Below are positions 1 to 49,030 of a stretch of 49,030 nucleotides of DNA, piece by piece; positions within the stretch are counted from its first letter, which is position 1, and each line of letters opens with the position of its first letter. The translations under genes were made by a program, and so were the position numbers. The notes below the pieces were generated by a model. The model saw nothing but the letters and a program-made list of their open reading frames with translations. It made no database searches and was not told the DNA's origin. Source of the DNA: Candidatus Xenobia bacterium (GTDB lineage Bacteria; Vulcanimicrobiota; Xenobia; Xenobiales; QWHO01); the NCBI GenBank assembly GCA_045863235.1, contig BTUM01000059.1, forward strand, positions 1-49,030. The letters are read 5' to 3'.

Positions 1-306
1 GTACCTTGCCGAACTCAGAATTTTTTTCAAGGTTGGCTTGCCGAAAGCTCACGAAGGTAATGAGACTGAAGGTGCGCCAGGACGAGCCGCGCCTGGGGCT
101 CGAGTAGCCTGATTCTGGCCGGTCTCCTCCACCGGCAAACCGAGGGTGGTCGACGAGGTGCCACTTCCGATTATGGTCCCACGGTCCAGGCGGAAAATGA
201 AGGGAATAGAAGGAAATATTTCCAATAGAGAGGAGCACATTATGAATAATTCTCTATTAGATGGTTTCAGACTCTTAACTCAGTCGCTTTCATTGACGGC
301 AAGTTT

Positions 307-648
307 TTGCAGGAAAAATCGGTCAAAGGTGGCCGTCCCTCGAGGCCCGGAACGACTAAGGAACTACACGTCTTTTCGCGCGATGGAGAACATGGCTTTC
401 TGTGTTGTCTCTATGCCGTCGACCAGAAGGGCAAACTGAGCCGCTGGTCATTTCTTCTAAAACATGTCAGTGCTAGGGAAACTTGGAGAGTCGAAGTCGA
501 GCATGGGGTAAACAGTGAAACGTATCAGTCCGAGGAGATTCTGTTTGAAGCCCACAAGGAAACATCAGATCCGCAAGAACTCGAAGCGGCGTCTCATGAA
601 CTCCTTCAAACTCTGTTTGCGAGAGAGGAGCACGATAAGGATTCGTGA
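307..648 (+). CDS. hypothetical protein (start uncertain, lower-GC patch)
   Basis: Open frame in an AT-richer segment that overlaps the next ORF (GTGA). No recognisable motif. Confidence 0.35.
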   Translation: MQEKSVKGGRPSRPGTTKELHVFSRDGEHGFLCCLYAVDQKGKLSRWSFLLKHVSARETWRVEVEHGVNSETYQSEEILFEAHKETSDPQELEAASHELLQTLFAREEHDKDS

Positions 649-983
649 AAAAGTTTCATGGAGCCCTGGATTCGGGTCTCGCGTCGTTGTTGAATCCAAC
701 CGGCCACCTGAGTTACATCAATGGGCGCTGGGGCCCGGGAGCCGCCGAGGCCTCCGCCCAATCCAGAGCGGGCTACGACACACTGTTCTCGACCGATGGC
801 TGTCGCCTGGGCCTGGAAGAGCCGGTCGAGTTGGTGCACTGGGGCGCCGACGTGGAGTTGGTCACCCCCGGTGGCTCCTTCCGCTTCGACCGAGCCGTTC
901 TGACCCTGCCTCTGGGCGTGTGGCGCTCGCGCAAGGTGCGCTTCGAGCAGCCGTTTCCGGGCATTGACCGACGAGATCGCTGA
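645..983 (+). pseudogene. fragment resembling flavin-dependent amine oxidase
   Basis: FDRAVLTLPLGVW...VRFEQPFP resembles the amine-oxidase 'aD.vivTvPlgvL...i.F.P.LP' segment. Only 112 aa and no GxGxxG FAD motif. Confidence 0.45.
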
Positions 984-995
984 CGCTATCATGAT

Positions 996-1322
996 GTGAC
1001 CATGAGAACCACAAAAACGTCGGGAAAGACGCGACGGTGCGGAATTCGCGAGGCAAAGACAAACCTCAGCACGCTGTTGAAAGAGCTGCGCACCGGGAGA
1101 GAGATCGTAATCACTGACCGCGGCCGTCCGGTGGCCAAGCTTGTGCCTGTCGAGGCCGATGAGCTCAGCCTCGAAGAGTGGGTGGCCGACCTCGAGCGAA
1201 GGGGCTGGATCGAGCCCGGTGCAAGCGAGAAGGCGCGAACCCGACCCATCCCCGAGCCGATAAGGGCTGTGGCGCCTGGACGGGCCCAGGCGATCCTGCG
1301 AGAAGACAGAGACTCAACTTGA
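996..1322 (+). CDS. Phd/YefM family antitoxin
   Basis: GIREAKTNLSTLL...GREIVITDRGRPVAKLVP signature; lies directly upstream of a PIN toxin gene. Confidence 0.9.
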   Translation: MTMRTTKTSGKTRRCGIREAKTNLSTLLKELRTGREIVITDRGRPVAKLVPVEADELSLEEWVADLERRGWIEPGASEKARTRPIPEPIRAVAPGRAQAILREDRDST

Positions 1323-1741
1323 TCGAGGTGACCATTCCAGTCTATTGGGACACTTCGGCTCTTCTTTCGGCCCTTCTGGAAGACGGGCACACCGCGGAGG
1401 CTCAGGCCTGGTATGGCACCGAAGGGGTCCATCTGGCCTCATCGCTCGGCGCCGCAGAACTCTTCGCCGGATTCTCCCGCCTGGGACGCGAGGGTCTCGA
1501 AGCTCGTGACCTGGCTCGTGCTACTGAAAGCTTTCGAAATGGCTGGATCTACACGTCCGTGAGTCCGGACCCGGCACTGCTCCTCGAGCTCTCCCAGCGG
1601 TGGCCGTTGCGAGGAGCGGACCTGTGGCACCTGGGTCTTGCCGCCACTTTACGCGAAGAGCGCGCCGACTTGGTCCTGCTGACCTTCGATGAGAACCTGC
1701 GCAGAGCGGCCGAAGGGGAGGGACTGGACGCCAGAGCCTGA
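1319..1741 (+). CDS. vapC: VapC/PIN-domain toxin (start TTG 1319 or GTG 1328)
   Basis: VYWDTSAL, LRGADLWHL and LTFDENL PIN motifs; overlaps the antitoxin stop. Confidence 0.88.
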   Translation: MIEVTIPVYWDTSALLSALLEDGHTAEAQAWYGTEGVHLASSLGAAELFAGFSRLGREGLEARDLARATESFRNGWIYTSVSPDPALLLELSQRWPLRGADLWHLGLAATLREERADLVLLTFDENLRRAAEGEGLDARA

Positions 1742-1860
1742 GCGACCGATCAGGCCCGGGCTCGCCTGCAGCCGGGCCCTCCAGAAAGATCCCGGCCGAG
1801 GTTGGCAGCCGGGAAAAGGTTGGCTATCCTTCAGGTAGATACTCCAGGGAGGTAGCTCAC

Positions 1861-1950
1861 ATGGGAGACAAAGGCGGCAAAAAGGACAAAGAGAAGAGCC
1901 AGAAGCAGAAAGAAGCCCAAAAGAAAGCCAAGGCTGACAAGAAGAAGTAG
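1861..1950 (+). CDS. 29-aa lysine-rich small protein MGDKGGKKDKEKSQKQKEAQKKAKADKKK
   Basis: ATG at 1861 preceded by the strong SD GGGAGGT, TAG at 1948-1950, purine-rich coding bias. Below the ORF-track cutoff. Confidence 0.7.
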   Translation: MGDKGGKKDKEKSQKQKEAQKKAKADKKK

Positions 1951-2173
1951 CCAGATCGCGGCAGGCCAGCAGGAGCGAATCGGCCACTCAGTTCGTCGAG
2001 CACGTCTGAGCCCGGCGACCGCTGCCATTCGCGGGGTGCATCAGCCCAGTGGCGGCCCAGATCGTTCAGCCGTGAAGCCGGAGCCAGCCTCATCTCGGGG
2101 AAGGGGGGTATCCCAGTGCTGCCCCATCATGCAGGGCGCCGGCTCGCGGTCGCGCCATGAGCCTTAACGAAGC

Positions 2174-3352
2174 TCAGCTCCGGACCGCCTCGCGAACCAC
2201 CTCATTACAGTCGAATTCGGCCTCCTCGACCAGCCAACCGGGCAGAGCCTCCAACCGGGCCAGAATCTTCACCGCCTCACCTCGGCAGTTCGAGCAGGGC
2301 GAGCGCTCGTAAGCCCAGAGAAGCGGCTCGACCGCATCCGGCGGGGGGCTCCTGGCATACATGTCGACCACGCCGGTGACCAGGTCGTGCTCGGGTTCCC
2401 CCTGGCGCGGTAACTGCGAACTGAAGAGCGCGGCGTCGCCAGCCTCGACATTGGCGCCAAGGGCCAGCAGAAGATGCGAGGAGAGCCCGTCCCGGGCAAG
2501 TCGCTCCAGCACCGCCTCCCGGATCATGGGATGAGGAGTATTGCCCAAGGCCATGGCGGTCCTGCGGCGCAAGAGCAGCTCCGAGCTATCCAGGAAGACC
2601 AGCAACCGCCGGTCGAACTCGGGCAGTGCCCGCCGGGCAAAGGCCGAGAGGAGCTCGGTCGCCAATTCGGGGTCGGAGGTGCGCACCAACGCTTCCAGAC
2701 AAAGCATCAGCGCCTCCCTGGGGGCCCCGGCGCCCCAGGGGATGAGGCAGCGACCGGCCCGCGCCTGCTCGAAGGTGAGAGCGGCGTAAGCGTTCGGACC
2801 TCTGGTAAGCCGGTTCAAGATAGGAACCATCCCGAGCGCATTGATGCTCGAGTCGGCGACGGGCCGGTCGACCAGAGCTCCCACTTCCTCGAGGGCCTCG
2901 GCCAGGGTCGGGTCGAGGGGCTCGCGGGCTATCGCCAGCACGCGGCGCGCTCCCTCCAACCCGTCCAACCGCACGATCAGCTCCCCCACGACCCAGTCCT
3001 CCACCGCCTGACGCTCCAGGGCCGCATAGAGCGCCTCCCGTTCCCCCAGGGCGGCGGCCAGCTCGGCAGCGTGGCGAATATCCCAGTGGTGGGTGCCGGC
3101 GCGCAGCGTCTCACCGACCGCCTCTCGAGCTTGAGGCTCGACCCGTGCCAGACGCACCAGCCCCAGCACCCAGTCGGTGCGGTCCCACTCGCACTGCGGG
3201 TCATAGGCCGGATGGCACCGGCAGACATCGAGCAGCTGCTCCAGCACGCCCTGCGGGCCGTACCTGAAGAGATGCATCGCTGCTCGACCCAGCCCCGCTC
3301 TGGCTGCGTGGCCGAATTCCTCGTCCCCCAGCGGCAACCTGAAGCCGCTCAC
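2174..3352 (-). CDS. hypothetical helical (HEAT-like) protein
   Basis: 392-aa ORF coupled by a 4-bp overlap to the upstream luxC fusion. Leu/Ala-rich helices and a C-terminal CSNCR motif. Confidence 0.7.
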   Translation of the reverse strand: MSGFRLPLGDEEFGHAARAGLGRAAMHLFRYGPQGVLEQLLDVCRCHPAYDPQCEWDRTDWVLGLVRLARVEPQAREAVGETLRAGTHHWDIRHAAELAAALGEREALYAALERQAVEDWVVGELIVRLDGLEGARRVLAIAREPLDPTLAEALEEVGALVDRPVADSSINALGMVPILNRLTRGPNAYAALTFEQARAGRCLIPWGAGAPREALMLCLEALVRTSDPELATELLSAFARRALPEFDRRLLVFLDSSELLLRRRTAMALGNTPHPMIREAVLERLARDGLSSHLLLALGANVEAGDAALFSSQLPRQGEPEHDLVTGVVDMYARSPPPDAVEPLLWAYERSPCSNCRGEAVKILARLEALPGWLVEEAEFDCNEVVREAVRS

Positions 3353-6003
3353 GTCCGCTGGTCCACCACCCGCCGGATCTTTCCGGTGCGTGGAATGCGG
3401 GGCAGCTCGCCGGGGGGCACCAGCTCCACCTCCAGGCGGCGAAGCCAGCCCTCGCGCAGGGCCTCCTCCAGCTCTCCTGAGCGAGAGAGCAAGCTCTCGC
3501 GCGCCCTGGAGGCCAGCTCGGAGCTGCCGGCAGCGCTCTCCACCTTCACCGTCAGGCTGTCAGCCGCGCCCTCGCGGGTGGCCACCAGCTGAAACAGGTG
3601 GCTCAGCCCGCTGACCGCGTCCAACGCGGCGGCCACGTCTTCGGGATAGACGCTCACGGTGCCCACCCGCACCACGTCGTCGGCCCGGCCCTTCAGCTCG
3701 AAGAGCGGGGTGCGCCGGCCGCAGGCGCATTCGTGCTCGACCTGGCGGGCCATGTCGCCGGTGCGATAGCGAATCAAGGGGAGCAGCCGGCGATTGAGGC
3801 AGGTGATCACCACCTCGCCGACCTCCCCCGGCTCGACCGGACGGCCCGAGGCCGGGTCGAGCAGCTCGAGATACTGGTAGTGGTAGAGCAGGTGGTGCAC
3901 TCCGCCGGTGAGGTGGGGGCACTGGTACCCGATAGGGCCGCCGTCCACCGAGGCGTAGCCGGCCGAGAGCACCGTCTCGGCCCCGAGCACCCTGCCCAGG
4001 TATTCGCGCGCCTCGCGGTAGAGATGCTCTCCGCCATAGAGAATGCGGGGAATCTTGAGCTGCAGCCCCTGGCGCTCGGCCGTCTCGGCGATCTGAATCA
4101 GCACCGAAGGCAGGCCCACCATGGCGGTGGGGCGGAACATCTCCAGATAGCGCATCACCAGCGGCAGCTCGGCGTTGCCCGCGATGGGCAGGGTCACCCC
4201 GCCGATCTTGCCCAGCGCTTCGCTGGCTGCCAGAAACGAGGTCCACAGGTTGCCGGCCATGAACAAATTGGCCACCACGTCTGAGCTCGACAGGCCGGCC
4301 ACCTCGTAGACCGAGGCCAGGATGTCGGTCACCTCGTTCCATTCCTCGTAGGTGTAAAGCGAGAACTTGGGGGCCCCTGTGGAGCCACCGCTGGCGAAGA
4401 CGTAGGCCCCCTCGAAGGGCCCGGTCAGCAATCCCTGGCCCACCGGGGGCGTGTTGGCGCGAATCTCGGCCCCGGTCAGGAGCGGGATCTCGAGCAGCGC
4501 CCCGGGCTGATCCAGCTCGATCTCCTTGAGACGCTCGTGGTAAAAGGGCGAGCGGTCGCGGGCATACTCGAGCAGGTTCAGCAGGCGCTCGCTCTTTTCG
4601 GACCGGGCCGGGGTGGGGTCCAGGCGGCGGCCCACGTCGAAGCGCTCGGGTGCCGACTCGATGCTGCACCAGCGCAGCAGCTGGGCCAATTGGAAGGTGC
4701 CGTCGTGGGGCGATCCCATCTTGCCGGTGTGCATTCGGCCCAGCTCGGTGAAGCGGGTCACCCCCAGCGGAGCGAGGCGGTTGGCTACCTCGCGCAGCTC
4801 CACGCTCAGGGCGCCCACGCCCAGGCTCTGCAGCACCGCCTTGTAAGGACGCAGGGCTTCGGCGACCTCGGCCAGGCGGGTGAAGGGATGGATGCTCAGG
4901 CAGCGGTTGAGGGGCGAGCCCAACCGGTCCAGGCTGTTGCGCCAGAGCAGGCTCCAGGTGGCCCCGTGGCGCTCGAACGAATCCCCCACCAGTTGCCCGA
5001 AGGAGGCGATCTCGCGCTCTTTGAGCAGCTCGATCTCCTCGTCGCGGCTCAGCTCGGGCTGGGGGAACTCCTGCGCCAGGGCATCCAGGTGGCGGCCCAG
5101 CGCCGCCAGGAAACTCTGCACCAGATCCTCCTGAGGGCCAGGGTCGGGCAGCTGCAGGAAGAGCGATTGGGGCGAGCCGCAGGCACGCTGCTCCCACATC
5201 ACCACGTCGCGGGCCAGGCGTTTGGCGGCCTCCTCCACCCCTACCCTCTCGAGATAGGCGAAGGTGACCAGCGCCAGCGACAGTCGCGGCCCGTAGCCCA
5301 CCAGGCGAAGGCCAGGCGCGAGGCCGCCGCTCCAGGACTCCAGGGCCCTGGCCCCGCCCCACACCAGCAATCCGTCGGCCTTCTCCTTGACGACCTTCTG
5401 GAGCGCCGGATCGTGACCGTCGAAGGAGACCACCGCGAACGACCCGGCCACCTGGCCCGATGCGTCGAGTTGCTTCAGGCTGCGGGCGAAGAGCAGCGGA
5501 AAGAACGGATCCACCGAGGCCGCCTTCAGGATGTTGGCGTTCTTGGTCAGAAGGCCGTGTACCAGGGAATCGACCGCGCCCAGAAAGACGTTGCCTGGGG
5601 AGATGTGCACCACCACGCCCAGGGGGGCGGCGCGCACATAGCCCTGGTAGCCCGGGCGCCAGATCCAGCGGTCCAACGCTTCGGGCTGGCCCAGCTCGTA
5701 ACGCAGCTTGGCCAGCAAGTTGGGCCGAGCCAGAAGCTGCACCAGGGTCTCCAGGCCCTGCTCCACCATCTCGGGCGAAAAGCCCACCAGGCCGGGCAGA
5801 TGCTCCAGGGCCAGCCGGCGGCCCTCGAAGCGGGGCCGGGCCCAGAGACGGCTGAGCCGATCGAGCAGCTCGACGATCTCCAGCATGGGAACCTCGGCCA
5901 GTCGCTCCTGGGCGGTGCGGGCCCGATCGATCACCTCGGACAGGGTCTCGGCCTCGAGTCGATCGGGTTGACGCAGGGTCTCACCGAACAGGTAGTGGCT
6001 CAC
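3349..6003 (-). CDS. LuxC-type acyl-CoA reductase fused to PaaK-like (phenylacetate-CoA ligase family) adenylation domain
   Basis: N-half: PLGVVVHISPGNV, WGG, GYGPRLS, EQRACGSPQ, HDG. C-half: SGGSTGAPK, YASVDGG, IRYRTGD, GRADD, RTGK. GTG start at 6003 overlaps the luxE stop. Confidence 0.88.
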   Translation of the reverse strand: MSHYLFGETLRQPDRLEAETLSEVIDRARTAQERLAEVPMLEIVELLDRLSRLWARPRFEGRRLALEHLPGLVGFSPEMVEQGLETLVQLLARPNLLAKLRYELGQPEALDRWIWRPGYQGYVRAAPLGVVVHISPGNVFLGAVDSLVHGLLTKNANILKAASVDPFFPLLFARSLKQLDASGQVAGSFAVVSFDGHDPALQKVVKEKADGLLVWGGARALESWSGGLAPGLRLVGYGPRLSLALVTFAYLERVGVEEAAKRLARDVVMWEQRACGSPQSLFLQLPDPGPQEDLVQSFLAALGRHLDALAQEFPQPELSRDEEIELLKEREIASFGQLVGDSFERHGATWSLLWRNSLDRLGSPLNRCLSIHPFTRLAEVAEALRPYKAVLQSLGVGALSVELREVANRLAPLGVTRFTELGRMHTGKMGSPHDGTFQLAQLLRWCSIESAPERFDVGRRLDPTPARSEKSERLLNLLEYARDRSPFYHERLKEIELDQPGALLEIPLLTGAEIRANTPPVGQGLLTGPFEGAYVFASGGSTGAPKFSLYTYEEWNEVTDILASVYEVAGLSSSDVVANLFMAGNLWTSFLAASEALGKIGGVTLPIAGNAELPLVMRYLEMFRPTAMVGLPSVLIQIAETAERQGLQLKIPRILYGGEHLYREAREYLGRVLGAETVLSAGYASVDGGPIGYQCPHLTGGVHHLLYHYQYLELLDPASGRPVEPGEVGEVVITCLNRRLLPLIRYRTGDMARQVEHECACGRRTPLFELKGRADDVVRVGTVSVYPEDVAAALDAVSGLSHLFQLVATREGAADSLTVKVESAAGSSELASRARESLLSRSGELEEALREGWLRRLEVELVPPGELPRIPRTGKIRRVVDQRT

Positions 6004-7157
6004 ACCAGCACTTCCAGGGCCGTGATGGCGCAGCCTTTGTGCTTGTTGACTCCTCCGCGCCCCGAGAGGCGCAGGATGGGCGAGCGGCGCCCGCAGGCGC
6101 ACTCGGGCTCGACCCGGCCCAGGTCGGTGGTCAACAGCGAGATGGCGGGAAACGAGTGCAGGTATGGGGTCAGGAAGTGCAGCAGGCCTTCCTGGCCGGG
6201 CTCGAGCAGCTCGAGGGTGCGCGGATGGCGCACATAGACGCGCGAGTAACGCGGGATGTGCTTCTCGCCCTCCTCGCACTCGGTGTAGGGCACGCCGTGC
6301 TCGACCATGCCGTAAAGGTCGCGTACGTTCTGGCGGGGGATGCCCAGCCACTCGGAGACCCGGGTGCGGAACTCGTCGCGAGGGATCTCGCGATCTTGCA
6401 GCGTCTTCCAGCCCCCGCCGGTGAGCACGTAGCTCAAGGGCCCGAAGTTGAAATTGGCGCCGCGGCGCCAGACGCACTCTTGGAGAACCTCCCAGGTGTG
6501 AGCCGGGAAACCCAGGATACGCAGAGGATAGCGGGTGCGCTGAAAGCGCTCCAGGGCCTCCAGGCAGCTGTCCCGGTCGAGCTGCCAGCCCCCGTCGACG
6601 GGCCGGATGGCGTAGTGCACCTGCTGCACCCTGGTCAGCGAGGTCAGCAGCTGGTCGGAGAAGGCGGTGCCCAGATCGCTTGCCACGGCAGGGTCGTACG
6701 TGAAGCAGAGATAGTTGGTGCGGCGATGATTGCGCATGCCCAGGGCCCCGTAGACGTGGGCCACGATCTTGCGGATGCGCCGCAGCGAGACGCCGTCGAG
6801 CGGGATCGAGCTCGGGCGCCCACCGGTGCCGCTCGAGGTGAGGGTCAGCTTGATGGCCTCCTGCGGGCCGGTGAGCAGGGGATACTCCTTGAGCACGCTG
6901 ACGAAAAGATGAGGGATGCGAGGCAGATCCTCCTGGTGGCGCAGCTGCGAGGGAACGAAGCCCTGACGCCGGCAGTGCTCGCGATAGAGGGGGCAGTGCA
7001 GGAAATGGTGGGCGAAGGCCTCTCGCATGGCCCGCAGGAACATGCGCGAGGCGCCCGGGTGCAGCGTGAAGGCGGCCCGGCCGCCGATCAGGGTGGCGGT
7101 GGACCCCTTGAGGCGCCTTCGGATGGCCTCGGCGCGCTCGAGGTCGCGCTCAGGCAT
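6000..7157 (-). CDS. luxE: LuxE-family acyl-protein synthetase
   Basis: TSSGTGG, TGGGWK, DLYGMVEHG, LLTTDLG and a C-terminal GR...KGCA catalytic Cys motif. Confidence 0.88.
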   Translation of the reverse strand: MPERDLERAEAIRRRLKGSTATLIGGRAAFTLHPGASRMFLRAMREAFAHHFLHCPLYREHCRRQGFVPSQLRHQEDLPRIPHLFVSVLKEYPLLTGPQEAIKLTLTSSGTGGRPSSIPLDGVSLRRIRKIVAHVYGALGMRNHRRTNYLCFTYDPAVASDLGTAFSDQLLTSLTRVQQVHYAIRPVDGGWQLDRDSCLEALERFQRTRYPLRILGFPAHTWEVLQECVWRRGANFNFGPLSYVLTGGGWKTLQDREIPRDEFRTRVSEWLGIPRQNVRDLYGMVEHGVPYTECEEGEKHIPRYSRVYVRHPRTLELLEPGQEGLLHFLTPYLHSFPAISLLTTDLGRVEPECACGRRSPILRLSGRGGVNKHKGCAITALEVLV

Positions 7158-8322
7158 CCATCAGCTCCTCCCACAGGCTCGAGGTATACAGCTTGAAGAA
7201 CTCCAGCAGGAAGGGCTTGGAGTCCTCGGTCAGGCGCAGGCCCCGAAAGTGCAGGGGCACGAAGGTCTTGGAAGTCACCAGGAAATCTTCCCGCTCGCCC
7301 TGCCGGTTGAGCAGGGCGGCGGGAAAGTAGGCACAGGGCAGAAAGCCGGCCTGATAGGCCTGCGCCTGCAGTTCGGGCTCGTAGGCGCTGACCAGCAGCT
7401 CGAGGTAGACCACGCCCATGGCCTCGCACTGGTCACCCACCGCGTTGAGCACCTGCACCCGGTTGGCCTCGCCCGTGGTCAGGCCCACCAGGGTGGCGTG
7501 CCCGTCTTTGGGCTGGAAGTTGAGGAAGGCGCGCAGCTTGCTGGTGCTGTCGGCCAGAATCAAATTGGGCTGGTGCAGGGGGAAGAAGTCGTAGACCATG
7601 TTGCGGGTGGTCTTGAGCAAGAACCGGATCTTCTCCAGGTCGCTGGCGTCGTTTCGAACCGACAGCTCGATGCGCCCGGGAGGGGCGGTGGGAAGGCGCA
7701 CCGGAACGACTCGCGCGGGCTCGATGTCCAGCCGGCTGCGCACGATCTCATACAGGGTATGGGCCTGGGGGATGAGCCGGGGGGTGCGCCTCCTGGTCCG
7801 CAGGGCCTCCTTGCCCAGGCAAACTTTCAGGCCGTGAGTCTCGTAGCGCTGCACCTTGCGCACGTTGGGGAAGATGCCCACGTCCACGAAGCCGAGCTTC
7901 TTGAGGTCGTTGTGGAACTCGAGTGAGATGAAGGTGCGCACCACGGCGTAGATCATCTCGAAGGGGCCGCCCTCCACCATCAGGTGCTCGAGCGCCTGGC
8001 GCAGCATGTGCTCCATGATTTTCTGGCCCCGGTAGTCGGGGTGCACGATGCCGCCAAAGCTCTTGGCCAGCCGGTGCTCGGGCACGATGGCGATGATCAG
8101 CGAGGCCACGACGGTTTGCTCGTGCTCGGCCAGCAGCCAGATCACCTGATCGCTGGTCAGGGCTCGCCGCGTCTCCTCGGGATCGGCCACCTCGGGCAGC
8201 CCGTAGCGGTCGCCATAGGTAGCGAAATAGAGTCCGCGCACGGCCTCCTGATCGGCCACATCGGCCGGTCGCATGGCGACCGTTTGCCCATTGGACAGGC
8301 TCCAAGATTGCGTCAACGACAT
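7150..8322 (-). CDS. GNAT-family N-acetyltransferase (two-domain)
   Basis: VHPDYRGQKI acetyl-CoA binding motif; first gene of the lux-like operon. Confidence 0.8.
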   Translation of the reverse strand: MSLTQSWSLSNGQTVAMRPADVADQEAVRGLYFATYGDRYGLPEVADPEETRRALTSDQVIWLLAEHEQTVVASLIIAIVPEHRLAKSFGGIVHPDYRGQKIMEHMLRQALEHLMVEGGPFEMIYAVVRTFISLEFHNDLKKLGFVDVGIFPNVRKVQRYETHGLKVCLGKEALRTRRRTPRLIPQAHTLYEIVRSRLDIEPARVVPVRLPTAPPGRIELSVRNDASDLEKIRFLLKTTRNMVYDFFPLHQPNLILADSTSKLRAFLNFQPKDGHATLVGLTTGEANRVQVLNAVGDQCEAMGVVYLELLVSAYEPELQAQAYQAGFLPCAYFPAALLNRQGEREDFLVTSKTFVPLHFRGLRLTEDSKPFLLEFFKLYTSSLWEELMDA

Positions 8323-8476
8323 GCAGGCCGGCCTTCTCGCGCGGTGCTTGGGAATCCTCGAAGGACAGAAAAGGACCAGGGAGTCCAGGGTCGAATCTCT
8401 TGAATAAATTTACGCTGGGATTGTGTGATTCTCAACTCCATGCTTGCGCGACCCACAACGGGGATTTGGGGGGTTG

Positions 8477-11293
8477 GTGGCCGTTAAGAAGGGCACGACC
8501 GCGCCTGTCGTCAAGACGGGAGACCTCGAAGCTCGCCTCAAGAAGGCCCTGGCCAGCGCCAATGAGCGCGTGGAGGAGCTGGAGGACAAGCTCGAGGCCA
8601 GTCAGGACAAGATCGACGATCTCGAGGATCAACTCGACGAGCTCGACGAGCAAAACCTCAAGCTCGAGCAGCAGAACAAAGAGCTGAACGAACAGCTCAA
8701 GGCCCGGGGCAAGAAACTCAAAGCCCTTCAGGCCAAGCTCGAGGCCGGGGGCGGAGGCTCGGAGGAGCTGAAGGCTGAGCTCGAGCAGCGCCAGCAGGAG
8801 CTGGAGGCCAGCCGCAAGGAGCTGGCCGAGCTGAAAGAGCGACTGGTCCGGCGTGACAAAGAGAGCAAGAGCCTCAAGGCTCAGCTCGAGAAGCTGCAAG
8901 GCCAGGGCGAGCTCGAGCAGGCTCGAGCCCGACTGGCCCAGCTTACCCGGCTGGAAAAGGACCTCGAGCACGCCAGACAGGCCGAGCAGGTGCTGAGCGG
9001 CGAGCTCGAGGCCCGCCAACGGCGCATCGAGGAGCTGGAGGAAGAGCGCCGCCTGCAAGATGAGGCCCTGCCTCCCACGGCCCTGGAGGCGATGGGTCAA
9101 GAGGCGCGCGAGGAGGTCACCCGGTTGGCCGCCCGCCTCTCCGAGGCCCGAGCCCAGGAAGGCAAGCTGAGCGTCAAGCTGGAGGCGGCGGTGGCCCGCA
9201 CCGGACGGCTGGAGGCTGAGCTGGCCACCGCCCTGGAAGAGCCCACCCGTCTCAAGGGCGAGCTGGAAGGCCTCAAGAGCGAAGCCTTCAAGCTGCGCAA
9301 CGAGCGCGAGGAGATGCAGCGCCGCCTGGCCGCCCTGGAAGCCGAGCTGGCCCGCTCCAAGACGAGTGTCAGCGAGCTCGAGCGCCGGCTGGCTCAGAGC
9401 GAGAAGCTGCAGCAGGCCGCCTTCTCACAGTCCGAGCGGGCCCGCGAGCTGGGCAACCTGCTGGCTGATGCCGACCGCGAGCTGGGCGAGATGCGCCAGC
9501 TCTCGGTGACGCTGGAGAAATCGTCCAGCTCGGCCTCCAGCGCACTGGCCGAGACCCGCCAGCGCACCAGTGAGCTCGAGGGGGTGATCACCCGCGGGGA
9601 ATCCCAGCTGCGCCACCTGCAGCACGAGTTGGCCCAGCGTCAAGCCGACCTCAAGGAGCGCGAGGCCCGGCTGGCTTTTGCCAATGAGCGGCTGGCGCAG
9701 CTCGAGCAGCGCTCCGTCGACCTGGAGGCAGCACTCGAAGCGGAGCGTCAGGCTCATCGCGAGATTGCCCTGGTGCGCAACGAGGATCTGGCCCGCCTGG
9801 AGCAGACCAGCACGGCCGTCAGCGAGTTGGAGCAGCTGCGTCAGGAGATGCAGAAGAAGCTCGACCAGAGCCAGGCCGAGCAGCAGCAGATGCGCCAGGA
9901 GCTGCAGAGCAAGCTCGACCTGGTCCAGACCGAGCGCGACAAGCTCCAGTCCAGCCTCAACGAGGCCGCAGCCGAGCAACTGAAGCTGCAAGCCCGGCAA
10001 GACGAGATCAACGCCGAGAAGGAAAGGCTGCAAGCCCAGCTCGACGAGGTCAAGGCGGAGCGTGAGAAGCTGAGCTCCCAGGCCGAGCAAGAGAAAGCGG
10101 CCCGCGCCAGCCTGGAAGAAGAGGTCGCGGGCTTGAAAGCGGCGCTGGAAACCCTCCGGATCGAGTTGGACGAGAAGGAAGCCATGTACGGCGAGCTCGA
10201 GCAGGATCGGGCGGCGCTGGAGGCAGCCTACAACGACCTCGAGCAGGAGAGCCGGACTCAGGGGGCAGAGGCAGCCACCCAGAAGAAACTCGTGGCCGAG
10301 CTCACCGATCAGCTCGCCGAGATCGAAAAGCGCCCCAAGTTCGACCCCGAGCAAGAGAAACAACTGCGCAAGGCCCGGGAGGAGCTGGAGAAGACCCGCA
10401 AGCTGGTGGACGGCCTGCAGAAGCTGGTCGACTCGGTGCAAGACCCCGAGGCGCTGATCAAGCGGGTCCGCCAGTTAGAGGCCGATCTGGCCGAAGAGCG
10501 CTCACGGGCCAAGGCGGCCGAATCTCTGGCCAACGAGCTGGAGTCAGCCCTCAACGAAGACCTGAAGAAGCTGGAGGCCGACGAACCCGCGGCCGAGCTG
10601 CTCAAGGCTCGCCAGAAGATCTCCCACCTGGAGAGCGAGCTCTCAGGCATCCGGCTGAAGTTGTTGGACGCCTATGCCCAGGGAGAGCGGCTCGAGGCCG
10701 AGGTTCTCAATCTTCGAGGGAAGGTCACTCAAGAGAAGGGGGAGTCCCTGCTCAAGAGCCAGGAAGTGGAGCAAGCCCGACTGGCGGCCATCAGGCAAAC
10801 TGCCGAGTTACAGCAGCAACTGGCCGAACGCGAGGAGCAACAAAAGCGCATGCAAGAGCTGCTTGATCGACTCGACACCCAGCGAGCCGACCTCGAGACC
10901 CAGTTGGCCATTACCCGGGCCGAGATGCAGGAAGCCATCCAGAAGGGGTGGCAGTCCTCGGATTCGGAGCGCAGCCTGCGCGAGCAGCTGCGGACCCAGC
11001 AAGAGCGCAACGAGAACCTGCGTGACAAACTGCGTCAGCGCGAAGAGGACGTCGAGGAGATGACTCGCGAGCGCCTGCACGCCCTGGCCAGCTCGGTCGA
11101 GGCTCGCGAAACGCTCGACGCCATGCAGTCCGAGGTCAACGTGGTGTTTGCCCGGCTGGTCAACCTGCGCGAAAAGCTCCGCAGCTGTGACCCGCGCGCC
11201 CTGACCGCTCTGGCCGAGCAGTTCCGCGAGCGCACCAGCCTGATCGACCGGATGAAGGTCCTGCGCGAGGTGCTCGAGCTTCCCAGCGAGTGA
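8477..11293 (+). CDS. very long coiled-coil protein (~940 aa)
   Basis: Continuous E/L/A/Q/K heptad pattern with no Walker A motif seen. GTG at 8477 follows a G-rich SD. Confidence 0.85.
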   Translation: MAVKKGTTAPVVKTGDLEARLKKALASANERVEELEDKLEASQDKIDDLEDQLDELDEQNLKLEQQNKELNEQLKARGKKLKALQAKLEAGGGGSEELKAELEQRQQELEASRKELAELKERLVRRDKESKSLKAQLEKLQGQGELEQARARLAQLTRLEKDLEHARQAEQVLSGELEARQRRIEELEEERRLQDEALPPTALEAMGQEAREEVTRLAARLSEARAQEGKLSVKLEAAVARTGRLEAELATALEEPTRLKGELEGLKSEAFKLRNEREEMQRRLAALEAELARSKTSVSELERRLAQSEKLQQAAFSQSERARELGNLLADADRELGEMRQLSVTLEKSSSSASSALAETRQRTSELEGVITRGESQLRHLQHELAQRQADLKEREARLAFANERLAQLEQRSVDLEAALEAERQAHREIALVRNEDLARLEQTSTAVSELEQLRQEMQKKLDQSQAEQQQMRQELQSKLDLVQTERDKLQSSLNEAAAEQLKLQARQDEINAEKERLQAQLDEVKAEREKLSSQAEQEKAARASLEEEVAGLKAALETLRIELDEKEAMYGELEQDRAALEAAYNDLEQESRTQGAEAATQKKLVAELTDQLAEIEKRPKFDPEQEKQLRKAREELEKTRKLVDGLQKLVDSVQDPEALIKRVRQLEADLAEERSRAKAAESLANELESALNEDLKKLEADEPAAELLKARQKISHLESELSGIRLKLLDAYAQGERLEAEVLNLRGKVTQEKGESLLKSQEVEQARLAAIRQTAELQQQLAEREEQQKRMQELLDRLDTQRADLETQLAITRAEMQEAIQKGWQSSDSERSLREQLRTQQERNENLRDKLRQREEDVEEMTRERLHALASSVEARETLDAMQSEVNVVFARLVNLREKLRSCDPRALTALAEQFRERTSLIDRMKVLREVLELPSE

Positions 11294-11407
11294 GTGGGCA
11301 ACGCCGGGAAATCAGGGGTGTAGCCGACTCTGGCGGGCACTCTCCACGACTTGCTCGGCGATAAGTTGCGTCCGCTCGTCCAGGCTGGCGACCTTCTGGC
11401 CAGCAAC

Positions 11408-11458
11408 CTACACTCCCGCGCGTTGACCTGTTCAGAATTGGAACGCGCGGGAGTGTAG
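11408..11458. repeat. 17-bp perfect inverted repeat (CTACACTCCCGCGCGTT / AACGCGCGGGAGTGTAG)
   Basis: Arms at 11408-11424 and 11442-11458 with a 17-nt loop, between convergent genes. Confidence 0.85.
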
Positions 11459-11516
11459 ACAATCTGTTGAACGGCGCCGCGCCAATTCCTAAAGTGCTCA
11501 ACGCGCGCCTTAAGAG

Positions 11517-11548
11517 AAAAGCCGCCGGGCTTGCGCCCGCCGACTTTC
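11517..11548 (-). terminator. probable intrinsic terminator after CarF-like gene
   Basis: On the minus strand, GTCGGCGGGC-GCAA-GCCCGGCGGC followed by TTTT. Confidence 0.55.
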
Positions 11549-11568
11549 CAGGCCAGTAAGAAAGGTTG

Positions 11569-12603
11569 TCAGTGCCGGTCTTCCGGCTTGTGGGTGCGGG
11601 CCTCGATGGCCTCCTCGATCTGGCGCCGTTTTTCGGCACGCAGTGCCATGCGGCGCTCATACTCGGCATCGAACTGTCCCTTGACGATCTCGCGGAAGAT
11701 CTTGCGGTTGACGCCCTGGTCCTTGAGGAACTGCTCTTCCGTGATCTCGCCCTTGGCGAAGGCTTTGACGCCCGGATCCTGCCAGCAGTGCGGCTCCTTG
11801 CCGGTCACATTGAAGATGAGGTTCTCCCACTTGCGGAAGAAGTGGGTCTTGCTCAAGAGCGGGTTCCACATCCCGTTGACGATGCAGTAGTTGTCCGCCC
11901 AGGGCATCTTGTGGTGGATGGCGTGGCTCTCACGCGGCTGCGTGATGTGAAGCTTCTGGAGAATCTTGGCGATGGTCGGAGGATTCTTCTCGTGCGTCCA
12001 GCGATGAGAGCCCTGAGCGATGAAGCTGCCGCCGGTCATGCCCAGCGTGAAGGCCTGCACGGCCCAGTGCGGACTGGTGGCGGCCACGGCGGCCATCGGG
12101 ACCCACATGTACTTGCCAGCCGCCGACATGTTGGTCCAGATGGTCTCGTTCTCAAGGTCGTGAATCTTGTGGTGGTGCACCTGGAACTCGTAGGCCATGT
12201 CGCCGATGATGGGGGTCTTGTAGGTGGGATAATTGTCGATGTAGTGATGGAAGATGCCGCTGCCAAGGTCGGCGGCCACGTGCCCGGCGGCGGCTGCCAC
12301 CAGCGAGCCGACCACCACACCCGCCGCGCCCGGGATGCTGCCGGTGGCGGCTGCTTGCATGCCGATGTTGGCGGCCAACCAGAGCCCCGAGCCGATGACG
12401 GCGCCACATGCCAGCTTGTTGGGCAGCGGGGTGGTCTTCGACTTCACGTCCTCGGGGACGATCTCCTCAGGGGCCGGGGTGTAGATCTCCAGGTTGGAGT
12501 GGTCCACTCCCCCCCCGGGAGTTTCCGCGGCTTTGCCGGCCGGCGCGCCGTTGGCGCTCTTCACCGAAGTCCAGTTATTGAGGGTCGCCTGTGCTAACTG
12601 CAT
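11569..12603 (-). CDS. CarF/TMEM189-family lipid desaturase with N-terminal extension
   Basis: His boxes HHYIDNY, FQVHHH, SHRWTH and HAIHH, followed by NYCIVNGMWN. ATG at 12603. Confidence 0.88.
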   Translation of the reverse strand: MQLAQATLNNWTSVKSANGAPAGKAAETPGGGVDHSNLEIYTPAPEEIVPEDVKSKTTPLPNKLACGAVIGSGLWLAANIGMQAAATGSIPGAAGVVVGSLVAAAAGHVAADLGSGIFHHYIDNYPTYKTPIIGDMAYEFQVHHHKIHDLENETIWTNMSAAGKYMWVPMAAVAATSPHWAVQAFTLGMTGGSFIAQGSHRWTHEKNPPTIAKILQKLHITQPRESHAIHHKMPWADNYCIVNGMWNPLLSKTHFFRKWENLIFNVTGKEPHCWQDPGVKAFAKGEITEEQFLKDQGVNRKIFREIVKGQFDAEYERRMALRAEKRRQIEEAIEARTHKPEDRH

Positions 12604-12750
12604 TGCTGTGTGCCTCGCCTTAGAGAATTGTCCAGAGTAAACACCCTGGGCCTGAAAGACTCCTGAAAAGCGCCACGACAATGTTTTCAGGTTGCTTTGA
12701 GGCCAGAACGGCATGGTAGTAGGGAATTTACCCAGAGGGGATCTTCTGTC

Positions 12751-13980
12751 ATGCAGCTCCAGGCCGCCACAATCGCCTATCATAACCGAGCTCAGCGGGC
12801 CAGCTCGGAGCCCACACCGCCTGCCGAAGGCGAGGCCCAGCCGGCCGCGGCCGAGCCCGAGGCGGAGTCGGCCCCGGCCAAGAAGAAGTTCGGCCATGAT
12901 GTGATCGACTACACAGGCCCCGAGGACGGACGCTCGGCTCCCAAGTACGGAGCCATCCTCCGCCCCCTCTCCAGAGCTCTCGTAGCCCTCAAGTATCGCG
13001 TCGAGGTCGAGGGGGAGGAGAATCTCCCCGCCAAGGGCGATGGCGGGCACATCTTCGCTCCCACCCATCCCAGTGTGTTCGACCCGGCGGTGGTCTACTC
13101 CGTGCTCGACCGCGACGTGCGCTCCATGGCCAACCAGCAGATCTTTCGGGGCATCGGCGGCAAGGTTCTCACCTGGGGCGGCGCCTTCCCGGTCAACCGC
13201 GAGGGTGCAGCCCCCGCCACCATGCGCCACACCAAGGAGATCATCGAAGCGGGCAAAGACCTGGTCATCTTCCCTGAGGGCACGATCCCCCAGGAAGAAT
13301 GGGATCACGGCACCGTCGCTCCCATCAAGAAAGGGGTGGCCGCGGCCGCCCTTTCGGGAGGAGCCAAATCGATCATCCCCATCGCTCTCCACTATGCCCC
13401 CGACGAGAAACCCCGCTACGGAGAACTTGCCGTGGGCATCCTGGCCGCCACCGCCTTGACCGCCGCCACCGTCTACGCCGGCGCCAACGGAGGTCTGACC
13501 GCCCGGGTGGCCACCGGGGCCCTCAGTGGAGCCCTCTTCGGAGCCAAGGTCTGGGGAGGCTTGAAGAAGCACAGCACTCCCGTGCGGGTGCCCTACAACC
13601 AGGCCCCCCGCTTCGGAGCCATGCTCAAAGGCGGCGCCCTGGGAGCGCTCACGGGCAGTATCCTGGGCGGCCTGGCCTGCGCTCTGGCACCGGATACGAT
13701 GGCACTGGTCGTGGGCGGCCTGGGGGCGGCCGGCACCATGGGCTTGAACGACGCCTGGCGCAACCGCTACGTGGCCAAGGTTCTGGTGGGAACGCCGATC
13801 GAGACAGACGCTTACCGACAGACCGGAACCAGGCCTCGAGAGGCCATCAACAGCCTGACGGAAGACCTGCACCGGGCCCTGGGCAAAGGCAAGGAGAAGC
13901 TGACCGGCACTCCCTACGATGAGAGCGCGCCCAAGTTCGCGGGGAAAATCGTGGAAACACTCAAGGGCCAGGAGCTCTGA
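12751..13980 (+). CDS. PlsC-family lysophospholipid acyltransferase with Gly-rich membrane insert
   Basis: THPSVFD (HxxxxD), GAFPVNR and IFPEGT motifs. ATG at 12751 after SD GAGGGG. Confidence 0.88.
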   Translation: MQLQAATIAYHNRAQRASSEPTPPAEGEAQPAAAEPEAESAPAKKKFGHDVIDYTGPEDGRSAPKYGAILRPLSRALVALKYRVEVEGEENLPAKGDGGHIFAPTHPSVFDPAVVYSVLDRDVRSMANQQIFRGIGGKVLTWGGAFPVNREGAAPATMRHTKEIIEAGKDLVIFPEGTIPQEEWDHGTVAPIKKGVAAAALSGGAKSIIPIALHYAPDEKPRYGELAVGILAATALTAATVYAGANGGLTARVATGALSGALFGAKVWGGLKKHSTPVRVPYNQAPRFGAMLKGGALGALTGSILGGLACALAPDTMALVVGGLGAAGTMGLNDAWRNRYVAKVLVGTPIETDAYRQTGTRPREAINSLTEDLHRALGKGKEKLTGTPYDESAPKFAGKIVETLKGQEL

Positions 13981-14746
13981 GACAGAGCCAGAGGGCCAGG
14001 GCCAGACGGTAGAGTGCAAAGGGCAGCAGTCCCCAGCGTGGGAGCACGGCCAGGCACAGGCGGATGGCCAGAAATCCACTGCTGGCCGCAGCCAGAACGC
14101 CCACCAGCAGGAGCAGCGGCTCGCCGCCCTCCCAGCGCAGCAGCTTGTAGAGCGTGGCTCCCAATATCACAGGGAAGCCGAGCAGAAAGCTGAAACGGGC
14201 AGCCTCGATCCTTGTGAGCCCCAGCATCCGGCCGGCCGCCATGGTCGTGCCCGAGCGCGAGGCTCCGGGAAACAGCGCCAACACCTGGCTCACTCCCACC
14301 ACCAGTGCTTGAGGCCAGCTCAACTCGCGCATCTCGAGCCGGCCCGGAGAACGGTCAGCCAGGGCCATGGCCAGTCCCACCAGAGCCAGCCAGAACGCCA
14401 CCGACAGCCCGCCCTGAAAGTGCGACTCCAGAAAATGCTCGAGCAGAAAGCCAACAGTGGCCACCGGCAGGCTGGCCAGAGCCAACCGTCCCAGCAGGCG
14501 TCGAGCAGCAGGGTCAGGCTCGCGACCTGGCCTCAGGCAGGAGAGCAAGCGGCTGAAGTCGGCCCGAAAGTAGGCCACCAGTGCGACCAGCGTGCCCCCG
14601 TGCAGGGCCACGTCAAAACTCTTCCCCAGGTAGGGCCAGCCGGCCAGCTCGGGGATGAGCCTTAAGTGGGCCGAGGAGGAGACCGGTAGAAACTCGGTCA
14701 GACCCTGAACCAGCCCCAGCAGTGCAGCCTGCTGGAGAGGGGTCAA
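13961..14746 (-). CDS. uppP: undecaprenyl-diphosphate phosphatase
   Basis: GLVQGLTEFLPVSSSAHL and PGASRSG motifs. Confidence 0.95.
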   Translation of the reverse strand: MTPLQQAALLGLVQGLTEFLPVSSSAHLRLIPELAGWPYLGKSFDVALHGGTLVALVAYFRADFSRLLSCLRPGREPDPAARRLLGRLALASLPVATVGFLLEHFLESHFQGGLSVAFWLALVGLAMALADRSPGRLEMRELSWPQALVVGVSQVLALFPGASRSGTTMAAGRMLGLTRIEAARFSFLLGFPVILGATLYKLLRWEGGEPLLLLVGVLAAASSGFLAIRLCLAVLPRWGLLPFALYRLALALWLCLRAPGP

Positions 14747-16506
14747 CGGTTGGCGGTCGTCCGGTTCATGTAGCGCGAGGCATACTGGCGCAGACCGTGG
14801 GCGATCCCCTCGGCGATGCGCTGTCGATACTCAGGGGTGTTGAGCAACTTGCCCTCGGTCATGTTGGAGAGGAAAGCGGTTTCGATCAGGACTGAAGGCA
14901 TACGACTGTGGGAGAGGACGTAGAAGCGGTTCTTCTGAATGCCCCGGTTGGCCCGTCCGGTTGCCGAAAGCAGATTGCCATGCAGTTCCTGGGCCAGCAG
15001 GTAGTCGCTGGACTTGTAGTAGTGCACCGAGGTGCCGTTGGCTCCGGCCCCTGCGGCGCTGTTGCAGTGGACGCTGACGAAGAGGTCGGCGCCGTAATCC
15101 TGAGCCACTTTGACCCGTGCCCCCAGCTCCTGACTGGCGCTGGAGCCTGCCCAGGAGACATCCACATCCTCGGTTCTCGTCATCACGACGTTCCAGCCAT
15201 CGCGTTTGAGGATCTCGGCCAGACGGAAGCAGATGTCCAGAGTGATGTCGGCCTCGCACACGCCCAGGGCCCGATTGATGGCCCCGGGGTCCGAGCCGCC
15301 GTGGCCGGCGTCGATGCAGATCACCCCGCCGATCTTGGGGAAGCTTGTGGCCCCGTAGCCCTGGTTGGAGGTGTACTCGACAGGAGTCTGGTCGAGCACT
15401 TCGATGACCAGGCTGTTGGGGGTATCGCCCGGCGTCAGGCGCGTCTGGGCCGGCTTGGAGAGCTCCATTACGACACGCACCACCGCCGCAGGCTCGGCTG
15501 AGAACTGAGACACGCGCACGTTCTGCAGGAAGCTCCCCTGAGCGGGAAAGTCTTGCTTGGGGCCGACCAGCGCCGCCTTGGGGATGTCGAGCACGAAGCG
15601 GTTGTCCGGCTCTTTGTAGCGCCGCCACTCATACTGAATCGGCCCGGAGGCGCTCAAGACCAGGCGGTGTCCCCCCACCATGGGCTCGAAAACCACCGAG
15701 GTGATCTTCTCTCCGGGAAACGCCTGGGCCGGAGCGGCGGTGGGACGCTCGACCGGCAGACTCAGATGGAAGGCCAGTTGCCCGGGAGTGCCCGAGGCCG
15801 GCCTCAGACTGACCCCGGGGGCGGTGGGCACGACGATCCGACTGACCGCAGGCCCGAGCTCGAACTGTCCCAGGCGGACTGTACCCAGCTGGGGGTGCTC
15901 GATCTTGTTGGAGCCGGCGTCGAGCACGGCCCCGGGGATGTCGATCACGTAGCGATCGGGCTCACGCAAGCTGAACGTCTTGCAGCGCACAGGCAAGGTG
16001 GAATCGATAACCAGACGCTGCCCGTCGATCTTGACCGAGCGAATCAGGGGCTCGAGCCAGGCGTTCTTGCCCTGCACGGTCAGCCGGGCGCCCAGCAGGT
16101 CTTCCAGGATGGAGAGAGGCACGTGGGGTTGCCCTTCGACCTCCTGAGCCACCACCTCGAGCTGGCGACCGGTGGGCTCATCGGGGAAGCGTTGCTGACC
16201 GAGCTCGAGGCGCTGGGTCTGGTTGCCTTTGCGGCTAACCAGAGCCTTGCCATCCCAGCTGAGCGAGACTCCGAACGAGCGCGCTAAAACAGCCAGTTCG
16301 GGTGCGCTGGCTGGCACCATGAATTCGTCCGGCAGGCTGGTGGCCATCAGTCCCAGGCTTACACTCCCCCCCGGGTACTTGACCTTGAGCTGCGTAGCAG
16401 CCTTGATCGTGACTTCGTGAGCCTCCGGGCCATCCTGAGCCAGGGCGACCAGCGGCAACCCGAGAGCGAAAAGGGCCAGCAAGGCCATCAGCCGCAGTTT
16501 TCTCAT
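14743..16506 (-). CDS. N-acetylmuramoyl-L-alanine amidase with AMIN domains
   Basis: Signal peptide, repeated P.R.V.DIP AMIN segments, and Amidase_3 motifs IDAGHGG, SVHCN and LIETAF. Confidence 0.92.
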   Translation of the reverse strand: MRKLRLMALLALFALGLPLVALAQDGPEAHEVTIKAATQLKVKYPGGSVSLGLMATSLPDEFMVPASAPELAVLARSFGVSLSWDGKALVSRKGNQTQRLELGQQRFPDEPTGRQLEVVAQEVEGQPHVPLSILEDLLGARLTVQGKNAWLEPLIRSVKIDGQRLVIDSTLPVRCKTFSLREPDRYVIDIPGAVLDAGSNKIEHPQLGTVRLGQFELGPAVSRIVVPTAPGVSLRPASGTPGQLAFHLSLPVERPTAAPAQAFPGEKITSVVFEPMVGGHRLVLSASGPIQYEWRRYKEPDNRFVLDIPKAALVGPKQDFPAQGSFLQNVRVSQFSAEPAAVVRVVMELSKPAQTRLTPGDTPNSLVIEVLDQTPVEYTSNQGYGATSFPKIGGVICIDAGHGGSDPGAINRALGVCEADITLDICFRLAEILKRDGWNVVMTRTEDVDVSWAGSSASQELGARVKVAQDYGADLFVSVHCNSAAGAGANGTSVHYYKSSDYLLAQELHGNLLSATGRANRGIQKNRFYVLSHSRMPSVLIETAFLSNMTEGKLLNTPEYRQRIAEGIAHGLRQYASRYMNRTTANR

Positions 16507-16555
16507 GTGCGCTCCTTCCGCGAATCAGACAGGTCAGGTCGAGCCAGGTTTCTCG

Positions 16556-16822
16556 TCAGCGCTGGCTTTTGATCGGTTGGGTGGGCGGCGAGGCCGCCGG
16601 ACGTTCGTGGACCAGGGTCCAGACAAATGAGCCCAGCATCAGGACCCCCCCCAGGAGCAGCAACCAGCCCCAGGGCAGCGGGCGGGCTTGAGAACGTTTG
16701 GCTCGACTCGAGCGGGGCCGGGGTGCGGAAGCAGCCCGGGTCTTCTTTTCCAGACCCTCGACGCTGCGTCGCATCCGGCGCACCGGCTCAGCCGAGCTAT
16801 GCTCACGAACCGCTCGACCCAT
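16556..16822 (-). CDS. small single-pass membrane protein
   Basis: Basic N-terminus followed by the hydrophobic helix WGWLLLLGGVLMLGSFVWTLV. Confidence 0.55.
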   Translation of the reverse strand: MGRAVREHSSAEPVRRMRRSVEGLEKKTRAASAPRPRSSRAKRSQARPLPWGWLLLLGGVLMLGSFVWTLVHERPAASPPTQPIKSQR

Positions 16823-17013
16823 ACGATAGGAAGTGCCGTTCAGACAACCTGGTCAGGCTCGGATGGGGCAGAGACGACATCCCTCCTCCTTTCGGGTCAA
16901 GTGTCTAAGAAATTTCTTCTCGACTTGAAGAAAATCCTTCGAGCGGAGGGAACGGCTGGAGTCGAGGCGGTACAAAGAGGCAAAGCTTCCTTCGACCCGA
17001 AACATGCGAACGC

Positions 17014-17772
17014 GTGTTGATCGATACCCACATCCATCTCGATGCCAAGGCCTATCATTCCGACTGGACAGCGGTGCTGGACCGGGCCGTGCTGGCCGGG
17101 GTGGCCCACGTGGTGGCCCCCGCCACCACCCTGGAATCCGCCCGCCGACTGCTTGAGATGGCCAGCCAGGATGACCGCGTTCGGCCCGCCGTAGGGGTGC
17201 ATCCTCACGAGGCGAGCTCCTGGCGTGACGAGCAACTCGGCGAACTGTCGGAATTGGTGGACCGGGCTGTGGCCGTGGGCGAGATCGGCCTTGACTTTCA
17301 CTACGACTTTGCCCCCCCCGAGCAGCAGCTGGGCTGCTTGCGCGCTCAGCTCGAGCTAGCCCGGGAGCACGCGCTGCCGGTCATCTTGCACTGCCGAGAA
17401 GCCGAAGAAACTCTCTACGAAGAGCTGAGCCGGGCCCGCCTGCCCGCTGGAGGCGTGGTCCACTGCTTCACAGGAGGATGGAAATGGGCCGAGCGGTTCC
17501 TCGAGCTGGGTTACTTTCTGGGCATCACAGGAATGGTCACCTTTCCCAAGCTGACCGAAGTGCACGAGGTTGCGCGCCGGATCCCGCTCGACCGGCTCCT
17601 GCTGGAAACCGACGGACCTTACCTGGCCCCCATTCCCTTCCGGGGCAAACGCAACGAGCCCGGCTACGTCCCCCTGATCGCGAGGAAGGTGGCCGAGTTG
17701 CGCGCCATAGATCCTGAGCAAGTGGCTCTGGCGACGAGTGCCTCAGCCACCAGACTGTTCGCCCGCCAGTGA
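17014..17772 (+). CDS. tatD: TatD-family hydrolase
   Basis: DTHIH, GVHPH, GEIGLD, LHCR, VHCF and LETDGP motifs. Confidence 0.95.
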   Translation: MLIDTHIHLDAKAYHSDWTAVLDRAVLAGVAHVVAPATTLESARRLLEMASQDDRVRPAVGVHPHEASSWRDEQLGELSELVDRAVAVGEIGLDFHYDFAPPEQQLGCLRAQLELAREHALPVILHCREAEETLYEELSRARLPAGGVVHCFTGGWKWAERFLELGYFLGITGMVTFPKLTEVHEVARRIPLDRLLLETDGPYLAPIPFRGKRNEPGYVPLIARKVAELRAIDPEQVALATSASATRLFARQ

Positions 17773-20700
17773 GCGGCCACTTCTTGCTCGGTTTGGGAGG
17801 GCTGGGCTCACGGCTGGTCGGCCAATCCTGCGACTTGCTTGCGGGTCGGTCAGGGAGCGGCCGGCTGATCACGGCCTTGATCGATTCGGACAAAGCGGCC
17901 CTCAATACACTGGCGGAAAAGGCTTGCCAGTCCTACCACTTGGGAGCGCAGCCGGCCGAGAAGCTGCTGCTCAACCCGGGCGAATGGGAGCGTTTAGTTC
18001 CCCCTGGCGTCCAGCCGGAGTTGAGACGGGCCGGCTGCGGCGCGATTCGCATGCTGGGACGTCTGGCCTATCTGACTCACTACCGGTCGCTGCGCGAGTG
18101 GCTGGGGCCCATGCTGCTCGAGCTCGGCCAAACCGGCTCGATCCGGGTGACCCTGGTCGGCTCGCTGGCCGGAGGCACAGCCAGCGTGCTCTTGTGTGAG
18201 CTTCCCTTCCTGTTCCGCCACCTGAGCCAGGAGCTCACTGCGACGATCCCGCTGACCATTGAGGCGGTGGTTCTCGGCTCTGCTCGCCCGGCCCGCCACG
18301 AGCGGGGAGCCTCCAACCCCTATGCGACCTTGATCGAGCTCAATCACTGGCAGGCCTCGGACACAGTTTACCGACTTCAAGTGCCGGGCGAGACCGAGTG
18401 GGAGTGGCCGACACCACCCTTCGAGCAGATCTTGCTGTTCAGCTGTCGAGACCTTGAGGATCCGCGCGAGCACGAGGCTTTGAGCCTGCAGGTGAGCGCC
18501 TATCTGGGCCTGCCCCTGTGGCCGGCCTACACGGCCCTGGCCGAGGAGGTCGGCCGCCGACAGGCCGCTTTCTGGGGCCAGGCAGACGAGCGCGGGAACC
18601 CGGTGGCATTCTTTAGCCTGGGGAGCTCCTCCCTCTCCTTGCCCTTCGATGAAATTCGCACCGCCCTGGCATCCCGAATCCTGGCTCGACTGGTGGAGCG
18701 TTGGCAGCAGCAGATCGCGCGCCAATCGGAAGGTCCCGAGACCCCCCGAGCCGCTCTAGACTTCCTCCACCGGGAAGCTCTGGCCCGCCACGTCTTCGTG
18801 GAAGAGCTGGGCCGGGCAGCGGGCGGGCCGGGTGCTTTCCGCCAGAACCGCGAGCTAGCCGCCCTGCGGGAGGAATTGGAGCGAAAGCCCTCCCAGGGGC
18901 CGGCGCTGGTGGCCCGTCTGCGCACCCTCGAGAGCCTGTTCCTTGCCACTCTGGGCGAAAGCCGACCTGATGGCCTGTTTGGCAGGGTGAGCGAGCGAGG
19001 GAGCGAGCTAGTAGCCCGCGGGACGAAGGCTCTTTCCGAAGAGGTGAATGGCTTTTTCCGCAGTGATCGACCCTTGGGCTATGCCACCTATCTCGAGCAA
19101 CTCTCCGATGCCCTGGGCGACCGCTTGCGCTCGCTCTATGAGGAAATGAGCCAGCTCGAACTGGACGAGCTTCGGCTTTCGCAAGAAAAGGAGCAGGGGC
19201 TGCGACAGGCCGAGGCTGAGGATGTGGGCGTGCTCGACCGCGTCTTTCGCCGCAAACGGACGAGCTCACCCGCTGCCCCCCTGGCCGAGCTGATCGAACG
19301 ATATTACCAATGCCGACTTGGCCTGCACATCCATCGCGAGGCCTGGAACGCCTTCCAGGAGCTGCTGTTGCTGGTGGAACGGCTCCGCTCGGAGGTGCGC
19401 ACCGTCTACGACTACCTCGAGCAGATGGCCACTCTGCTCAAGGACCGTCACACCCAGGCCCTGGGCCAGATCTTCTCGATGCCGGGCGAGGTATTGATCA
19501 GTCGTCCCGAGGTGGACGAATATCTCGTCGACCGAGCCGCGGGAGACCAGGTCGATACCGCGGCCGGATGGGTTCGAGAGGCCCTTCAGCTCGAATTGCC
19601 CGAGCTACCCCACCATTTCAAGCCCAGCGAAGCGGCTCACGCGATGATCATGGCGGTGGGACAACGACTCGCGGGTCTTGAGGGCATCGATGCGGTGGAC
19701 AAATTCTTCCAGCGCTACCAGGGACCGGCCGCCGAAGTCCAACTCGAGCAGTTGCTCGCTCGAGCCAGGCCAACCTTGCAGCCGCGCCAGCAGCTCGAGG
19801 ACTGGACGCCTCAAGAGGCGGTCCTGGTAGCCCTGCATTCTGGGACGGGCGAGGAGAGCCCCGCCCACCAGAAACTGACCGCTTTCCTGCTGGGGCAGGG
19901 GCTCAACCTGAGCATCGTCCCCTTCCTGAGCCGAGATCGACTGGTCTTTTTGCGCATGGCGGGGGGGGTGCCGCTCCGTGCCCTGGAGCTGGCTCCTTTG
20001 CATCAAGCCTACCTCAGCGAGCTCCAGGGCTCCAGGATTGCCCCCCATTGCCGTACCGACGTGCGCTGGAGGGCTCTGTCGCGCCCTTCGAATTCCGAGG
20101 TCGAGCGACTCTGGGAAAACCTGGCCGTGGCCGTCCGTCTGGGCCACCTGGAGACCGGAGACTTCTTCAGCAGCCCCCGCTGCCCGGATCTAACCTCGGT
20201 TCTGGCCTGTCAGGCCCTCTATGCCGAAGTGGAGGAGGGACTGCTGACCGAGGTCAATCTGCTGAAGGGATTGGAGCGCTGGCAGCAAGAGTGGATCGAG
20301 GAACAGGGCGTGGAGGCCTTCCTCAGACGGCTCGACCAACCAGACGACCAGACTCTGTTGGGCCGCGAACTGCACGAACCGCTGCGAAGGGCTGCGGCTC
20401 GCCTGCGCCAACAGATGGAAGGAAGCTGGGCGGAGTGGGAAGCGGTCATCGCCGGCTACCTGAGTCATTCTCCCACTCTGACCGAGATCGACCTGGTCGA
20501 GATCCCGGCAGGATTCCGAGCCTGGGCCATGAGCCAGTTCCAACAAGTCCACCCCGCCGACAGGGTGACCTTCCAGGCCGCCACGGGAACCCTCGAGGTT
20601 CGCCGAGCGGGCGATCGTGCCCATCTCGAGGCCGCCTGCAGGCGGCTTGTGGAGAGCCAGACGGGCGATCAGGAAGGATTCGCCCGGGCGGTCGGCGATC

Positions 20701-22148
20701 TGGCCGACACTTTCTGCCAGGCCCTCGGCTGGCATTCCGACCGGGCCCTGGGACTGGGCACCGTCTGGGGAAAACTCGTCAAAACCCACGGTCTGCGAGT
20801 CAAGATCCCCTCCCCCCTGCCGTTCCTGGCCTGCCAGAGAGCAATTCTGAGCCACCAGGACGCGGCCAACCTCCGTTTGCTGCTCGAGCAACTCGGCCAG
20901 GTGAATCGCTTTGGAATCCTGATCGTGACGGGCGAGCGCGAGTCCAACCACGCCATCCTGGCCGAGGGACTTGCTGGTCTCCTCCCCCCCACCCTGATTC
21001 TGCTGACTCCTGACGACCTCGTGCGAATGATGGGCAGCGAGAATCCGTTGGCCAGCCTGCTCGAGCAGGTCGACCTGGCGGCCATCTCGCCCTTCGTCAC
21101 CGAAGGTCCCGTGCCGCCCTCGATGTTCTTCGGCCGGGAGAGCGAGCTCAGAGAAGTCCTCTACCGACTCGAGCACAGCAATCTGGCGCTGGTTGGACCG
21201 CATCGCATCGGCAAGACCTCCCTCTTGCAGCGATCGCTCGAAGCCCTGAGGCGTAGCGAACTTGCCGTTTTCTATCTCGACTGCCACTCGCTGGCACGAG
21301 GCTCGGACTTTTTGCTCCATCTGGCCTCCGAGCACCTGAGCGACTGGGAGCCCCGGATGAGCTTCCCTGCCATCCTGATGGAGCTGCAGCATCGCCACGA
21401 TGGACGCCAGGCCCTTTTGATCCTCGACGAGATCGACCCTCTCCTCACCAACGACCAGGCCAACTCCGAATTTCTCGCTCGGGCGTTTCGCCAGGCAGCG
21501 AGCGAGGGAAAGGCCCGTTTCCTCCTGGCCGGGGACAGCTCCCTGCATCAGCGCTTGCACCAGGCTGAATCGGCTTTCTGCAACCTCGCCTATCCGGTGA
21601 AACTGGGTTTCTTGCCGCCAAGCGAGGCCTCAGCACTCATTTTAGAGCCGCTCGAGCAGCTGCAAGTCCGCTTCGAAAACTCCCAGGAGGCGCTCGACCT
21701 GCTTCTTTATGTGACCGCCGGCCACCCGAACCTGATCCAGAGGGCCTGCAGCGCTCTCGTGTCCCGGCTGAGCCCGTCCAAAACTCGACAGGTCGATCGC
21801 GACCTCCTGGAAGAGGTTCTCGGGGAGAAGAGTTTTGGGGAAGAGTATCTCGCGACCCTGTGGGGCTCGAGCGGGACGAAAGAAAGACTCGTCTCGCTGG
21901 CAATCGAGCCGGATGAGGAGTTGACTGTCCAGGAACTGCACGGTCGACTGGAGTCGGACTTCAAGGTCAAGCTGGCTATGCCAGAGCTGCTCGATAGCCT
22001 GGAGAATCTCTGCTTCTGCGGAATTCTGGAGAGACAGGGCTCGCGGTTCGGGTTCGCCACCCGCTCCTTCCCTGAGGTGGTGCGCCACTTGATGGATGTC
22101 CATGAGGGCGTGGAGCGGTATCGGGAAGAGCTCCTCAAGGGGGTCTGA
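17769..22148 (+). CDS. tubulin-like (Tubulin_2) domain protein fused to C-terminal STAND-like AAA ATPase
   Basis: N-terminal LLGLGGLG, GCGAIRMLGRLA and GSLAGGTAS. C-terminal SPFVTEGPV..FFGRESE, Walker A GPHRIGKTS, Walker B LLILDEID and TAGHPNLIQ. Confidence 0.85.
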   Translation: MSGHFLLGLGGLGSRLVGQSCDLLAGRSGSGRLITALIDSDKAALNTLAEKACQSYHLGAQPAEKLLLNPGEWERLVPPGVQPELRRAGCGAIRMLGRLAYLTHYRSLREWLGPMLLELGQTGSIRVTLVGSLAGGTASVLLCELPFLFRHLSQELTATIPLTIEAVVLGSARPARHERGASNPYATLIELNHWQASDTVYRLQVPGETEWEWPTPPFEQILLFSCRDLEDPREHEALSLQVSAYLGLPLWPAYTALAEEVGRRQAAFWGQADERGNPVAFFSLGSSSLSLPFDEIRTALASRILARLVERWQQQIARQSEGPETPRAALDFLHREALARHVFVEELGRAAGGPGAFRQNRELAALREELERKPSQGPALVARLRTLESLFLATLGESRPDGLFGRVSERGSELVARGTKALSEEVNGFFRSDRPLGYATYLEQLSDALGDRLRSLYEEMSQLELDELRLSQEKEQGLRQAEAEDVGVLDRVFRRKRTSSPAAPLAELIERYYQCRLGLHIHREAWNAFQELLLLVERLRSEVRTVYDYLEQMATLLKDRHTQALGQIFSMPGEVLISRPEVDEYLVDRAAGDQVDTAAGWVREALQLELPELPHHFKPSEAAHAMIMAVGQRLAGLEGIDAVDKFFQRYQGPAAEVQLEQLLARARPTLQPRQQLEDWTPQEAVLVALHSGTGEESPAHQKLTAFLLGQGLNLSIVPFLSRDRLVFLRMAGGVPLRALELAPLHQAYLSELQGSRIAPHCRTDVRWRALSRPSNSEVERLWENLAVAVRLGHLETGDFFSSPRCPDLTSVLACQALYAEVEEGLLTEVNLLKGLERWQQEWIEEQGVEAFLRRLDQPDDQTLLGRELHEPLRRAAARLRQQMEGSWAEWEAVIAGYLSHSPTLTEIDLVEIPAGFRAWAMSQFQQVHPADRVTFQAATGTLEVRRAGDRAHLEAACRRLVESQTGDQEGFARAVGDLADTFCQALGWHSDRALGLGTVWGKLVKTHGLRVKIPSPLPFLACQRAILSHQDAANLRLLLEQLGQVNRFGILIVTGERESNHAILAEGLAGLLPPTLILLTPDDLVRMMGSENPLASLLEQVDLAAISPFVTEGPVPPSMFFGRESELREVLYRLEHSNLALVGPHRIGKTSLLQRSLEALRRSELAVFYLDCHSLARGSDFLLHLASEHLSDWEPRMSFPAILMELQHRHDGRQALLILDEIDPLLTNDQANSEFLARAFRQAASEGKARFLLAGDSSLHQRLHQAESAFCNLAYPVKLGFLPPSEASALILEPLEQLQVRFENSQEALDLLLYVTAGHPNLIQRACSALVSRLSPSKTRQVDRDLLEEVLGEKSFGEEYLATLWGSSGTKERLVSLAIEPDEELTVQELHGRLESDFKVKLAMPELLDSLENLCFCGILERQGSRFGFATRSFPEVVRHLMDVHEGVERYREELLKGV

Positions 22149-22238
22149 CCCTCGCGGAGGAACTCCAGCCGGGTCGTAGAATCTGCAGCGGCATTTTGCC
22201 AGCGCAAATTGCGCACGTGACTTGGAGGAGAAACCAGA

Positions 22239-22850
22239 ATGAAATTCCGCACGAAGTTCGTAGCGGTGGCCTTGGGGGTCCTGAGCGCTGTCTTGCTCAA
22301 TGCCTCTTCGAGTCAGGCCGCCACCACCTGGGACGCGGTAAAGAAGAAGATCGAAGGCTGCAAGGACTACTCCTTGACCTATGCCTACAACGGCCCCAAG
22401 GGCAAGTTCAATTTTGAGTATGTCTTTGTCGCCTCTCCCATGAAGATCCGCACCAAGATTCTCCGCGGCAGCGACCGCAATGTCGGAACCGTCACGGTTT
22501 ACGACAAGGACAAGGACGCCAACACGGTAGCCTACCGAGTGGGCTCTTCGCAGCTCAAGCGCAGCCTCGACCACAAAGACGTGACCGGCACCGCTTTTTA
22601 CCAGGGCGTCTACACCCTGGTGCTCAGCAACGTGAAGGGCGCCACCCCCAAGGTGAGCGCGGGCGAGACCATGAAGGGCAAAGCCACCACGCTGTTCGAG
22701 TTCAATGTGGGCGCGGGTGGCACGTACAAGATCTGGGCTACCGACGATGGCGACATCGTGCAGACCCAGAAGATTGAGGGCGCCAAGGTGACCGAGGAGC
22801 GCAAGTTCAGCGACATCAAGTGGAATTCGAATCCCAGCACCAGCTGGTAA
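22239..22850 (+). CDS. secreted protein, possibly LolA-like beta fold
   Basis: SD GGAGG, Sec signal peptide ending in SQA, beta-strand-rich mature region. Confidence 0.8.
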   Translation: MKFRTKFVAVALGVLSAVLLNASSSQAATTWDAVKKKIEGCKDYSLTYAYNGPKGKFNFEYVFVASPMKIRTKILRGSDRNVGTVTVYDKDKDANTVAYRVGSSQLKRSLDHKDVTGTAFYQGVYTLVLSNVKGATPKVSAGETMKGKATTLFEFNVGAGGTYKIWATDDGDIVQTQKIEGAKVTEERKFSDIKWNSNPSTSW

Positions 22851-22876
22851 GCTCGAATCGAGTCCGTTCAGTCACT

Positions 22877-22908
22877 GCAGGCCCGCTCCGGCGGGCCTGC
22901 TCTGTTTC
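22877..22908 (+). terminator. intrinsic terminator
   Basis: GCAGGCCCGC-TCCG-GCGGGCCTGC followed by TCTGTTT. Confidence 0.75.
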
Positions 22909-22919
22909 CTGGGACCGCC

Positions 22920-23391
22920 CTACCCCGTCACCAGTTCGGCGTCGAAGGCCGACTCGGCCCCCTCGGCCGGGGCGGCCGGCTGGGCCGGCGCGGGGCGGCT
23001 GGCCGTGGTGGCAGCCCGGCGGCGGGGTGGAGGCGGAGGCGGAGGCGGAGGCGGAGGCGCCTCCTCCATCGGCTCCAGCTCCACCTCGATCCCCAGGCCC
23101 TCATGGTCGACCCGCTCGTAGCGATCGAACCAGGCCAGCGAAGGAAGCGTGATCTCGAGGTCCTGGAGAAAGCCGACGTAAACGACCGCTCCCACGACAC
23201 CCCAGCTGAGACCCACCAGCATCAGAACGAGGGCCTGGGGACCAAAGCTCTCACCTGTCAAGATGAATCCCAGCCAGCCCAACAGCGATCCCAACAGTGC
23301 TCCGAGCCCCACCGTGCGATTGCAGAACAAACCCAGCAGGGCTTTCAGAGCCGGGGACTCGGAGGCCAGCGTCTGCAGTCGGGTCGTCATC
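22920..23391 (-). CDS. membrane protein with poly-proline tail
   Basis: Two TM helices and a PPPPPPPPPPP tract encoded by a (GGAGGC)n repeat. ATG at 23391. Confidence 0.7.
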
Positions 23392-23455
23392 GCAGCCTCA
23401 GAATAGCATCCGGCCGCCTGGCGCAAGCGTCGTAATTGTTTCGGAATCCTGAACT

Positions 23456-23476
23456 ATGTAAACCGGATGTAAACCG
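23456..23476. promoter_or_regulatory. direct repeat ATGTAAACCG x2, candidate regulator site
   Basis: Exact 10-mers at 23456 and 23467 (11-bp period) in an intergenic region. Confidence 0.45.
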
Positions 23477-23525
23477 TGGCCCGAATTCTCCGGCCGAGTT
23501 GATGGGATGGAACTACGGAGCTGCT

Positions 23526-23972
23526 TTAGAGCAACTCGAGGCAGGCCTTCAGGAAGGCCTCAGGGTCGGGCTCTCGGCCCGAGCCGAATTCCCCAAAATT
23601 GCTGTGCTCGCCATGGGTGGACCATTCGCAATGCATCATGTTCGGATTTCCGTCCAGGTCCTCGCCCAACTCCAGCACGAAGTAACGCACTTTGTCCCCT
23701 CGCACCACGACTGCGGCCAGGATGGCCTCGGGCGGGAAGCGAGCCGGGGGCATGGTGACCAGCACCACCTTGTCCTGACCCAGCTCGCGCAACTCGGTGC
23801 TCAACCCCTTGGGAGAGATCGGGCGGGGGTTGTCATCCCCGACCCGTTCCCAGATCAGGCCGATCCAGCCGGGGTCTTCAGCCGCCAACAGAAACTTGGC
23901 AGGGGAGCTGAGCGCCAGATGGGGCAGGACCCGATGCGCAAATTGATAGTGCTGGTCGCGGGGGCGGCTCAT
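23526..23972 (-). CDS. hypothetical protein
   Basis: 148-aa ORF overlapping the hisS stop (ATGA). Contains RYFVLE...CEW...H.NFG. Confidence 0.75.
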   Translation of the reverse strand: MSRPRDQHYQFAHRVLPHLALSSPAKFLLAAEDPGWIGLIWERVGDDNPRPISPKGLSTELRELGQDKVVLVTMPPARFPPEAILAAVVVRGDKVRYFVLELGEDLDGNPNMMHCEWSTHGEHSNFGEFGSGREPDPEAFLKACLELL

Positions 23973-25273
23973 GCTGGCACCTTCTCACGCCCGGTCAGCC
24001 AGTCTTGCAGACCGAGCGTGATCTGCTGGCCGGTGGCCAGGGCCTTCACCTCGACCTGGGCGGGCCACAGATAGGGGAACATCACGTGCGGGATCTCCTT
24101 GCGGTCGGCATAGCGAATCTGTTTGTCCAGCTTGGCGGGCTCGTGGAACACCTCGGCCGGGACATTGGCGGCTCGCAACTGGCGAGCGATGTCGTTGGCC
24201 GCGCTGCGATGCTCTTCGCCTGGGAGCACCACCAGAACCTCGGTGGGGCTCGAGCGGGTGGGGTTCCAGCCCCCCTTGCTGAACAGATAGGAGAGCAAGC
24301 GCGAGACTCCGATGGAAATGCCCACTCCGGGAAGTTTGCGCTTGATGAACTCGCTGGCCAGGTTCTCATAGCGCCCGCCCGAGCAGACGCTGCCCAGGGC
24401 GGGATAGTCAGGCAATACGGCCTCGTAAATGGTGCCGGTGTAGTAATCGAGGCCGCGCACGATGCCAAGATCGACCTCCAGGGCCTGGCCCAGGTGGGCC
24501 AGCTGAACGGCCACGAACTCGAGCTCGGCCAGACCCTCTTCCAACTGGGCCTCGCTAAGTCCGGAGGTGACGTCCCGACAGCCGGCTATCCCGCGAACCT
24601 GGGCCAGGGCCAGACAGCGCTCCACCTGCTTGGAGCTCAAGCCCTGCTCACCCAGAATGCGGGCCACCACCTCGGGGCCCACCTTCTCCAGCTTGTCCAC
24701 TTCGCGCAGGGCGGAGGCCACCTGCTCGCCCTCCAGACCCAGGGCCCGGTAGAATCCGAGCAAGACCTTGCGGTTGTTGATCCGGATGCGAACCCGAATA
24801 CCCAGCCGCTGGAAGATCTCAGCGATGATCGCCGCCATCTCGGCATCAAAGTGTAGCGCCAGAGTGTCCTCGGAGATGACGTCGATGTCAGCCTGATAAA
24901 ATTCTCGAAAGCGGCCCTGGGCGGGCCGCTCGCCTCGCCAGACCTTCTGAATTTGATAGCGCTTGTATGGAAAGCTCAGCTGAGGGTAGTTCTGGGCCAC
25001 ATAGCGGGCCAGGGGCACGGTGAGGTCAAAGTGCAGCGCCAGCTCGCGCTTGTCCGCCCCGGACTCGGCAGCCAGGCGCTCGAGAGCATAGATCTCCTTG
25101 CCCTCCACCCCTTTGGCCTGGAGCACCTCGACCCGTTCCACCGCCGCTGTCTCCAGCGAGGCGTAGCCATACAGCTCGTAGACGCGGCGGATGGTATCCA
25201 GCACCTCCAGCTCCTTCAGGCGCTGGGCTGGTAGCCATTCGGGAAATCCGCTGATCGCACTGGGCTTGAACAT
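23969..25273 (-). CDS. hisS: histidine--tRNA ligase
   Basis: FDLTVPLARY, RGERPAQGRFREFYQAD, VRGLDYYTG and GGRY motifs. Confidence 0.97.
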   Translation of the reverse strand: MFKPSAISGFPEWLPAQRLKELEVLDTIRRVYELYGYASLETAAVERVEVLQAKGVEGKEIYALERLAAESGADKRELALHFDLTVPLARYVAQNYPQLSFPYKRYQIQKVWRGERPAQGRFREFYQADIDVISEDTLALHFDAEMAAIIAEIFQRLGIRVRIRINNRKVLLGFYRALGLEGEQVASALREVDKLEKVGPEVVARILGEQGLSSKQVERCLALAQVRGIAGCRDVTSGLSEAQLEEGLAELEFVAVQLAHLGQALEVDLGIVRGLDYYTGTIYEAVLPDYPALGSVCSGGRYENLASEFIKRKLPGVGISIGVSRLLSYLFSKGGWNPTRSSPTEVLVVLPGEEHRSAANDIARQLRAANVPAEVFHEPAKLDKQIRYADRKEIPHVMFPYLWPAQVEVKALATGQQITLGLQDWLTGREKVPA

Positions 25274-25472
25274 TGCGGGGCGTTCGTCAGGGGCCCGGGG
25301 TGAACCTGCGACCGCGCAAGACGCGGCTCTTCTCGCCTGAGGACCAGGAACGTCGGCGCGGCGCGATCATTCCGGGGAAAGACTCTCTTGCGGCGTTGGT
25401 CGTCGCGCAGCTTCATGGGGGGGCCGGCTACCGGCTGTGCAATACGATGCAATCCCGCGCAACAATAACAAA

Positions 25473-25500
25473 GTGCCCCCCAACCTGGGCTGGGGGGCAC
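25473..25500 (-). terminator. intrinsic terminator after clostripain gene
   Basis: GTGCCCCCCA...TGGGGGGCAC hairpin followed on the minus strand by TTTGTTATTGTT. Confidence 0.7.
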
Positions 25501-25519
25501 TTCCTTGCAGGGACCCGAC

Positions 25520-27391
25520 TCAGGCCGCGATAGCCTGTTGGGGCTGAGGCTGAGGCTGGGCGGTCGGCGGTGCGGCCGGGGGGGCCGGGGGGGCCGGAGG
25601 CGCCGCCTGGGGCGGCGGCAATGCCGGCTTGTAAGTGGCCGCCGCAGCCAGCTTCTCATCCACCGTACGACTCCGGTTCTGATGATTGTTGACAATGGCT
25701 TTTCCGGTATTCACGGCCATGCGTCCCAGCGCCAGGGCCAGCACGCCCTGCGAAACGACCTGAAGGGCCGGGTTCATCGTACCCGTGAGCAGCGCACCGC
25801 AGGTGAGGGCGGTGCCCACGCCGATAGCCGTGTCGATGGCCCCGTCCACGATGAGATGGCGCCGATTGGCGGCCGGTGAATCGTCGCGACGGATGCCTTC
25901 GACGATCTTGCTGACGCCCGAGTGGGTGCGCAGTGCCGCGCCCACGGCGCCGGCAGCCACGGCCACCACGCCGGGAATGGGCAGCAGGTATGGGAAGCTC
26001 ATCAGCGGGTACCAGTTCAGGCCTGCGGCCGCAGTGGCGCCCGCGGCCGCATCCATGGCAAACTGGTAGCCGTAGAGACGGGAGATCTGCCCGAAGCTCA
26101 TCATACTGCGCGAGAGTTTGGGATAGCGGCCGAGCAGGTCGTCATCCTTGGCGATCGACTTGAGCATCTTCTCCCAGTTGGAGTTGTTCGAGCCACCGGC
26201 CCAGCTGGTGTTCTCGTAACCGTGGGTGCCGCCCACGGGAACGCCCTCCACCGGACTCTTGCCTTCGCGGTCAAAGCCATAGTCGGTGGGCAGGTAGGCC
26301 GACAGGCCCGTAGAGCCCTCCATCGAGCGGCCGACCATTCCGTTCGTCACCGAATGGTGCTCGGCCACCACAGCGTTGCCGAGCTGCTGCTTGATGGCCT
26401 CGGCCGCCTGGCGTACGTCGGCCGGGAAGCGCTCGTCCTTGGCCACCACCTTGGCGAAATCTCCCAGGTCGCGATAGTCGACATAGGGCTCGATGTGAGC
26501 CTCGATGTTGGCATAGTGTTGAGCTTGCTTGATATCCTTGCGCAACACGTCAACCAGCGAAGCATCCTGGCCGATAGCGCTGAGCATCTTGCCGGCGAAA
26601 TCCTCGCAAGCGTTGCGGATGCCCTCAGCGTGAGAGAGGTCTACGGCCGACTGGGTGGGGGTGAAGAGCGAGGTTCCGAACTGATGCTTGGACTCGTAGA
26701 CGAACAGCTGCGCGATCTCTTCGGCGCTCAGGTCGCGGCCTTTCTGGTAGGCCTGCTGGCAGTCCTCGATCACCTTGTGCTGGGGGGTGGTTCCGAACAA
26801 CCCCGGAATGGGAATGCGCAAACCCGCCTCGACCTCTTCCGAGCCGACCATATACTTGGCTACGTTGCGATACTCGTAGGCCACCTCGGCCTGGTTCATC
26901 AGGCAAGCGTTGAAGTTGATGACATCCAACTTCTGCCCGGTGTTCTGCTGGGCGCGCTCGAGCGCGGCCGCCAGGTCCTTGTTCTGACAGATCGAGCCGG
27001 CCTCATCGTCGGTCAGGATGCCTTTGAAGCCGGCTCCGTGATTCCATAGCACCAGCACGGTCTTCTCGGCCGGATAGGTGCGCATGCCCCACTCCACAAA
27101 GTCCTGCACCGACTGGGGGCTGCCCATGTCGACGTTACCGCGGTTCTCAAACGAACTCGTGCTGGCCCCCTTGGTGACCAGGCCGCGAACCACGTCCTCC
27201 TTCATCAAGCCGAGCTCGGCCACGACATTGACGTTGTCATCCGAGCCGACTTTGTCGAGAGAGTTGAAGGAGTGCTTGGCCATCGAGGAGAGGTTGTTCT
27301 TGCCGTCGATGAAGTAGAGCACGGTCAGGGCTTTCTTCTGCTGGGGCTTGGCGGTGCCGGTGGTGGCGGCGGGGAGGGGAGTGACCTGCAT
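25520..27391 (-). CDS. clostripain-family (C11) cysteine peptidase with C-terminal hydrophobic helices
   Basis: DGKNNL, LWNHGAG (His), FNACLM (Cys) and EVAYE motifs. Confidence 0.9.
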   Translation of the reverse strand: MQVTPLPAATTGTAKPQQKKALTVLYFIDGKNNLSSMAKHSFNSLDKVGSDDNVNVVAELGLMKEDVVRGLVTKGASTSSFENRGNVDMGSPQSVQDFVEWGMRTYPAEKTVLVLWNHGAGFKGILTDDEAGSICQNKDLAAALERAQQNTGQKLDVINFNACLMNQAEVAYEYRNVAKYMVGSEEVEAGLRIPIPGLFGTTPQHKVIEDCQQAYQKGRDLSAEEIAQLFVYESKHQFGTSLFTPTQSAVDLSHAEGIRNACEDFAGKMLSAIGQDASLVDVLRKDIKQAQHYANIEAHIEPYVDYRDLGDFAKVVAKDERFPADVRQAAEAIKQQLGNAVVAEHHSVTNGMVGRSMEGSTGLSAYLPTDYGFDREGKSPVEGVPVGGTHGYENTSWAGGSNNSNWEKMLKSIAKDDDLLGRYPKLSRSMMSFGQISRLYGYQFAMDAAAGATAAAGLNWYPLMSFPYLLPIPGVVAVAAGAVGAALRTHSGVSKIVEGIRRDDSPAANRRHLIVDGAIDTAIGVGTALTCGALLTGTMNPALQVVSQGVLALALGRMAVNTGKAIVNNHQNRSRTVDEKLAAAATYKPALPPPQAAPPAPPAPPAAPPTAQPQPQPQQAIAA

Positions 27392-27569
27392 CGTCTGGTG
27401 GTTCCCTTCGCTAGCTGGATTTTGTTCTATTTTCTCTGAGGGACATTATGCCGTTGCGCGTGACCGGGGGGGTGAATGAGTTGTAAACGTCGGCCCAGGC
27501 GCCCTGAAACAAGCCTGAATAGCCGATTTTCCGTGGTTCTGAACCCTCTTTGCGAACAAGAATTTGGGG

Positions 27570-27598
27570 TTGACACCACCTCGGGGGCGGGCTATATT
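27570..27598 (+). promoter_or_regulatory. sigma70 promoter driving the RNA array
   Basis: TTGACA (27570-27575), 17-nt spacer, TATATT (27593-27598). Predicted +1 near 27605-27606. Confidence 0.85.
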
Positions 27599-27605
27599 GA
27601 GCCCC

Positions 27606-28858
27606 GTCGACGGCAACGTCGGCCGAACCGGTGGGCGAAACAACCGGCGCTCCGGCGTAGCGATACAGCCGGCGGGCTGCCAGAGACCGATACCTGGCAG
27701 GGGTAACGTTCTAACCACAGTGACGTCGCAGTATCTCGGCTGCGGTCAAAACCGAGGTGGGCCCGAGGCCCTTCCGGAATCGCGAGAGGAAGTAACGACG
27801 ACGGTCGTTCTCCGGAGCAGGGGAGAATCGGGTGAAGCTCGATGAGGATGGAGTCGAGACCTGTTGGGCGCGAGCCCGACCGCCCCGGCGAGCGAGAGAG
27901 CCGGCGCATCGGGGAGGCGTTAGACCCGGCGGGCTGTCAGAGACCGTAATCTGGCAGGGGTAGCGTGCAGACCACAGAACGCCGCAATGCCTCGGTTGCG
28001 AGAACCCCGAGGTGGGCCTGGGACGAAGAACGGGACCGCGAGGTATCAAGCACGATCTGATCGTGCCCCGTCGTAGTCGAACCAGGGTGGTTCGGTGTGG
28101 TTGGAGCCGAACGACGCTGAGCAGCCTGGCTGCCTCAGCCGCACCGGGAAGCGAAAGAACCGGCGCTCCGAGTGGCGTCAAACTCGGCGGGCTGTCAGAG
28201 ACCGTGACCTGGCAGGGGTAGCGTGCAGACCTCAGATACGTCGCAGTGTCTCGGCTGCGAGAACACCGAGGTGGGCCTGGGAACGAACGCGGGACCGCGA
28301 GGGTAAGCAGTGGGTGAAACCACCCCCGCCGTAGTTGCACCAGGAATGACCGGTGAGGATGGAGCCGGTCGCCAACCTGACGGTTGGCCGCCCTGTCGAG
28401 CGTGATCGACAGCGCACCGGGAAGCGAGAGAACCGGCGGTCTGTCGGAGACCGATACCCGACAGGGGTAACGTGCAGACCAGAGCACGTCGCAGAGCGAC
28501 GGCTGCGTTAAGAAGCCGACGCACCCGCCCGGAGGCGCCCGTGAGACGTCCTCAAGAATGGGTCGGGTACGTGCTGCAGCAGAGATGCTCAGCCGCTCCG
28601 GCAAGCGTGAGAGCCGGAACACCGAGAGGTTCTACTCTCGGCGGGCTGCCAGAGACCGAAACCTGGCAGGGGTAGCGTGCCGACCACAGTTACGCCGCGG
28701 TGTCTCGACCGTGACAACCTCGAGGCGGGCCTGGGACCGGTTGCGGAACCGCGAGGGTGAGCGTGATGGGAAGTCACCTCCGCGACTTGAGTCGAACCAG
28801 GAGAGTCCGGTGTGGCGGAGCCGGACCGCAGAGCCACCCTTGAGGTGGCTTTTGTGTT
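27606..28858 (+). ncRNA. tandem array of five structured RNA units (unassigned family)
   Basis: Five copies of the core CTGYCRG-AGACCGWNAY-CYGRCAG-GGGTARCGT at 27677, 27934, 28192, 28441 and 28646. Compensatory stem changes between copies, promoter and terminator flanks, no credible ORF. Confidence 0.85.
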
Positions 28859-28860
28859 TT
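28832..28860 (+). terminator. intrinsic terminator closing the RNA array
   Basis: AGCCACC-CTTGA-GGTGGCT followed by TTTGTGTTTT. Confidence 0.85.
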
Positions 28861-28862
28861 AT

Positions 28863-29939
28863 TCAGTCGTCTCGGGAAAAGAGCTCGAGTTGCACGGGAG
28901 CGTTGGGGTCCGAAAGCCCTGAGACACCGACCCCGACCAGCCGGACGGCACGATCAGGGAACTCCGTCCGACTCTCGAGCAATCGGCTGGCCAGGGCGAA
29001 AATCTCGTCCGCCTCACTGACCGGGCGACCCGGGGTATGGCTCCGGGTCACCGTGGCGAAGTCGTGGTAGCGAAGCTTCAATACCACCGTGCGGGCCTGC
29101 GCGCCCAGGCTAGCAAGCCGTTCGGCCACCTCGGCCGACTGAGCGGCCAATTGCTGGAGAACCGGCTCGGGTGAATTCTGGTCAACCGCAAAGGTCGTCT
29201 CGGCGGAGATCGACTTGGCGTCCCGATCAGGTTCCACGGGCCGCTCGTCGCGGCCGTGAGCCAACATCCAGAACTCGTAGCCAGCGCGACCGAACCGCGC
29301 CTGGAGCCACTCAGGCTGGCAGGCGGCGACCTGGCCGATACGAGTCAGGCCCAGTTCGCGAAATCGTGCCGCCGTAACCGGGCCGACCCCCCAGAGGCGC
29401 TCGACCGGGAGCGGCTCGAGAAAGCCCTCCACCTGCTCGGGCGCCACGATCACCAGCCCGTTCGGTTTGCGCAGGTCGGAGGCCACTTTGGCCACGAACT
29501 TACAGGGAGCTCCGCCGGCCGACGAGGTCAAATCCACCGCTCGAGCCAGGTCAGCCTTGATGGCCTGGGCCACCACCGCCAGGCGTTCACCCTTTCGCTG
29601 GCAATACTCGGTCAGGTCAAGGTAGCACTCATCCAGGGCCAGCGGCTCGACCAGGGGAGTGTAGCTCAAGAAGATGGAGCGAATCTGGCGAGAGACCTGC
29701 GCGTAATGCTCGTGTCGAGGGGGCACCCGGATCGCTTCTGGGCAGAGTCGCAAGGCGGTGCGGGTGGGCATGGCCGAACGCACTCCGAATTGTCGAGCTT
29801 CGTACGAGGCAGCTGCCACCACCCCTCGACCCTGCTCGCTCCCGGCCACGATGACCGGCTTTCCTCTGAGCTCGGGAGCATCCCGCTGCTCGACGGACGC
29901 ATAGAAGGCATCCATGTCCACGTGCAGGATTCTTCTCAG
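28863..29939 (-). CDS. dinB: DNA polymerase IV (probable CTG start)
   Basis: RRILHVDMDAFYASVEQ, ASYEARQFGVRSAMP, LALDECYLD, AKVASDLRKPNG and LWGVG motifs. Confidence 0.95.
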   Translation of the reverse strand: MRRILHVDMDAFYASVEQRDAPELRGKPVIVAGSEQGRGVVAAASYEARQFGVRSAMPTRTALRLCPEAIRVPPRHEHYAQVSRQIRSIFLSYTPLVEPLALDECYLDLTEYCQRKGERLAVVAQAIKADLARAVDLTSSAGGAPCKFVAKVASDLRKPNGLVIVAPEQVEGFLEPLPVERLWGVGPVTAARFRELGLTRIGQVAACQPEWLQARFGRAGYEFWMLAHGRDERPVEPDRDAKSISAETTFAVDQNSPEPVLQQLAAQSAEVAERLASLGAQARTVVLKLRYHDFATVTRSHTPGRPVSEADEIFALASRLLESRTEFPDRAVRLVGVGVSGLSDPNAPVQLELFSRDD

Positions 29940-30829
29940 CCGGCCTTCGCCTCCATCGGCGTCAGCGGGCGGACCATGCCTCGGATGGCATACTTCAACT
30001 CAAAGCCCATCTCCAGGTAGACCTTGATGTAGCCAGGCTCGGTCGTATTCCAGATCTGGCGGACCAGGGTGACCCCCGGAGTGCTCCAGGCGGTCTTGAG
30101 AGCGGCCGCCAACAGGGCTTTGCCGACTCCTCGGCGACGGTGCTCGGGCAAAACCCCATAGGCCTCCAGGGTGGCCACCTCGTCCAGAAACTCAAGCTCG
30201 AGATGACCCACCAGCTGCTCACCGGCCCGAGCCACAAAGATTCGGTAGTTGGGCGAGCGAGCCAGCAAGGCGACATAATTGACGCTGCGCCGGGAAAACA
30301 GGCTGGCGTGCAGGTCCTCGTAAGCCGACAGATCGAGCTCGGGTCCGGCCAGCTCGATCGTAATCCCCTCGGGCGGGGCCACCTCGGGGTGTGAAGGCCG
30401 TTGGCAGACGACGATCACGTCGGTCTTCTCCAACTCGAAGCCCAGGCTGGCCACAAACTTCTCCCCGGCTTCGTTCTCATCCCCAAGAACGACCGCAACC
30501 CGGCGGATCCCTCGGGCGCTCATGACGGCGGAAAGCTCTTCGAACAAGCGCTTTCCCCAGCCCTGACGGCGATAGGCTGCTTCCACCACGGGGCCGTCGA
30601 GCAGGGCCCGGCCTGCGGGCATGGGATCGTAACCACAAAAGCCCAGAACGCGCCCTTCCGGCCCCTCCAGGATCAGAAAATTCTCGTGCGGATTGTTGGA
30701 CCGATTTGCCAGCTCGCTCCGCAGGCGCTCAGGCGTCATCCAGGCCGTACGGGTGGGATTGACATGGACCTGGTTGAGCAGAGCGCTCACCGGCTCGAAA
30801 TCGGCCTCACGAAAGAATCTGATAAACAT
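29936..30829 (-). CDS. tandem GNAT acetyltransferase
   Basis: Two motif-A copies: VEAAYRRQGWG and VLPEHRRRGVG. Confidence 0.88.
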   Translation of the reverse strand: MFIRFFREADFEPVSALLNQVHVNPTRTAWMTPERLRSELANRSNNPHENFLILEGPEGRVLGFCGYDPMPAGRALLDGPVVEAAYRRQGWGKRLFEELSAVMSARGIRRVAVVLGDENEAGEKFVASLGFELEKTDVIVVCQRPSHPEVAPPEGITIELAGPELDLSAYEDLHASLFSRRSVNYVALLARSPNYRIFVARAGEQLVGHLELEFLDEVATLEAYGVLPEHRRRGVGKALLAAALKTAWSTPGVTLVRQIWNTTEPGYIKVYLEMGFELKYAIRGMVRPLTPMEAKAG

Positions 30830-30912
30830 TGCTCACGTCCGGCCCAGGGTTTCTGGCCTGAAGCCTGTTTCAAGTAGGTTCCCAGCAAGCCGCAAAGCAC
30901 CTTCCTGGCGCA

Positions 30913-30942
30913 CAAACAAAAACTCCCCGGCGAACCGGGGAG
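30913..30942 (-). terminator. intrinsic terminator
   Basis: On the minus strand, CTCCCCGG-TTCG-CCGGGGAG followed by TTTTTGTTTG. Confidence 0.85.
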
Positions 30943-30970
30943 CCTTACCGTCAGTCAGAAGGGAACCGTC

Positions 30971-31399
30971 TTACTTGGTCTGGCCAGCCAGCCAACGATA
31001 GAACGGAACCACAGTGACCCAACGCACACGATGACGAGCATCGGAGCGAATCTTGAGGTGCGAACCTTCGCGGACACCCTCATAGCTGGGGGTGTAGTAC
31101 GTCTGTCCGGGGTAGGTGTAGAACATCATTTTGTCGCCACTGCCGTCCGCCTTTATCTGGATAAAGTACGGGTCGACGTAGGTCACCTGACCCTCGAAGT
31201 CCTTCTGCCAGACGACTCCCCGATCAGGGGTGCCGAACTCGCTGTAATAAGGACCGATGTACTGATAATACCACGATCCGGGCGCCATCTCTTGGTTGGG
31301 CGGAATATCGTTGGTGTGTTCAGCGTTTGCCACCCCCGCTCCGCTCACCATCATAGTCGCCGCCAGAACCGCAGTGCAAACCAGGTTGCGAATCTTCAC
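30971..31399 (-). CDS. secreted protein, possibly OB-fold
   Basis: SD AGGAGGTG before GTG at 31399, signal peptide ending in ANA, Tyr-rich mature region. Confidence 0.8.
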   Translation of the reverse strand: MKIRNLVCTAVLAATMMVSGAGVANAEHTNDIPPNQEMAPGSWYYQYIGPYYSEFGTPDRGVVWQKDFEGQVTYVDPYFIQIKADGSGDKMMFYTYPGQTYYTPSYEGVREGSHLKIRSDARHRVRWVTVVPFYRWLAGQTK

Positions 31400-31718
31400 T
31401 CGATTCACCTCCTTCCTTGAATCAAATGCGCTACCTGAGAACTTACAGGTAGTCACTTGGCCTCGGTATTCGCGTACTCACTCCCAGTTCCTCCCAACTC
31501 GGCTTGATTTCCCTTCACCTCTGAAAAACCCGCCGTTGCGTGGATTGTGCAGGGTTCGAAGAAGGTGACCGGGGCGTGGCCGGTGGTTTTTTTCCGGGGA
31601 GCGACCTTGAATGGATCTCGATTTCCGAGCCTGGCAGATCCGTCGCTGCCAGTGGGAACGGGGGTCCTCTGCCTGCAACGGGCAGGACGCCCATCCCCAC
31701 AGTCGAAAAACCAACCCC

Positions 31719-32918
31719 ATGCATCTCGTTAGCCTTCGCCCCCTGGAACCAGTGCCCATCGACCACGAAGGCGAGCGCCTCATCGCCTTTCGCGATAGTG
31801 CGGGACTCGTGAGCGGCGTGGTCATGGTGCGCCCGGCCGCTTACGTCCTGGTCAGCCTGCTCGATGGCACGCGCACCAAGCAAGAAGCCCTGGCCGAGTT
31901 CGCCGCCCGCACGGGAGCAATGGTTGAGCTGGAAACGCTGGATGCGCTGATCGAGCAACTCGAGCAGGCTTTGATCATGGACGGCCCCCGGGCCCGGCAA
32001 GCCCTGGCAGCGATGCCCGAGCGCCCGGCCGCCCACGCCGGCAGCGCCTATCCAGCCGAGCCGGACGAATTGACCGGGTTCCTCGAGGCACTGCTCGCTC
32101 GCGAGCGCCCGCCGAAGCCGCCCGCCCCTCTAAGCGGGCTGCTAACGCCTCATATCGACCTGCGTCGGGGCGCCGAGAGTTACGCCATGGCCTATAACAG
32201 CTTGATCGACGGACTGGGCGAGAACGATACCTTCGTGGTGCTGGGCATCTCCCACGCCCCCTGTCGGCAGCCCTTCATCTTGACCAGAAAGCCCTTCGAA
32301 ACCCCCTTTGGCTGCCTCGAGCCAGACCTGGACCTGATCGAGGAACTGGTGCAGGGATGCGACTTTGACCCCTTCCAGGATGAATACAACCATCTGGGCG
32401 AGCACTCGGTCGAGTTCCAAAACGTCTTTCTGGCCTATCTCGAACAGCTCTCCGGGCGACGACTGAAGACCGTGCCCATTTTGTGCGGCTCTTTCCACGA
32501 AGCCATCCTGGAGCGCAAAAGCCCGCTTGAGATTCCGGGCGTGGCCAGTTTCCTTGCCTCCCTGAAATCTGCCGTCAGAAAGAGGCCGGGACGGGTCTGC
32601 CTCATTGCCGGCGCCGACCTGGCCCATAAGGGCGTGCGTTTTGGTGAGCCTCCCCTCGATCGAGACTTCTTGAGCCAGTTGGAGCTGGCCGACCTGGAGT
32701 CCCTACGCCATTGCGAGCAGGGCGACTACGACGCGTTCTTCGCCACCCACCAGGCTGATCGGGGTGAGCGCAATTATTGCGGCACCTCGGCCATCTACAC
32801 CATGCTTCACTGCCTCGAAGGCCAACCGGGCGTTCTGCACCGCTACCAGCAGTGCAATGAGCCCGGGGAGATCTCCACCGTCACCGTGGCGGCGGCAAGC
32901 TACTATCGCTTCCCCTGA
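31719..32918 (+). CDS. MEMO1-family (AmmeMemoRadiSam protein B) with N-terminal extension
   Basis: RPAAHAGSAYP, PHID, EHSVEFQ, ADLAHKG and NYCG motifs. Confidence 0.88.
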   Translation: MHLVSLRPLEPVPIDHEGERLIAFRDSAGLVSGVVMVRPAAYVLVSLLDGTRTKQEALAEFAARTGAMVELETLDALIEQLEQALIMDGPRARQALAAMPERPAAHAGSAYPAEPDELTGFLEALLARERPPKPPAPLSGLLTPHIDLRRGAESYAMAYNSLIDGLGENDTFVVLGISHAPCRQPFILTRKPFETPFGCLEPDLDLIEELVQGCDFDPFQDEYNHLGEHSVEFQNVFLAYLEQLSGRRLKTVPILCGSFHEAILERKSPLEIPGVASFLASLKSAVRKRPGRVCLIAGADLAHKGVRFGEPPLDRDFLSQLELADLESLRHCEQGDYDAFFATHQADRGERNYCGTSAIYTMLHCLEGQPGVLHRYQQCNEPGEISTVTVAAASYYRFP

Positions 32919-33096
32919 GCAAAGTCGAACAAATTTTTCTACTTTCGACCCGCTGCAGACAGGATTTTTTCGCGTCACACCGTAATTTCCAGCCCGACCA
33001 GGGGCGGGCCCCCCACCCGATCACGGTTGTGCGCGTCTTTCCCCTCACGTTTGCAACAAGTCCGGCCGAGCATTCCGGACGAGTGGAGGTTGAACC

Positions 33097-34032
33097 ATGC
33101 TGAAAATCGGAATCTTGCGCGGACGGGAGAACTCGTTCCCCGAGGCGCTGATCGCCACCATCAACTCGATGAACGAAGGGGTCGAGGCCGAGTGGATCGG
33201 TCTGGGCGGCACCGCCATGGGCGAGCCTTGCCCGTATCGCGTCATCCTCGATCGCATTTCCCACGAGGTCCCCTACTACCAGGTGTATCTCAAGCAAGCC
33301 TCACTCCAGGGCACCTACGTCATCAACAATCCGTTCTGGGTGCACGTGGATGACAAGTTCCTGGGCTACAGCCTGGCAGAGAAGATGGGCATCCCGGTGC
33401 CCCGCACCTCGGTGCTGCCCAACAAGGAGTATATCGACGACATCAATGCCCAGTCGCTGCGCAACCTGTGGCCCATCGATTGGGAGTTCCGGCTCCAACA
33501 GGTCGGCCTGCCCTGCATCATGAAGCCGGCCTTCGGCGGCGGCTGGAAGAACGTGCACAAGATCACCTCCATCGAGGAGGCCATCAAGCACTACGAGGAG
33601 TCCGGCCAGCTCACCATGATGCTGCAGGAGTTCATCGAGTGGGATGACTACATCCGCTGCCTGTGCATTGGCGCCAAGCACGCCCGCTCCATCCGCTATA
33701 TCCCTCGTCCCCACGGGATGGGCGAGTATGTGCAGGACCTGTCGGTTCTCAATCCCAAGCATGCCAAGCTGGCCGAAGAGTACTCCATCCGCTTCAACAA
33801 GGTCATCGGCTACGACATGAACGCCATGGAGTTCGCCATCAAGGGCGACAAGCTCTACGCCATCGACATCACCAACTATGTGTGCGACATGGACTACAAG
33901 TCGCTTCGTGACGCCCACTTCGGCTGGGCCGTGCACACCATGTCCAAGTTCCTCATCGACAAGGCCAAGTCCAAGCAGCACAACAAGCCCTGCGCCAACT
34001 GGGAGTCGCTGATGGCCAAAGCCTCGCGCTGA
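33097..34032 (+). CDS. RimK/GshB-like ATP-grasp protein
   Basis: INNPF..DDKF, PCIMKPAFGGGWKNV, MLQEFI and EFAIK motifs. SD GGAGG. Confidence 0.88.
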   Translation: MLKIGILRGRENSFPEALIATINSMNEGVEAEWIGLGGTAMGEPCPYRVILDRISHEVPYYQVYLKQASLQGTYVINNPFWVHVDDKFLGYSLAEKMGIPVPRTSVLPNKEYIDDINAQSLRNLWPIDWEFRLQQVGLPCIMKPAFGGGWKNVHKITSIEEAIKHYEESGQLTMMLQEFIEWDDYIRCLCIGAKHARSIRYIPRPHGMGEYVQDLSVLNPKHAKLAEEYSIRFNKVIGYDMNAMEFAIKGDKLYAIDITNYVCDMDYKSLRDAHFGWAVHTMSKFLIDKAKSKQHNKPCANWESLMAKASR

Positions 34033-34142
34033 GCCCTGGAGGCGCGGCCAGAAAGGCCGTGCCAGGGCCGCCTGAGCAATATCTTGTGGACGTGGAGGTC
34101 CCCTCCGCGTCCACGAGGGGGCTCCCGGCTTAATCGATCAGG

Positions 34143-34171
34143 AAGGCCCCGTCGAAGCGGGGCCTTTTTCT
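34143..34171 (+). terminator. intrinsic terminator (possibly bidirectional)
   Basis: AAGGCCCCG-TCGAAG-CGGGGCCTT followed by TTTC. Confidence 0.8.
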
Positions 34172-34428
34172 TATCCGACGGCCGAGGCCCAGTCGAGCCA
34201 ATCCTCGGCACTGGCATTCTCGTCGAGGTAGAAGTGGGCTTTGAGGTGGAAGTCCGGCTCGGCCCCTCGCTGCTTGAACTGGGGGGGCTGGAGGTAACCG
34301 GCGTTGCCGCTCTGAACGGGAGGTTGGGGATAGCCGCAGAACTGTCCGACATTGTCCTTGAGTCGGCTCACGAAGGGCCCCAGACTGTATTCGCCCGAGG
34401 CGGCGTTGCTGTTTTCGTGCTCGTTCAT
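34171..34428 (-). CDS. small hypothetical protein
   Basis: 85-aa ORF with SD AGAGGA upstream, ending at the terminator. Confidence 0.5.
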   Translation of the reverse strand: MNEHENSNAASGEYSLGPFVSRLKDNVGQFCGYPQPPVQSGNAGYLQPPQFKQRGAEPDFHLKAHFYLDENASAEDWLDWASAVG

Positions 34429-34496
34429 CGGCCTGGTCCTCTCTGACCCTGGAGGGCTGCCATCAGATTGCCAGAAACGGCTTAAGGGAAGCTGAA

Positions 34497-35036
34497 ATGG
34501 CCACCAACGAGTATTCCTTTCAAACCCGCTGGGTGGTGCCGGGGACCCCCGAGGAGATCTCCAGCCTTCTCCAGGAACCGCTGGGGCTTCCCCGCTGGTG
34601 GCCCTCGGTCTACCTCTCGGCTCGCCAGGAGGGCGGGGTCACCCACCTCGTGACCCGCGGCTTCTTGCCCTACCGCCTGCGCTGGTCGTTTCGGGTGGAA
34701 CGATCCGATCCGCCCCGAGGCTTCTCATTGGTGGCCTGGGGCGACCTCGAGGGGCGGGGTGAATGGAGCTTCACCCCCCTGTCGGCCAGCCACACCGAAG
34801 TGCTCTACGACTGGCACGTGGTGGCCAACAAGCCGATCCTGCGGAACCTCTCCTTCCTGCTCAAGCCTTTCTTTCGACTCAACCACGACTGGGCCATGTC
34901 CCGAGGGTACCTGAGTCTGAAGTTGGAGCTGGCCCGCCGGCGAGGCCAGCGGGTCCCGGCTCCGCCCGGGCCGGCCAACGACGTGTGGTTCTGGTTCGTG
35001 GTCATCTTGCTGGTCTGGATGGCTCTGCATCGATGA
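34497..35036 (+). CDS. SRPBCC/polyketide cyclase-like protein
   Basis: YSFQTRW, LPRWWPSVY, GFLPYRL, GDLEGRGEW and NHDWAM motifs. Confidence 0.82.
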   Translation: MATNEYSFQTRWVVPGTPEEISSLLQEPLGLPRWWPSVYLSARQEGGVTHLVTRGFLPYRLRWSFRVERSDPPRGFSLVAWGDLEGRGEWSFTPLSASHTEVLYDWHVVANKPILRNLSFLLKPFFRLNHDWAMSRGYLSLKLELARRRGQRVPAPPGPANDVWFWFVVILLVWMALHR

Positions 35037-36172
35037 CCTGGCTGCTGAGCGGCCTCGGCCTGTCAACCTTCTTCTGGCTTTGTGGCGCCGCCGGTCTGCA
35101 CCTATGGCCGCTCCGGCCCATCACCAACCTGGCCGAACTGGCCCTCACTCCCTTCTCCATCCTTGCCCAGATGATGTTCCCGGCCCACGAGCACCATCAC
35201 AGCCAGGGCTACTACCTGGCCCGAAGCCTGTTGGGCGGCTTCGGCTCGGTCGCCGCACTGTGGCTGGTTCACGAGGTGGCCCGGCTGCTGAGAGCTTTGC
35301 GCGAGCGACCGGTCGATGGCAAGCGCCGCGGGGTGCTGGCTGGCTTGCTGCTGACTCCCGTCCTGGGCACCGCCCTGTATAGCGTTCTGCTCGAGCCCTC
35401 CTGGCTCAAGCTACGCCGTTATGAGCTGAAGATCGCCGGACTGCCGCCCGAGCTCGACGGCCTCAAGCTCGGGCATCTCTCCGACAGTCACTTTGGCCCC
35501 CTGGTGGGACTCATGCACATCCGCAGGGCCATCGCGATGCTCAACGCCGAGCAGCCCGATCTGGTGCTCCTGACAGGCGACTACGTGCACCAGACCCCGT
35601 CTGCGATTCCCGACGGCATCGCTGTCCTGACAGAGCTAAAGTCCCGCCTGGGAAGCCTGGCGGTGCTCGGCAATCACGATCACTGGGAGGGCACCGAGGC
35701 CTGTCGGGCCGAGTTCGTCCGCCACGGCCTGCCCCTGATCGATAACCAGCGCGTCTTTCTGAGCGCGCGGGGACTGAGCGAGCAGCCCGTCGGCCCCTGC
35801 CTGGCCATCTGCGGAGTGGGCGACCTGTGGGAGGATAGCGTGGACCCCGAGAAAGCCCTGCAGGATGTTCCTGCCGATTGCCCGCGCCTTCTTTTGAGCC
35901 ATAATCCCGACGTGGCCGAGCTGATTCCCAACCGTTTCCCCCGGTTGCGCTTCGATCTCCAGCTAAGTGGCCACACCCATGGGGGTCAGGTCAGTTTCCC
36001 AGGAGTTGGCACCCCCATCGTGCCCAGCGCCTATGGCCCGCGCTACGCGGGCGGACTGGTGCAGGGCCCCGCCTGGCCGGTCGTGGTCTCGCGCGGCGTG
36101 GGGCTGACGGTGCTACCGGTGCGGTTCCGGGTGCCCCCCGAGGTGGGGCTGATCACCCTGCGCCGGGGATAG
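35033..36172 (+). CDS. YkuE-like metallophosphoesterase
   Basis: SDSH, TGDY, LGNHD, LSHNPD and SGHTHGGQ motifs; N-terminal TM helices. Confidence 0.9.
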   Translation: MTWLLSGLGLSTFFWLCGAAGLHLWPLRPITNLAELALTPFSILAQMMFPAHEHHHSQGYYLARSLLGGFGSVAALWLVHEVARLLRALRERPVDGKRRGVLAGLLLTPVLGTALYSVLLEPSWLKLRRYELKIAGLPPELDGLKLGHLSDSHFGPLVGLMHIRRAIAMLNAEQPDLVLLTGDYVHQTPSAIPDGIAVLTELKSRLGSLAVLGNHDHWEGTEACRAEFVRHGLPLIDNQRVFLSARGLSEQPVGPCLAICGVGDLWEDSVDPEKALQDVPADCPRLLLSHNPDVAELIPNRFPRLRFDLQLSGHTHGGQVSFPGVGTPIVPSAYGPRYAGGLVQGPAWPVVVSRGVGLTVLPVRFRVPPEVGLITLRRG

Positions 36173-36551
36173 GCAGAACGTTCAGGGGAATGCGCACCAG
36201 CTCGGTCCGATCCACGGCGATATGGAACGAGTATCTTCCGAAGCGAGGAAACTCGACGTTGTAGAAGCCCATCACCAGACGAGCGTTGGTCTCGGTGCCT
36301 CCTACCGGACGAGCCAGCTCGAACTGCCCGTTCTGCTCGAGCAGCGACCGGCCATCCGCGTCGATCAGGCAGACCGTGAAGCTGCGGGCTCCGGCCTCCA
36401 CCACGCTGGCCCGCATCTGCACCACCACGAAGAACTGGGGATGCCGGGCCGGGACCTGGGGAGCGTAGATACTGTCCACCCCGATGCCGAGGGCGTTCAC
36501 CTTCCCGGTGGCGTCAGCGTAATCGCAAAGGAAAGCAAAGTCGAGCGTCAT
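36153..36551 (-). CDS. conserved hypothetical protein (DUF6941-like beta-sandwich)
   Basis: LDFAFLCDYA..GKVNALG...F...GRYSF pattern. Confidence 0.7.
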   Translation of the reverse strand: MTLDFAFLCDYADATGKVNALGIGVDSIYAPQVPARHPQFFVVVQMRASVVEAGARSFTVCLIDADGRSLLEQNGQFELARPVGGTETNARLVMGFYNVEFPRFGRYSFHIAVDRTELVRIPLNVLPIPGAG

Positions 36552-36584
36552 GCTGCGCCCTTCGGACGAGTGGAGGCAACCCCT

Positions 36585-37445
36585 TCAGGTCGGCAGAACG
36601 TCCACCGCCACGGACACCTTCTGCTCCCCGCCCCCCAGCACCACGCCCTTGACCGGGGACACATCGTCGTAGTCGCGTCCCCAGGCCATGGTGATATGAC
36701 TTTCGTAAGGGATCTGGTTGTTGGTGGGGTCAAAGTCCACCCAACCGTAGGGAGGGCAGAAGACCGACAACCAGGCGTGAGAGGCGTCGGCCCCCACAAG
36801 TCGGGGCTGGCCCGGAGGCGGGGTGGTGAGCAGATATCCGCTCACATAGCGGGCCGCCAACCCCAGCGAGCGCAGCATGCCGATCTGCAGGTGGGCAAAG
36901 TCCTGACAGACGCCGCGGCGGTTGCTGAGGACCTCCTTCAAACCGGTGGACAGGTCGGTGGCCTCGGGATCGTAACGAAACTCGCGGTGGATGCGCCCCA
37001 TCAGGTCGAGCACTCCCTCCACCAGGGGCCGCCCGGGGGTCAGCGAGGCGCGGGCATAGTCAGCCAGGTCCTCCCCCGCCTCAACGTAGGGCGAGTCGAA
37101 GCAGAACGCCCGCTCGGCCAGGTAGGCCCGATCCCCCACCAGTTGCTCCACCACCCGCTCCCAGGGAGGCGAGGCGGTGTACTCCTGAGCCGGACGCACC
37201 TCGACCAGGAAGCGAATGGTAACGGTGAGCTCGGTGTGGGGCTCGTGGATTTCGAAGAAGGTGACCGCGTTGCCGAAGTAATCGCGACGCCGTGCGATCA
37301 CGGCCGGGACGGGCTCGATCTCCAGGCGCGCTTCGCTCACCTCCTGGGCCGGGTGGGGACGAGGGGCGCCCACGACCTGGTTGTGGCCCAGCGAAACCGG
37401 CTCCTGGTAGCCGTAATGAGTGGTGTGGCGCACCCGATACCTCAT
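36585..37445 (-). CDS. transglutaminase-like protein
   Basis: MRYRVRHTTHY, GVCQDFAH, ARYVSGY, SHAW and FDPTN motifs. Confidence 0.92.
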   Translation of the reverse strand: MRYRVRHTTHYGYQEPVSLGHNQVVGAPRPHPAQEVSEARLEIEPVPAVIARRRDYFGNAVTFFEIHEPHTELTVTIRFLVEVRPAQEYTASPPWERVVEQLVGDRAYLAERAFCFDSPYVEAGEDLADYARASLTPGRPLVEGVLDLMGRIHREFRYDPEATDLSTGLKEVLSNRRGVCQDFAHLQIGMLRSLGLAARYVSGYLLTTPPPGQPRLVGADASHAWLSVFCPPYGWVDFDPTNNQIPYESHITMAWGRDYDDVSPVKGVVLGGGEQKVSVAVDVLPT

Positions 37446-39892
37446 TCGTGCCGCTCCTCCAGAGGCAATGGAGGCCGCTGGCGTGCGGGAGCCACATGCA
37501 CCAGGTAATGTCGACTCAAGGCATCGCCCAGTTGCGGAAGGCGCTGCTCGCAACTTTCCAGGAAGAGCTTGCAGCGCCTGGGCTCGGCAGCCAGAGCAGC
37601 CACGTCCAGCAGGCGAAGGTCGGTCAAGAGAGCCAGGGCGAGCCGCTGCTCGGGGCTGCGCAGAGCCCGCTGATCGGGCAGGTGGCTCAGGTGCTCCTCG
37701 ACCTGGGCCAGTTGAAAGGCAACCGAGCGCGGATTGGACTCGTCACAGAGAATGAGATCCAGCACCGGGGCCATCTGCAGGCCGGCCGGATAGCGTCGTC
37801 GATAGGTGCGGCCCGAGTCACAGATGCGCAGCACGGCCTCGAGCAGGGCGTCCTCCTGAGCTCGAGACTCCACCAGAGTCCCCTGGACCAGCTCCACGGT
37901 GCGCACGGCGCGCTCCAGCCGCCGGCCCAGATCCAGGAAACGCCAGCCGTAGCCCCGCGACATGCTCTCGGTCGCCATGCCGCAAAACGCCCACAGCTCG
38001 GTGATCAGCTCCTCGAGCTGGTCCATCAACACGCGCTCGTGCTCGGCCGGCCCGATCGTGAGGCCGGTCAAAATGCGCCAGCAATCCACCGATACCCGGT
38101 CGCGCACACTGGTGCTGAGCCGATGCACCTGGCGCAGCAGAAAGGCCAGCCCGAACTTCTTCGACTCCAGAGCCAGCTCTCTGATGCGAGGCCAGTCCTC
38201 GCCCTCCTCCGGGTGCATGACGTCCAGCAGGCGCGGCACCGCCCCGGCGTCCTCGGGGTCGCTGAGCAGCTCGAGGCAGCCCCGAATCAAGCGCACCATT
38301 CCCTCGGCCCGCTCGACGTAGCGGCCCAGCCAGAACAGACTGTCAGCCACCCGGCTGGGCAGGTCGTTGCCCCCCCGCGAGAGACCTACCTGGGCACCCG
38401 GGCGAACCACCGGATGAGAGCTGGACGAGGGCTCCTCCGAGGAGATAACCCAGGTGTCCTTGCTCCCTCCCGAGGCCGACAGGGTCACCACCAGAGAGTC
38501 CGCCGTGCGAGCCACCCGGGCCAGCCCCCCTGGCAAGACCTCGAAGCCGTCCTCGCGACTGGACAAAAAGGCCCGCAGCACCATGTGGCGGGGCTCCAGG
38601 CGCTGGCCGCTCCAGACCGGCGAGGTCGACATGGAGACCTGGTCCTGGGCCACCCAGGCATACGGACGAGCTCGAATGCGTCGGCCCAGGTCTTCACGCT
38701 CGGTGCGGGAGAGCTCAGCTCCAAAGACGGCCCGCCGTCCTCCCAGAAAGGTCTGCTGGGGGAAGGCGGTGCGCACCACCAGCTTCTCGAGGTGGCTCAG
38801 AACGTGCTGACAGGCAACGGGATCGCCGCACCACCAGCTGGGAACCCCGGGGACCTCCAGCTCCTGACCCAGGAAGTGGCGGCACAGGGCCGGCAAGAAC
38901 GGCCCCAGGGCGGGCGTTTCCAGCCAGCCGCTGCCCAGCGAGTTGGCCACCACCACGTTGCCCGAGCGAACGGCCTGAACCAGGCCGGGTACTCCCCACC
39001 AGGAGTCGCCCCGCAGCTCCAATGGATCGCAGAAGGCATCGTCGAGTCGGCGCCAGATCACGTCCACCGGCTGCAGGCCCTCGAGCTGTTTGAGATAGAC
39101 GGCGTTGTCTCGCACCGTCAGGTCGTCCCCCTCCACCAGGGCGCAGCCAAGATACTGGGCCAGGTAGGCGTGCTCGAAGTAGACCGGGCTTTCGGGCCCC
39201 GAGGTCAACAAGACGATGCGCGGATTGTTGGGATTGAGAGCGGCCAGCCCCTCGAGCGAGGTCCGCAATCCCTCGAAGAAGGGCCCCAACCGCGCCGAGC
39301 GACACTCGCGAAACAGCTCGGGAAGAAGGCGGCTCAGCACCAATCGGTTCTCCAGGGCGTAGCCTGCCCCGACCGGGGCCTGGGTGCGGTCTCGCAGGAT
39401 CATCCACTGGCCCTCGGGGGTTCGCACCAGATCGGTGCTGTAGAGCAAGAGCCGGCTCTGACGGGCCACCGGCAGCCCGTGACAGGAGCGCAGGAAACCG
39501 GGATGGGCGAAGACCAGCTCGGGAGGCAAGAGGCCTTCGCGGAGAAGGTCCTGGGGGCCGTAGACGTCCTCCAGCACCAGATCAAGCAGTTGAGCCCGCT
39601 GCACCAGGCCGGCCGAGAGACTGGTCCACTCGCTCTCGTCCAGCAGCAGAGGGAGCGGGTCGAGCTCCCAGGGCCGCTCCAGACCTCCAGCCCCCCCATG
39701 AACATTGAAGGTGACCCCGTTCTCGCGCATGAGGCGGCGCACTTCGGCCCACCTGCGAGCCAGAGTCTCGGCGCCCATGGCTTCAAAAGAGCGCAAAAAC
39801 GAGGACCAGTGCGGCCGCACTCCCCCCGGCTGGGCGTGCATCTCGTCAAACGTGAGCGGGATCGGCTCGTAGCCGGCGGCCACGGTCTGCAT
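37442..39892 (-). CDS. circularly permuted type-2 ATP-grasp plus alpha-E domain protein
   Basis: RTQAPVGAGYALENR, YFEHAYLA, DPLEL, GGSKDTW, FWLGRYVERAE and NPRSV motifs. Confidence 0.92.
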   Translation of the reverse strand: MQTVAAGYEPIPLTFDEMHAQPGGVRPHWSSFLRSFEAMGAETLARRWAEVRRLMRENGVTFNVHGGAGGLERPWELDPLPLLLDESEWTSLSAGLVQRAQLLDLVLEDVYGPQDLLREGLLPPELVFAHPGFLRSCHGLPVARQSRLLLYSTDLVRTPEGQWMILRDRTQAPVGAGYALENRLVLSRLLPELFRECRSARLGPFFEGLRTSLEGLAALNPNNPRIVLLTSGPESPVYFEHAYLAQYLGCALVEGDDLTVRDNAVYLKQLEGLQPVDVIWRRLDDAFCDPLELRGDSWWGVPGLVQAVRSGNVVVANSLGSGWLETPALGPFLPALCRHFLGQELEVPGVPSWWCGDPVACQHVLSHLEKLVVRTAFPQQTFLGGRRAVFGAELSRTEREDLGRRIRARPYAWVAQDQVSMSTSPVWSGQRLEPRHMVLRAFLSSREDGFEVLPGGLARVARTADSLVVTLSASGGSKDTWVISSEEPSSSSHPVVRPGAQVGLSRGGNDLPSRVADSLFWLGRYVERAEGMVRLIRGCLELLSDPEDAGAVPRLLDVMHPEEGEDWPRIRELALESKKFGLAFLLRQVHRLSTSVRDRVSVDCWRILTGLTIGPAEHERVLMDQLEELITELWAFCGMATESMSRGYGWRFLDLGRRLERAVRTVELVQGTLVESRAQEDALLEAVLRICDSGRTYRRRYPAGLQMAPVLDLILCDESNPRSVAFQLAQVEEHLSHLPDQRALRSPEQRLALALLTDLRLLDVAALAAEPRRCKLFLESCEQRLPQLGDALSRHYLVHVAPARQRPPLPLEERHE

Positions 39893-39978
39893 GAATTGTG
39901 ATCAAGTTCCAGCGGCGTGGAGGAAATCCTGGCGCCACCGCCAGAGGAGGGGGCTCGAGTGTGTCTAAAATTCCGCCA

Positions 39979-40386
39979 ATGCGCGCCGTCACGCTCCTCA
40001 TCCTGGTGGCCCTGAGCCTGCTGGCTTCGGCCCAGACCCCGCAACCTGCCCAGAAGAAGTCTAAGACTCTGGTTGACTACCAGAGCGAGTTGGGGCTGAG
40101 CGACACTCAGGTGGCTGACGTGAAGCGCACCCTCGAACTCTTCAAGTCCGAGATCAAAGCCTATCGGTCCCAGTTGCTCGAGACCGAGCAGAGCCTGGCG
40201 GCCCGGGTCAAGGCGGGTGGATCGATCGAGGAGATCAAGGCCGATCTCCGCCAGAGCTCGGACCTGCACTTTCAGTTGCGTTACCTGGACGTGGTCACTT
40301 CACGCAAGGTCGAGGCCATCCTGAGCCCGGATCAGATGGCCCGATGGCGAGAAATTCAGCAGAAGAAACGAGGACAAGCCCCGTAG
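39979..40386 (+). CDS. Spy/CpxP-like periplasmic helical protein
   Basis: Signal peptide, ELGLSDTQ and ILSPDQ motifs. Confidence 0.72.
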   Translation: MRAVTLLILVALSLLASAQTPQPAQKKSKTLVDYQSELGLSDTQVADVKRTLELFKSEIKAYRSQLLETEQSLAARVKAGGSIEEIKADLRQSSDLHFQLRYLDVVTSRKVEAILSPDQMARWREIQQKKRGQAP

Positions 40387-40770
40387 ATGCGCGTTCTTGT
40401 GTGGTTGGCACTGTTGCTGGCCTGGGCCTGGGCCGAGCCCGGGCCCCGGAGCCTGGTGGACTTTCGCCAGGAATTGAAGCTCTCAGGCCAGCAGGTGGAG
40501 GCGATCACCAGCACGTTGCAGCGTTTCCAAGAGGAAAATGCCACCCTGCGTTTCAAGCTGAATGTGGCCGAGCGCGAGACGGCGAGCCTGGTGGAGCGTC
40601 GCGGAGATCTGGCCGCCATCAAGGCCAACCTGAAGCAGGCCTCCGACCTGCAGTACCAGATGCGCCTTCTGGACCTGGAAACGTCGCGCAAGCTGGAGGG
40701 AATCCTGAGCCCCGAGCAGTTGAAGCGATGGCAGGCAATCCAGGCGAAGGAGAGGCGGAAGAAGCCATGA
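40387..40770 (+). CDS. Spy/CpxP-like periplasmic protein (paralogue of previous)
   Basis: ELKLSGQQ and ILSPEQ motifs; clearly similar to 39979-40386. Confidence 0.72.
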   Translation: MRVLVWLALLLAWAWAEPGPRSLVDFRQELKLSGQQVEAITSTLQRFQEENATLRFKLNVAERETASLVERRGDLAAIKANLKQASDLQYQMRLLDLETSRKLEGILSPEQLKRWQAIQAKERRKKP

Positions 40771-41141
40771 GATGGGGCGCTCTGGCCCTGGCAGCCCTCC
40801 TCTGTGGGTGCTCCGCCCAGGGGCCCGTCGAGGCCGAGAAGGCCGAGCAGTGCATGACCAATCTACAGGGTCTGTGGGAGCCGATGGAGTTCTACATGAC
40901 CGACCACCACGGACAGTACCCGGCCCGACTCGAGCAACTGACATCCCCTGGCCCCGCCCGCCAGTTGCCCTACGTCTCCAGCCTGCCAACCTGTCCTCCG
41001 GGTTGGAGCTACGTCTACGAAGTACAGCCAGGCACGGTGAGCCGATATACCCTGATCTGCCGCAGCCAGGTGAGCGCCCCGGGACTCACGCCCGACTATC
41101 CGCGCATGACTTCGGAGAGCCGTCCGGTAAGCCACCCCTGA
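40767..41141 (+). CDS. lipoprotein with pseudopilin/GspG-like domain
   Basis: Lipobox LCGC; C..NL..L....E.Y..DH.G.YP..L..L...Y...LPTCP pattern. Confidence 0.68.
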   Translation: MRWGALALAALLCGCSAQGPVEAEKAEQCMTNLQGLWEPMEFYMTDHHGQYPARLEQLTSPGPARQLPYVSSLPTCPPGWSYVYEVQPGTVSRYTLICRSQVSAPGLTPDYPRMTSESRPVSHP

Positions 41142-41206
41142 TCACTTCGAAACGAGTTCCAAACGCACGTCATCCGACGAGGTTTCGGGCTAATGTGCAT
41201 CGCACT

Positions 41207-44200
41207 TTAGCGACGGAGGTCGAGCGTGACGGGGAACTCGGGATTGATCTCCAACGGCGGAGCCTCCACCTGACCGGGCGAGTGGCCGATCGAGAAGAAT
41301 CTCGCCGTGCGCCGGGCCTCGGCCTCGTAGGCATTGACCGGAAAGGTATCGTAGCTGCGCCCTCCTGGATGGGCCACGTGATAAGTGCAGCCCCCGATGG
41401 AGCGGTTCGACCAGGTATCCACCAGGTCCAGCACCAGCGGGGCGTGCACCTGGATGGTGGGGTGCAGGCAGTGAGGCGGTTGCCAGGCCCGATAACGCAC
41501 CCCGGCCACGAACTCCCCCCTGACCCCGGTCGGGGTCAGGGGCAGGCGGCGTCCGTTGCAGGTCACCGCGTGGCGTGAATCGGTCATCCCGCGCACGGTG
41601 ACTTCGACTCGCTCCAGAGAAGAGTCGACGTAGCGTACCTGACCGCCCAGACCGGGGGTCTCGCCCAGCACATGCCAGGGCTCCAGCGCGACCCGCAGCT
41701 CCAACTCCACCCCCCGGTGCAAGACCGCACCCAGACGAGGAAAGCGGAACTCGAAGTGGGCCTCGAACCATTCCCGATCGAAGGGGAAGCCTGCCTGCTC
41801 GAGCTCGGAGAGCACCTCGTAGAAGTCCCGCCGCACGAAATGGCTCAGCATGAAGCGGTCGTGGAGGTCAGTGCCCCAGCGCACCAGGGGGGCGCGATAC
41901 GGCTCGCGCCAGAGCCAGGCGGTGAGGGCTCGCAGCAAGAGTTGCTGAGCCAGGCTCATCCGGTAGTCAGGAGGCATCTCGAAGTTGCGAAACTCGACCA
42001 GCCCGCGCCGGCCACTCGGCCCGTCAGGAGAATAGAGCTTGTCGATGCAGAACTCGGCCCGGTGGGTGTTGCCGGTGGCATCGGTGAGGAGATGGCGGAA
42101 GACCCGGTCCACCAGCCAGTAAGGCGCCTCGTCGTGCAGTTGCTCGAAAGCGATCTCCAGCTCATAGAGGGTGTCGTGACGGGCCTCGTCCAGGCGCGGG
42201 GCCTGGCTTGTGGGTCCGATGAAGAGTCCTGAAAAGAGGTAGCTCAAGGAAGGGTGGTTGATCCAGTAAGCCAGCATGCTGCGCAACAGGTCCGGGCGGC
42301 GCAAGAAGGGGCTGTCGGAGGGGGTGGAGCCGCCCAGAATGAGGTGGTTGCCCCCTCCGGTGCCGCAGTGGCGACCATCGAGCATGAACTTCTCGGCCCC
42401 CAACCGGGTCTGGCGAGCAAGATCATACAGGGTGCGGGTCTTCTCGACCAGCTCTCGCCAGTTCTCGGAAGGATGGAGGTTGACCTCGATCACGCCCGGG
42501 TCCGGGGTGACGCTGAATGAGATCAGGCGCGGGTCCTCGGGCGGGGCGTAGCCCTCGAGCAGCACCGGTAGCGCGAGCCTGGCAGCAGTGTCCTCGATGG
42601 CCTGGAGCAATTCGAAGTAATCGTCGGCGGTTGAAAAGGGCGGCATAAAGACGTAGAGGCGCCCGTGACGGGGCTCGACGCAGGCAAAGGTGCGGATCAC
42701 CCGGGCCGGTGTCGGGGGGGGGACGTGAGCGTAAGGGTGCTCGCCCTGGCGTTGCATGGTGGTCACCGAGGCGGTGGCCCGCACGGTGCGCTGCTCGGGC
42801 AGAGGCAGGCGCTCCTCAAAGCTATCCGGCATGGCTGGCCAGGGAAATTCTTCTTTGCTCACCCAGGGCAGTGAGTCGAGCGGCAGCCGATAGCCCATGG
42901 GCGAGTCACCGGGCATCAACCGCATCGGCTCGCGGCGAATCTGCACCTGCTCGGACTGCCAGACGGCGCCGCTATGGCTCTGTTGGAGCCGCAGAGGGAG
43001 CGAGTATCCGATCACGTTGCCGAGCCCTCCGCTGAAGACGCGGGCCAGTCGGGCCCTCTCCTCCGGGTCGTCGAGGTTGGACTCCAGGGGATTCACGTTG
43101 ACCGGCAAGCGGGACTCGCGCCACAGGAAGTAAGCGATGTCCTCATAGCCAGGCGATACGTGGTCGGGGGAGACCCCCAGCTCTTCCGCCAGAGCCAGCA
43201 TGAAACGCCGGGCCTCCTCGGGACCGTAACCGTAGTCTTTCTCCTCGTCGGCCATCCAGCGGGGATCGCGCCAGAGGGGGCGGCCATCCTGGCGCCAGAT
43301 CACGCTCAACGCCCAGCGGGGCAGAGACTCGCCCGGATAGAGCTTACCCTGGCCATAATGACGCACGGCTCCGCTGGCGAAGGCTTTCTCCAGTCGCAGC
43401 ATCAGCTGACCGGCCAGCTTGCGCTTGGCCTCGCCCAGGGCGGTGACGTTCCACTCATCGCCATCCATGTCATCCACCGAGACGAAAGTCGGCTCGCCGC
43501 CCATGGTCAGGCGAACATCCCCGGCCGCCAGCTCCTGGTCGACCCGGTCTCCAAGTATGAGCAGCCGCTCCCAGGCTTCCTCGGAGTAAGGCAGGGTGAC
43601 CCGGGGTGCTTCTCGGATACGGGTGACCCGCATCTGATAGGAAAATTCCTCCCGGGGGGGCTCGCCGGTGAAGCCAAATGAACCCGTGACGGGGGCGGCC
43701 GTCACCGGCTCGGCTGCGCATGCCAGCGGCAGGTGGCCCTCGCCGGCCAGCAAGCCCGAGGTGGAGTCGAGTCCCACCCAGCCAGCCCCGGGCAGGTAGA
43801 CCTCCGTCCAGGCGTGCAGGTCGGCAAAGTCTTCCTCCACCCCGGCCGGACCATCCAGAGGCTTGACGTCGGCCTTGAGCTGGATCGAATAGCCGCTGAC
43901 GAAGCGGGCGGCCAGCTTGAAGTGACGCAGGAGCTGCACCAGAAGCCAGGCGAAGTCGCGACACGAGCCTCCACCCTTCGTCAGCGTCTCCTCAGGGGTC
44001 TGCACCCCCGGCTCCATGCGGATATCGTACTTGAGCCGTTTCTGAAGAGCCTGATTGAGCTCGACCAGATAGTCCACCATGCGCATGTCGCCACGGCGCA
44101 GCTCTTCGATCAGAGCCTGCAGTCGGGGGCCGGCCGATTCGGCCTCGAGATAGGGGGTGAGCTCCTTGGCCAACTCGGGAGGATACTCGAAAGGATAACG

Positions 44201-44500
44201 CTCGGCGTACTCCTCAAGAAAGAAGTCAAAGGGATTGATCACGGTCAGCTCGGCCACCAGATCGACCTCGATGATCAACTCGTCGGTGAGCTCGGGGAAG
44301 ACCAGCCGGGCCAGGTAGTTGTTGTACGGATCCTGCTGCCAGTTCAGAAAATGTTGCTTGGGGTGCACTCGCAGGCTGTAACTGGTGACGGGGGTCCGGC
44401 AATGCGGCGCGGGCCGCAGGCGGATGACGTGGGGCTGGAGCTGCAGGTAGCGGTCGTAACGGTAGGTGGTCTTGTGGTTGAGGGCGACCCGAATCGGCAT
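41207..44500 (-). CDS. transglutaminase fused to DUF2126 putative amidoligase
   Basis: GSCRDFAW, DLHAWTEVY, LTMGGEPTF, TPDPGVIEVN, GTGGGNH and NTHRAEFCIDK motifs. Confidence 0.93.
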   Translation of the reverse strand: MPIRVALNHKTTYRYDRYLQLQPHVIRLRPAPHCRTPVTSYSLRVHPKQHFLNWQQDPYNNYLARLVFPELTDELIIEVDLVAELTVINPFDFFLEEYAERYPFEYPPELAKELTPYLEAESAGPRLQALIEELRRGDMRMVDYLVELNQALQKRLKYDIRMEPGVQTPEETLTKGGGSCRDFAWLLVQLLRHFKLAARFVSGYSIQLKADVKPLDGPAGVEEDFADLHAWTEVYLPGAGWVGLDSTSGLLAGEGHLPLACAAEPVTAAPVTGSFGFTGEPPREEFSYQMRVTRIREAPRVTLPYSEEAWERLLILGDRVDQELAAGDVRLTMGGEPTFVSVDDMDGDEWNVTALGEAKRKLAGQLMLRLEKAFASGAVRHYGQGKLYPGESLPRWALSVIWRQDGRPLWRDPRWMADEEKDYGYGPEEARRFMLALAEELGVSPDHVSPGYEDIAYFLWRESRLPVNVNPLESNLDDPEERARLARVFSGGLGNVIGYSLPLRLQQSHSGAVWQSEQVQIRREPMRLMPGDSPMGYRLPLDSLPWVSKEEFPWPAMPDSFEERLPLPEQRTVRATASVTTMQRQGEHPYAHVPPPTPARVIRTFACVEPRHGRLYVFMPPFSTADDYFELLQAIEDTAARLALPVLLEGYAPPEDPRLISFSVTPDPGVIEVNLHPSENWRELVEKTRTLYDLARQTRLGAEKFMLDGRHCGTGGGNHLILGGSTPSDSPFLRRPDLLRSMLAYWINHPSLSYLFSGLFIGPTSQAPRLDEARHDTLYELEIAFEQLHDEAPYWLVDRVFRHLLTDATGNTHRAEFCIDKLYSPDGPSGRRGLVEFRNFEMPPDYRMSLAQQLLLRALTAWLWREPYRAPLVRWGTDLHDRFMLSHFVRRDFYEVLSELEQAGFPFDREWFEAHFEFRFPRLGAVLHRGVELELRVALEPWHVLGETPGLGGQVRYVDSSLERVEVTVRGMTDSRHAVTCNGRRLPLTPTGVRGEFVAGVRYRAWQPPHCLHPTIQVHAPLVLDLVDTWSNRSIGGCTYHVAHPGGRSYDTFPVNAYEAEARRTARFFSIGHSPGQVEAPPLEINPEFPVTLDLRR

Positions 44501-44531
44501 GGGCCGCCCTTCTCGGCCGAGAGGCCCTTCC

Positions 44532-45455
44532 CTACTGAGCCCGCAGGTGCAAGACCTCGACTCTGGGCTTCACTCCCTCGGCTCGATTGAAGTTCAGCCA
44601 GGTGGGAAGCTGCACCGAGAGCGTTTGCCCGGCCTCCAGGCGTCCGACCTTCTCCCCGTAGCGACCCACAACGGTCCCGGCCCCATCCAGAACCTCCACG
44701 GTCACCGTCACTCCCTCCACTGCGGGACCCTCGTTCTTGATCAGGACAAAGCCCCTCAAGGCTTGGAGATCGGGACGGGCGGAGTCGCTGGCCAGCGCAA
44801 ATGAGGCCCTCACCAGCTGGACCCTGGAGCCCTGCTCACCGGCTTTGACCACCGGACGCTCCGCGCTGGGGGCGCCAGGCAGAGCAGTGGGAGCGTAGAG
44901 ATCGGCTGTACCAAGCTGACGATTGAGGCGATAGTCGGCGTTGACCGCTCGGGCCAACTCCGACACGCTGACATAGAGGCGGCCCTGAACCATCCCGGCT
45001 CCAGGGTCGATCTGACGGCCCTCGAAAAAGATGGGCAGAGACTCGACCAGGCGGGGATTCGAACCATCCCCCCCGAGCCGAATGGAGATCGCCGCCTCGT
45101 CTCGTTCCCAGCTACAGCCCAGAGCCCGCAGCAGGTCGTCTAGAGGAGCGTAGAGCTCGCTCCCGACGGTTCGCACCGGGCCCTCAAAGGGACGGTTGCG
45201 CACGAACAGCAAGAGTGAGTCGGCCTGAGCTGGCACGAGCAAGGCCAGGAACAACAGCACCAGCAGCGCCGTAAAGAACGGGCGAGGCGGAGCCACATCG
45301 GCTCGTTTCTCAGGGGGCACCTTCTCATGCTGGTAGGGGCAGTGACGGCAGCCCGAGCCGCAGCAAGCGCCACGACGAAGGTGGAAGCGCTCGGTGAAGA
45401 CCAGCAACCCGTTCTCGTAATAGAACTCGTCTTCAGCCAGGGGAGCCATCGCCAA
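44532..45455 (-). CDS. DUF5522-like Cys-rich domain fused to a membrane-anchored/secreted domain
   Basis: YYENGLLVFTERFHLRRGACCGSGCRHCPY, then an internal signal-like helix and a LYAPL/LYVSV amine-oxidase N-terminal-like region. Confidence 0.75.
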   Translation of the reverse strand: MAMAPLAEDEFYYENGLLVFTERFHLRRGACCGSGCRHCPYQHEKVPPEKRADVAPPRPFFTALLVLLFLALLVPAQADSLLLFVRNRPFEGPVRTVGSELYAPLDDLLRALGCSWERDEAAISIRLGGDGSNPRLVESLPIFFEGRQIDPGAGMVQGRLYVSVSELARAVNADYRLNRQLGTADLYAPTALPGAPSAERPVVKAGEQGSRVQLVRASFALASDSARPDLQALRGFVLIKNEGPAVEGVTVTVEVLDGAGTVVGRYGEKVGRLEAGQTLSVQLPTWLNFNRAEGVKPRVEVLHLRAQ

Positions 45456-45867
45456 ACACTTCCTGCACTTTCTGATAGAGCCCTCCCAAACGCTCCTTGC
45501 GGGCCGGACGCAGGTCCGGCCCGAGCAAGGCGTGCCGCGTGAATCCCGTGGCGATCAGCTCTCCTTCGGACAGGTTGCGGGTCATCCGGTAGCTCATCTC
45601 GATGCGCAGCCCCTTCAACCACTCGGGACGAGTCTGGAGCACGAGCACGTCGCCGTAGCGGGCACCTGAGTGCAGGCGGTAGCTGACCTCGATGACCGGG
45701 GCCCTCAGGCCCTGGCGCTCGAGCTCGGCGTAATGGCACAGATGCTGCTCGAAAAACTCGGTGCGGCCCACCTCGAAGTAGACCGGAAAGTGGGAGTGGT
45801 GGACCACCCCCATCTGGTCAGTTTCGGCATAGCGGACGGCCAGACGGGTTACTTGAACGATCTTCAC
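45433..45867 (-). CDS. YbgC/FadM-family acyl-CoA thioesterase
   Basis: VRYAETDQMGVVHHSHF..YFEVGRTE motif. GTG at 45867. Confidence 0.9.
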   Translation of the reverse strand: MKIVQVTRLAVRYAETDQMGVVHHSHFPVYFEVGRTEFFEQHLCHYAELERQGLRAPVIEVSYRLHSGARYGDVLVLQTRPEWLKGLRIEMSYRMTRNLSEGELIATGFTRHALLGPDLRPARKERLGGLYQKVQEVFGDGSPG

Positions 45868-45904
45868 GCAGGCAGTTTCGCCTCGAGGCTGGAAGCTCCC
45901 GCCC

Positions 45905-46537
45905 GTGAAGTGCATTTTGTTCGACTGGGACGGCGTGCTGGCCGACTCATTGACCCACTACTTCGAGCTCTATCAGGCCGTCAGCCGTCACTTCCAAAAG
46001 CCCCTCCCGATCCATTCTCCCCAGGAGTTCCGTGAGTGGTACGAGCCGCGCTGGGAAGAAAACTACTACGAGATGGGGTTCAGCGCCGAGGAACTGCCGG
46101 CCGCCCTGGAGTGGGCCATCAACTGGCTCGACTATTCCCGGGTACAGCTTTTCGCCCCCGTCCCTGCCATGCTCCGGCGTCTGGCCGCCGAATGGCCCAT
46201 GGCCATCGTTTCGACCACCCCCTCGCCTATCATCCGCCAACGTCTGGCCAAGGAAGGTCTGGAGGAGCTCTTTCGACTCGTCACCGGCGGCGAGGACGGC
46301 TCCAGCGAGAAGGTAGAGAAGATCGATCTCACGCTCGCCCGGCTCGGTCTGCGGCACGGGGTCATGGTGGGCGATACCCGCCTGGATGTCGAGGCGGCCG
46401 CCCACCACGGGCTCAAGACCGTGGCCGCCACCTACGGCTGGCAGTCACCCGCCCGGGTGCTGGCGGCCAGGCCCGACCTCACGGCCGAACGACCGGAGGA
46501 GCTCGAGGCGGTCGTGCGACAGGCCCTTGGGGTGTGA
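45905..46537 (+). CDS. HAD-family hydrolase (Gph-like)
   Basis: FDWDGVLADS and MVGDTRLDV motifs. Confidence 0.9.
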   Translation: MKCILFDWDGVLADSLTHYFELYQAVSRHFQKPLPIHSPQEFREWYEPRWEENYYEMGFSAEELPAALEWAINWLDYSRVQLFAPVPAMLRRLAAEWPMAIVSTTPSPIIRQRLAKEGLEELFRLVTGGEDGSSEKVEKIDLTLARLGLRHGVMVGDTRLDVEAAAHHGLKTVAATYGWQSPARVLAARPDLTAERPEELEAVVRQALGV

Positions 46538-46626
46538 GCCAGCGCACAGCCCTGGCGGCGCGGGCAGAGTAGAATCATATGGGGGCCGTCGTTACCAACC
46601 TACTTCCCTGACCGGAGAGCCTCGCC

Positions 46627-47289
46627 ATGCGCTTGCTGGAAACTTCCCTGTTAGCCGAGAACCAGGCCCTGGCCCGCCAGAACGTGGATCTTGCCCTGGC
46701 GCTGGAAGACTGCGAAGCCTGCTCGGCCGATTTGCGTCGTCGTCTCGAGCTCTCGGAGGAAGAGCGAGCGCGAGGGACATTTCAAGTGCGCCGTCTCGAG
46801 CTCGAGCTGCGCACCGCCATCTCCAAGCTGGCCGAGCTGCGCAGTGAATTGCGTCAGGCCCAGAGCTACCGGGACGCTCTGAAGGCGCTGCTGGCCGATC
46901 GGGTCGCCTGGTCTCCCCCGGATCCCGCCGAGGACGAACCGGACGGCGCTACCCCGGGCGAGGTTTACTGCCAGGTGCTGCAGGAAGTGCTCGGCCCACC
47001 GGGCCGCTCGCTTGTGGAGGAGCTCTTTCGCCGCTGCCAGGTGGACCTCAGAAGCACCCGTGCGGAGGAAGTGGCCCGCGTGACCGAACGTCTGCAGCCG
47101 GTGGCGGTTCGGCTGGCCCGCAGCCCGGACCAGGTGGAGCGAGTCAAGCTGGGCCTCAACCGATGCAGAAAGAGGATGCACCTGCACCGGCAGGCCAGCT
47201 CGCCGTTGCAGGGGGCGCCGTCCACCAGTCGAGAAGGCAAAAAGCTCGCCCCGCAAGGCGAGCTTCTTGCTCAACCAGACTCGCTCTGA
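46627..47289 (+). CDS. hypothetical coiled-coil protein
   Basis: SD GGAGAG; heptad-rich N-terminal half. Confidence 0.65.
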   Translation: MRLLETSLLAENQALARQNVDLALALEDCEACSADLRRRLELSEEERARGTFQVRRLELELRTAISKLAELRSELRQAQSYRDALKALLADRVAWSPPDPAEDEPDGATPGEVYCQVLQEVLGPPGRSLVEELFRRCQVDLRSTRAEEVARVTERLQPVAVRLARSPDQVERVKLGLNRCRKRMHLHRQASSPLQGAPSTSREGKKLAPQGELLAQPDSL

Positions 47290-47401
47290 GCCCAGGAGCG
47301 CAGCCAGTTTTTCCGGCTGCGCGACCCAAGAGCCAGGAAGTCCGGGCGACGACAACATCCTGTGGTGTCGGAGGGAACCTCCGCCAGCACAGCGGAGACT
47401 T

Positions 47402-47884
47402 CTAGCCGAAGGCAGCGCCCATCAGACCGCCGGCGATGGCACCCGCCATCGGCCCGCCGCCAATTGCGCCGGCCAGGAAGCCGAGGGCAGCGCCCTTGAT
47501 GGCGCCGGTGACGGCACCCGCTCCACCCACGGCCACGGCCCCGATGGCGGCGCCGGCCAGAGCGCCCTTCCCCTCACCGGCGGCTGCGCCGGCCACGGCG
47601 CCCATCACGCCGCCCACGACGGCGCCGATGATCCCGTGCACCGCGGCGCCCACGCCCGCGGTGGCCAGGACCCCGCCGCCGGAAATGGCCAGAGTGATGG
47701 CTCCACCGATGGCACCGGTGGCGGCCCGGGTGAGGACTCGTCCCGGGCTGTAGTAGCTGGGCTTGCTGTCCGAGCTGGAGCTCAGTGAAAGATTGTCGGA
47801 GATGCTCTTGCCCAGGCTGGAGAGGCTGGGGGCGGCGGCGCTGGTGGCGCGGGTGTAGCTGGGAGCGCTGGTGGTGATGGTCAT
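47402..47884 (-). CDS. glycine-zipper membrane protein with Ser/Thr-rich N-terminus
   Basis: Repeated GAIGG/GAVVGG/GAAIG motifs. ATG at 47884 after SD AAGGGG. Confidence 0.8.
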   Translation of the reverse strand: MTITTSAPSYTRATSAAAPSLSSLGKSISDNLSLSSSSDSKPSYYSPGRVLTRAATGAIGGAITLAISGGGVLATAGVGAAVHGIIGAVVGGVMGAVAGAAAGEGKGALAGAAIGAVAVGGAGAVTGAIKGAALGFLAGAIGGGPMAGAIAGGLMGAAFG

Positions 47885-48054
47885 TGGTGGGGTCCCCTTT
47901 CGCAAGCTATGTTCTGTTTGTGCCGGCATCATACTCACCAGCGCGAGAAGCACAACAGACAGTGTTTGCCCTTTTGTTAGCCAGTTGTTGCCGCCTCGCC
48001 GGCCTTTCAGGGTTTTTTGGGAGGAACCGATCTGGCGAACAAGAAGCCGGCTCC

Positions 48055-48435
48055 ATGCGAACCGTGCTGGTGATCGACGACGAGGACGACATCCGCGAGG
48101 TCGCCCAGGTCAGCCTGGAGGCCCTGGGGGGTTGGAACGTCCTGACCGCCTCCTCGGGCATCCAGGGAATCGAACGGGCGGCTTCCGACCAGCCTGACGC
48201 CATCTTGCTGGACGTGATGATGCCCGGAATGGATGGGCCTACCACCTTTCAGAAGCTCCAGGCGGAGGAAGGGACCCGAGCCATCCCCGTCATCTTTCTG
48301 ACCGCCAAAGTACAGGCTGCCGATCGGCAGCGCTTCGCCGACCTGGGCGTTGCCGGGGTCATCGCCAAGCCATTTGACCCGATGACCCTCGCAGGGGACA
48401 TCGCCGCCCTGCTCAAGTGGCCGGACGGACCATAG
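48055..48435 (+). CDS. single-domain response regulator (CheY-like receiver)
   Basis: VLVIDDE, LLDVMMPGMDG, FLTAK and IAKPFDP motifs. Confidence 0.93.
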   Translation: MRTVLVIDDEDDIREVAQVSLEALGGWNVLTASSGIQGIERAASDQPDAILLDVMMPGMDGPTTFQKLQAEEGTRAIPVIFLTAKVQAADRQRFADLGVAGVIAKPFDPMTLAGDIAALLKWPDGP

Positions 48436-48503
48436 CTCGGGCAGGGAAATCTGCTCACGAAGGCTAAGTTCTGCTGAACGGGATTGCCGTCGGAGGTCTG
48501 CTT

Positions 48504-49030
48504 TTGCCCGATTCGCCCCACAGACCCGGTTCGGGGGAGTCGCCCGATTCAGGCGCTCTGCCCGGGGCATCCGGCTCGGAAAGGAAACCACGGCGGTCCA
48601 GCCTCGACCCCCTGGGACTGGGGGGGGCCAGCGAGCCTCCACACCCAAGAGGCCCCGCCCTCGACCCGCTCGGCCTGAGCAAGCCCCCCCTGGATCCGCT
48701 GGCTCTGGCCAACCAGCTGCTGGCGGCGGCCGAGGGCCCCCCGGCCCCCGCTCCTCCGCCCCCGCAGCGTCCGCCCCGTACGGGCTCTCTTGACCCGCTT
48801 GGCCTGGGCAAACAGCCGCTCGAGCCGAGACCGCCCGACCAGAACATCACCCAGCGCATGCAGGCCATCCCGCAGCTACCCGCAGCGCCGCGAGTCGACG
48901 CGGGCACCACCCAGCGCATGCAGCTCCCCGAACTTCCCGCCGCCCCGCCACCTGACGCGGCGCGCCCTGCGCCAAGCCCCCAGGTCCCAACGCCCGATGC
49001 TGGCACCACTCGGCGCATGCAGCTCCCCGA
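48504..49030 (+). CDS. proline-rich repeat protein, partial (runs off window)
   Basis: SD GGAGGT before TTG at 48504. Open frame with LDPLGL repeats and TTQRMQLP-type repeats. Confidence 0.7.
   Translation, partial: MPDSPHRPGSGESPDSGALPGASGSERKPRRSSLDPLGLGGASEPPHPRGPALDPLGLSKPPLDPLALANQLLAAAEGPPAPAPPPPQRPPRTGSLDPLGLGKQPLEPRPPDQNITQRMQAIPQLPAAPRVDAGTTQRMQLPELPAAPPPDAARPAPSPQVPTPDAGTTRRMQLP

What the first reader, a model, noticed from the sequence alone, without database searches (positions are those of the whole stretch)
27570..28860. Self-contained operon of five tandem, highly structured non-coding RNA units
Seen: a near-perfect sigma70 promoter (TTGACA-17-TATATT), then five diverged units with cores at 27677, 27934, 28192, 28441 and 28646 (periods 257, 258, 249 and 205 nt), then a U-tailed terminator at 28832-28860. 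The flanking genes (clostripain and dinB) are both on the minus strand, so no protein gene lies in this transcript. Module order per unit: variable leader hairpin; CCGG-N12-CCGG hairpin whose loop holds GCGNRA; pseudoknot B; core hairpin CTGYCRG/CYGRCAG with loop AGACCGWNAY; GGGTARCGT..ACC..ACG element; pseudoknot D; a large variable domain closed by CCTGG/CCAGG; a GGAG-loop hairpin. Sequences diverge but pairing is kept, e.g. core CTGCCAG/CTGGCAG becomes CTGTCGG/CCGACAG in unit 4. Inference: selection acts on RNA structure, giving a ~1.25 kb multimeric ncRNA, possibly processed to ~250-nt monomers. It could act as a protein sponge, scaffold, ribozyme or antitoxin-like RNA. It does not match CRISPR, tRNA, rRNA, tmRNA, RNase P, T-box or the riboswitches I recognise.
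Basis: partly seen in the sequence, partly recalled or inferred. Interest (0 to 1): 0.95.

Follow-up and report, generated by a model that had tools for sequence, protein, structure and literature searches.

The report
Abundant tandem-module structured RNA gene
This stretch is a gene for a very highly expressed non-coding RNA made of five head-to-tail copies of one knotted RNA domain; it belongs to an uncatalogued RNA family found only in one branch of the uncultured soil phylum Eremiobacterota, and its job is still unknown.

Summary
Window 27570-28862 has a near-consensus promoter, five diverged ~205-258-nt units and an intrinsic terminator, with no gene on that strand.

- **No known family:** Rfam 15 gives nothing for the window or for 18 related loci. 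Four literature searches found no description.
- **Structure:** each unit has a ~110-nt core of four helices and two pseudoknots. About 90% of cells pair, against 33-43% when partners are slid. One tertiary pair reads G-C in 66 and A-U in 11 of 77 sequences, with no exception.
- **Copy number:** 27 cores at 9 loci in this genome, each locus a separate transcription unit.
- **Distribution:** 20 of 151 sampled genomes of the phylum, in three families with 5-9.5 Mb genomes. More than 132 metagenome contigs carry it; none was found in phages or plasmids.
- **Expression:** RNA contigs from three studies cover the array at depth 184-247, against 0-5 on the flanks, and bridge unit junctions.
- **Stability:** the array is syntenic in four congeneric genomes.

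Function is inferred only. Most likely it is a multivalent, stoichiometric binder (sponge or scaffold) for an unknown partner. This scan already met the family on other DNA (e1-6403533, e1-6403542).

The parts
27553..27558 (+). CGAACA element 11 nt upstream of the -35 hexamer; possible shared regulator or UP-like site
   Evidence: A regex for AACA[AG]..GGTTGACA-promoter hit 4 places in the 8.36-Mb genome, and all 4 are promoters of this RNA family. Its function is inferred only.
27570..27598 (+). Sigma-70-type promoter TTGACA-17-TATATT; transcription start expected near 27605
   Evidence: 11 of 12 positions. Only 24 sites of the form TTGACA-17-TAnAnT exist in the genome; 4 drive this family and others precede tRNA genes. 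The RNA contig of run X4 begins at 27617.
27606..27623 (+). 5' leader hairpin (CGACG-GCAA-CGTCG); related loci start with GTCGACGGCGACGTCGAC
   Evidence: Read from the sequence. Present at the start of the C43, C23, C79 and C6 loci.
27628..27859 (+). Unit 1: AGCG-loop hairpin 27628-27647, core 27648-27762, 3' domain and G-rich-loop hairpin to 27859
   Evidence: Model R1 match 27648-27762, 108.3 bits; nhmmer full-unit match 27623-27857.
27860..28113 (+). Unit 2, the worked example. P4 27934-27940/27951-27957. J4/5 GGGUA 27958-27962. PK1 G27958-G27959 with C27972-C27973. P5 27963-27966/27979-27982. P6 27983-27987/27996-28000. PK2 27990-27995 with 28007-28012. 3' domain closed by 28017-28021/28082-28086, with GNRA hairpin 28035-28044. 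G-rich-loop hairpin 28091-28111.
   Evidence: R1 match 27905-28017, 111.4 bits. Helices were placed from alignments A3, A5 and A6 and their pair counts.
28114..28371 (+). Unit 3 (core 28164-28276, full 3' domain and G-rich-loop hairpin)
   Evidence: R1 match at 118.1 bits, the best in the genome.
28372..28568 (+). Unit 4, short form: core 28413-28520, reduced 3' domain, no G-rich-loop hairpin. P4 reads CUGUCGG/CCGACAG.
   Evidence: R1 match at 105.4 bits; alignment A1. The compensatory change in P4 is visible.
28569..28829 (+). Unit 5 (core 28618-28730, 3' domain, terminal G-rich-loop hairpin GUCCGG-UGUGGCGGAG-CCGGAC)
   Evidence: R1 match at 112.3 bits. A hairpin of this type stands directly before the terminator in 8 of the 8 own-genome loci whose 3' end is assembled.
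28830..28862 (+). Intrinsic terminator: 9-bp stem, loop, then a U-rich tail
   Evidence: RNA contigs end at 28805 (X4) and 28838 (X2), while the DNA run carries on.

Best explanation
**Shown.** Window 27570-28862 is a stand-alone gene for an abundant, roughly 1.25-kb non-coding RNA. The RNA is five tandem copies of one folded domain, and it belongs to a multi-copy RNA family restricted, in the data searched, to the Xenobia-type branch of Eremiobacterota (Vulcanimicrobiota).

Each domain has a ~110-nt core made of:
- a hairpin (Pa);
- a 7-bp hairpin, P4;
- the invariant junction GGGUA, whose first two G pair with the CC of the invariant P5 loop CAGACCNNAG (pseudoknot PK1);
- a second pseudoknot formed by the P6 loop and the 3' tail (PK2).

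Most domains add a three-way-junction 3' domain with a GNRA hairpin. Every transcript ends in a hairpin with a G-rich loop carrying GGAG/GAGG motifs.

**Inferred.** Four features point to a stoichiometric rather than a catalytic role:
- the core is what is repeated, 1 to at least 8 times per transcript and 27 times per genome;
- some arrays are still expanding;
- the promoters are of stable-RNA strength;
- the invariant bases cluster in one pseudoknotted pocket.

The RNA most likely works by presenting many identical binding pockets that titrate or scaffold one partner, more probably a protein than a small molecule, in the manner of a sponge RNA. The partner is unknown.
For: **Transcription unit**
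- Promoter and terminator are in place and no same-strand gene lies between them.
- The antisense 303-codon open frame has no Pfam hit and is broken in 3 of 4 orthologous arrays.

**Expression**
- 15 RNA runs from public studies hold at least half of the sampled words.
- RNA contigs: X4 covers 27617-28805 at depth 245, X8 covers 27675-28714 at depth 247, and X2 covers 27850-28838 at depth 184.
- Flank depths are 0 in X4, 0-4.6 in X8 and 0-2.6 in X2. The DNA run X1 is mostly even, at 4-12, across the whole stretch.

**Structure**
- In 22 own-genome cores, 90.1% of cells pair against 33-43% when slid. 19 of 27 pairs change on both sides, and 0 of 500 shuffles reach the observed values.
- In 77 distinct cores from 45 loci, 90.2% pair against 33-43%, and 27 of 29 pairs change on both sides.
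- The PK1 pair reads G-C in 66 and A-U in 11 sequences, with none unpaired. PK2 is 77.5% paired and all 6 of its pairs covary. Neither pseudoknot was part of the search model.
- For the 3' domain and terminal hairpin, 90% of cells pair against 18-56%.

**Multivalency and dosage**
- 27 cores lie at 9 loci holding 1 to 5 or more units each.
- Three 100%-identical 106-nt core-only units sit at a contig end.
- One 1789-nt metagenome contig carries 8 units.
- 4 of the genome's 24 perfect consensus promoters drive this family.

**Stand-alone, trans-acting**
- No Pfam family recurs among the 62 neighbouring proteins of the 9 loci.
- No neighbour pair from different loci is alike at E of 1e-4 or better.

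**Selection**
- The five-unit array is syntenic in 4 congeneric genomes.
- Against the most distant of them the cores are 82-90% identical and the linkers 69-81%; dinB is 71.5% identical.
- Units within the array are only 66-79% alike, so the duplications predate the species splits.
Against: - No partner has been identified.
- The obvious sponge targets are not encoded: CsrA, L7Ae and Ro60/TROVE gave no match in this 97.6%-complete genome.
- RRM proteins do not track the RNA: 0 of 4 genomes in the RNA-rich family f1 have one.
- No conserved neighbouring gene points to a partner.
- About 25 invariant bases in a pseudoknotted pocket fit a small-molecule aptamer or a ribozyme active site just as well.
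- Contigs cannot show RNA ends, so cleavage into monomers is not excluded.
- The three identical repeats at a contig end may be an assembly effect.
- Covariation counts come from related sequences, and partly from an alignment fitted to the nested helices, so the shuffle figures overstate significance.
Confidence: 0.45

Rival explanations
1. Array of small-molecule or ion aptamers without expression platforms. Each double-pseudoknot core would bind a ligand, and the abundant RNA would buffer, store or sense it.
For: The invariant bases sit in junction and loop positions around an H-type pseudoknot (CAG|GGGUA|..CAGACCNNAG), as in many riboswitch aptamers. Copy number varies in a way that suggests dosage.
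Against: In the loci examined no core lies in a 5' leader of a gene: all 9 own-genome loci and the relatives read are terminated stand-alone units. No gene context hints at a ligand. No natural precedent for such a buffer is known to me (recalled, not searched).
Confidence: 0.15
2. RNA-only architecture. The domains dock on each other, through GNRA loops and kissing loops, to build a large multi-domain particle within one transcript or between transcripts, as reported for ROOL, GOLLD and raiA (recalled from the literature).
For: 17 of the 18 aligned 3' domains carry a CC-GNRA-GG hairpin (GCGA or GUGA). The RNA has many conserved helices and is very abundant. The domains are repeated head to tail.
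Against: No covarying inter-domain contact was found in the mutual-information scan of the core. The GNRA motif in the 5' hairpin is not general: 23 of 76 and 20 of 132 units. Core-only short units lack the GNRA domain altogether.
Confidence: 0.15
3. New self-cleaving ribozyme that cuts the multimer into monomers, or an array processed by a host RNase.
For: Tandem arrays of a conserved pseudoknotted core resemble multimeric ribozyme-bearing transcripts. One RNA contig shows a back-join from 27873 to 27761, though with only 24 nt on one side (record 10).
Against: RNA contigs from three studies bridge the junctions; X4 spans all four in one 1188-nt contig. Single-unit genes with their own promoter and terminator exist (C35, C12), and there cleavage would serve no evident purpose. 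The selection for copy number fits a stoichiometric role better.
Confidence: 0.1
4. Base-pairing or Shine-Dalgarno-mimic regulator. The G-rich terminal loop (GGAG/GAGG motifs) would pair with C/U-rich targets, such as the 16S anti-SD or mRNAs, and the pseudoknot cores would serve mainly for stability.
For: A G-rich-loop hairpin directly before the terminator occurs in 8 of 8 own-genome loci with an assembled 3' end and in the relatives read. Hfq is encoded.
Against: The most conserved part is the core, not the loop: the loop sequence varies (UGAGGAUGGAG, UGUGGCGGAG, GCUGGAGUGGAGGCG) while the core keeps about 25 invariant bases. No target was identified, and repetition of the core is left unexplained.
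Confidence: 0.1
5. Not an RNA gene: a mobile repeat (MITE-like), a protein-coding region or a chance repeat.
For: The family is multi-copy and some arrays lie at contig ends. A 303-codon antisense frame is open in the window.
Against: - No inverted repeats.
- The array is syntenic in 4 congeners.
- The antisense frame is broken in 3 of 4 orthologues and has no Pfam hit.
- There are no phage, viral-contig or plasmid matches.
- G-U pairs occur on the + strand only, for example 27 of 77 at one P5 pair.
- The array is strongly transcribed.
Confidence: 0.02

Closest known systems
CsrB/RsmZ-type protein-sponge sRNAs
   Same: A stand-alone, strongly expressed RNA that repeats one binding module many times in a single transcript. 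Copy number of the module varies between paralogues. GGA-containing loops are present.
   Different: The module here is a ~110-nt double-pseudoknot domain, not a short GGA hairpin. No CsrA gene was found in the genome. There is no sequence or Rfam relation.
Large ornate bacterial RNAs of unknown function (OLE, GOLLD, ROOL, raiA motif)
   Same: Long, highly conserved, complex fold with pseudoknots and GNRA loops. Lineage-restricted, highly expressed, function not obvious from gene context.
   Different: This RNA is built by head-to-tail repetition of one domain, with a variable number of domains. It has many loci per genome and is found in Eremiobacterota. No Rfam model of those families matches. 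The features of those families are recalled, not tested here.
ToxI-type antitoxin RNA of type III toxin-antitoxin systems
   Same: Tandem direct repeats of a pseudoknot-forming RNA unit, transcribed from one promoter and ending at a terminator.
   Different: ToxI units are 36 nt long and are followed by the toxin gene (recalled). Here the units are 205-258 nt, the downstream gene is a convergent DinB polymerase, and none of the 9 loci has a recurrent neighbour.
Tandem riboswitch aptamers (for example glycine)
   Same: Repeated ligand-pocket-like domains in one RNA, with invariant junction nucleotides.
   Different: There is no expression platform and no downstream ORF. There are up to 8 domains rather than two, and the units are transcribed as separate genes.

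Membership tests
Any Rfam 15 family (4227 models) | Match to a covariance model at or near its gathering score | tested here: not met
   0 matches at gathering score in the 49,030-nt window. Within 27400-29000 there were only 3 chance matches, with E of 3.5-9.7 and 12.5-14 bits against cut-offs of 42-50. 0 matches at E of 0.1 or better in 18 related loci, 57,929 nt.
CsrB/RsmZ sponge RNAs | A CsrA/RsmA protein encoded in the genome | tested here: not met
   PF02599 gave no match in the 97.6%-complete genome; the control genomes were positive.
CsrB/RsmZ sponge RNAs | Many short hairpins with GGA in the loop | tested here: not met
   There is at most one G-rich-loop hairpin per unit, and only one per transcript in more distant relatives. 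The repeated element is the pseudoknot core.
Type III toxin-antitoxin (ToxIN-like) | Toxin ORF directly downstream of the repeat array on the same strand | tested here: not met
   The terminator is followed by a convergent IMS/DinB gene. No recurrent neighbour at any of the 9 loci.
Riboswitch / cis-regulatory leader | Located in the 5' leader of a regulated gene, with an expression platform | tested here: not met
   All own-genome loci with an assembled 3' end finish at a terminator with no same-strand ORF.
CRISPR array | Short identical direct repeats separated by unique spacers, with cas genes nearby | tested here: not met
   The units are 205-258 nt, diverged (61-78% identity to the reference copy) and contiguous. 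No cas domains among the neighbours.
MITE / mobile repeat | Terminal inverted repeats, target-site duplications, variable insertion sites | tested here: not met
   No inverted repeat of 16 nt or more in 27300-29150. The array sits at the same position, between the C11 peptidase and dinB genes, in 4 congeneric genomes.
tRNA / tmRNA | Recognised by ARAGORN | tested here: not met
   0 genes in the window.
Y RNA / Ro RNP | Ro60 (TROVE) protein encoded in the genome | tested here: not met
   PF05731 gave no match.
The tandem-module RNA family this scan noted before (e1-6403533, e1-6403542) | Same core fold, detected by a covariance model built from this genome's units | tested here: met
   Locus L028, which shares 159 of 159 words with those findings, matches model R1 at 40.2 and 36.9 bits and shows the same core, GNRA domain and terminal hairpin.

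The most novel reading that the evidence does not exclude
A new class of bacterial RNA: a genetically amplified 'polymer' of identical double-pseudoknot pockets, one of the most abundant transcripts of its host. It would act either as a natural multivalent aptamer array that sequesters or stores a cellular ligand or protein, or as a new ribozyme class. In either case the biochemical activity would have no described counterpart, and it would be specific to an uncultured phylum.
Probability: 0.3. Interest if true: 0.92.

Novelty: categorically new. Interest (0 to 1): 0.82.

Why it matters
New large structured bacterial RNAs are rare, and each has opened new biochemistry or an enduring puzzle. 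This family has several unusual features:
- it is built by repeating one knotted domain;
- it is amplified to 27 domains in one genome;
- it is driven by stable-RNA-strength promoters;
- it is assembled at about 50-100 times the depth of its neighbouring genes in metatranscriptomes from bioreactors, an electrolysis cell and soil.

It is therefore a major RNA species of Eremiobacterota, a widespread soil phylum with almost no cultured members. The core is compact (~110 nt) and sharply defined, so it can go straight to in vitro probing, ligand or protein fishing, self-cleavage assays and cryo-EM.

Tried and rejected
**Known families**
- Rfam at gathering and at permissive thresholds found nothing real.
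- ARAGORN found no tRNA or tmRNA.

**Candidate protein partners**
- CsrA, L7Ae and TROVE are not encoded. This removes the CsrB-like, K-turn/L7Ae and Y-RNA readings, even though the terminal hairpin of some units can be drawn as a K-loop.
- Hfq is present, which says little either way.
- RRM proteins were tried as a co-occurring partner. The pattern does not fit: f1 0 of 4, f3 12 of 16, f5 0 of 1, and many RNA-negative families are positive. I stopped phylogenetic fishing there.

**Gene neighbourhood**
- Conserved neighbours were sought by Pfam on 62 flanking proteins and by all-against-all BLASTP; none was found.

**Structure details**
- The GNRA tetraloop in the 5' hairpin is not general: 23 of 76 and 20 of 132 units.
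- Thermodynamic z-scores are weak.
- Column-wise PK2 counts on the metagenome alignment were noisy, so PK2 was tested per sequence. The longest helix averages 5.64 against 4.02 shuffled in 136 units, and 5.87 against 4.36 in 76 units. About 30% of units have fewer than 5 contiguous pairs.

**Distribution checks**
- Pattern hits in MAGs titled Macromonas, Terriglobia, Solincola and Gemmatimonadales (L048, L054, L059, L067) have no model match and are taken as chance.
- Phage, viral-contig and plasmid searches found nothing.

**Literature**
- Four full-text searches found no description of the family: Eremiobacterota + noncoding RNA; tandem / structured noncoding RNA / multimer; metatranscriptome / abundant / structured RNA / tandem repeats; Vulcanimicrobiota + ncRNA. 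I saw listings and abstract starts only.

**Unresolved**
- The back-join in one RNA contig (27873 to 27761) has only 24 nt on one side, so I do not count it.
Full report
**1. The observation**

- A sigma-70-type site TTGACA-17-TATATT (11 of 12 consensus positions) lies at 27570-27598. It is the only such site in 27000-29400, where shuffles give 0.2.
- The repeat finder returns one family of five copies starting at 27655, 27912, 28170, 28419 and 28624. The spacing is 257, 258, 249 and 205 nt, and identity to the reference copy is 61-78%.
- A 9-bp hairpin at 28830-28852 is followed by TGTGTTTTAT.
- The flanking genes are a C11 (clostripain-type) peptidase at 25520-27388 and a DinB-type polymerase at 28863-29918, both on the minus strand.
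- A 303-codon frame is open antisense to the array. It has no Pfam hit and is interrupted in 3 of the 4 orthologous arrays, so it is not a gene.

**2. It is not a known RNA**

- Rfam 15 gives no match at gathering score in the whole window.
- Within 27400-29000 there are only three chance matches, with E of 3.5-9.7.
- Across 18 related loci totalling 57,929 nt there is nothing at E of 0.1 or better.
- ARAGORN finds no tRNA or tmRNA.
- Four full-text searches returned no description of such an RNA; I saw listings and abstract starts only.

**3. The fold**

I aligned 22 cores from the window's own genome (A3) and named a structure:
- a hairpin Pa;
- a 7-bp hairpin P4 (CUGYCRG/CYGRCAG);
- a 5-bp hairpin P5;
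- a 5-bp hairpin P6 directly abutting P5;
- a pseudoknot PK2 between the P6 loop (CCUCGG) and a downstream CCGAGG.

On A3, 90.1% of cells pair against 33-43% when partners are slid. 19 of 27 pairs change on both sides, and no shuffle of 500 reaches the observed values.

A covariance model of the nested helices (R1) was then used to collect 95 matches (77 distinct) from 45 loci of this and related genomes (A5).
- A mutual-information scan of A5 recovered the helices.
- It also found one unplanned tertiary pair, between the first G of the invariant junction GGGUA and the second C of the invariant P5 loop CAGACCNNAG. The pair reads G-C in 66 and A-U in 11 sequences, with none unpaired.
- With its invariant neighbour (G-C in 77 of 77) this forms a second pseudoknot, PK1, stacked on P4.
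- Counting the full structure on A5 gives 90.2% paired against 33-43% slid, and 27 of 29 pairs with changes on both sides. PK2 is 77.5% paired and all six of its pairs covary.
- PK1 and PK2 were not in the model, so their support does not come from model fitting.
- The nested helices were fitted, and the sequences are related, so the shuffle figures overstate significance.
- Abundant G-U pairs, for example 27 of 77 at one P5 pair, fix the strand as +.

The core is therefore two adjacent H-type pseudoknots. About 25 invariant bases are concentrated at C-A-G | G-G-G-U-A | G-C-N-U-G | C-A-N-A-C-C-N-N-A-G.

Downstream, most units carry a second domain closed by CCUGG/CCAGG. It contains a CC-GNRA-GG hairpin (GCGA or GUGA in 17 of 18 aligned copies) and a variable hairpin. 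A further hairpin follows whose 11-nt loop reads UGWGGNUGGAG. For the named helices of this part, 90% of cells pair against 18-56% slid.

'Pseudoknot B' is a second hairpin of the Pa type. Unit 4 lacks the last hairpin and has only a reduced second domain.

Folding energy alone is unremarkable: unit 2 gives -113.3 kcal/mol with z of -1.36 on the + strand, and -96.5 kcal/mol with z of +0.21 on the - strand.

**4. A multi-copy family of stand-alone genes**

Model R1 finds 27 cores in the window's 8.36-Mb genome, at nine loci.

| Contig | Units |
|---|---|
| C59 (this window) | 5 |
| C43 | 3 |
| C23 | 3 |
| C79 | 2 |
| C6 | 3 |
| C13 | at least 4, at a contig end, including three 100%-identical 106-nt core-only units |
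| C111 | at least 5, at a contig end |
| C35 | 1 |
| C12 | 1 |

Where the ends are assembled, each locus has the same layout:
- its own TTGACA-17-TAnAnT promoter;
- a 5' hairpin, often GTCGACGGCGACGTCGAC;
- one or more units;
- the G-rich-loop hairpin, present in 8 of 8 loci with an assembled 3' end;
- an intrinsic terminator.

The whole genome holds only 24 perfect TTGACA-17-TAnAnT sites. Four drive this family, and others precede tRNA genes.

No Pfam family recurs among the 62 flanking proteins of the nine loci. No flanking protein of one locus resembles one of another locus at E of 1e-4 or better. The RNA is therefore not tied to any neighbouring gene.

**5. Distribution**

- In an even sample of 151 genomes of the phylum, 20 have the core. 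The split is f1 4 of 4 plus the window's genome, f3 14 of 16, f5 1 of 1, f2 0 of 19 and f15 0 of 71. In each of the remaining 16 families no sampled genome has it.
- Positive genomes are 5-9.5 Mb, and most are 6 Mb or larger. The negative family f2, in the same order, has genomes of 1.9-4.7 Mb.
- Copy numbers reach 21-25 matches in the genus and 1-15 in f3.
- A motif scan of one genome per species returned 40 loci. I gave 29 of them to the model, and 25 matched.
- Most matching loci are titled Eremiobacteraeota, Vulcanimicrobiota or Candidatus Xenobia. Two are titled Selenomonadaceae, and one each is titled Burkholderiales, a MAG titled only 'bacterium' and an isolate titled only 'Bacterium'.
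- The four loci without a match (Macromonas, Terriglobia, Solincola, Gemmatimonadales) are taken as chance hits.
- Candidatus Xenobia is a class of Vulcanimicrobiota.
- Relatives read in full keep the plan. One is a four-unit array in f5. Others are ~1-kb multi-module RNAs in f3. A further four-unit array carries the G-rich-loop hairpin only once, before the terminator.
77 of the 80 fetched loci were searched and hold 247 cores. Many contigs of 1.0-1.8 kb consist of nothing but units, for example 8 units in 1789 nt.
- There are no matches in viral contigs, phage records or plasmids.

**6. Expression**

- 18 public runs hold at least half of the sampled words of 27300-29100, and 15 of them are RNA libraries. 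The 18 runs come from 11 studies in all.
- Laid on 26800-29600, the RNA contigs are as follows.

| Run | Type | Source | Contig cover | Depth | Flank depth |
|---|---|---|---|---|---|
| X4 | RNA | electrolysis-cell metatranscriptome | 27617-28805 | 245 | 0 |
| X8 | RNA | soil | 27675-28714 | 247 | 0-4.6 |
| X2 | RNA | bioreactor | 27850-28838 | 184 | 0-2.6 |
| X1 | DNA | sludge | pieces across the whole stretch | 4-12 in most bins | same as the array |

- The X4 contig is 1188 nt long and crosses all four unit junctions.
- These are contigs, so they show presence and continuity. They do not show exact ends, strand or absolute level.
- The flanks act as the silent control.
- The contig limits agree with the predicted start near 27605 and with the terminator.

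**7. Stability and selection**

- The five-unit array lies between the same two genes in four other genomes of the genus. Three are 91-95% identical over the locus and one is 78% identical.
- Against the most distant genome, the cores are 82-90% identical, the linkers 69-81% and the reduced tail of unit 4 only 42%. dinB is 71.5% identical.
- Units within the array are only 66-79% alike, so the duplications are older than the species and all five units have been kept.
- No inverted repeat of 16 nt or more flanks the array.

**8. What it does**

Nothing tested here shows the function. The reasoning for the preferred model is this.
- What is amplified is the core: 1 to at least 8 per transcript, 27 per genome, with apparently recent duplications.
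- The promoters are of stable-RNA strength and the RNA is very abundant.
- The invariant bases form one pocket around PK1.

Amplification of identical sites in an abundant RNA fits a stoichiometric role, meaning titration or scaffolding of a partner, better than a catalytic one. I put this at about 0.45, and I think a protein partner more likely than a small molecule.

The usual suspects are excluded. CsrA, L7Ae and Ro60 are not encoded. RRM proteins do not co-occur with the RNA. Hfq is present.

The rivals are:
- an aptamer array for a ligand (0.15);
- an RNA-only multi-domain assembly (0.15);
- a self-cleaving or processed multimer (0.10);
- a base-pairing or SD-mimic regulator acting through the G-rich loop (0.10);
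- not an RNA gene at all (0.02).

**9. Comparison and novelty**

In principle the RNA works most like a CsrB-type sponge, but it fails that family's defining tests. In appearance it resembles the orphan ornate RNAs (OLE, GOLLD, ROOL, raiA). It is unrelated to them by Rfam and differs in being a tandem repeat of one domain.

This scan met the same family before on other DNA. Findings e1-6403533 and e1-6403542 share 159 of 159 words with locus L028, and that locus matches my model. I found no published or catalogued description, and I rate the family a new RNA class.

Noticed in passing
window 27553-27558; also G000 contigs C6 ~1816, C23 ~80715, C43 ~36137: A CGAACA(A/G) element lies 10-12 nt upstream of the -35 hexamer. 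All 4 genome-wide regex hits are promoters of this RNA family. C23 has the palindrome CGAACAGTTTGTTCG, which by recall resembles a Gram-positive LexA (Cheo) box with the spacing off by one. This may be a shared regulator site.
   Followed up: partly
G000 contig C13 123200-123816 (locus L088 7201-7817): Three 100%-identical 106-nt core-only units lie in tandem at a contig end, next to a phage-integrase-family gene (L088 4329-5564). This is either a very recent tandem expansion or an assembly effect.
   Followed up: no
G000 contigs C39 ~16907 (-) and C23 ~35701 (-): Two further perfect TTGACA-17-TAnAnT promoters are followed by GC-rich, ORF-less-looking sequence. They may be other unannotated stable RNA genes.
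   Followed up: no
window 27761-27879 (RNA run X2, record 10): A 143-nt RNA contig begins with 27850-27873 joined back to 27761. With only 24 nt on one side it could be a circle, a duplication variant or a graph artefact.
   Followed up: no
loci L050, L060, L072, L080, L082 (titled Burkholderiales) and L077, L081 (titled Selenomonadaceae): Public MAGs with these titles hold the core motif. The three of these loci that I gave to the model (L072, L077, L081) match this Eremiobacterota-restricted RNA. L077 has the same score and match length as a locus of genome G052, which the tool places in family f3. The titles are probably wrong.
   Followed up: partly
window 23969-25270 (-), 29936-30826 (-), 31611-32915 (+): Neighbouring genes are histidyl-tRNA synthetase, a double GNAT acetyltransferase and a Memo-like protein. 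None is linked to the RNA.
   Followed up: partly
G000 contig C113 6851-7039 (-): The Hfq domain lies in an open frame of 234 codons, much longer than a typical Hfq.
   Followed up: no

Follow-up and report, generated by a model that had tools for sequence, protein, structure and literature searches.

A plus-strand array of five pseudoknot-bearing modules in a Candidatus Xenobia genome, tentatively read as a docking or decoy RNA with many sites

The window analysed here, a stretch of 49,030 nucleotides from a Candidatus Xenobia bacterium, carries on its plus strand five related units between a promoter and an intrinsic terminator (Table 1). The sigma-70-type promoter is the one such site found where 0.1 would be expected, and a TTGACA-type box was seen at every paralogous locus whose upstream DNA was inspected. 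The A/T-rich tract in front of it may act like an UP element, as general knowledge of stable-RNA promoters would suggest, and the paralogous loci have comparable tracts 5′ of their −35 boxes. The arrays on contigs C6, C23, C43 and C79 open with the same 5′ hairpin (there with a GCGA loop), paralogous arrays end in near-identical terminators, and the frame of promoter plus terminator recurs with them. The next gene 3′ of the terminator, impB/mucB/samB (DinB-like), lies on the minus strand and is convergent, and no same-strand gene follows the array. A common neighbouring gene was sought at five loci and none was found, as would be expected for a free-standing RNA gene.

The register of the five units comes from a repeat search combined with nhmmer; TRF reported just 1.9 copies of a 258-nt period. 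The units are 200 to 258 nt long and follow each other at spacings of 257, 258, 249 and 205 nt. In the same genome, nhmmer gave 25 unit matches on nine contigs, with 1 to at least 5 modules per locus, and contigs C13 and C111 carry short modules of 108 nt. Coordinates were read by eye and then re-checked with a position-only script: 203 of the 205 annotated base pairs in the five units form in the window, the exceptions being one pair of S1 in motif A of unit 1 and an A·A mismatch in S2 of pseudoknot D in unit 4. A purine-loop hairpin, H7, is present in four of the five units and is preceded in three of them by a helix-enclosed three-way domain; the short unit 4 has neither the 3′ domain nor H7.

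Table 1. Features of the array and its flanking signals, in window coordinates
Feature	Position	Strand	Remarks
A/T-rich tract	27554..27565	+	just 5′ of the −35 box; UP-element-like (putative)
Sigma-70-type promoter	27570..27598	+	TTGACA-17-TATATT; 11/12 matches
5′-terminal hairpin	27606..27623	+	GCAA tetraloop; at predicted transcript start; read by eye
Unit 1 motif A	27624..27647	+	mini pseudoknot candidate; S1 2/3 pairs
Unit 1 pseudoknot B	27648..27672	+	CGC 27648-50 with GCG 27660-62 around stem 27652-56/27668-72
Unit 1 hairpin H3	27677..27700	+	7 bp
Unit 1 pseudoknot C	27701..27726	+	GG 27701-02 with CC 27715-16; stem 27706-10/27722-26 interlocked
Unit 1 pseudoknot D	27727..27758	+	S1 27727-31/27740-44; S2 27733-39/27752-58; A-rich linker 27745-51
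Unit 1 hairpin H7	27838..27858	+	purine-rich loop UGAGGAUGGAG
Unit 2 motif A	27881..27904	+	CGC 27881-83 with GCG 27892-94
Unit 2 pseudoknot B	27905..27929	+	CGC 27905-07 with GCG 27917-19
Unit 2 hairpin H3	27934..27957	+	
Unit 2 pseudoknot C	27958..27982	+	GG 27958-59 with CC 27972-73
Unit 2 pseudoknot D	27983..28013	+	S1 CGCAA/UUGCG; S2 27989-95 with 28007-13
Unit 2 3′ domain	28017..28086	+	long-range helix P5: CCUGG 28017-21 with CCAGG 28082-86
Elements inside unit 2 P5		+	P6 28031-34/28067-70; CC-GCGA-GG mini-hairpin 28036-43; hairpin P7 28051-65
Unit 2 hairpin H7	28090..28112	+	
Unit 3 motif A	28140..28163	+	
Unit 3 pseudoknot B	28164..28187	+	CGC 28164-66 with GCG 28175-77; stem 28168-73/28182-87
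Unit 3 hairpin H3	28192..28215	+	
Unit 3 pseudoknot C	28216..28241	+	GG 28216-17 with CC 28230-31; stem 28221-25/28237-41
Unit 3 pseudoknot D	28242..28272	+	S1 28242-46/28255-59; S2 28248-54/28266-72
Unit 3 3′ domain	28276..28344	+	P5, P6, GNRA mini-hairpin 28295-28302, P7
Unit 3 hairpin H7	28348..28370	+	
Unit 4 motifs A and B	28389..28436	+	A 28389-28412, B 28413-28436; both CGC/GCG
Unit 4 hairpin H3 and pseudoknot C	28441..28489	+	H3 28441-64; C 28465-89
Unit 4 pseudoknot D	28490..28522	+	longer linker; S2 28496-502 with 28516-22, 6/7 pairs
Unit 5 motif A	28594..28617	+	
Unit 5 pseudoknot B	28618..28641	+	AAC 28618-20 with GUU 28629-31; stem 28622-27/28636-41
Unit 5 hairpin H3 and pseudoknot C	28646..28695	+	H3 28646-69; C 28670-95
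Unit 5 pseudoknot D	28696..28726	+	S1 CGCGG/CCGUG; S2 28702-08 with 28720-26
Unit 5 3′ domain and hairpin H7	28730..28826	+	3′ domain 28730-28801; H7 28805-28826
Intrinsic terminator	28830..28862	+	9-bp stem 28830-28852, then U-rich tail

RNA contigs from several studies cover the array as a single molecule of about 1.2 kb. For instance, two studies gave RNA-library contigs of 1188 nt (27617–28805) and 1205 nt (27614–28815), a third contig reaches 28838, and two further studies gave contigs of 1055 and 1040 nt. The contigs start at 27614–27617 and end at 28805–28838, and the depth of the array is 40 to about 10,000 times that of the flanking genes (184 vs 2.6 in X4, 247 vs 2.5–4.6 in X7, and about 17,000–77,000 vs 2.7–2.8 in X9), figures that come from assembled contigs, which only hint at ends, strand and levels, and that paralogues may inflate. 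Among the runs listed, 20 of 24 hold the stretch, and 18 are recorded as RNA, from 12 studies; where contigs leave the window flanks uncovered, as in some runs, this was left out of the evidence. In four studies, contigs of 1040 to 1205 nt run across the junctions between units, so that uncut RNA exists and cutting into units is not complete; the contigs are compatible with partial cutting. As to the strand, many of the pairs are U-G (for example, 25 in H3 and 34 in S2 of pseudoknot D), which would be C·A mismatches on the opposite strand. Minimum free energy folding gave z-scores of −0.80 for the plus strand and −1.73 for the minus strand, which separate neither the sequence from its shuffles nor one strand from the other and were dropped as evidence either way.

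For the structural tests, we used 106 to 148 related modules from genomes and metagenomes, the metagenomic ones coming from at least 130 loci among the matches listed. Alignment A2, built with a model that did not contain the tested pairs, holds 106 distinct modules; over all seven helices, 90.1% of its cells are paired, and 32 of the 36 pairs show double-sided changes. The evidence is solid for pseudoknot D, which we take to be real. It consists of a 5-bp S1, a 1-nt L1, a 7-bp S2 and an A-rich L3 of 6 to 8 nt. On A2, its S2 pairs in 81.0% of cells, against 28.7–49.2% for slid registers, and all seven S2 pairs show double-sided changes, in 72 cells vs 22.7 ± 5.8 after shuffling, a count that none of 500 shuffles reached. 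Among the matches listed, 209 modules contain 133 distinct combinations of loop and partner. Pairing of the loop with a downstream strand, loops long enough to span the grooves, and compensatory change are all found, as in classical H-type pseudoknots. A first-pass annotation had already drawn this knot in unit 1, with CGCAG (27727–27731) pairing with CTGCG (27740–27744) and the loop CTCGG (27735–27739) with CCGAG (27752–27756), and had described compensatory changes between units; every complementarity that it listed is present at its position. The downstream helix of this knot in unit 1 is longer than had been described, reaching 7 bp (27733–27739 with 27752–27758).

GGT/ACC and CGT/ACG, which had been put forward as a third interlocked knot, occur in every unit. 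The knot (C) is supported, but its register has to be moved one nucleotide earlier. In the original register (GGU/ACC), 97.7% of cells are paired with no double-sided changes, and the U-A pair is broken in 5 of 74; in the earlier one, the first G after H3 is paired to the final C of the ACC in the loop of the next hairpin, and for this pair alignment A4 has 58 GC, 14 AU and no unpaired cells, with 14 double-change cells vs 2.6 ± 1.3. Among the matches listed, the core reads GGGGU..ACC in 247 of 265 modules, GAGGU..ACU in 14 and a mixture in one. Five of the 14 A-U modules are nearest to a G-C module and not to another A-U module, which points to repeated switches. Knot C rests on this one covarying pair; its second pair is invariant.

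Upstream, a module has one or two copies (A, B) of a 24–25-nt motif whose 5′ CGC is able to pair with a GCG in its own loop. On A2, S1 of B is paired in 79.0% of cells vs 72.2 ± 1.3 and unpaired in 21%, with 13 double-change cells vs 4.7 ± 2.0 (0 of 500 shuffles). S1 is noisier on alignments A3 and A4, the unpaired share ranging from 21 to 35% over the three alignments, on each of which the double-change cells lie above every shuffle. With the geometry fixed, 74 of 125 A/B hairpins form all three pairs, and among the 62 hairpins other than CGC/GCG, 11 are fully paired vs 3.8 ± 1.6 after shuffling; the paired variants are CGA/UCG, CGU/ACG, GAC/GUC, AAC/GUU, UGC/GCA, UGC/GCG and CGC/GUG. The support for pseudoknot B, and for A, is thus moderate and mixed. 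A doubtful but serious alternative is that A and B are ordinary hairpins with a C-G-closed GNRA tetraloop (GC-GNNA-G), the upstream CGC being used otherwise. The loop does read GC-GAAA-G, GC-GAGA-G, GC-GUGA-G, GC-GUUA-G or GC-GAUA-G in most copies, S1 has only 3 bp and the unpaired share given above, and in the orthologue of the array in genome G004, all three changes in S1 of A/B break the pair as aligned. Nevertheless, in copies whose loop is not GCG, the triplet upstream has changed to match and the GNRA loop is lost (UCG/CGA, GCA/UGC and, in unit 5, GUU/AAC), and the excess of double-change cells over every shuffle also speaks for pairing. The CGC/GCG knot of the first-pass annotation has moderate support, with a GNRA-capped hairpin as its rival. 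Its unit 5 version, GAAC (28617–28620) with GTTC (28629–28632) around CCGAGAG (28622–28628) and CTCTCGG (28635–28641), can be seen in the DNA, but B has only 3 bp there (AAC/GUU), since G28617 is already the last base of the motif A stem.

Each repeat thus contains one firmly supported pseudoknot (D) and up to three smaller ones that are less firmly supported. This makes up to four knots where three had been counted, since B is preceded by another copy of the CGC/GCG motif (A), and not all of them are consecutive, as had been stated, because H3 sits between A/B and C/D. The compact, stacked-pseudoknot fold suggested at the outset is supported by the strong covariation of D, the one covarying tertiary pair of C and the abutment of strands: the 3′ strand of H3 leads directly into C-S1, the end of C-S2 meets the start of D-S1, and a single base separates D-S1 from D-S2, so that coaxial stacks are allowed without linkers. 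A pairing between the H3 and D loops (GAGAC/GUCUC) was rejected by eye because in unit 4 the D loop changes and the H3 loop does not, and because the H3 loop is wholly different in other lineages. In the G004 orthologue (83% identity), 174 of the 205 pairs are unchanged, 9 are changed on both sides and kept (two of them in pseudoknot D of unit 4), 8 are changed on one side and kept, 7 are broken and 7 are gapped; substitutions affect 38 of 403 paired positions vs 109 of 677 unpaired ones.

In the 3′ domain, RNAalifold returned H7 and the mini-hairpin alone; we placed P5 and P6 manually and then counted their pairs, and P6 covaries in three of four pairs, with P5 and the GNRA mini-hairpin invariant. 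The stem of H7 covaries (alignment A5), and its loop keeps two GG(A) motifs in all 22 aligned units; units that lack H7 (unit 4) have no GG(A) motifs in a comparable loop. In metagenomic relatives, H7-type loops often read GCAGGAGG..., and AGGAGG is frequent in other lineages, but the loop is not always GGAGG (CUGGAUGUAGG, for example).

Our model found the family only in large-genome families labelled Eremiobacterota, in 19 of 151 genomes. G001 to G004 all have five units with a short fourth one, so that unit number and order are kept across the genus. Rfam 15 had no match at the gathering threshold in the 49,030-nt window; three chance-level matches to 27400–28950 (E 3.4–9.4) all lie at least 28 bits below threshold, and six distant relatives gave none at E up to 0.1. 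ARAGORN found no tRNA or tmRNA gene in 27400–29000, and a literature search, with subscription journals outside its coverage, found no account of this RNA. The RNA scores below the gathering threshold of every Rfam 15 family, including ROOL, GOLLD, OLE, raiA, 6S, RNase P and the self-cleaving ribozymes. The novelty that we claim concerns the family and the fold; the mechanism discussed below remains an inference.

With a confidence that falls somewhat short of even, we read 27570–28862 as a promoter-to-terminator gene for an abundant, five-module pseudoknotted noncoding RNA of about 1.2 kb that is likely to be a multivalent docking or decoy RNA. Judged by analogy, the RNA is probably a multivalent decoy or scaffold. 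Its abutting helices would form a compact, probably nuclease-resistant body, and the near-invariant C core, the GG-rich H7 loop or both could be the recognition site, of which this RNA would have five copies and each genome at least 25; a site repeated so many times suggests that the RNA may titrate or organise many copies of one factor. CsrA is the classic partner of repeat-built decoy RNAs, and the H7 loop UGAGGAUGGAG resembles the CsrA site. The phyletic pattern of PF02599 rules this partner out: CsrA was not found in the RNA's own genome (97.6% complete), and only 5 of the 19 RNA-bearing genomes encode the domain, as do 8 genomes that lack the RNA. A bolder version, which we consider speculative, would make these modules a new class of cellular RNA, in which pseudoknot beads (each with at most four knots, strung in transcripts of one to five or more, and numbering at least 25 per genome) accumulate to stable-RNA levels in large-genome Eremiobacterota and serve as a global, titrating sponge or an assembly platform for a regulator other than CsrA, possibly the small ribosomal subunit, reached through the Shine-Dalgarno-like H7 loops. 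If this were true, an uncultured phylum would have a master regulatory RNA without counterpart among described RNA families.

Other functions would use the same fold differently. An H-type pseudoknot with an A-rich linker is a common aptamer design, known from the preQ1-I, SAM-II, guanidine-III and fluoride riboswitches, and the modules recall it; each of them might be a riboswitch-like aptamer, the abundant RNA then working in trans as a sensor or buffer and not as a protein decoy, and the near-invariance of the C core is what one would see in a ligand pocket. We think this unlikely, given that no expression platform or downstream gene is available (the terminator stem at 28830–28852 faces the convergent dinB-like gene), that Rfam gives no riboswitch family even at E up to 10, and that a module of 200 to 258 nt with a three-way domain and H7 far exceeds what a small aptamer needs. 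There is also a slim chance that the RNA regulates by base pairing or as a Shine-Dalgarno mimic, its exposed H7 loops (UGAGGAUGGAG) sequestering pyrimidine-rich RNA such as the 3′ end of 16S rRNA or C/U-rich sRNAs and mRNAs. Both the retention of two GG motifs while the stem covaries and the GCAGGAGG... loops of metagenomic relatives would fit, but the short units (unit 4 and the 108-nt modules on C13 and C111) retain the pseudoknot core without H7, so that H7 is not the sole working part, and the loop sequence varies, as noted above.

An architectural role, in which the modules, as covalently joined subunits, pack against each other to form a large particle of defined shape like those reported for ROOL, GOLLD and OLE RNAs, appears improbable to us. 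The invariant GNRA mini-hairpin and the GNRA tetraloops of the leaders are typical docking elements, and the constancy of five units with a short fourth one in G001–G004 would suit it, but within one genome the loci carry from 1 to at least 5 modules, a poor fit with one closed assembly, no covariation between units was noticed, and there is no Rfam match to those three families. We give very little credence to an array of the type III antitoxin kind, cut into units by an endoribonuclease toxin that it neutralises. A single promoter followed by pseudoknot-forming direct repeats in tandem would fit, but its units would be 200 to 258 nt instead of about 36 nt as in ToxI, no same-strand gene follows, RNA contigs bridge all unit junctions, and the nine loci per genome have no common neighbour; a search for ToxN (PF13958) had no match in this genome, and none in the control genomes either. 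Hardly credible at all is the reading in which there is no RNA gene but a minus-strand repeat protein or a selfish DNA repeat. An antisense frame of 303 aa (27711–28622) does span units 1 to 5, but it matches no Pfam family, is split into 175, 106, 155 and 128 aa in the G004 orthologue, and would have to bridge unit spacings (257, 258, 249 and 205) that are not all multiples of three, while the covariation with its G-U pairs, the promoter and the terminator all fit the plus strand.

If the docking or decoy model holds, this RNA would, rRNA aside, be among the most abundant transcripts of a widespread uncultured group, and would belong to no described family. Its pseudoknot architecture would be unusually dense, and natural variation would already have partly "mutated and rescued" it. 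Structural biologists would gain a well-defined target of about 257 nt with testable tertiary pairs, microbiologists a handle on regulation in Eremiobacterota, and those who analyse metatranscriptomes could account for a very deep signal that lacks annotation in RNA data from sludge, bioreactors, sediment, wetland and soil.

Several known systems share some of these properties. ROOL, GOLLD, OLE and the raiA motif are long, intricate, abundant and lineage-restricted RNAs whose function is unknown or barely known, and the present RNA is likewise long, intricately folded, abundant and lineage-restricted; it differs in having no Rfam match and in consisting of homologous modules strung together, in numbers that differ by locus. 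Unlike a riboswitch, it has no 5′-leader position or expression platform, and the other loci have no common neighbour. In the upstream pseudoknot domain of tobamoviruses, part of the viral 3′ UTR, consecutive small H-type pseudoknots have abutting helices that can stack coaxially, as the helices could here, but the present gene is bacterial and chromosomal, occurs at nine loci and has no sequence or Rfam similarity to those elements, and nothing viral surrounds it in the window. With tmRNA (PK1–PK4), it shares abundance, stability and several H-type pseudoknots in series, whereas it is tandem and multi-copy and has no tRNA-like domain or tag reading frame; the analogy drawn in the first-pass annotation does not extend to membership, as neither ARAGORN nor Rfam (E up to 10) finds a tmRNA. 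ToxI-type antitoxins are tandem direct repeats behind one promoter, each a pseudoknot (PMC3401426), and to that extent they are alike. The units here are six to seven times longer, with no adjacent or downstream toxin gene, and transcripts are found uncut across the junctions, so that this second analogy also stops short of membership. CsrB, CsrC and RsmX/Y/Z, finally, are free-standing, strongly expressed RNAs with their own promoter and terminator, several paralogues per genome and repeated hairpin modules with GGA-type loops, all of which apply here as well, as may the idea of many binding sites on a single RNA. CsrA was not found in the RNA's own genome and is present in only 5 of 19 RNA-bearing genomes, there is no Rfam match, and, where CsrB-type RNAs have simple hairpins, this RNA has modules of 200 to 258 nt that contain a three-way domain and as many as four pseudoknots; conservation in them is highest in the pseudoknot core and not in the GGA loop.

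The 1.3 kb between the clostripain-family and DinB-like genes contains no credible coding frame, and five units run head-to-tail there between a promoter and a terminator, with start-to-start distances of 257, 258, 249 and 205 nt. An 89-nt core within them shares 61-78% identity with the reference copy. Units 1, 2, 3 and 5 are long (~257 nt), while unit 4, at 200 nt, lacks the 3' part; unit 1 is divergent in its middle part and keeps the H7 hairpin. A coding gene was ruled out, as the 303-aa antisense frame (27711-28622, minus strand) has no Pfam assignment and is interrupted in the orthologous array of a relative, G004; it is an artefact of high G+C content that gene callers may annotate.

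Features framing the array
Feature	Position	Strand	Description
Clostripain-family peptidase gene	25520-27391	minus	Divergent; flanks the array upstream
Sigma-70 promoter, TTGACA-17-TATATT	27570-27598	+	Near-consensus, 11/12 matches; 1 site found vs 0.1 expected
Intrinsic terminator	28830-28852	+	9-bp stem, then U tract
DinB-like gene	28863-29921	minus	Convergent; flanks the array downstream

In the region 27554-27605 and at the paralogous loci listed, an A/T-rich tract precedes the promoter, in a genome that is otherwise 65-70% G+C, and a G+C-rich stretch separates the promoter from the transcript start. Judged from the sequence, this appears to be the layout of rRNA-type promoters (UP element plus discriminator), which would fit the very high RNA depth.

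Expression was read from assembled contigs, which hint at the ends and strand of the RNA. Among the public runs containing the stretch (20 of 24 listed), 18, from 12 studies, are recorded as RNA; the habitats are electrolysis cell, bioreactor, aquatic, sediment, soil, wetland and sludge. Two studies each yielded a contig spanning the array, one of 1188 nt (27617-28805) and one of 1205 nt (27614-28815), another contig reaches 28838, and two more studies gave contigs of 1055 and 1040 nt; no RNA contig was seen upstream of 27602. Where the flanks were covered, depth on the array and on the flanks was 184 vs 2.6, 247 vs 2.5-4.6, and ~17,000-77,000 vs 2.7-2.8, although contig depth is a poor measure of abundance and paralogues may contribute to it. 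The picture is one of an uncut RNA of ~1.2 kb with an abundance like that of stable RNAs. Four small runs (X11-X13 and X15), registered as a single-organism transcriptome ("organism A"), contain 71-73% of the RNA's words, and in X11 the RNA is represented by a contig of 1205 nt at depth 17.7; these samples are accompanied by the bacterium or by its very abundant RNA.

Nine helices were annotated per unit, and 203 of the 205 annotated pairs form in the window, the exceptions being one pair in motif A of unit 1 and, in the unit 4 D knot, an A.A mismatch. The complementarities listed in the first-pass annotation, which had proposed up to three consecutive H-type pseudoknots per unit, were all found when checked by position. 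MFE stability was uninformative. Covariation was scored on module alignments, among them A2 (108 matches, 106 distinct), made with a covariance model, R1, which was built from 32 modules with nested helices only; R1 contains no pseudoknot pair, so the knots had no influence on its alignments. On A2 the nested helices show the pattern of genuine RNA helices: H2 is 86.8% paired with double-sided changes at 6/6 pairs, H3 98.7% (6/7), C-S2 95.8% (5/5) and D-S1 90.3% (5/5). In long units an invariant long-range helix, P5 (CCUGG/CCAGG), encloses P6 (3/4 pairs covary), an invariant CC-GYGA-GG mini-hairpin and the variable P7 hairpin. It is followed by H7, whose stem covaries at 3/6 pairs and whose 10-11-nt loop carries two GG motifs in 22/22 units.

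The pairing of the D loop with a downstream strand, with compensatory changes, was borne out: it is 81.0% paired on A2, with double-sided changes at 7/7 pairs and 72 double-change cells vs 22.7±5.8 after shuffling, a score that 0/500 shuffles reach, and registers slid by 1-3 columns are only 28.7-49.2% paired. A separate count over 209 modules gave 133 distinct loop/partner combinations, for instance GCGACA/UGUCGU, CUAUAC/GUGUAG, AUCACGG/CUGUGAU and GACGACG/CGUCGUC, and the longest complement of a D loop averages 5.34 nt to its own downstream strand vs 4.30 nt to those of other modules. Knot D also has textbook H-type pseudoknot geometry, S1 measuring 5 bp, L1 1 nt and S2 7 bp, with L2 absent and an A-rich L3 spanning 6-8 nt; we regard it as almost certainly real.

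For knot C, the proposed GGU/ACC pairing is 97.7-98.4% formed, but it shows no double-sided change, and its U-A pair is broken in 5/74 sequences. Across 265 modules, the sequence follows a two-state pattern (GGGGU..ACC in 247, GAGGU..ACU in 14, GAGGU..ACC in 1 and GGGGU..ACU in 0). The switching G is the first base 3' of H3; it and the final C of ACC change in concert, which places the covarying pair one base before the register first proposed. On alignment A4 this shifted pair is GC in 58 modules and AU in 14, none being unpaired, with 14 double-change cells vs 2.6±1.3 (0/500 shuffles reach this), and the pair after it is an invariant G-C. Since 5/14 A-U modules have a G-C module, not another A-U module, as their closest match, the switch probably occurred repeatedly. 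Both registers would be accommodated if the conserved U-A pair came after a bulged G. Knot C is in our opinion likely real.

Motifs A and B share a design of CGC, 1 nt, a stem strand of 4-6 bp, 1-3 nt, GCG, 4-6 purine-rich nt and the second stem strand. The ten copies in the window, two per unit, comprise eight CGC/GCG, one AAC/GUU (unit 5, B) and one imperfect (unit 1, A). On A2 the three CGC/GCG pairs of knot B are 79.0% paired vs 72.2±1.3, with 13 double-change cells vs 4.7±2.0. The corresponding values are 64.5% vs 51.8±2.0 and 41 vs 25.0±3.6 on A3, and 68.2% vs 53.4±2.6 and 19 vs 9.6±2.3 on A4, alignments that are noisier for these motifs because they also include modules with a different 5' hairpin. 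With fixed geometry and hairpins chosen blind to the candidate pairs, all three pairs are present in 74/125. The 62 hairpins with a sequence other than CGC/GCG include 11 such cases vs 3.8±1.6 (maximum 9 in 1000 shuffles), the variant pairings being CGA/UCG, CGU/ACG, GAC/GUC, AAC/GUU, UGC/GCA, UGC/GCG and CGC/GUG. Against this, between a fifth and a third of the cells are unpaired across these alignments, most of the loops can alternatively be read as a C-G-closed GNRA tetraloop, and all three B-S1 changes in the G004 orthologue break the pair as aligned. Knots A and B are in our view probable, not proven.

The G004 array is 83% identical to that of the window, and its five units come in the same order, the fourth again being short. 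In it, 174 of the 205 pairs are unchanged, 9 are changed on both sides and kept (two of them in the unit 4 D knot), 8 are changed on one side and kept, 7 are broken and 7 fall in gaps; substitutions affect 38/403 paired and 109/677 unpaired positions. The 3' strand of H3 continues unbroken into C-S1, C-S2 stops on the base immediately preceding D-S1, and D-S2, which begins one base after D-S1, stops on the base immediately preceding the 3' strand of D-S1. This abutment permits two putative coaxial stacks, H3 on C-S1 and C-S2 with D-S1 and D-S2, which is the compact stacked fold suggested earlier, the stacking itself being inferred.

In its own genome (8.36 Mb), nhmmer found 25 unit matches on 9 contigs. 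The paralogous loci listed have 1-5 or more modules each, and those with assembled ends show, as in the window, a TTGACA-type promoter, a GNRA-capped 5' hairpin and a near-identical terminator. Arrays of 106-111-nt short modules, limited to H3, knot C and the D hairpin and without a clear D-S2 partner, reach contig ends on C13 (123325-123816) and C111 (1-615), loci L200 and L202; such repeats break assembly, and the true number of modules per genome thus exceeds 25.

Each of the genus's four other genomes carries the unit. With one genome taken per species, an exact-pattern scan returned 32 stretches. The 22 that also match the unit profile are in records titled Eremiobacteraeota or Vulcanimicrobiota and some titled Burkholderiales or Selenomonadaceae, which we take to be mislabelled or misbinned; the remaining 10, from other phyla, are chance matches. 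Species-representative MAGs of the genus itself are publicly titled "uncultured Burkholderiales" (L041, L044, L049, L056, L064, L066), others Eremiobacteraeota or Vulcanimicrobiota, and the Burkholderiales labels look wrong. A metagenome scan gave at least 130 stretches, many on 1-3-kb contigs consisting solely of such modules. R1 matched 19 of 151 genomes of the phylum (f1 4/4, f2 13/16, f5 1/1, f3 0/19 and f15 0/71, by family), all in families with 6-9.5-Mb genomes, counts from which stricter filters may have dropped divergent forms. A divergent, apparently single-module relative (L063 and L065, on one 272-kb contig titled Selenomonadaceae, L037, L070, L080 and L089) keeps the core of knots C and D (GCAGCGUUUCGUCUGA...UCGAAACG) within a different, larger RNA; the title suggests misbinning or transfer. 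In metagenomic loci of other lineages (L074, L078, L118, L124), the knot D linker holds an inserted conserved element, AGCGAAUCGAAAGCA, whose similarity to the loop in motifs A and B gives the impression that this motif was moved into the knot.

The promoter of this RNA is strong, its 5' end protected and its knots dense; one nearly invariant core is presented five times per molecule and at least 25 times per genome, module number differs from locus to locus, and the five loci compared share no neighbouring gene. Taken together, these features make a multivalent decoy or scaffold for a factor the most likely role, which we propose tentatively, at a little less than an even chance. Its rivals are an aptamer array, a sponge acting by Shine-Dalgarno-like pairing through H7, and a self-packing architectural RNA. 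A riboswitch leader was ruled out, as there is no downstream gene. So was a decoy for CsrA, which was not found in the own genome and is present in 5/19 RNA-bearing genomes and in 8 without the RNA. In two relatives, the CsrA domain lies in frames of 411 aa (G013:C1:555315-555470) and 355 aa (G015:C177:18055-18210), far longer than the usual protein of ~60 aa; these may be fusions or simply long open frames.

Rfam searches returned no family, and the portion of the literature reached by our search contained nothing on this RNA. The earlier suggestion of a likeness to tmRNA was not upheld, as ARAGORN found no tmRNA or tRNA, and the comparison with type III antitoxin arrays fails as well: the unit is of the wrong size, there is no toxin gene, and the assembled contigs show transcript left uncut across the unit junctions.
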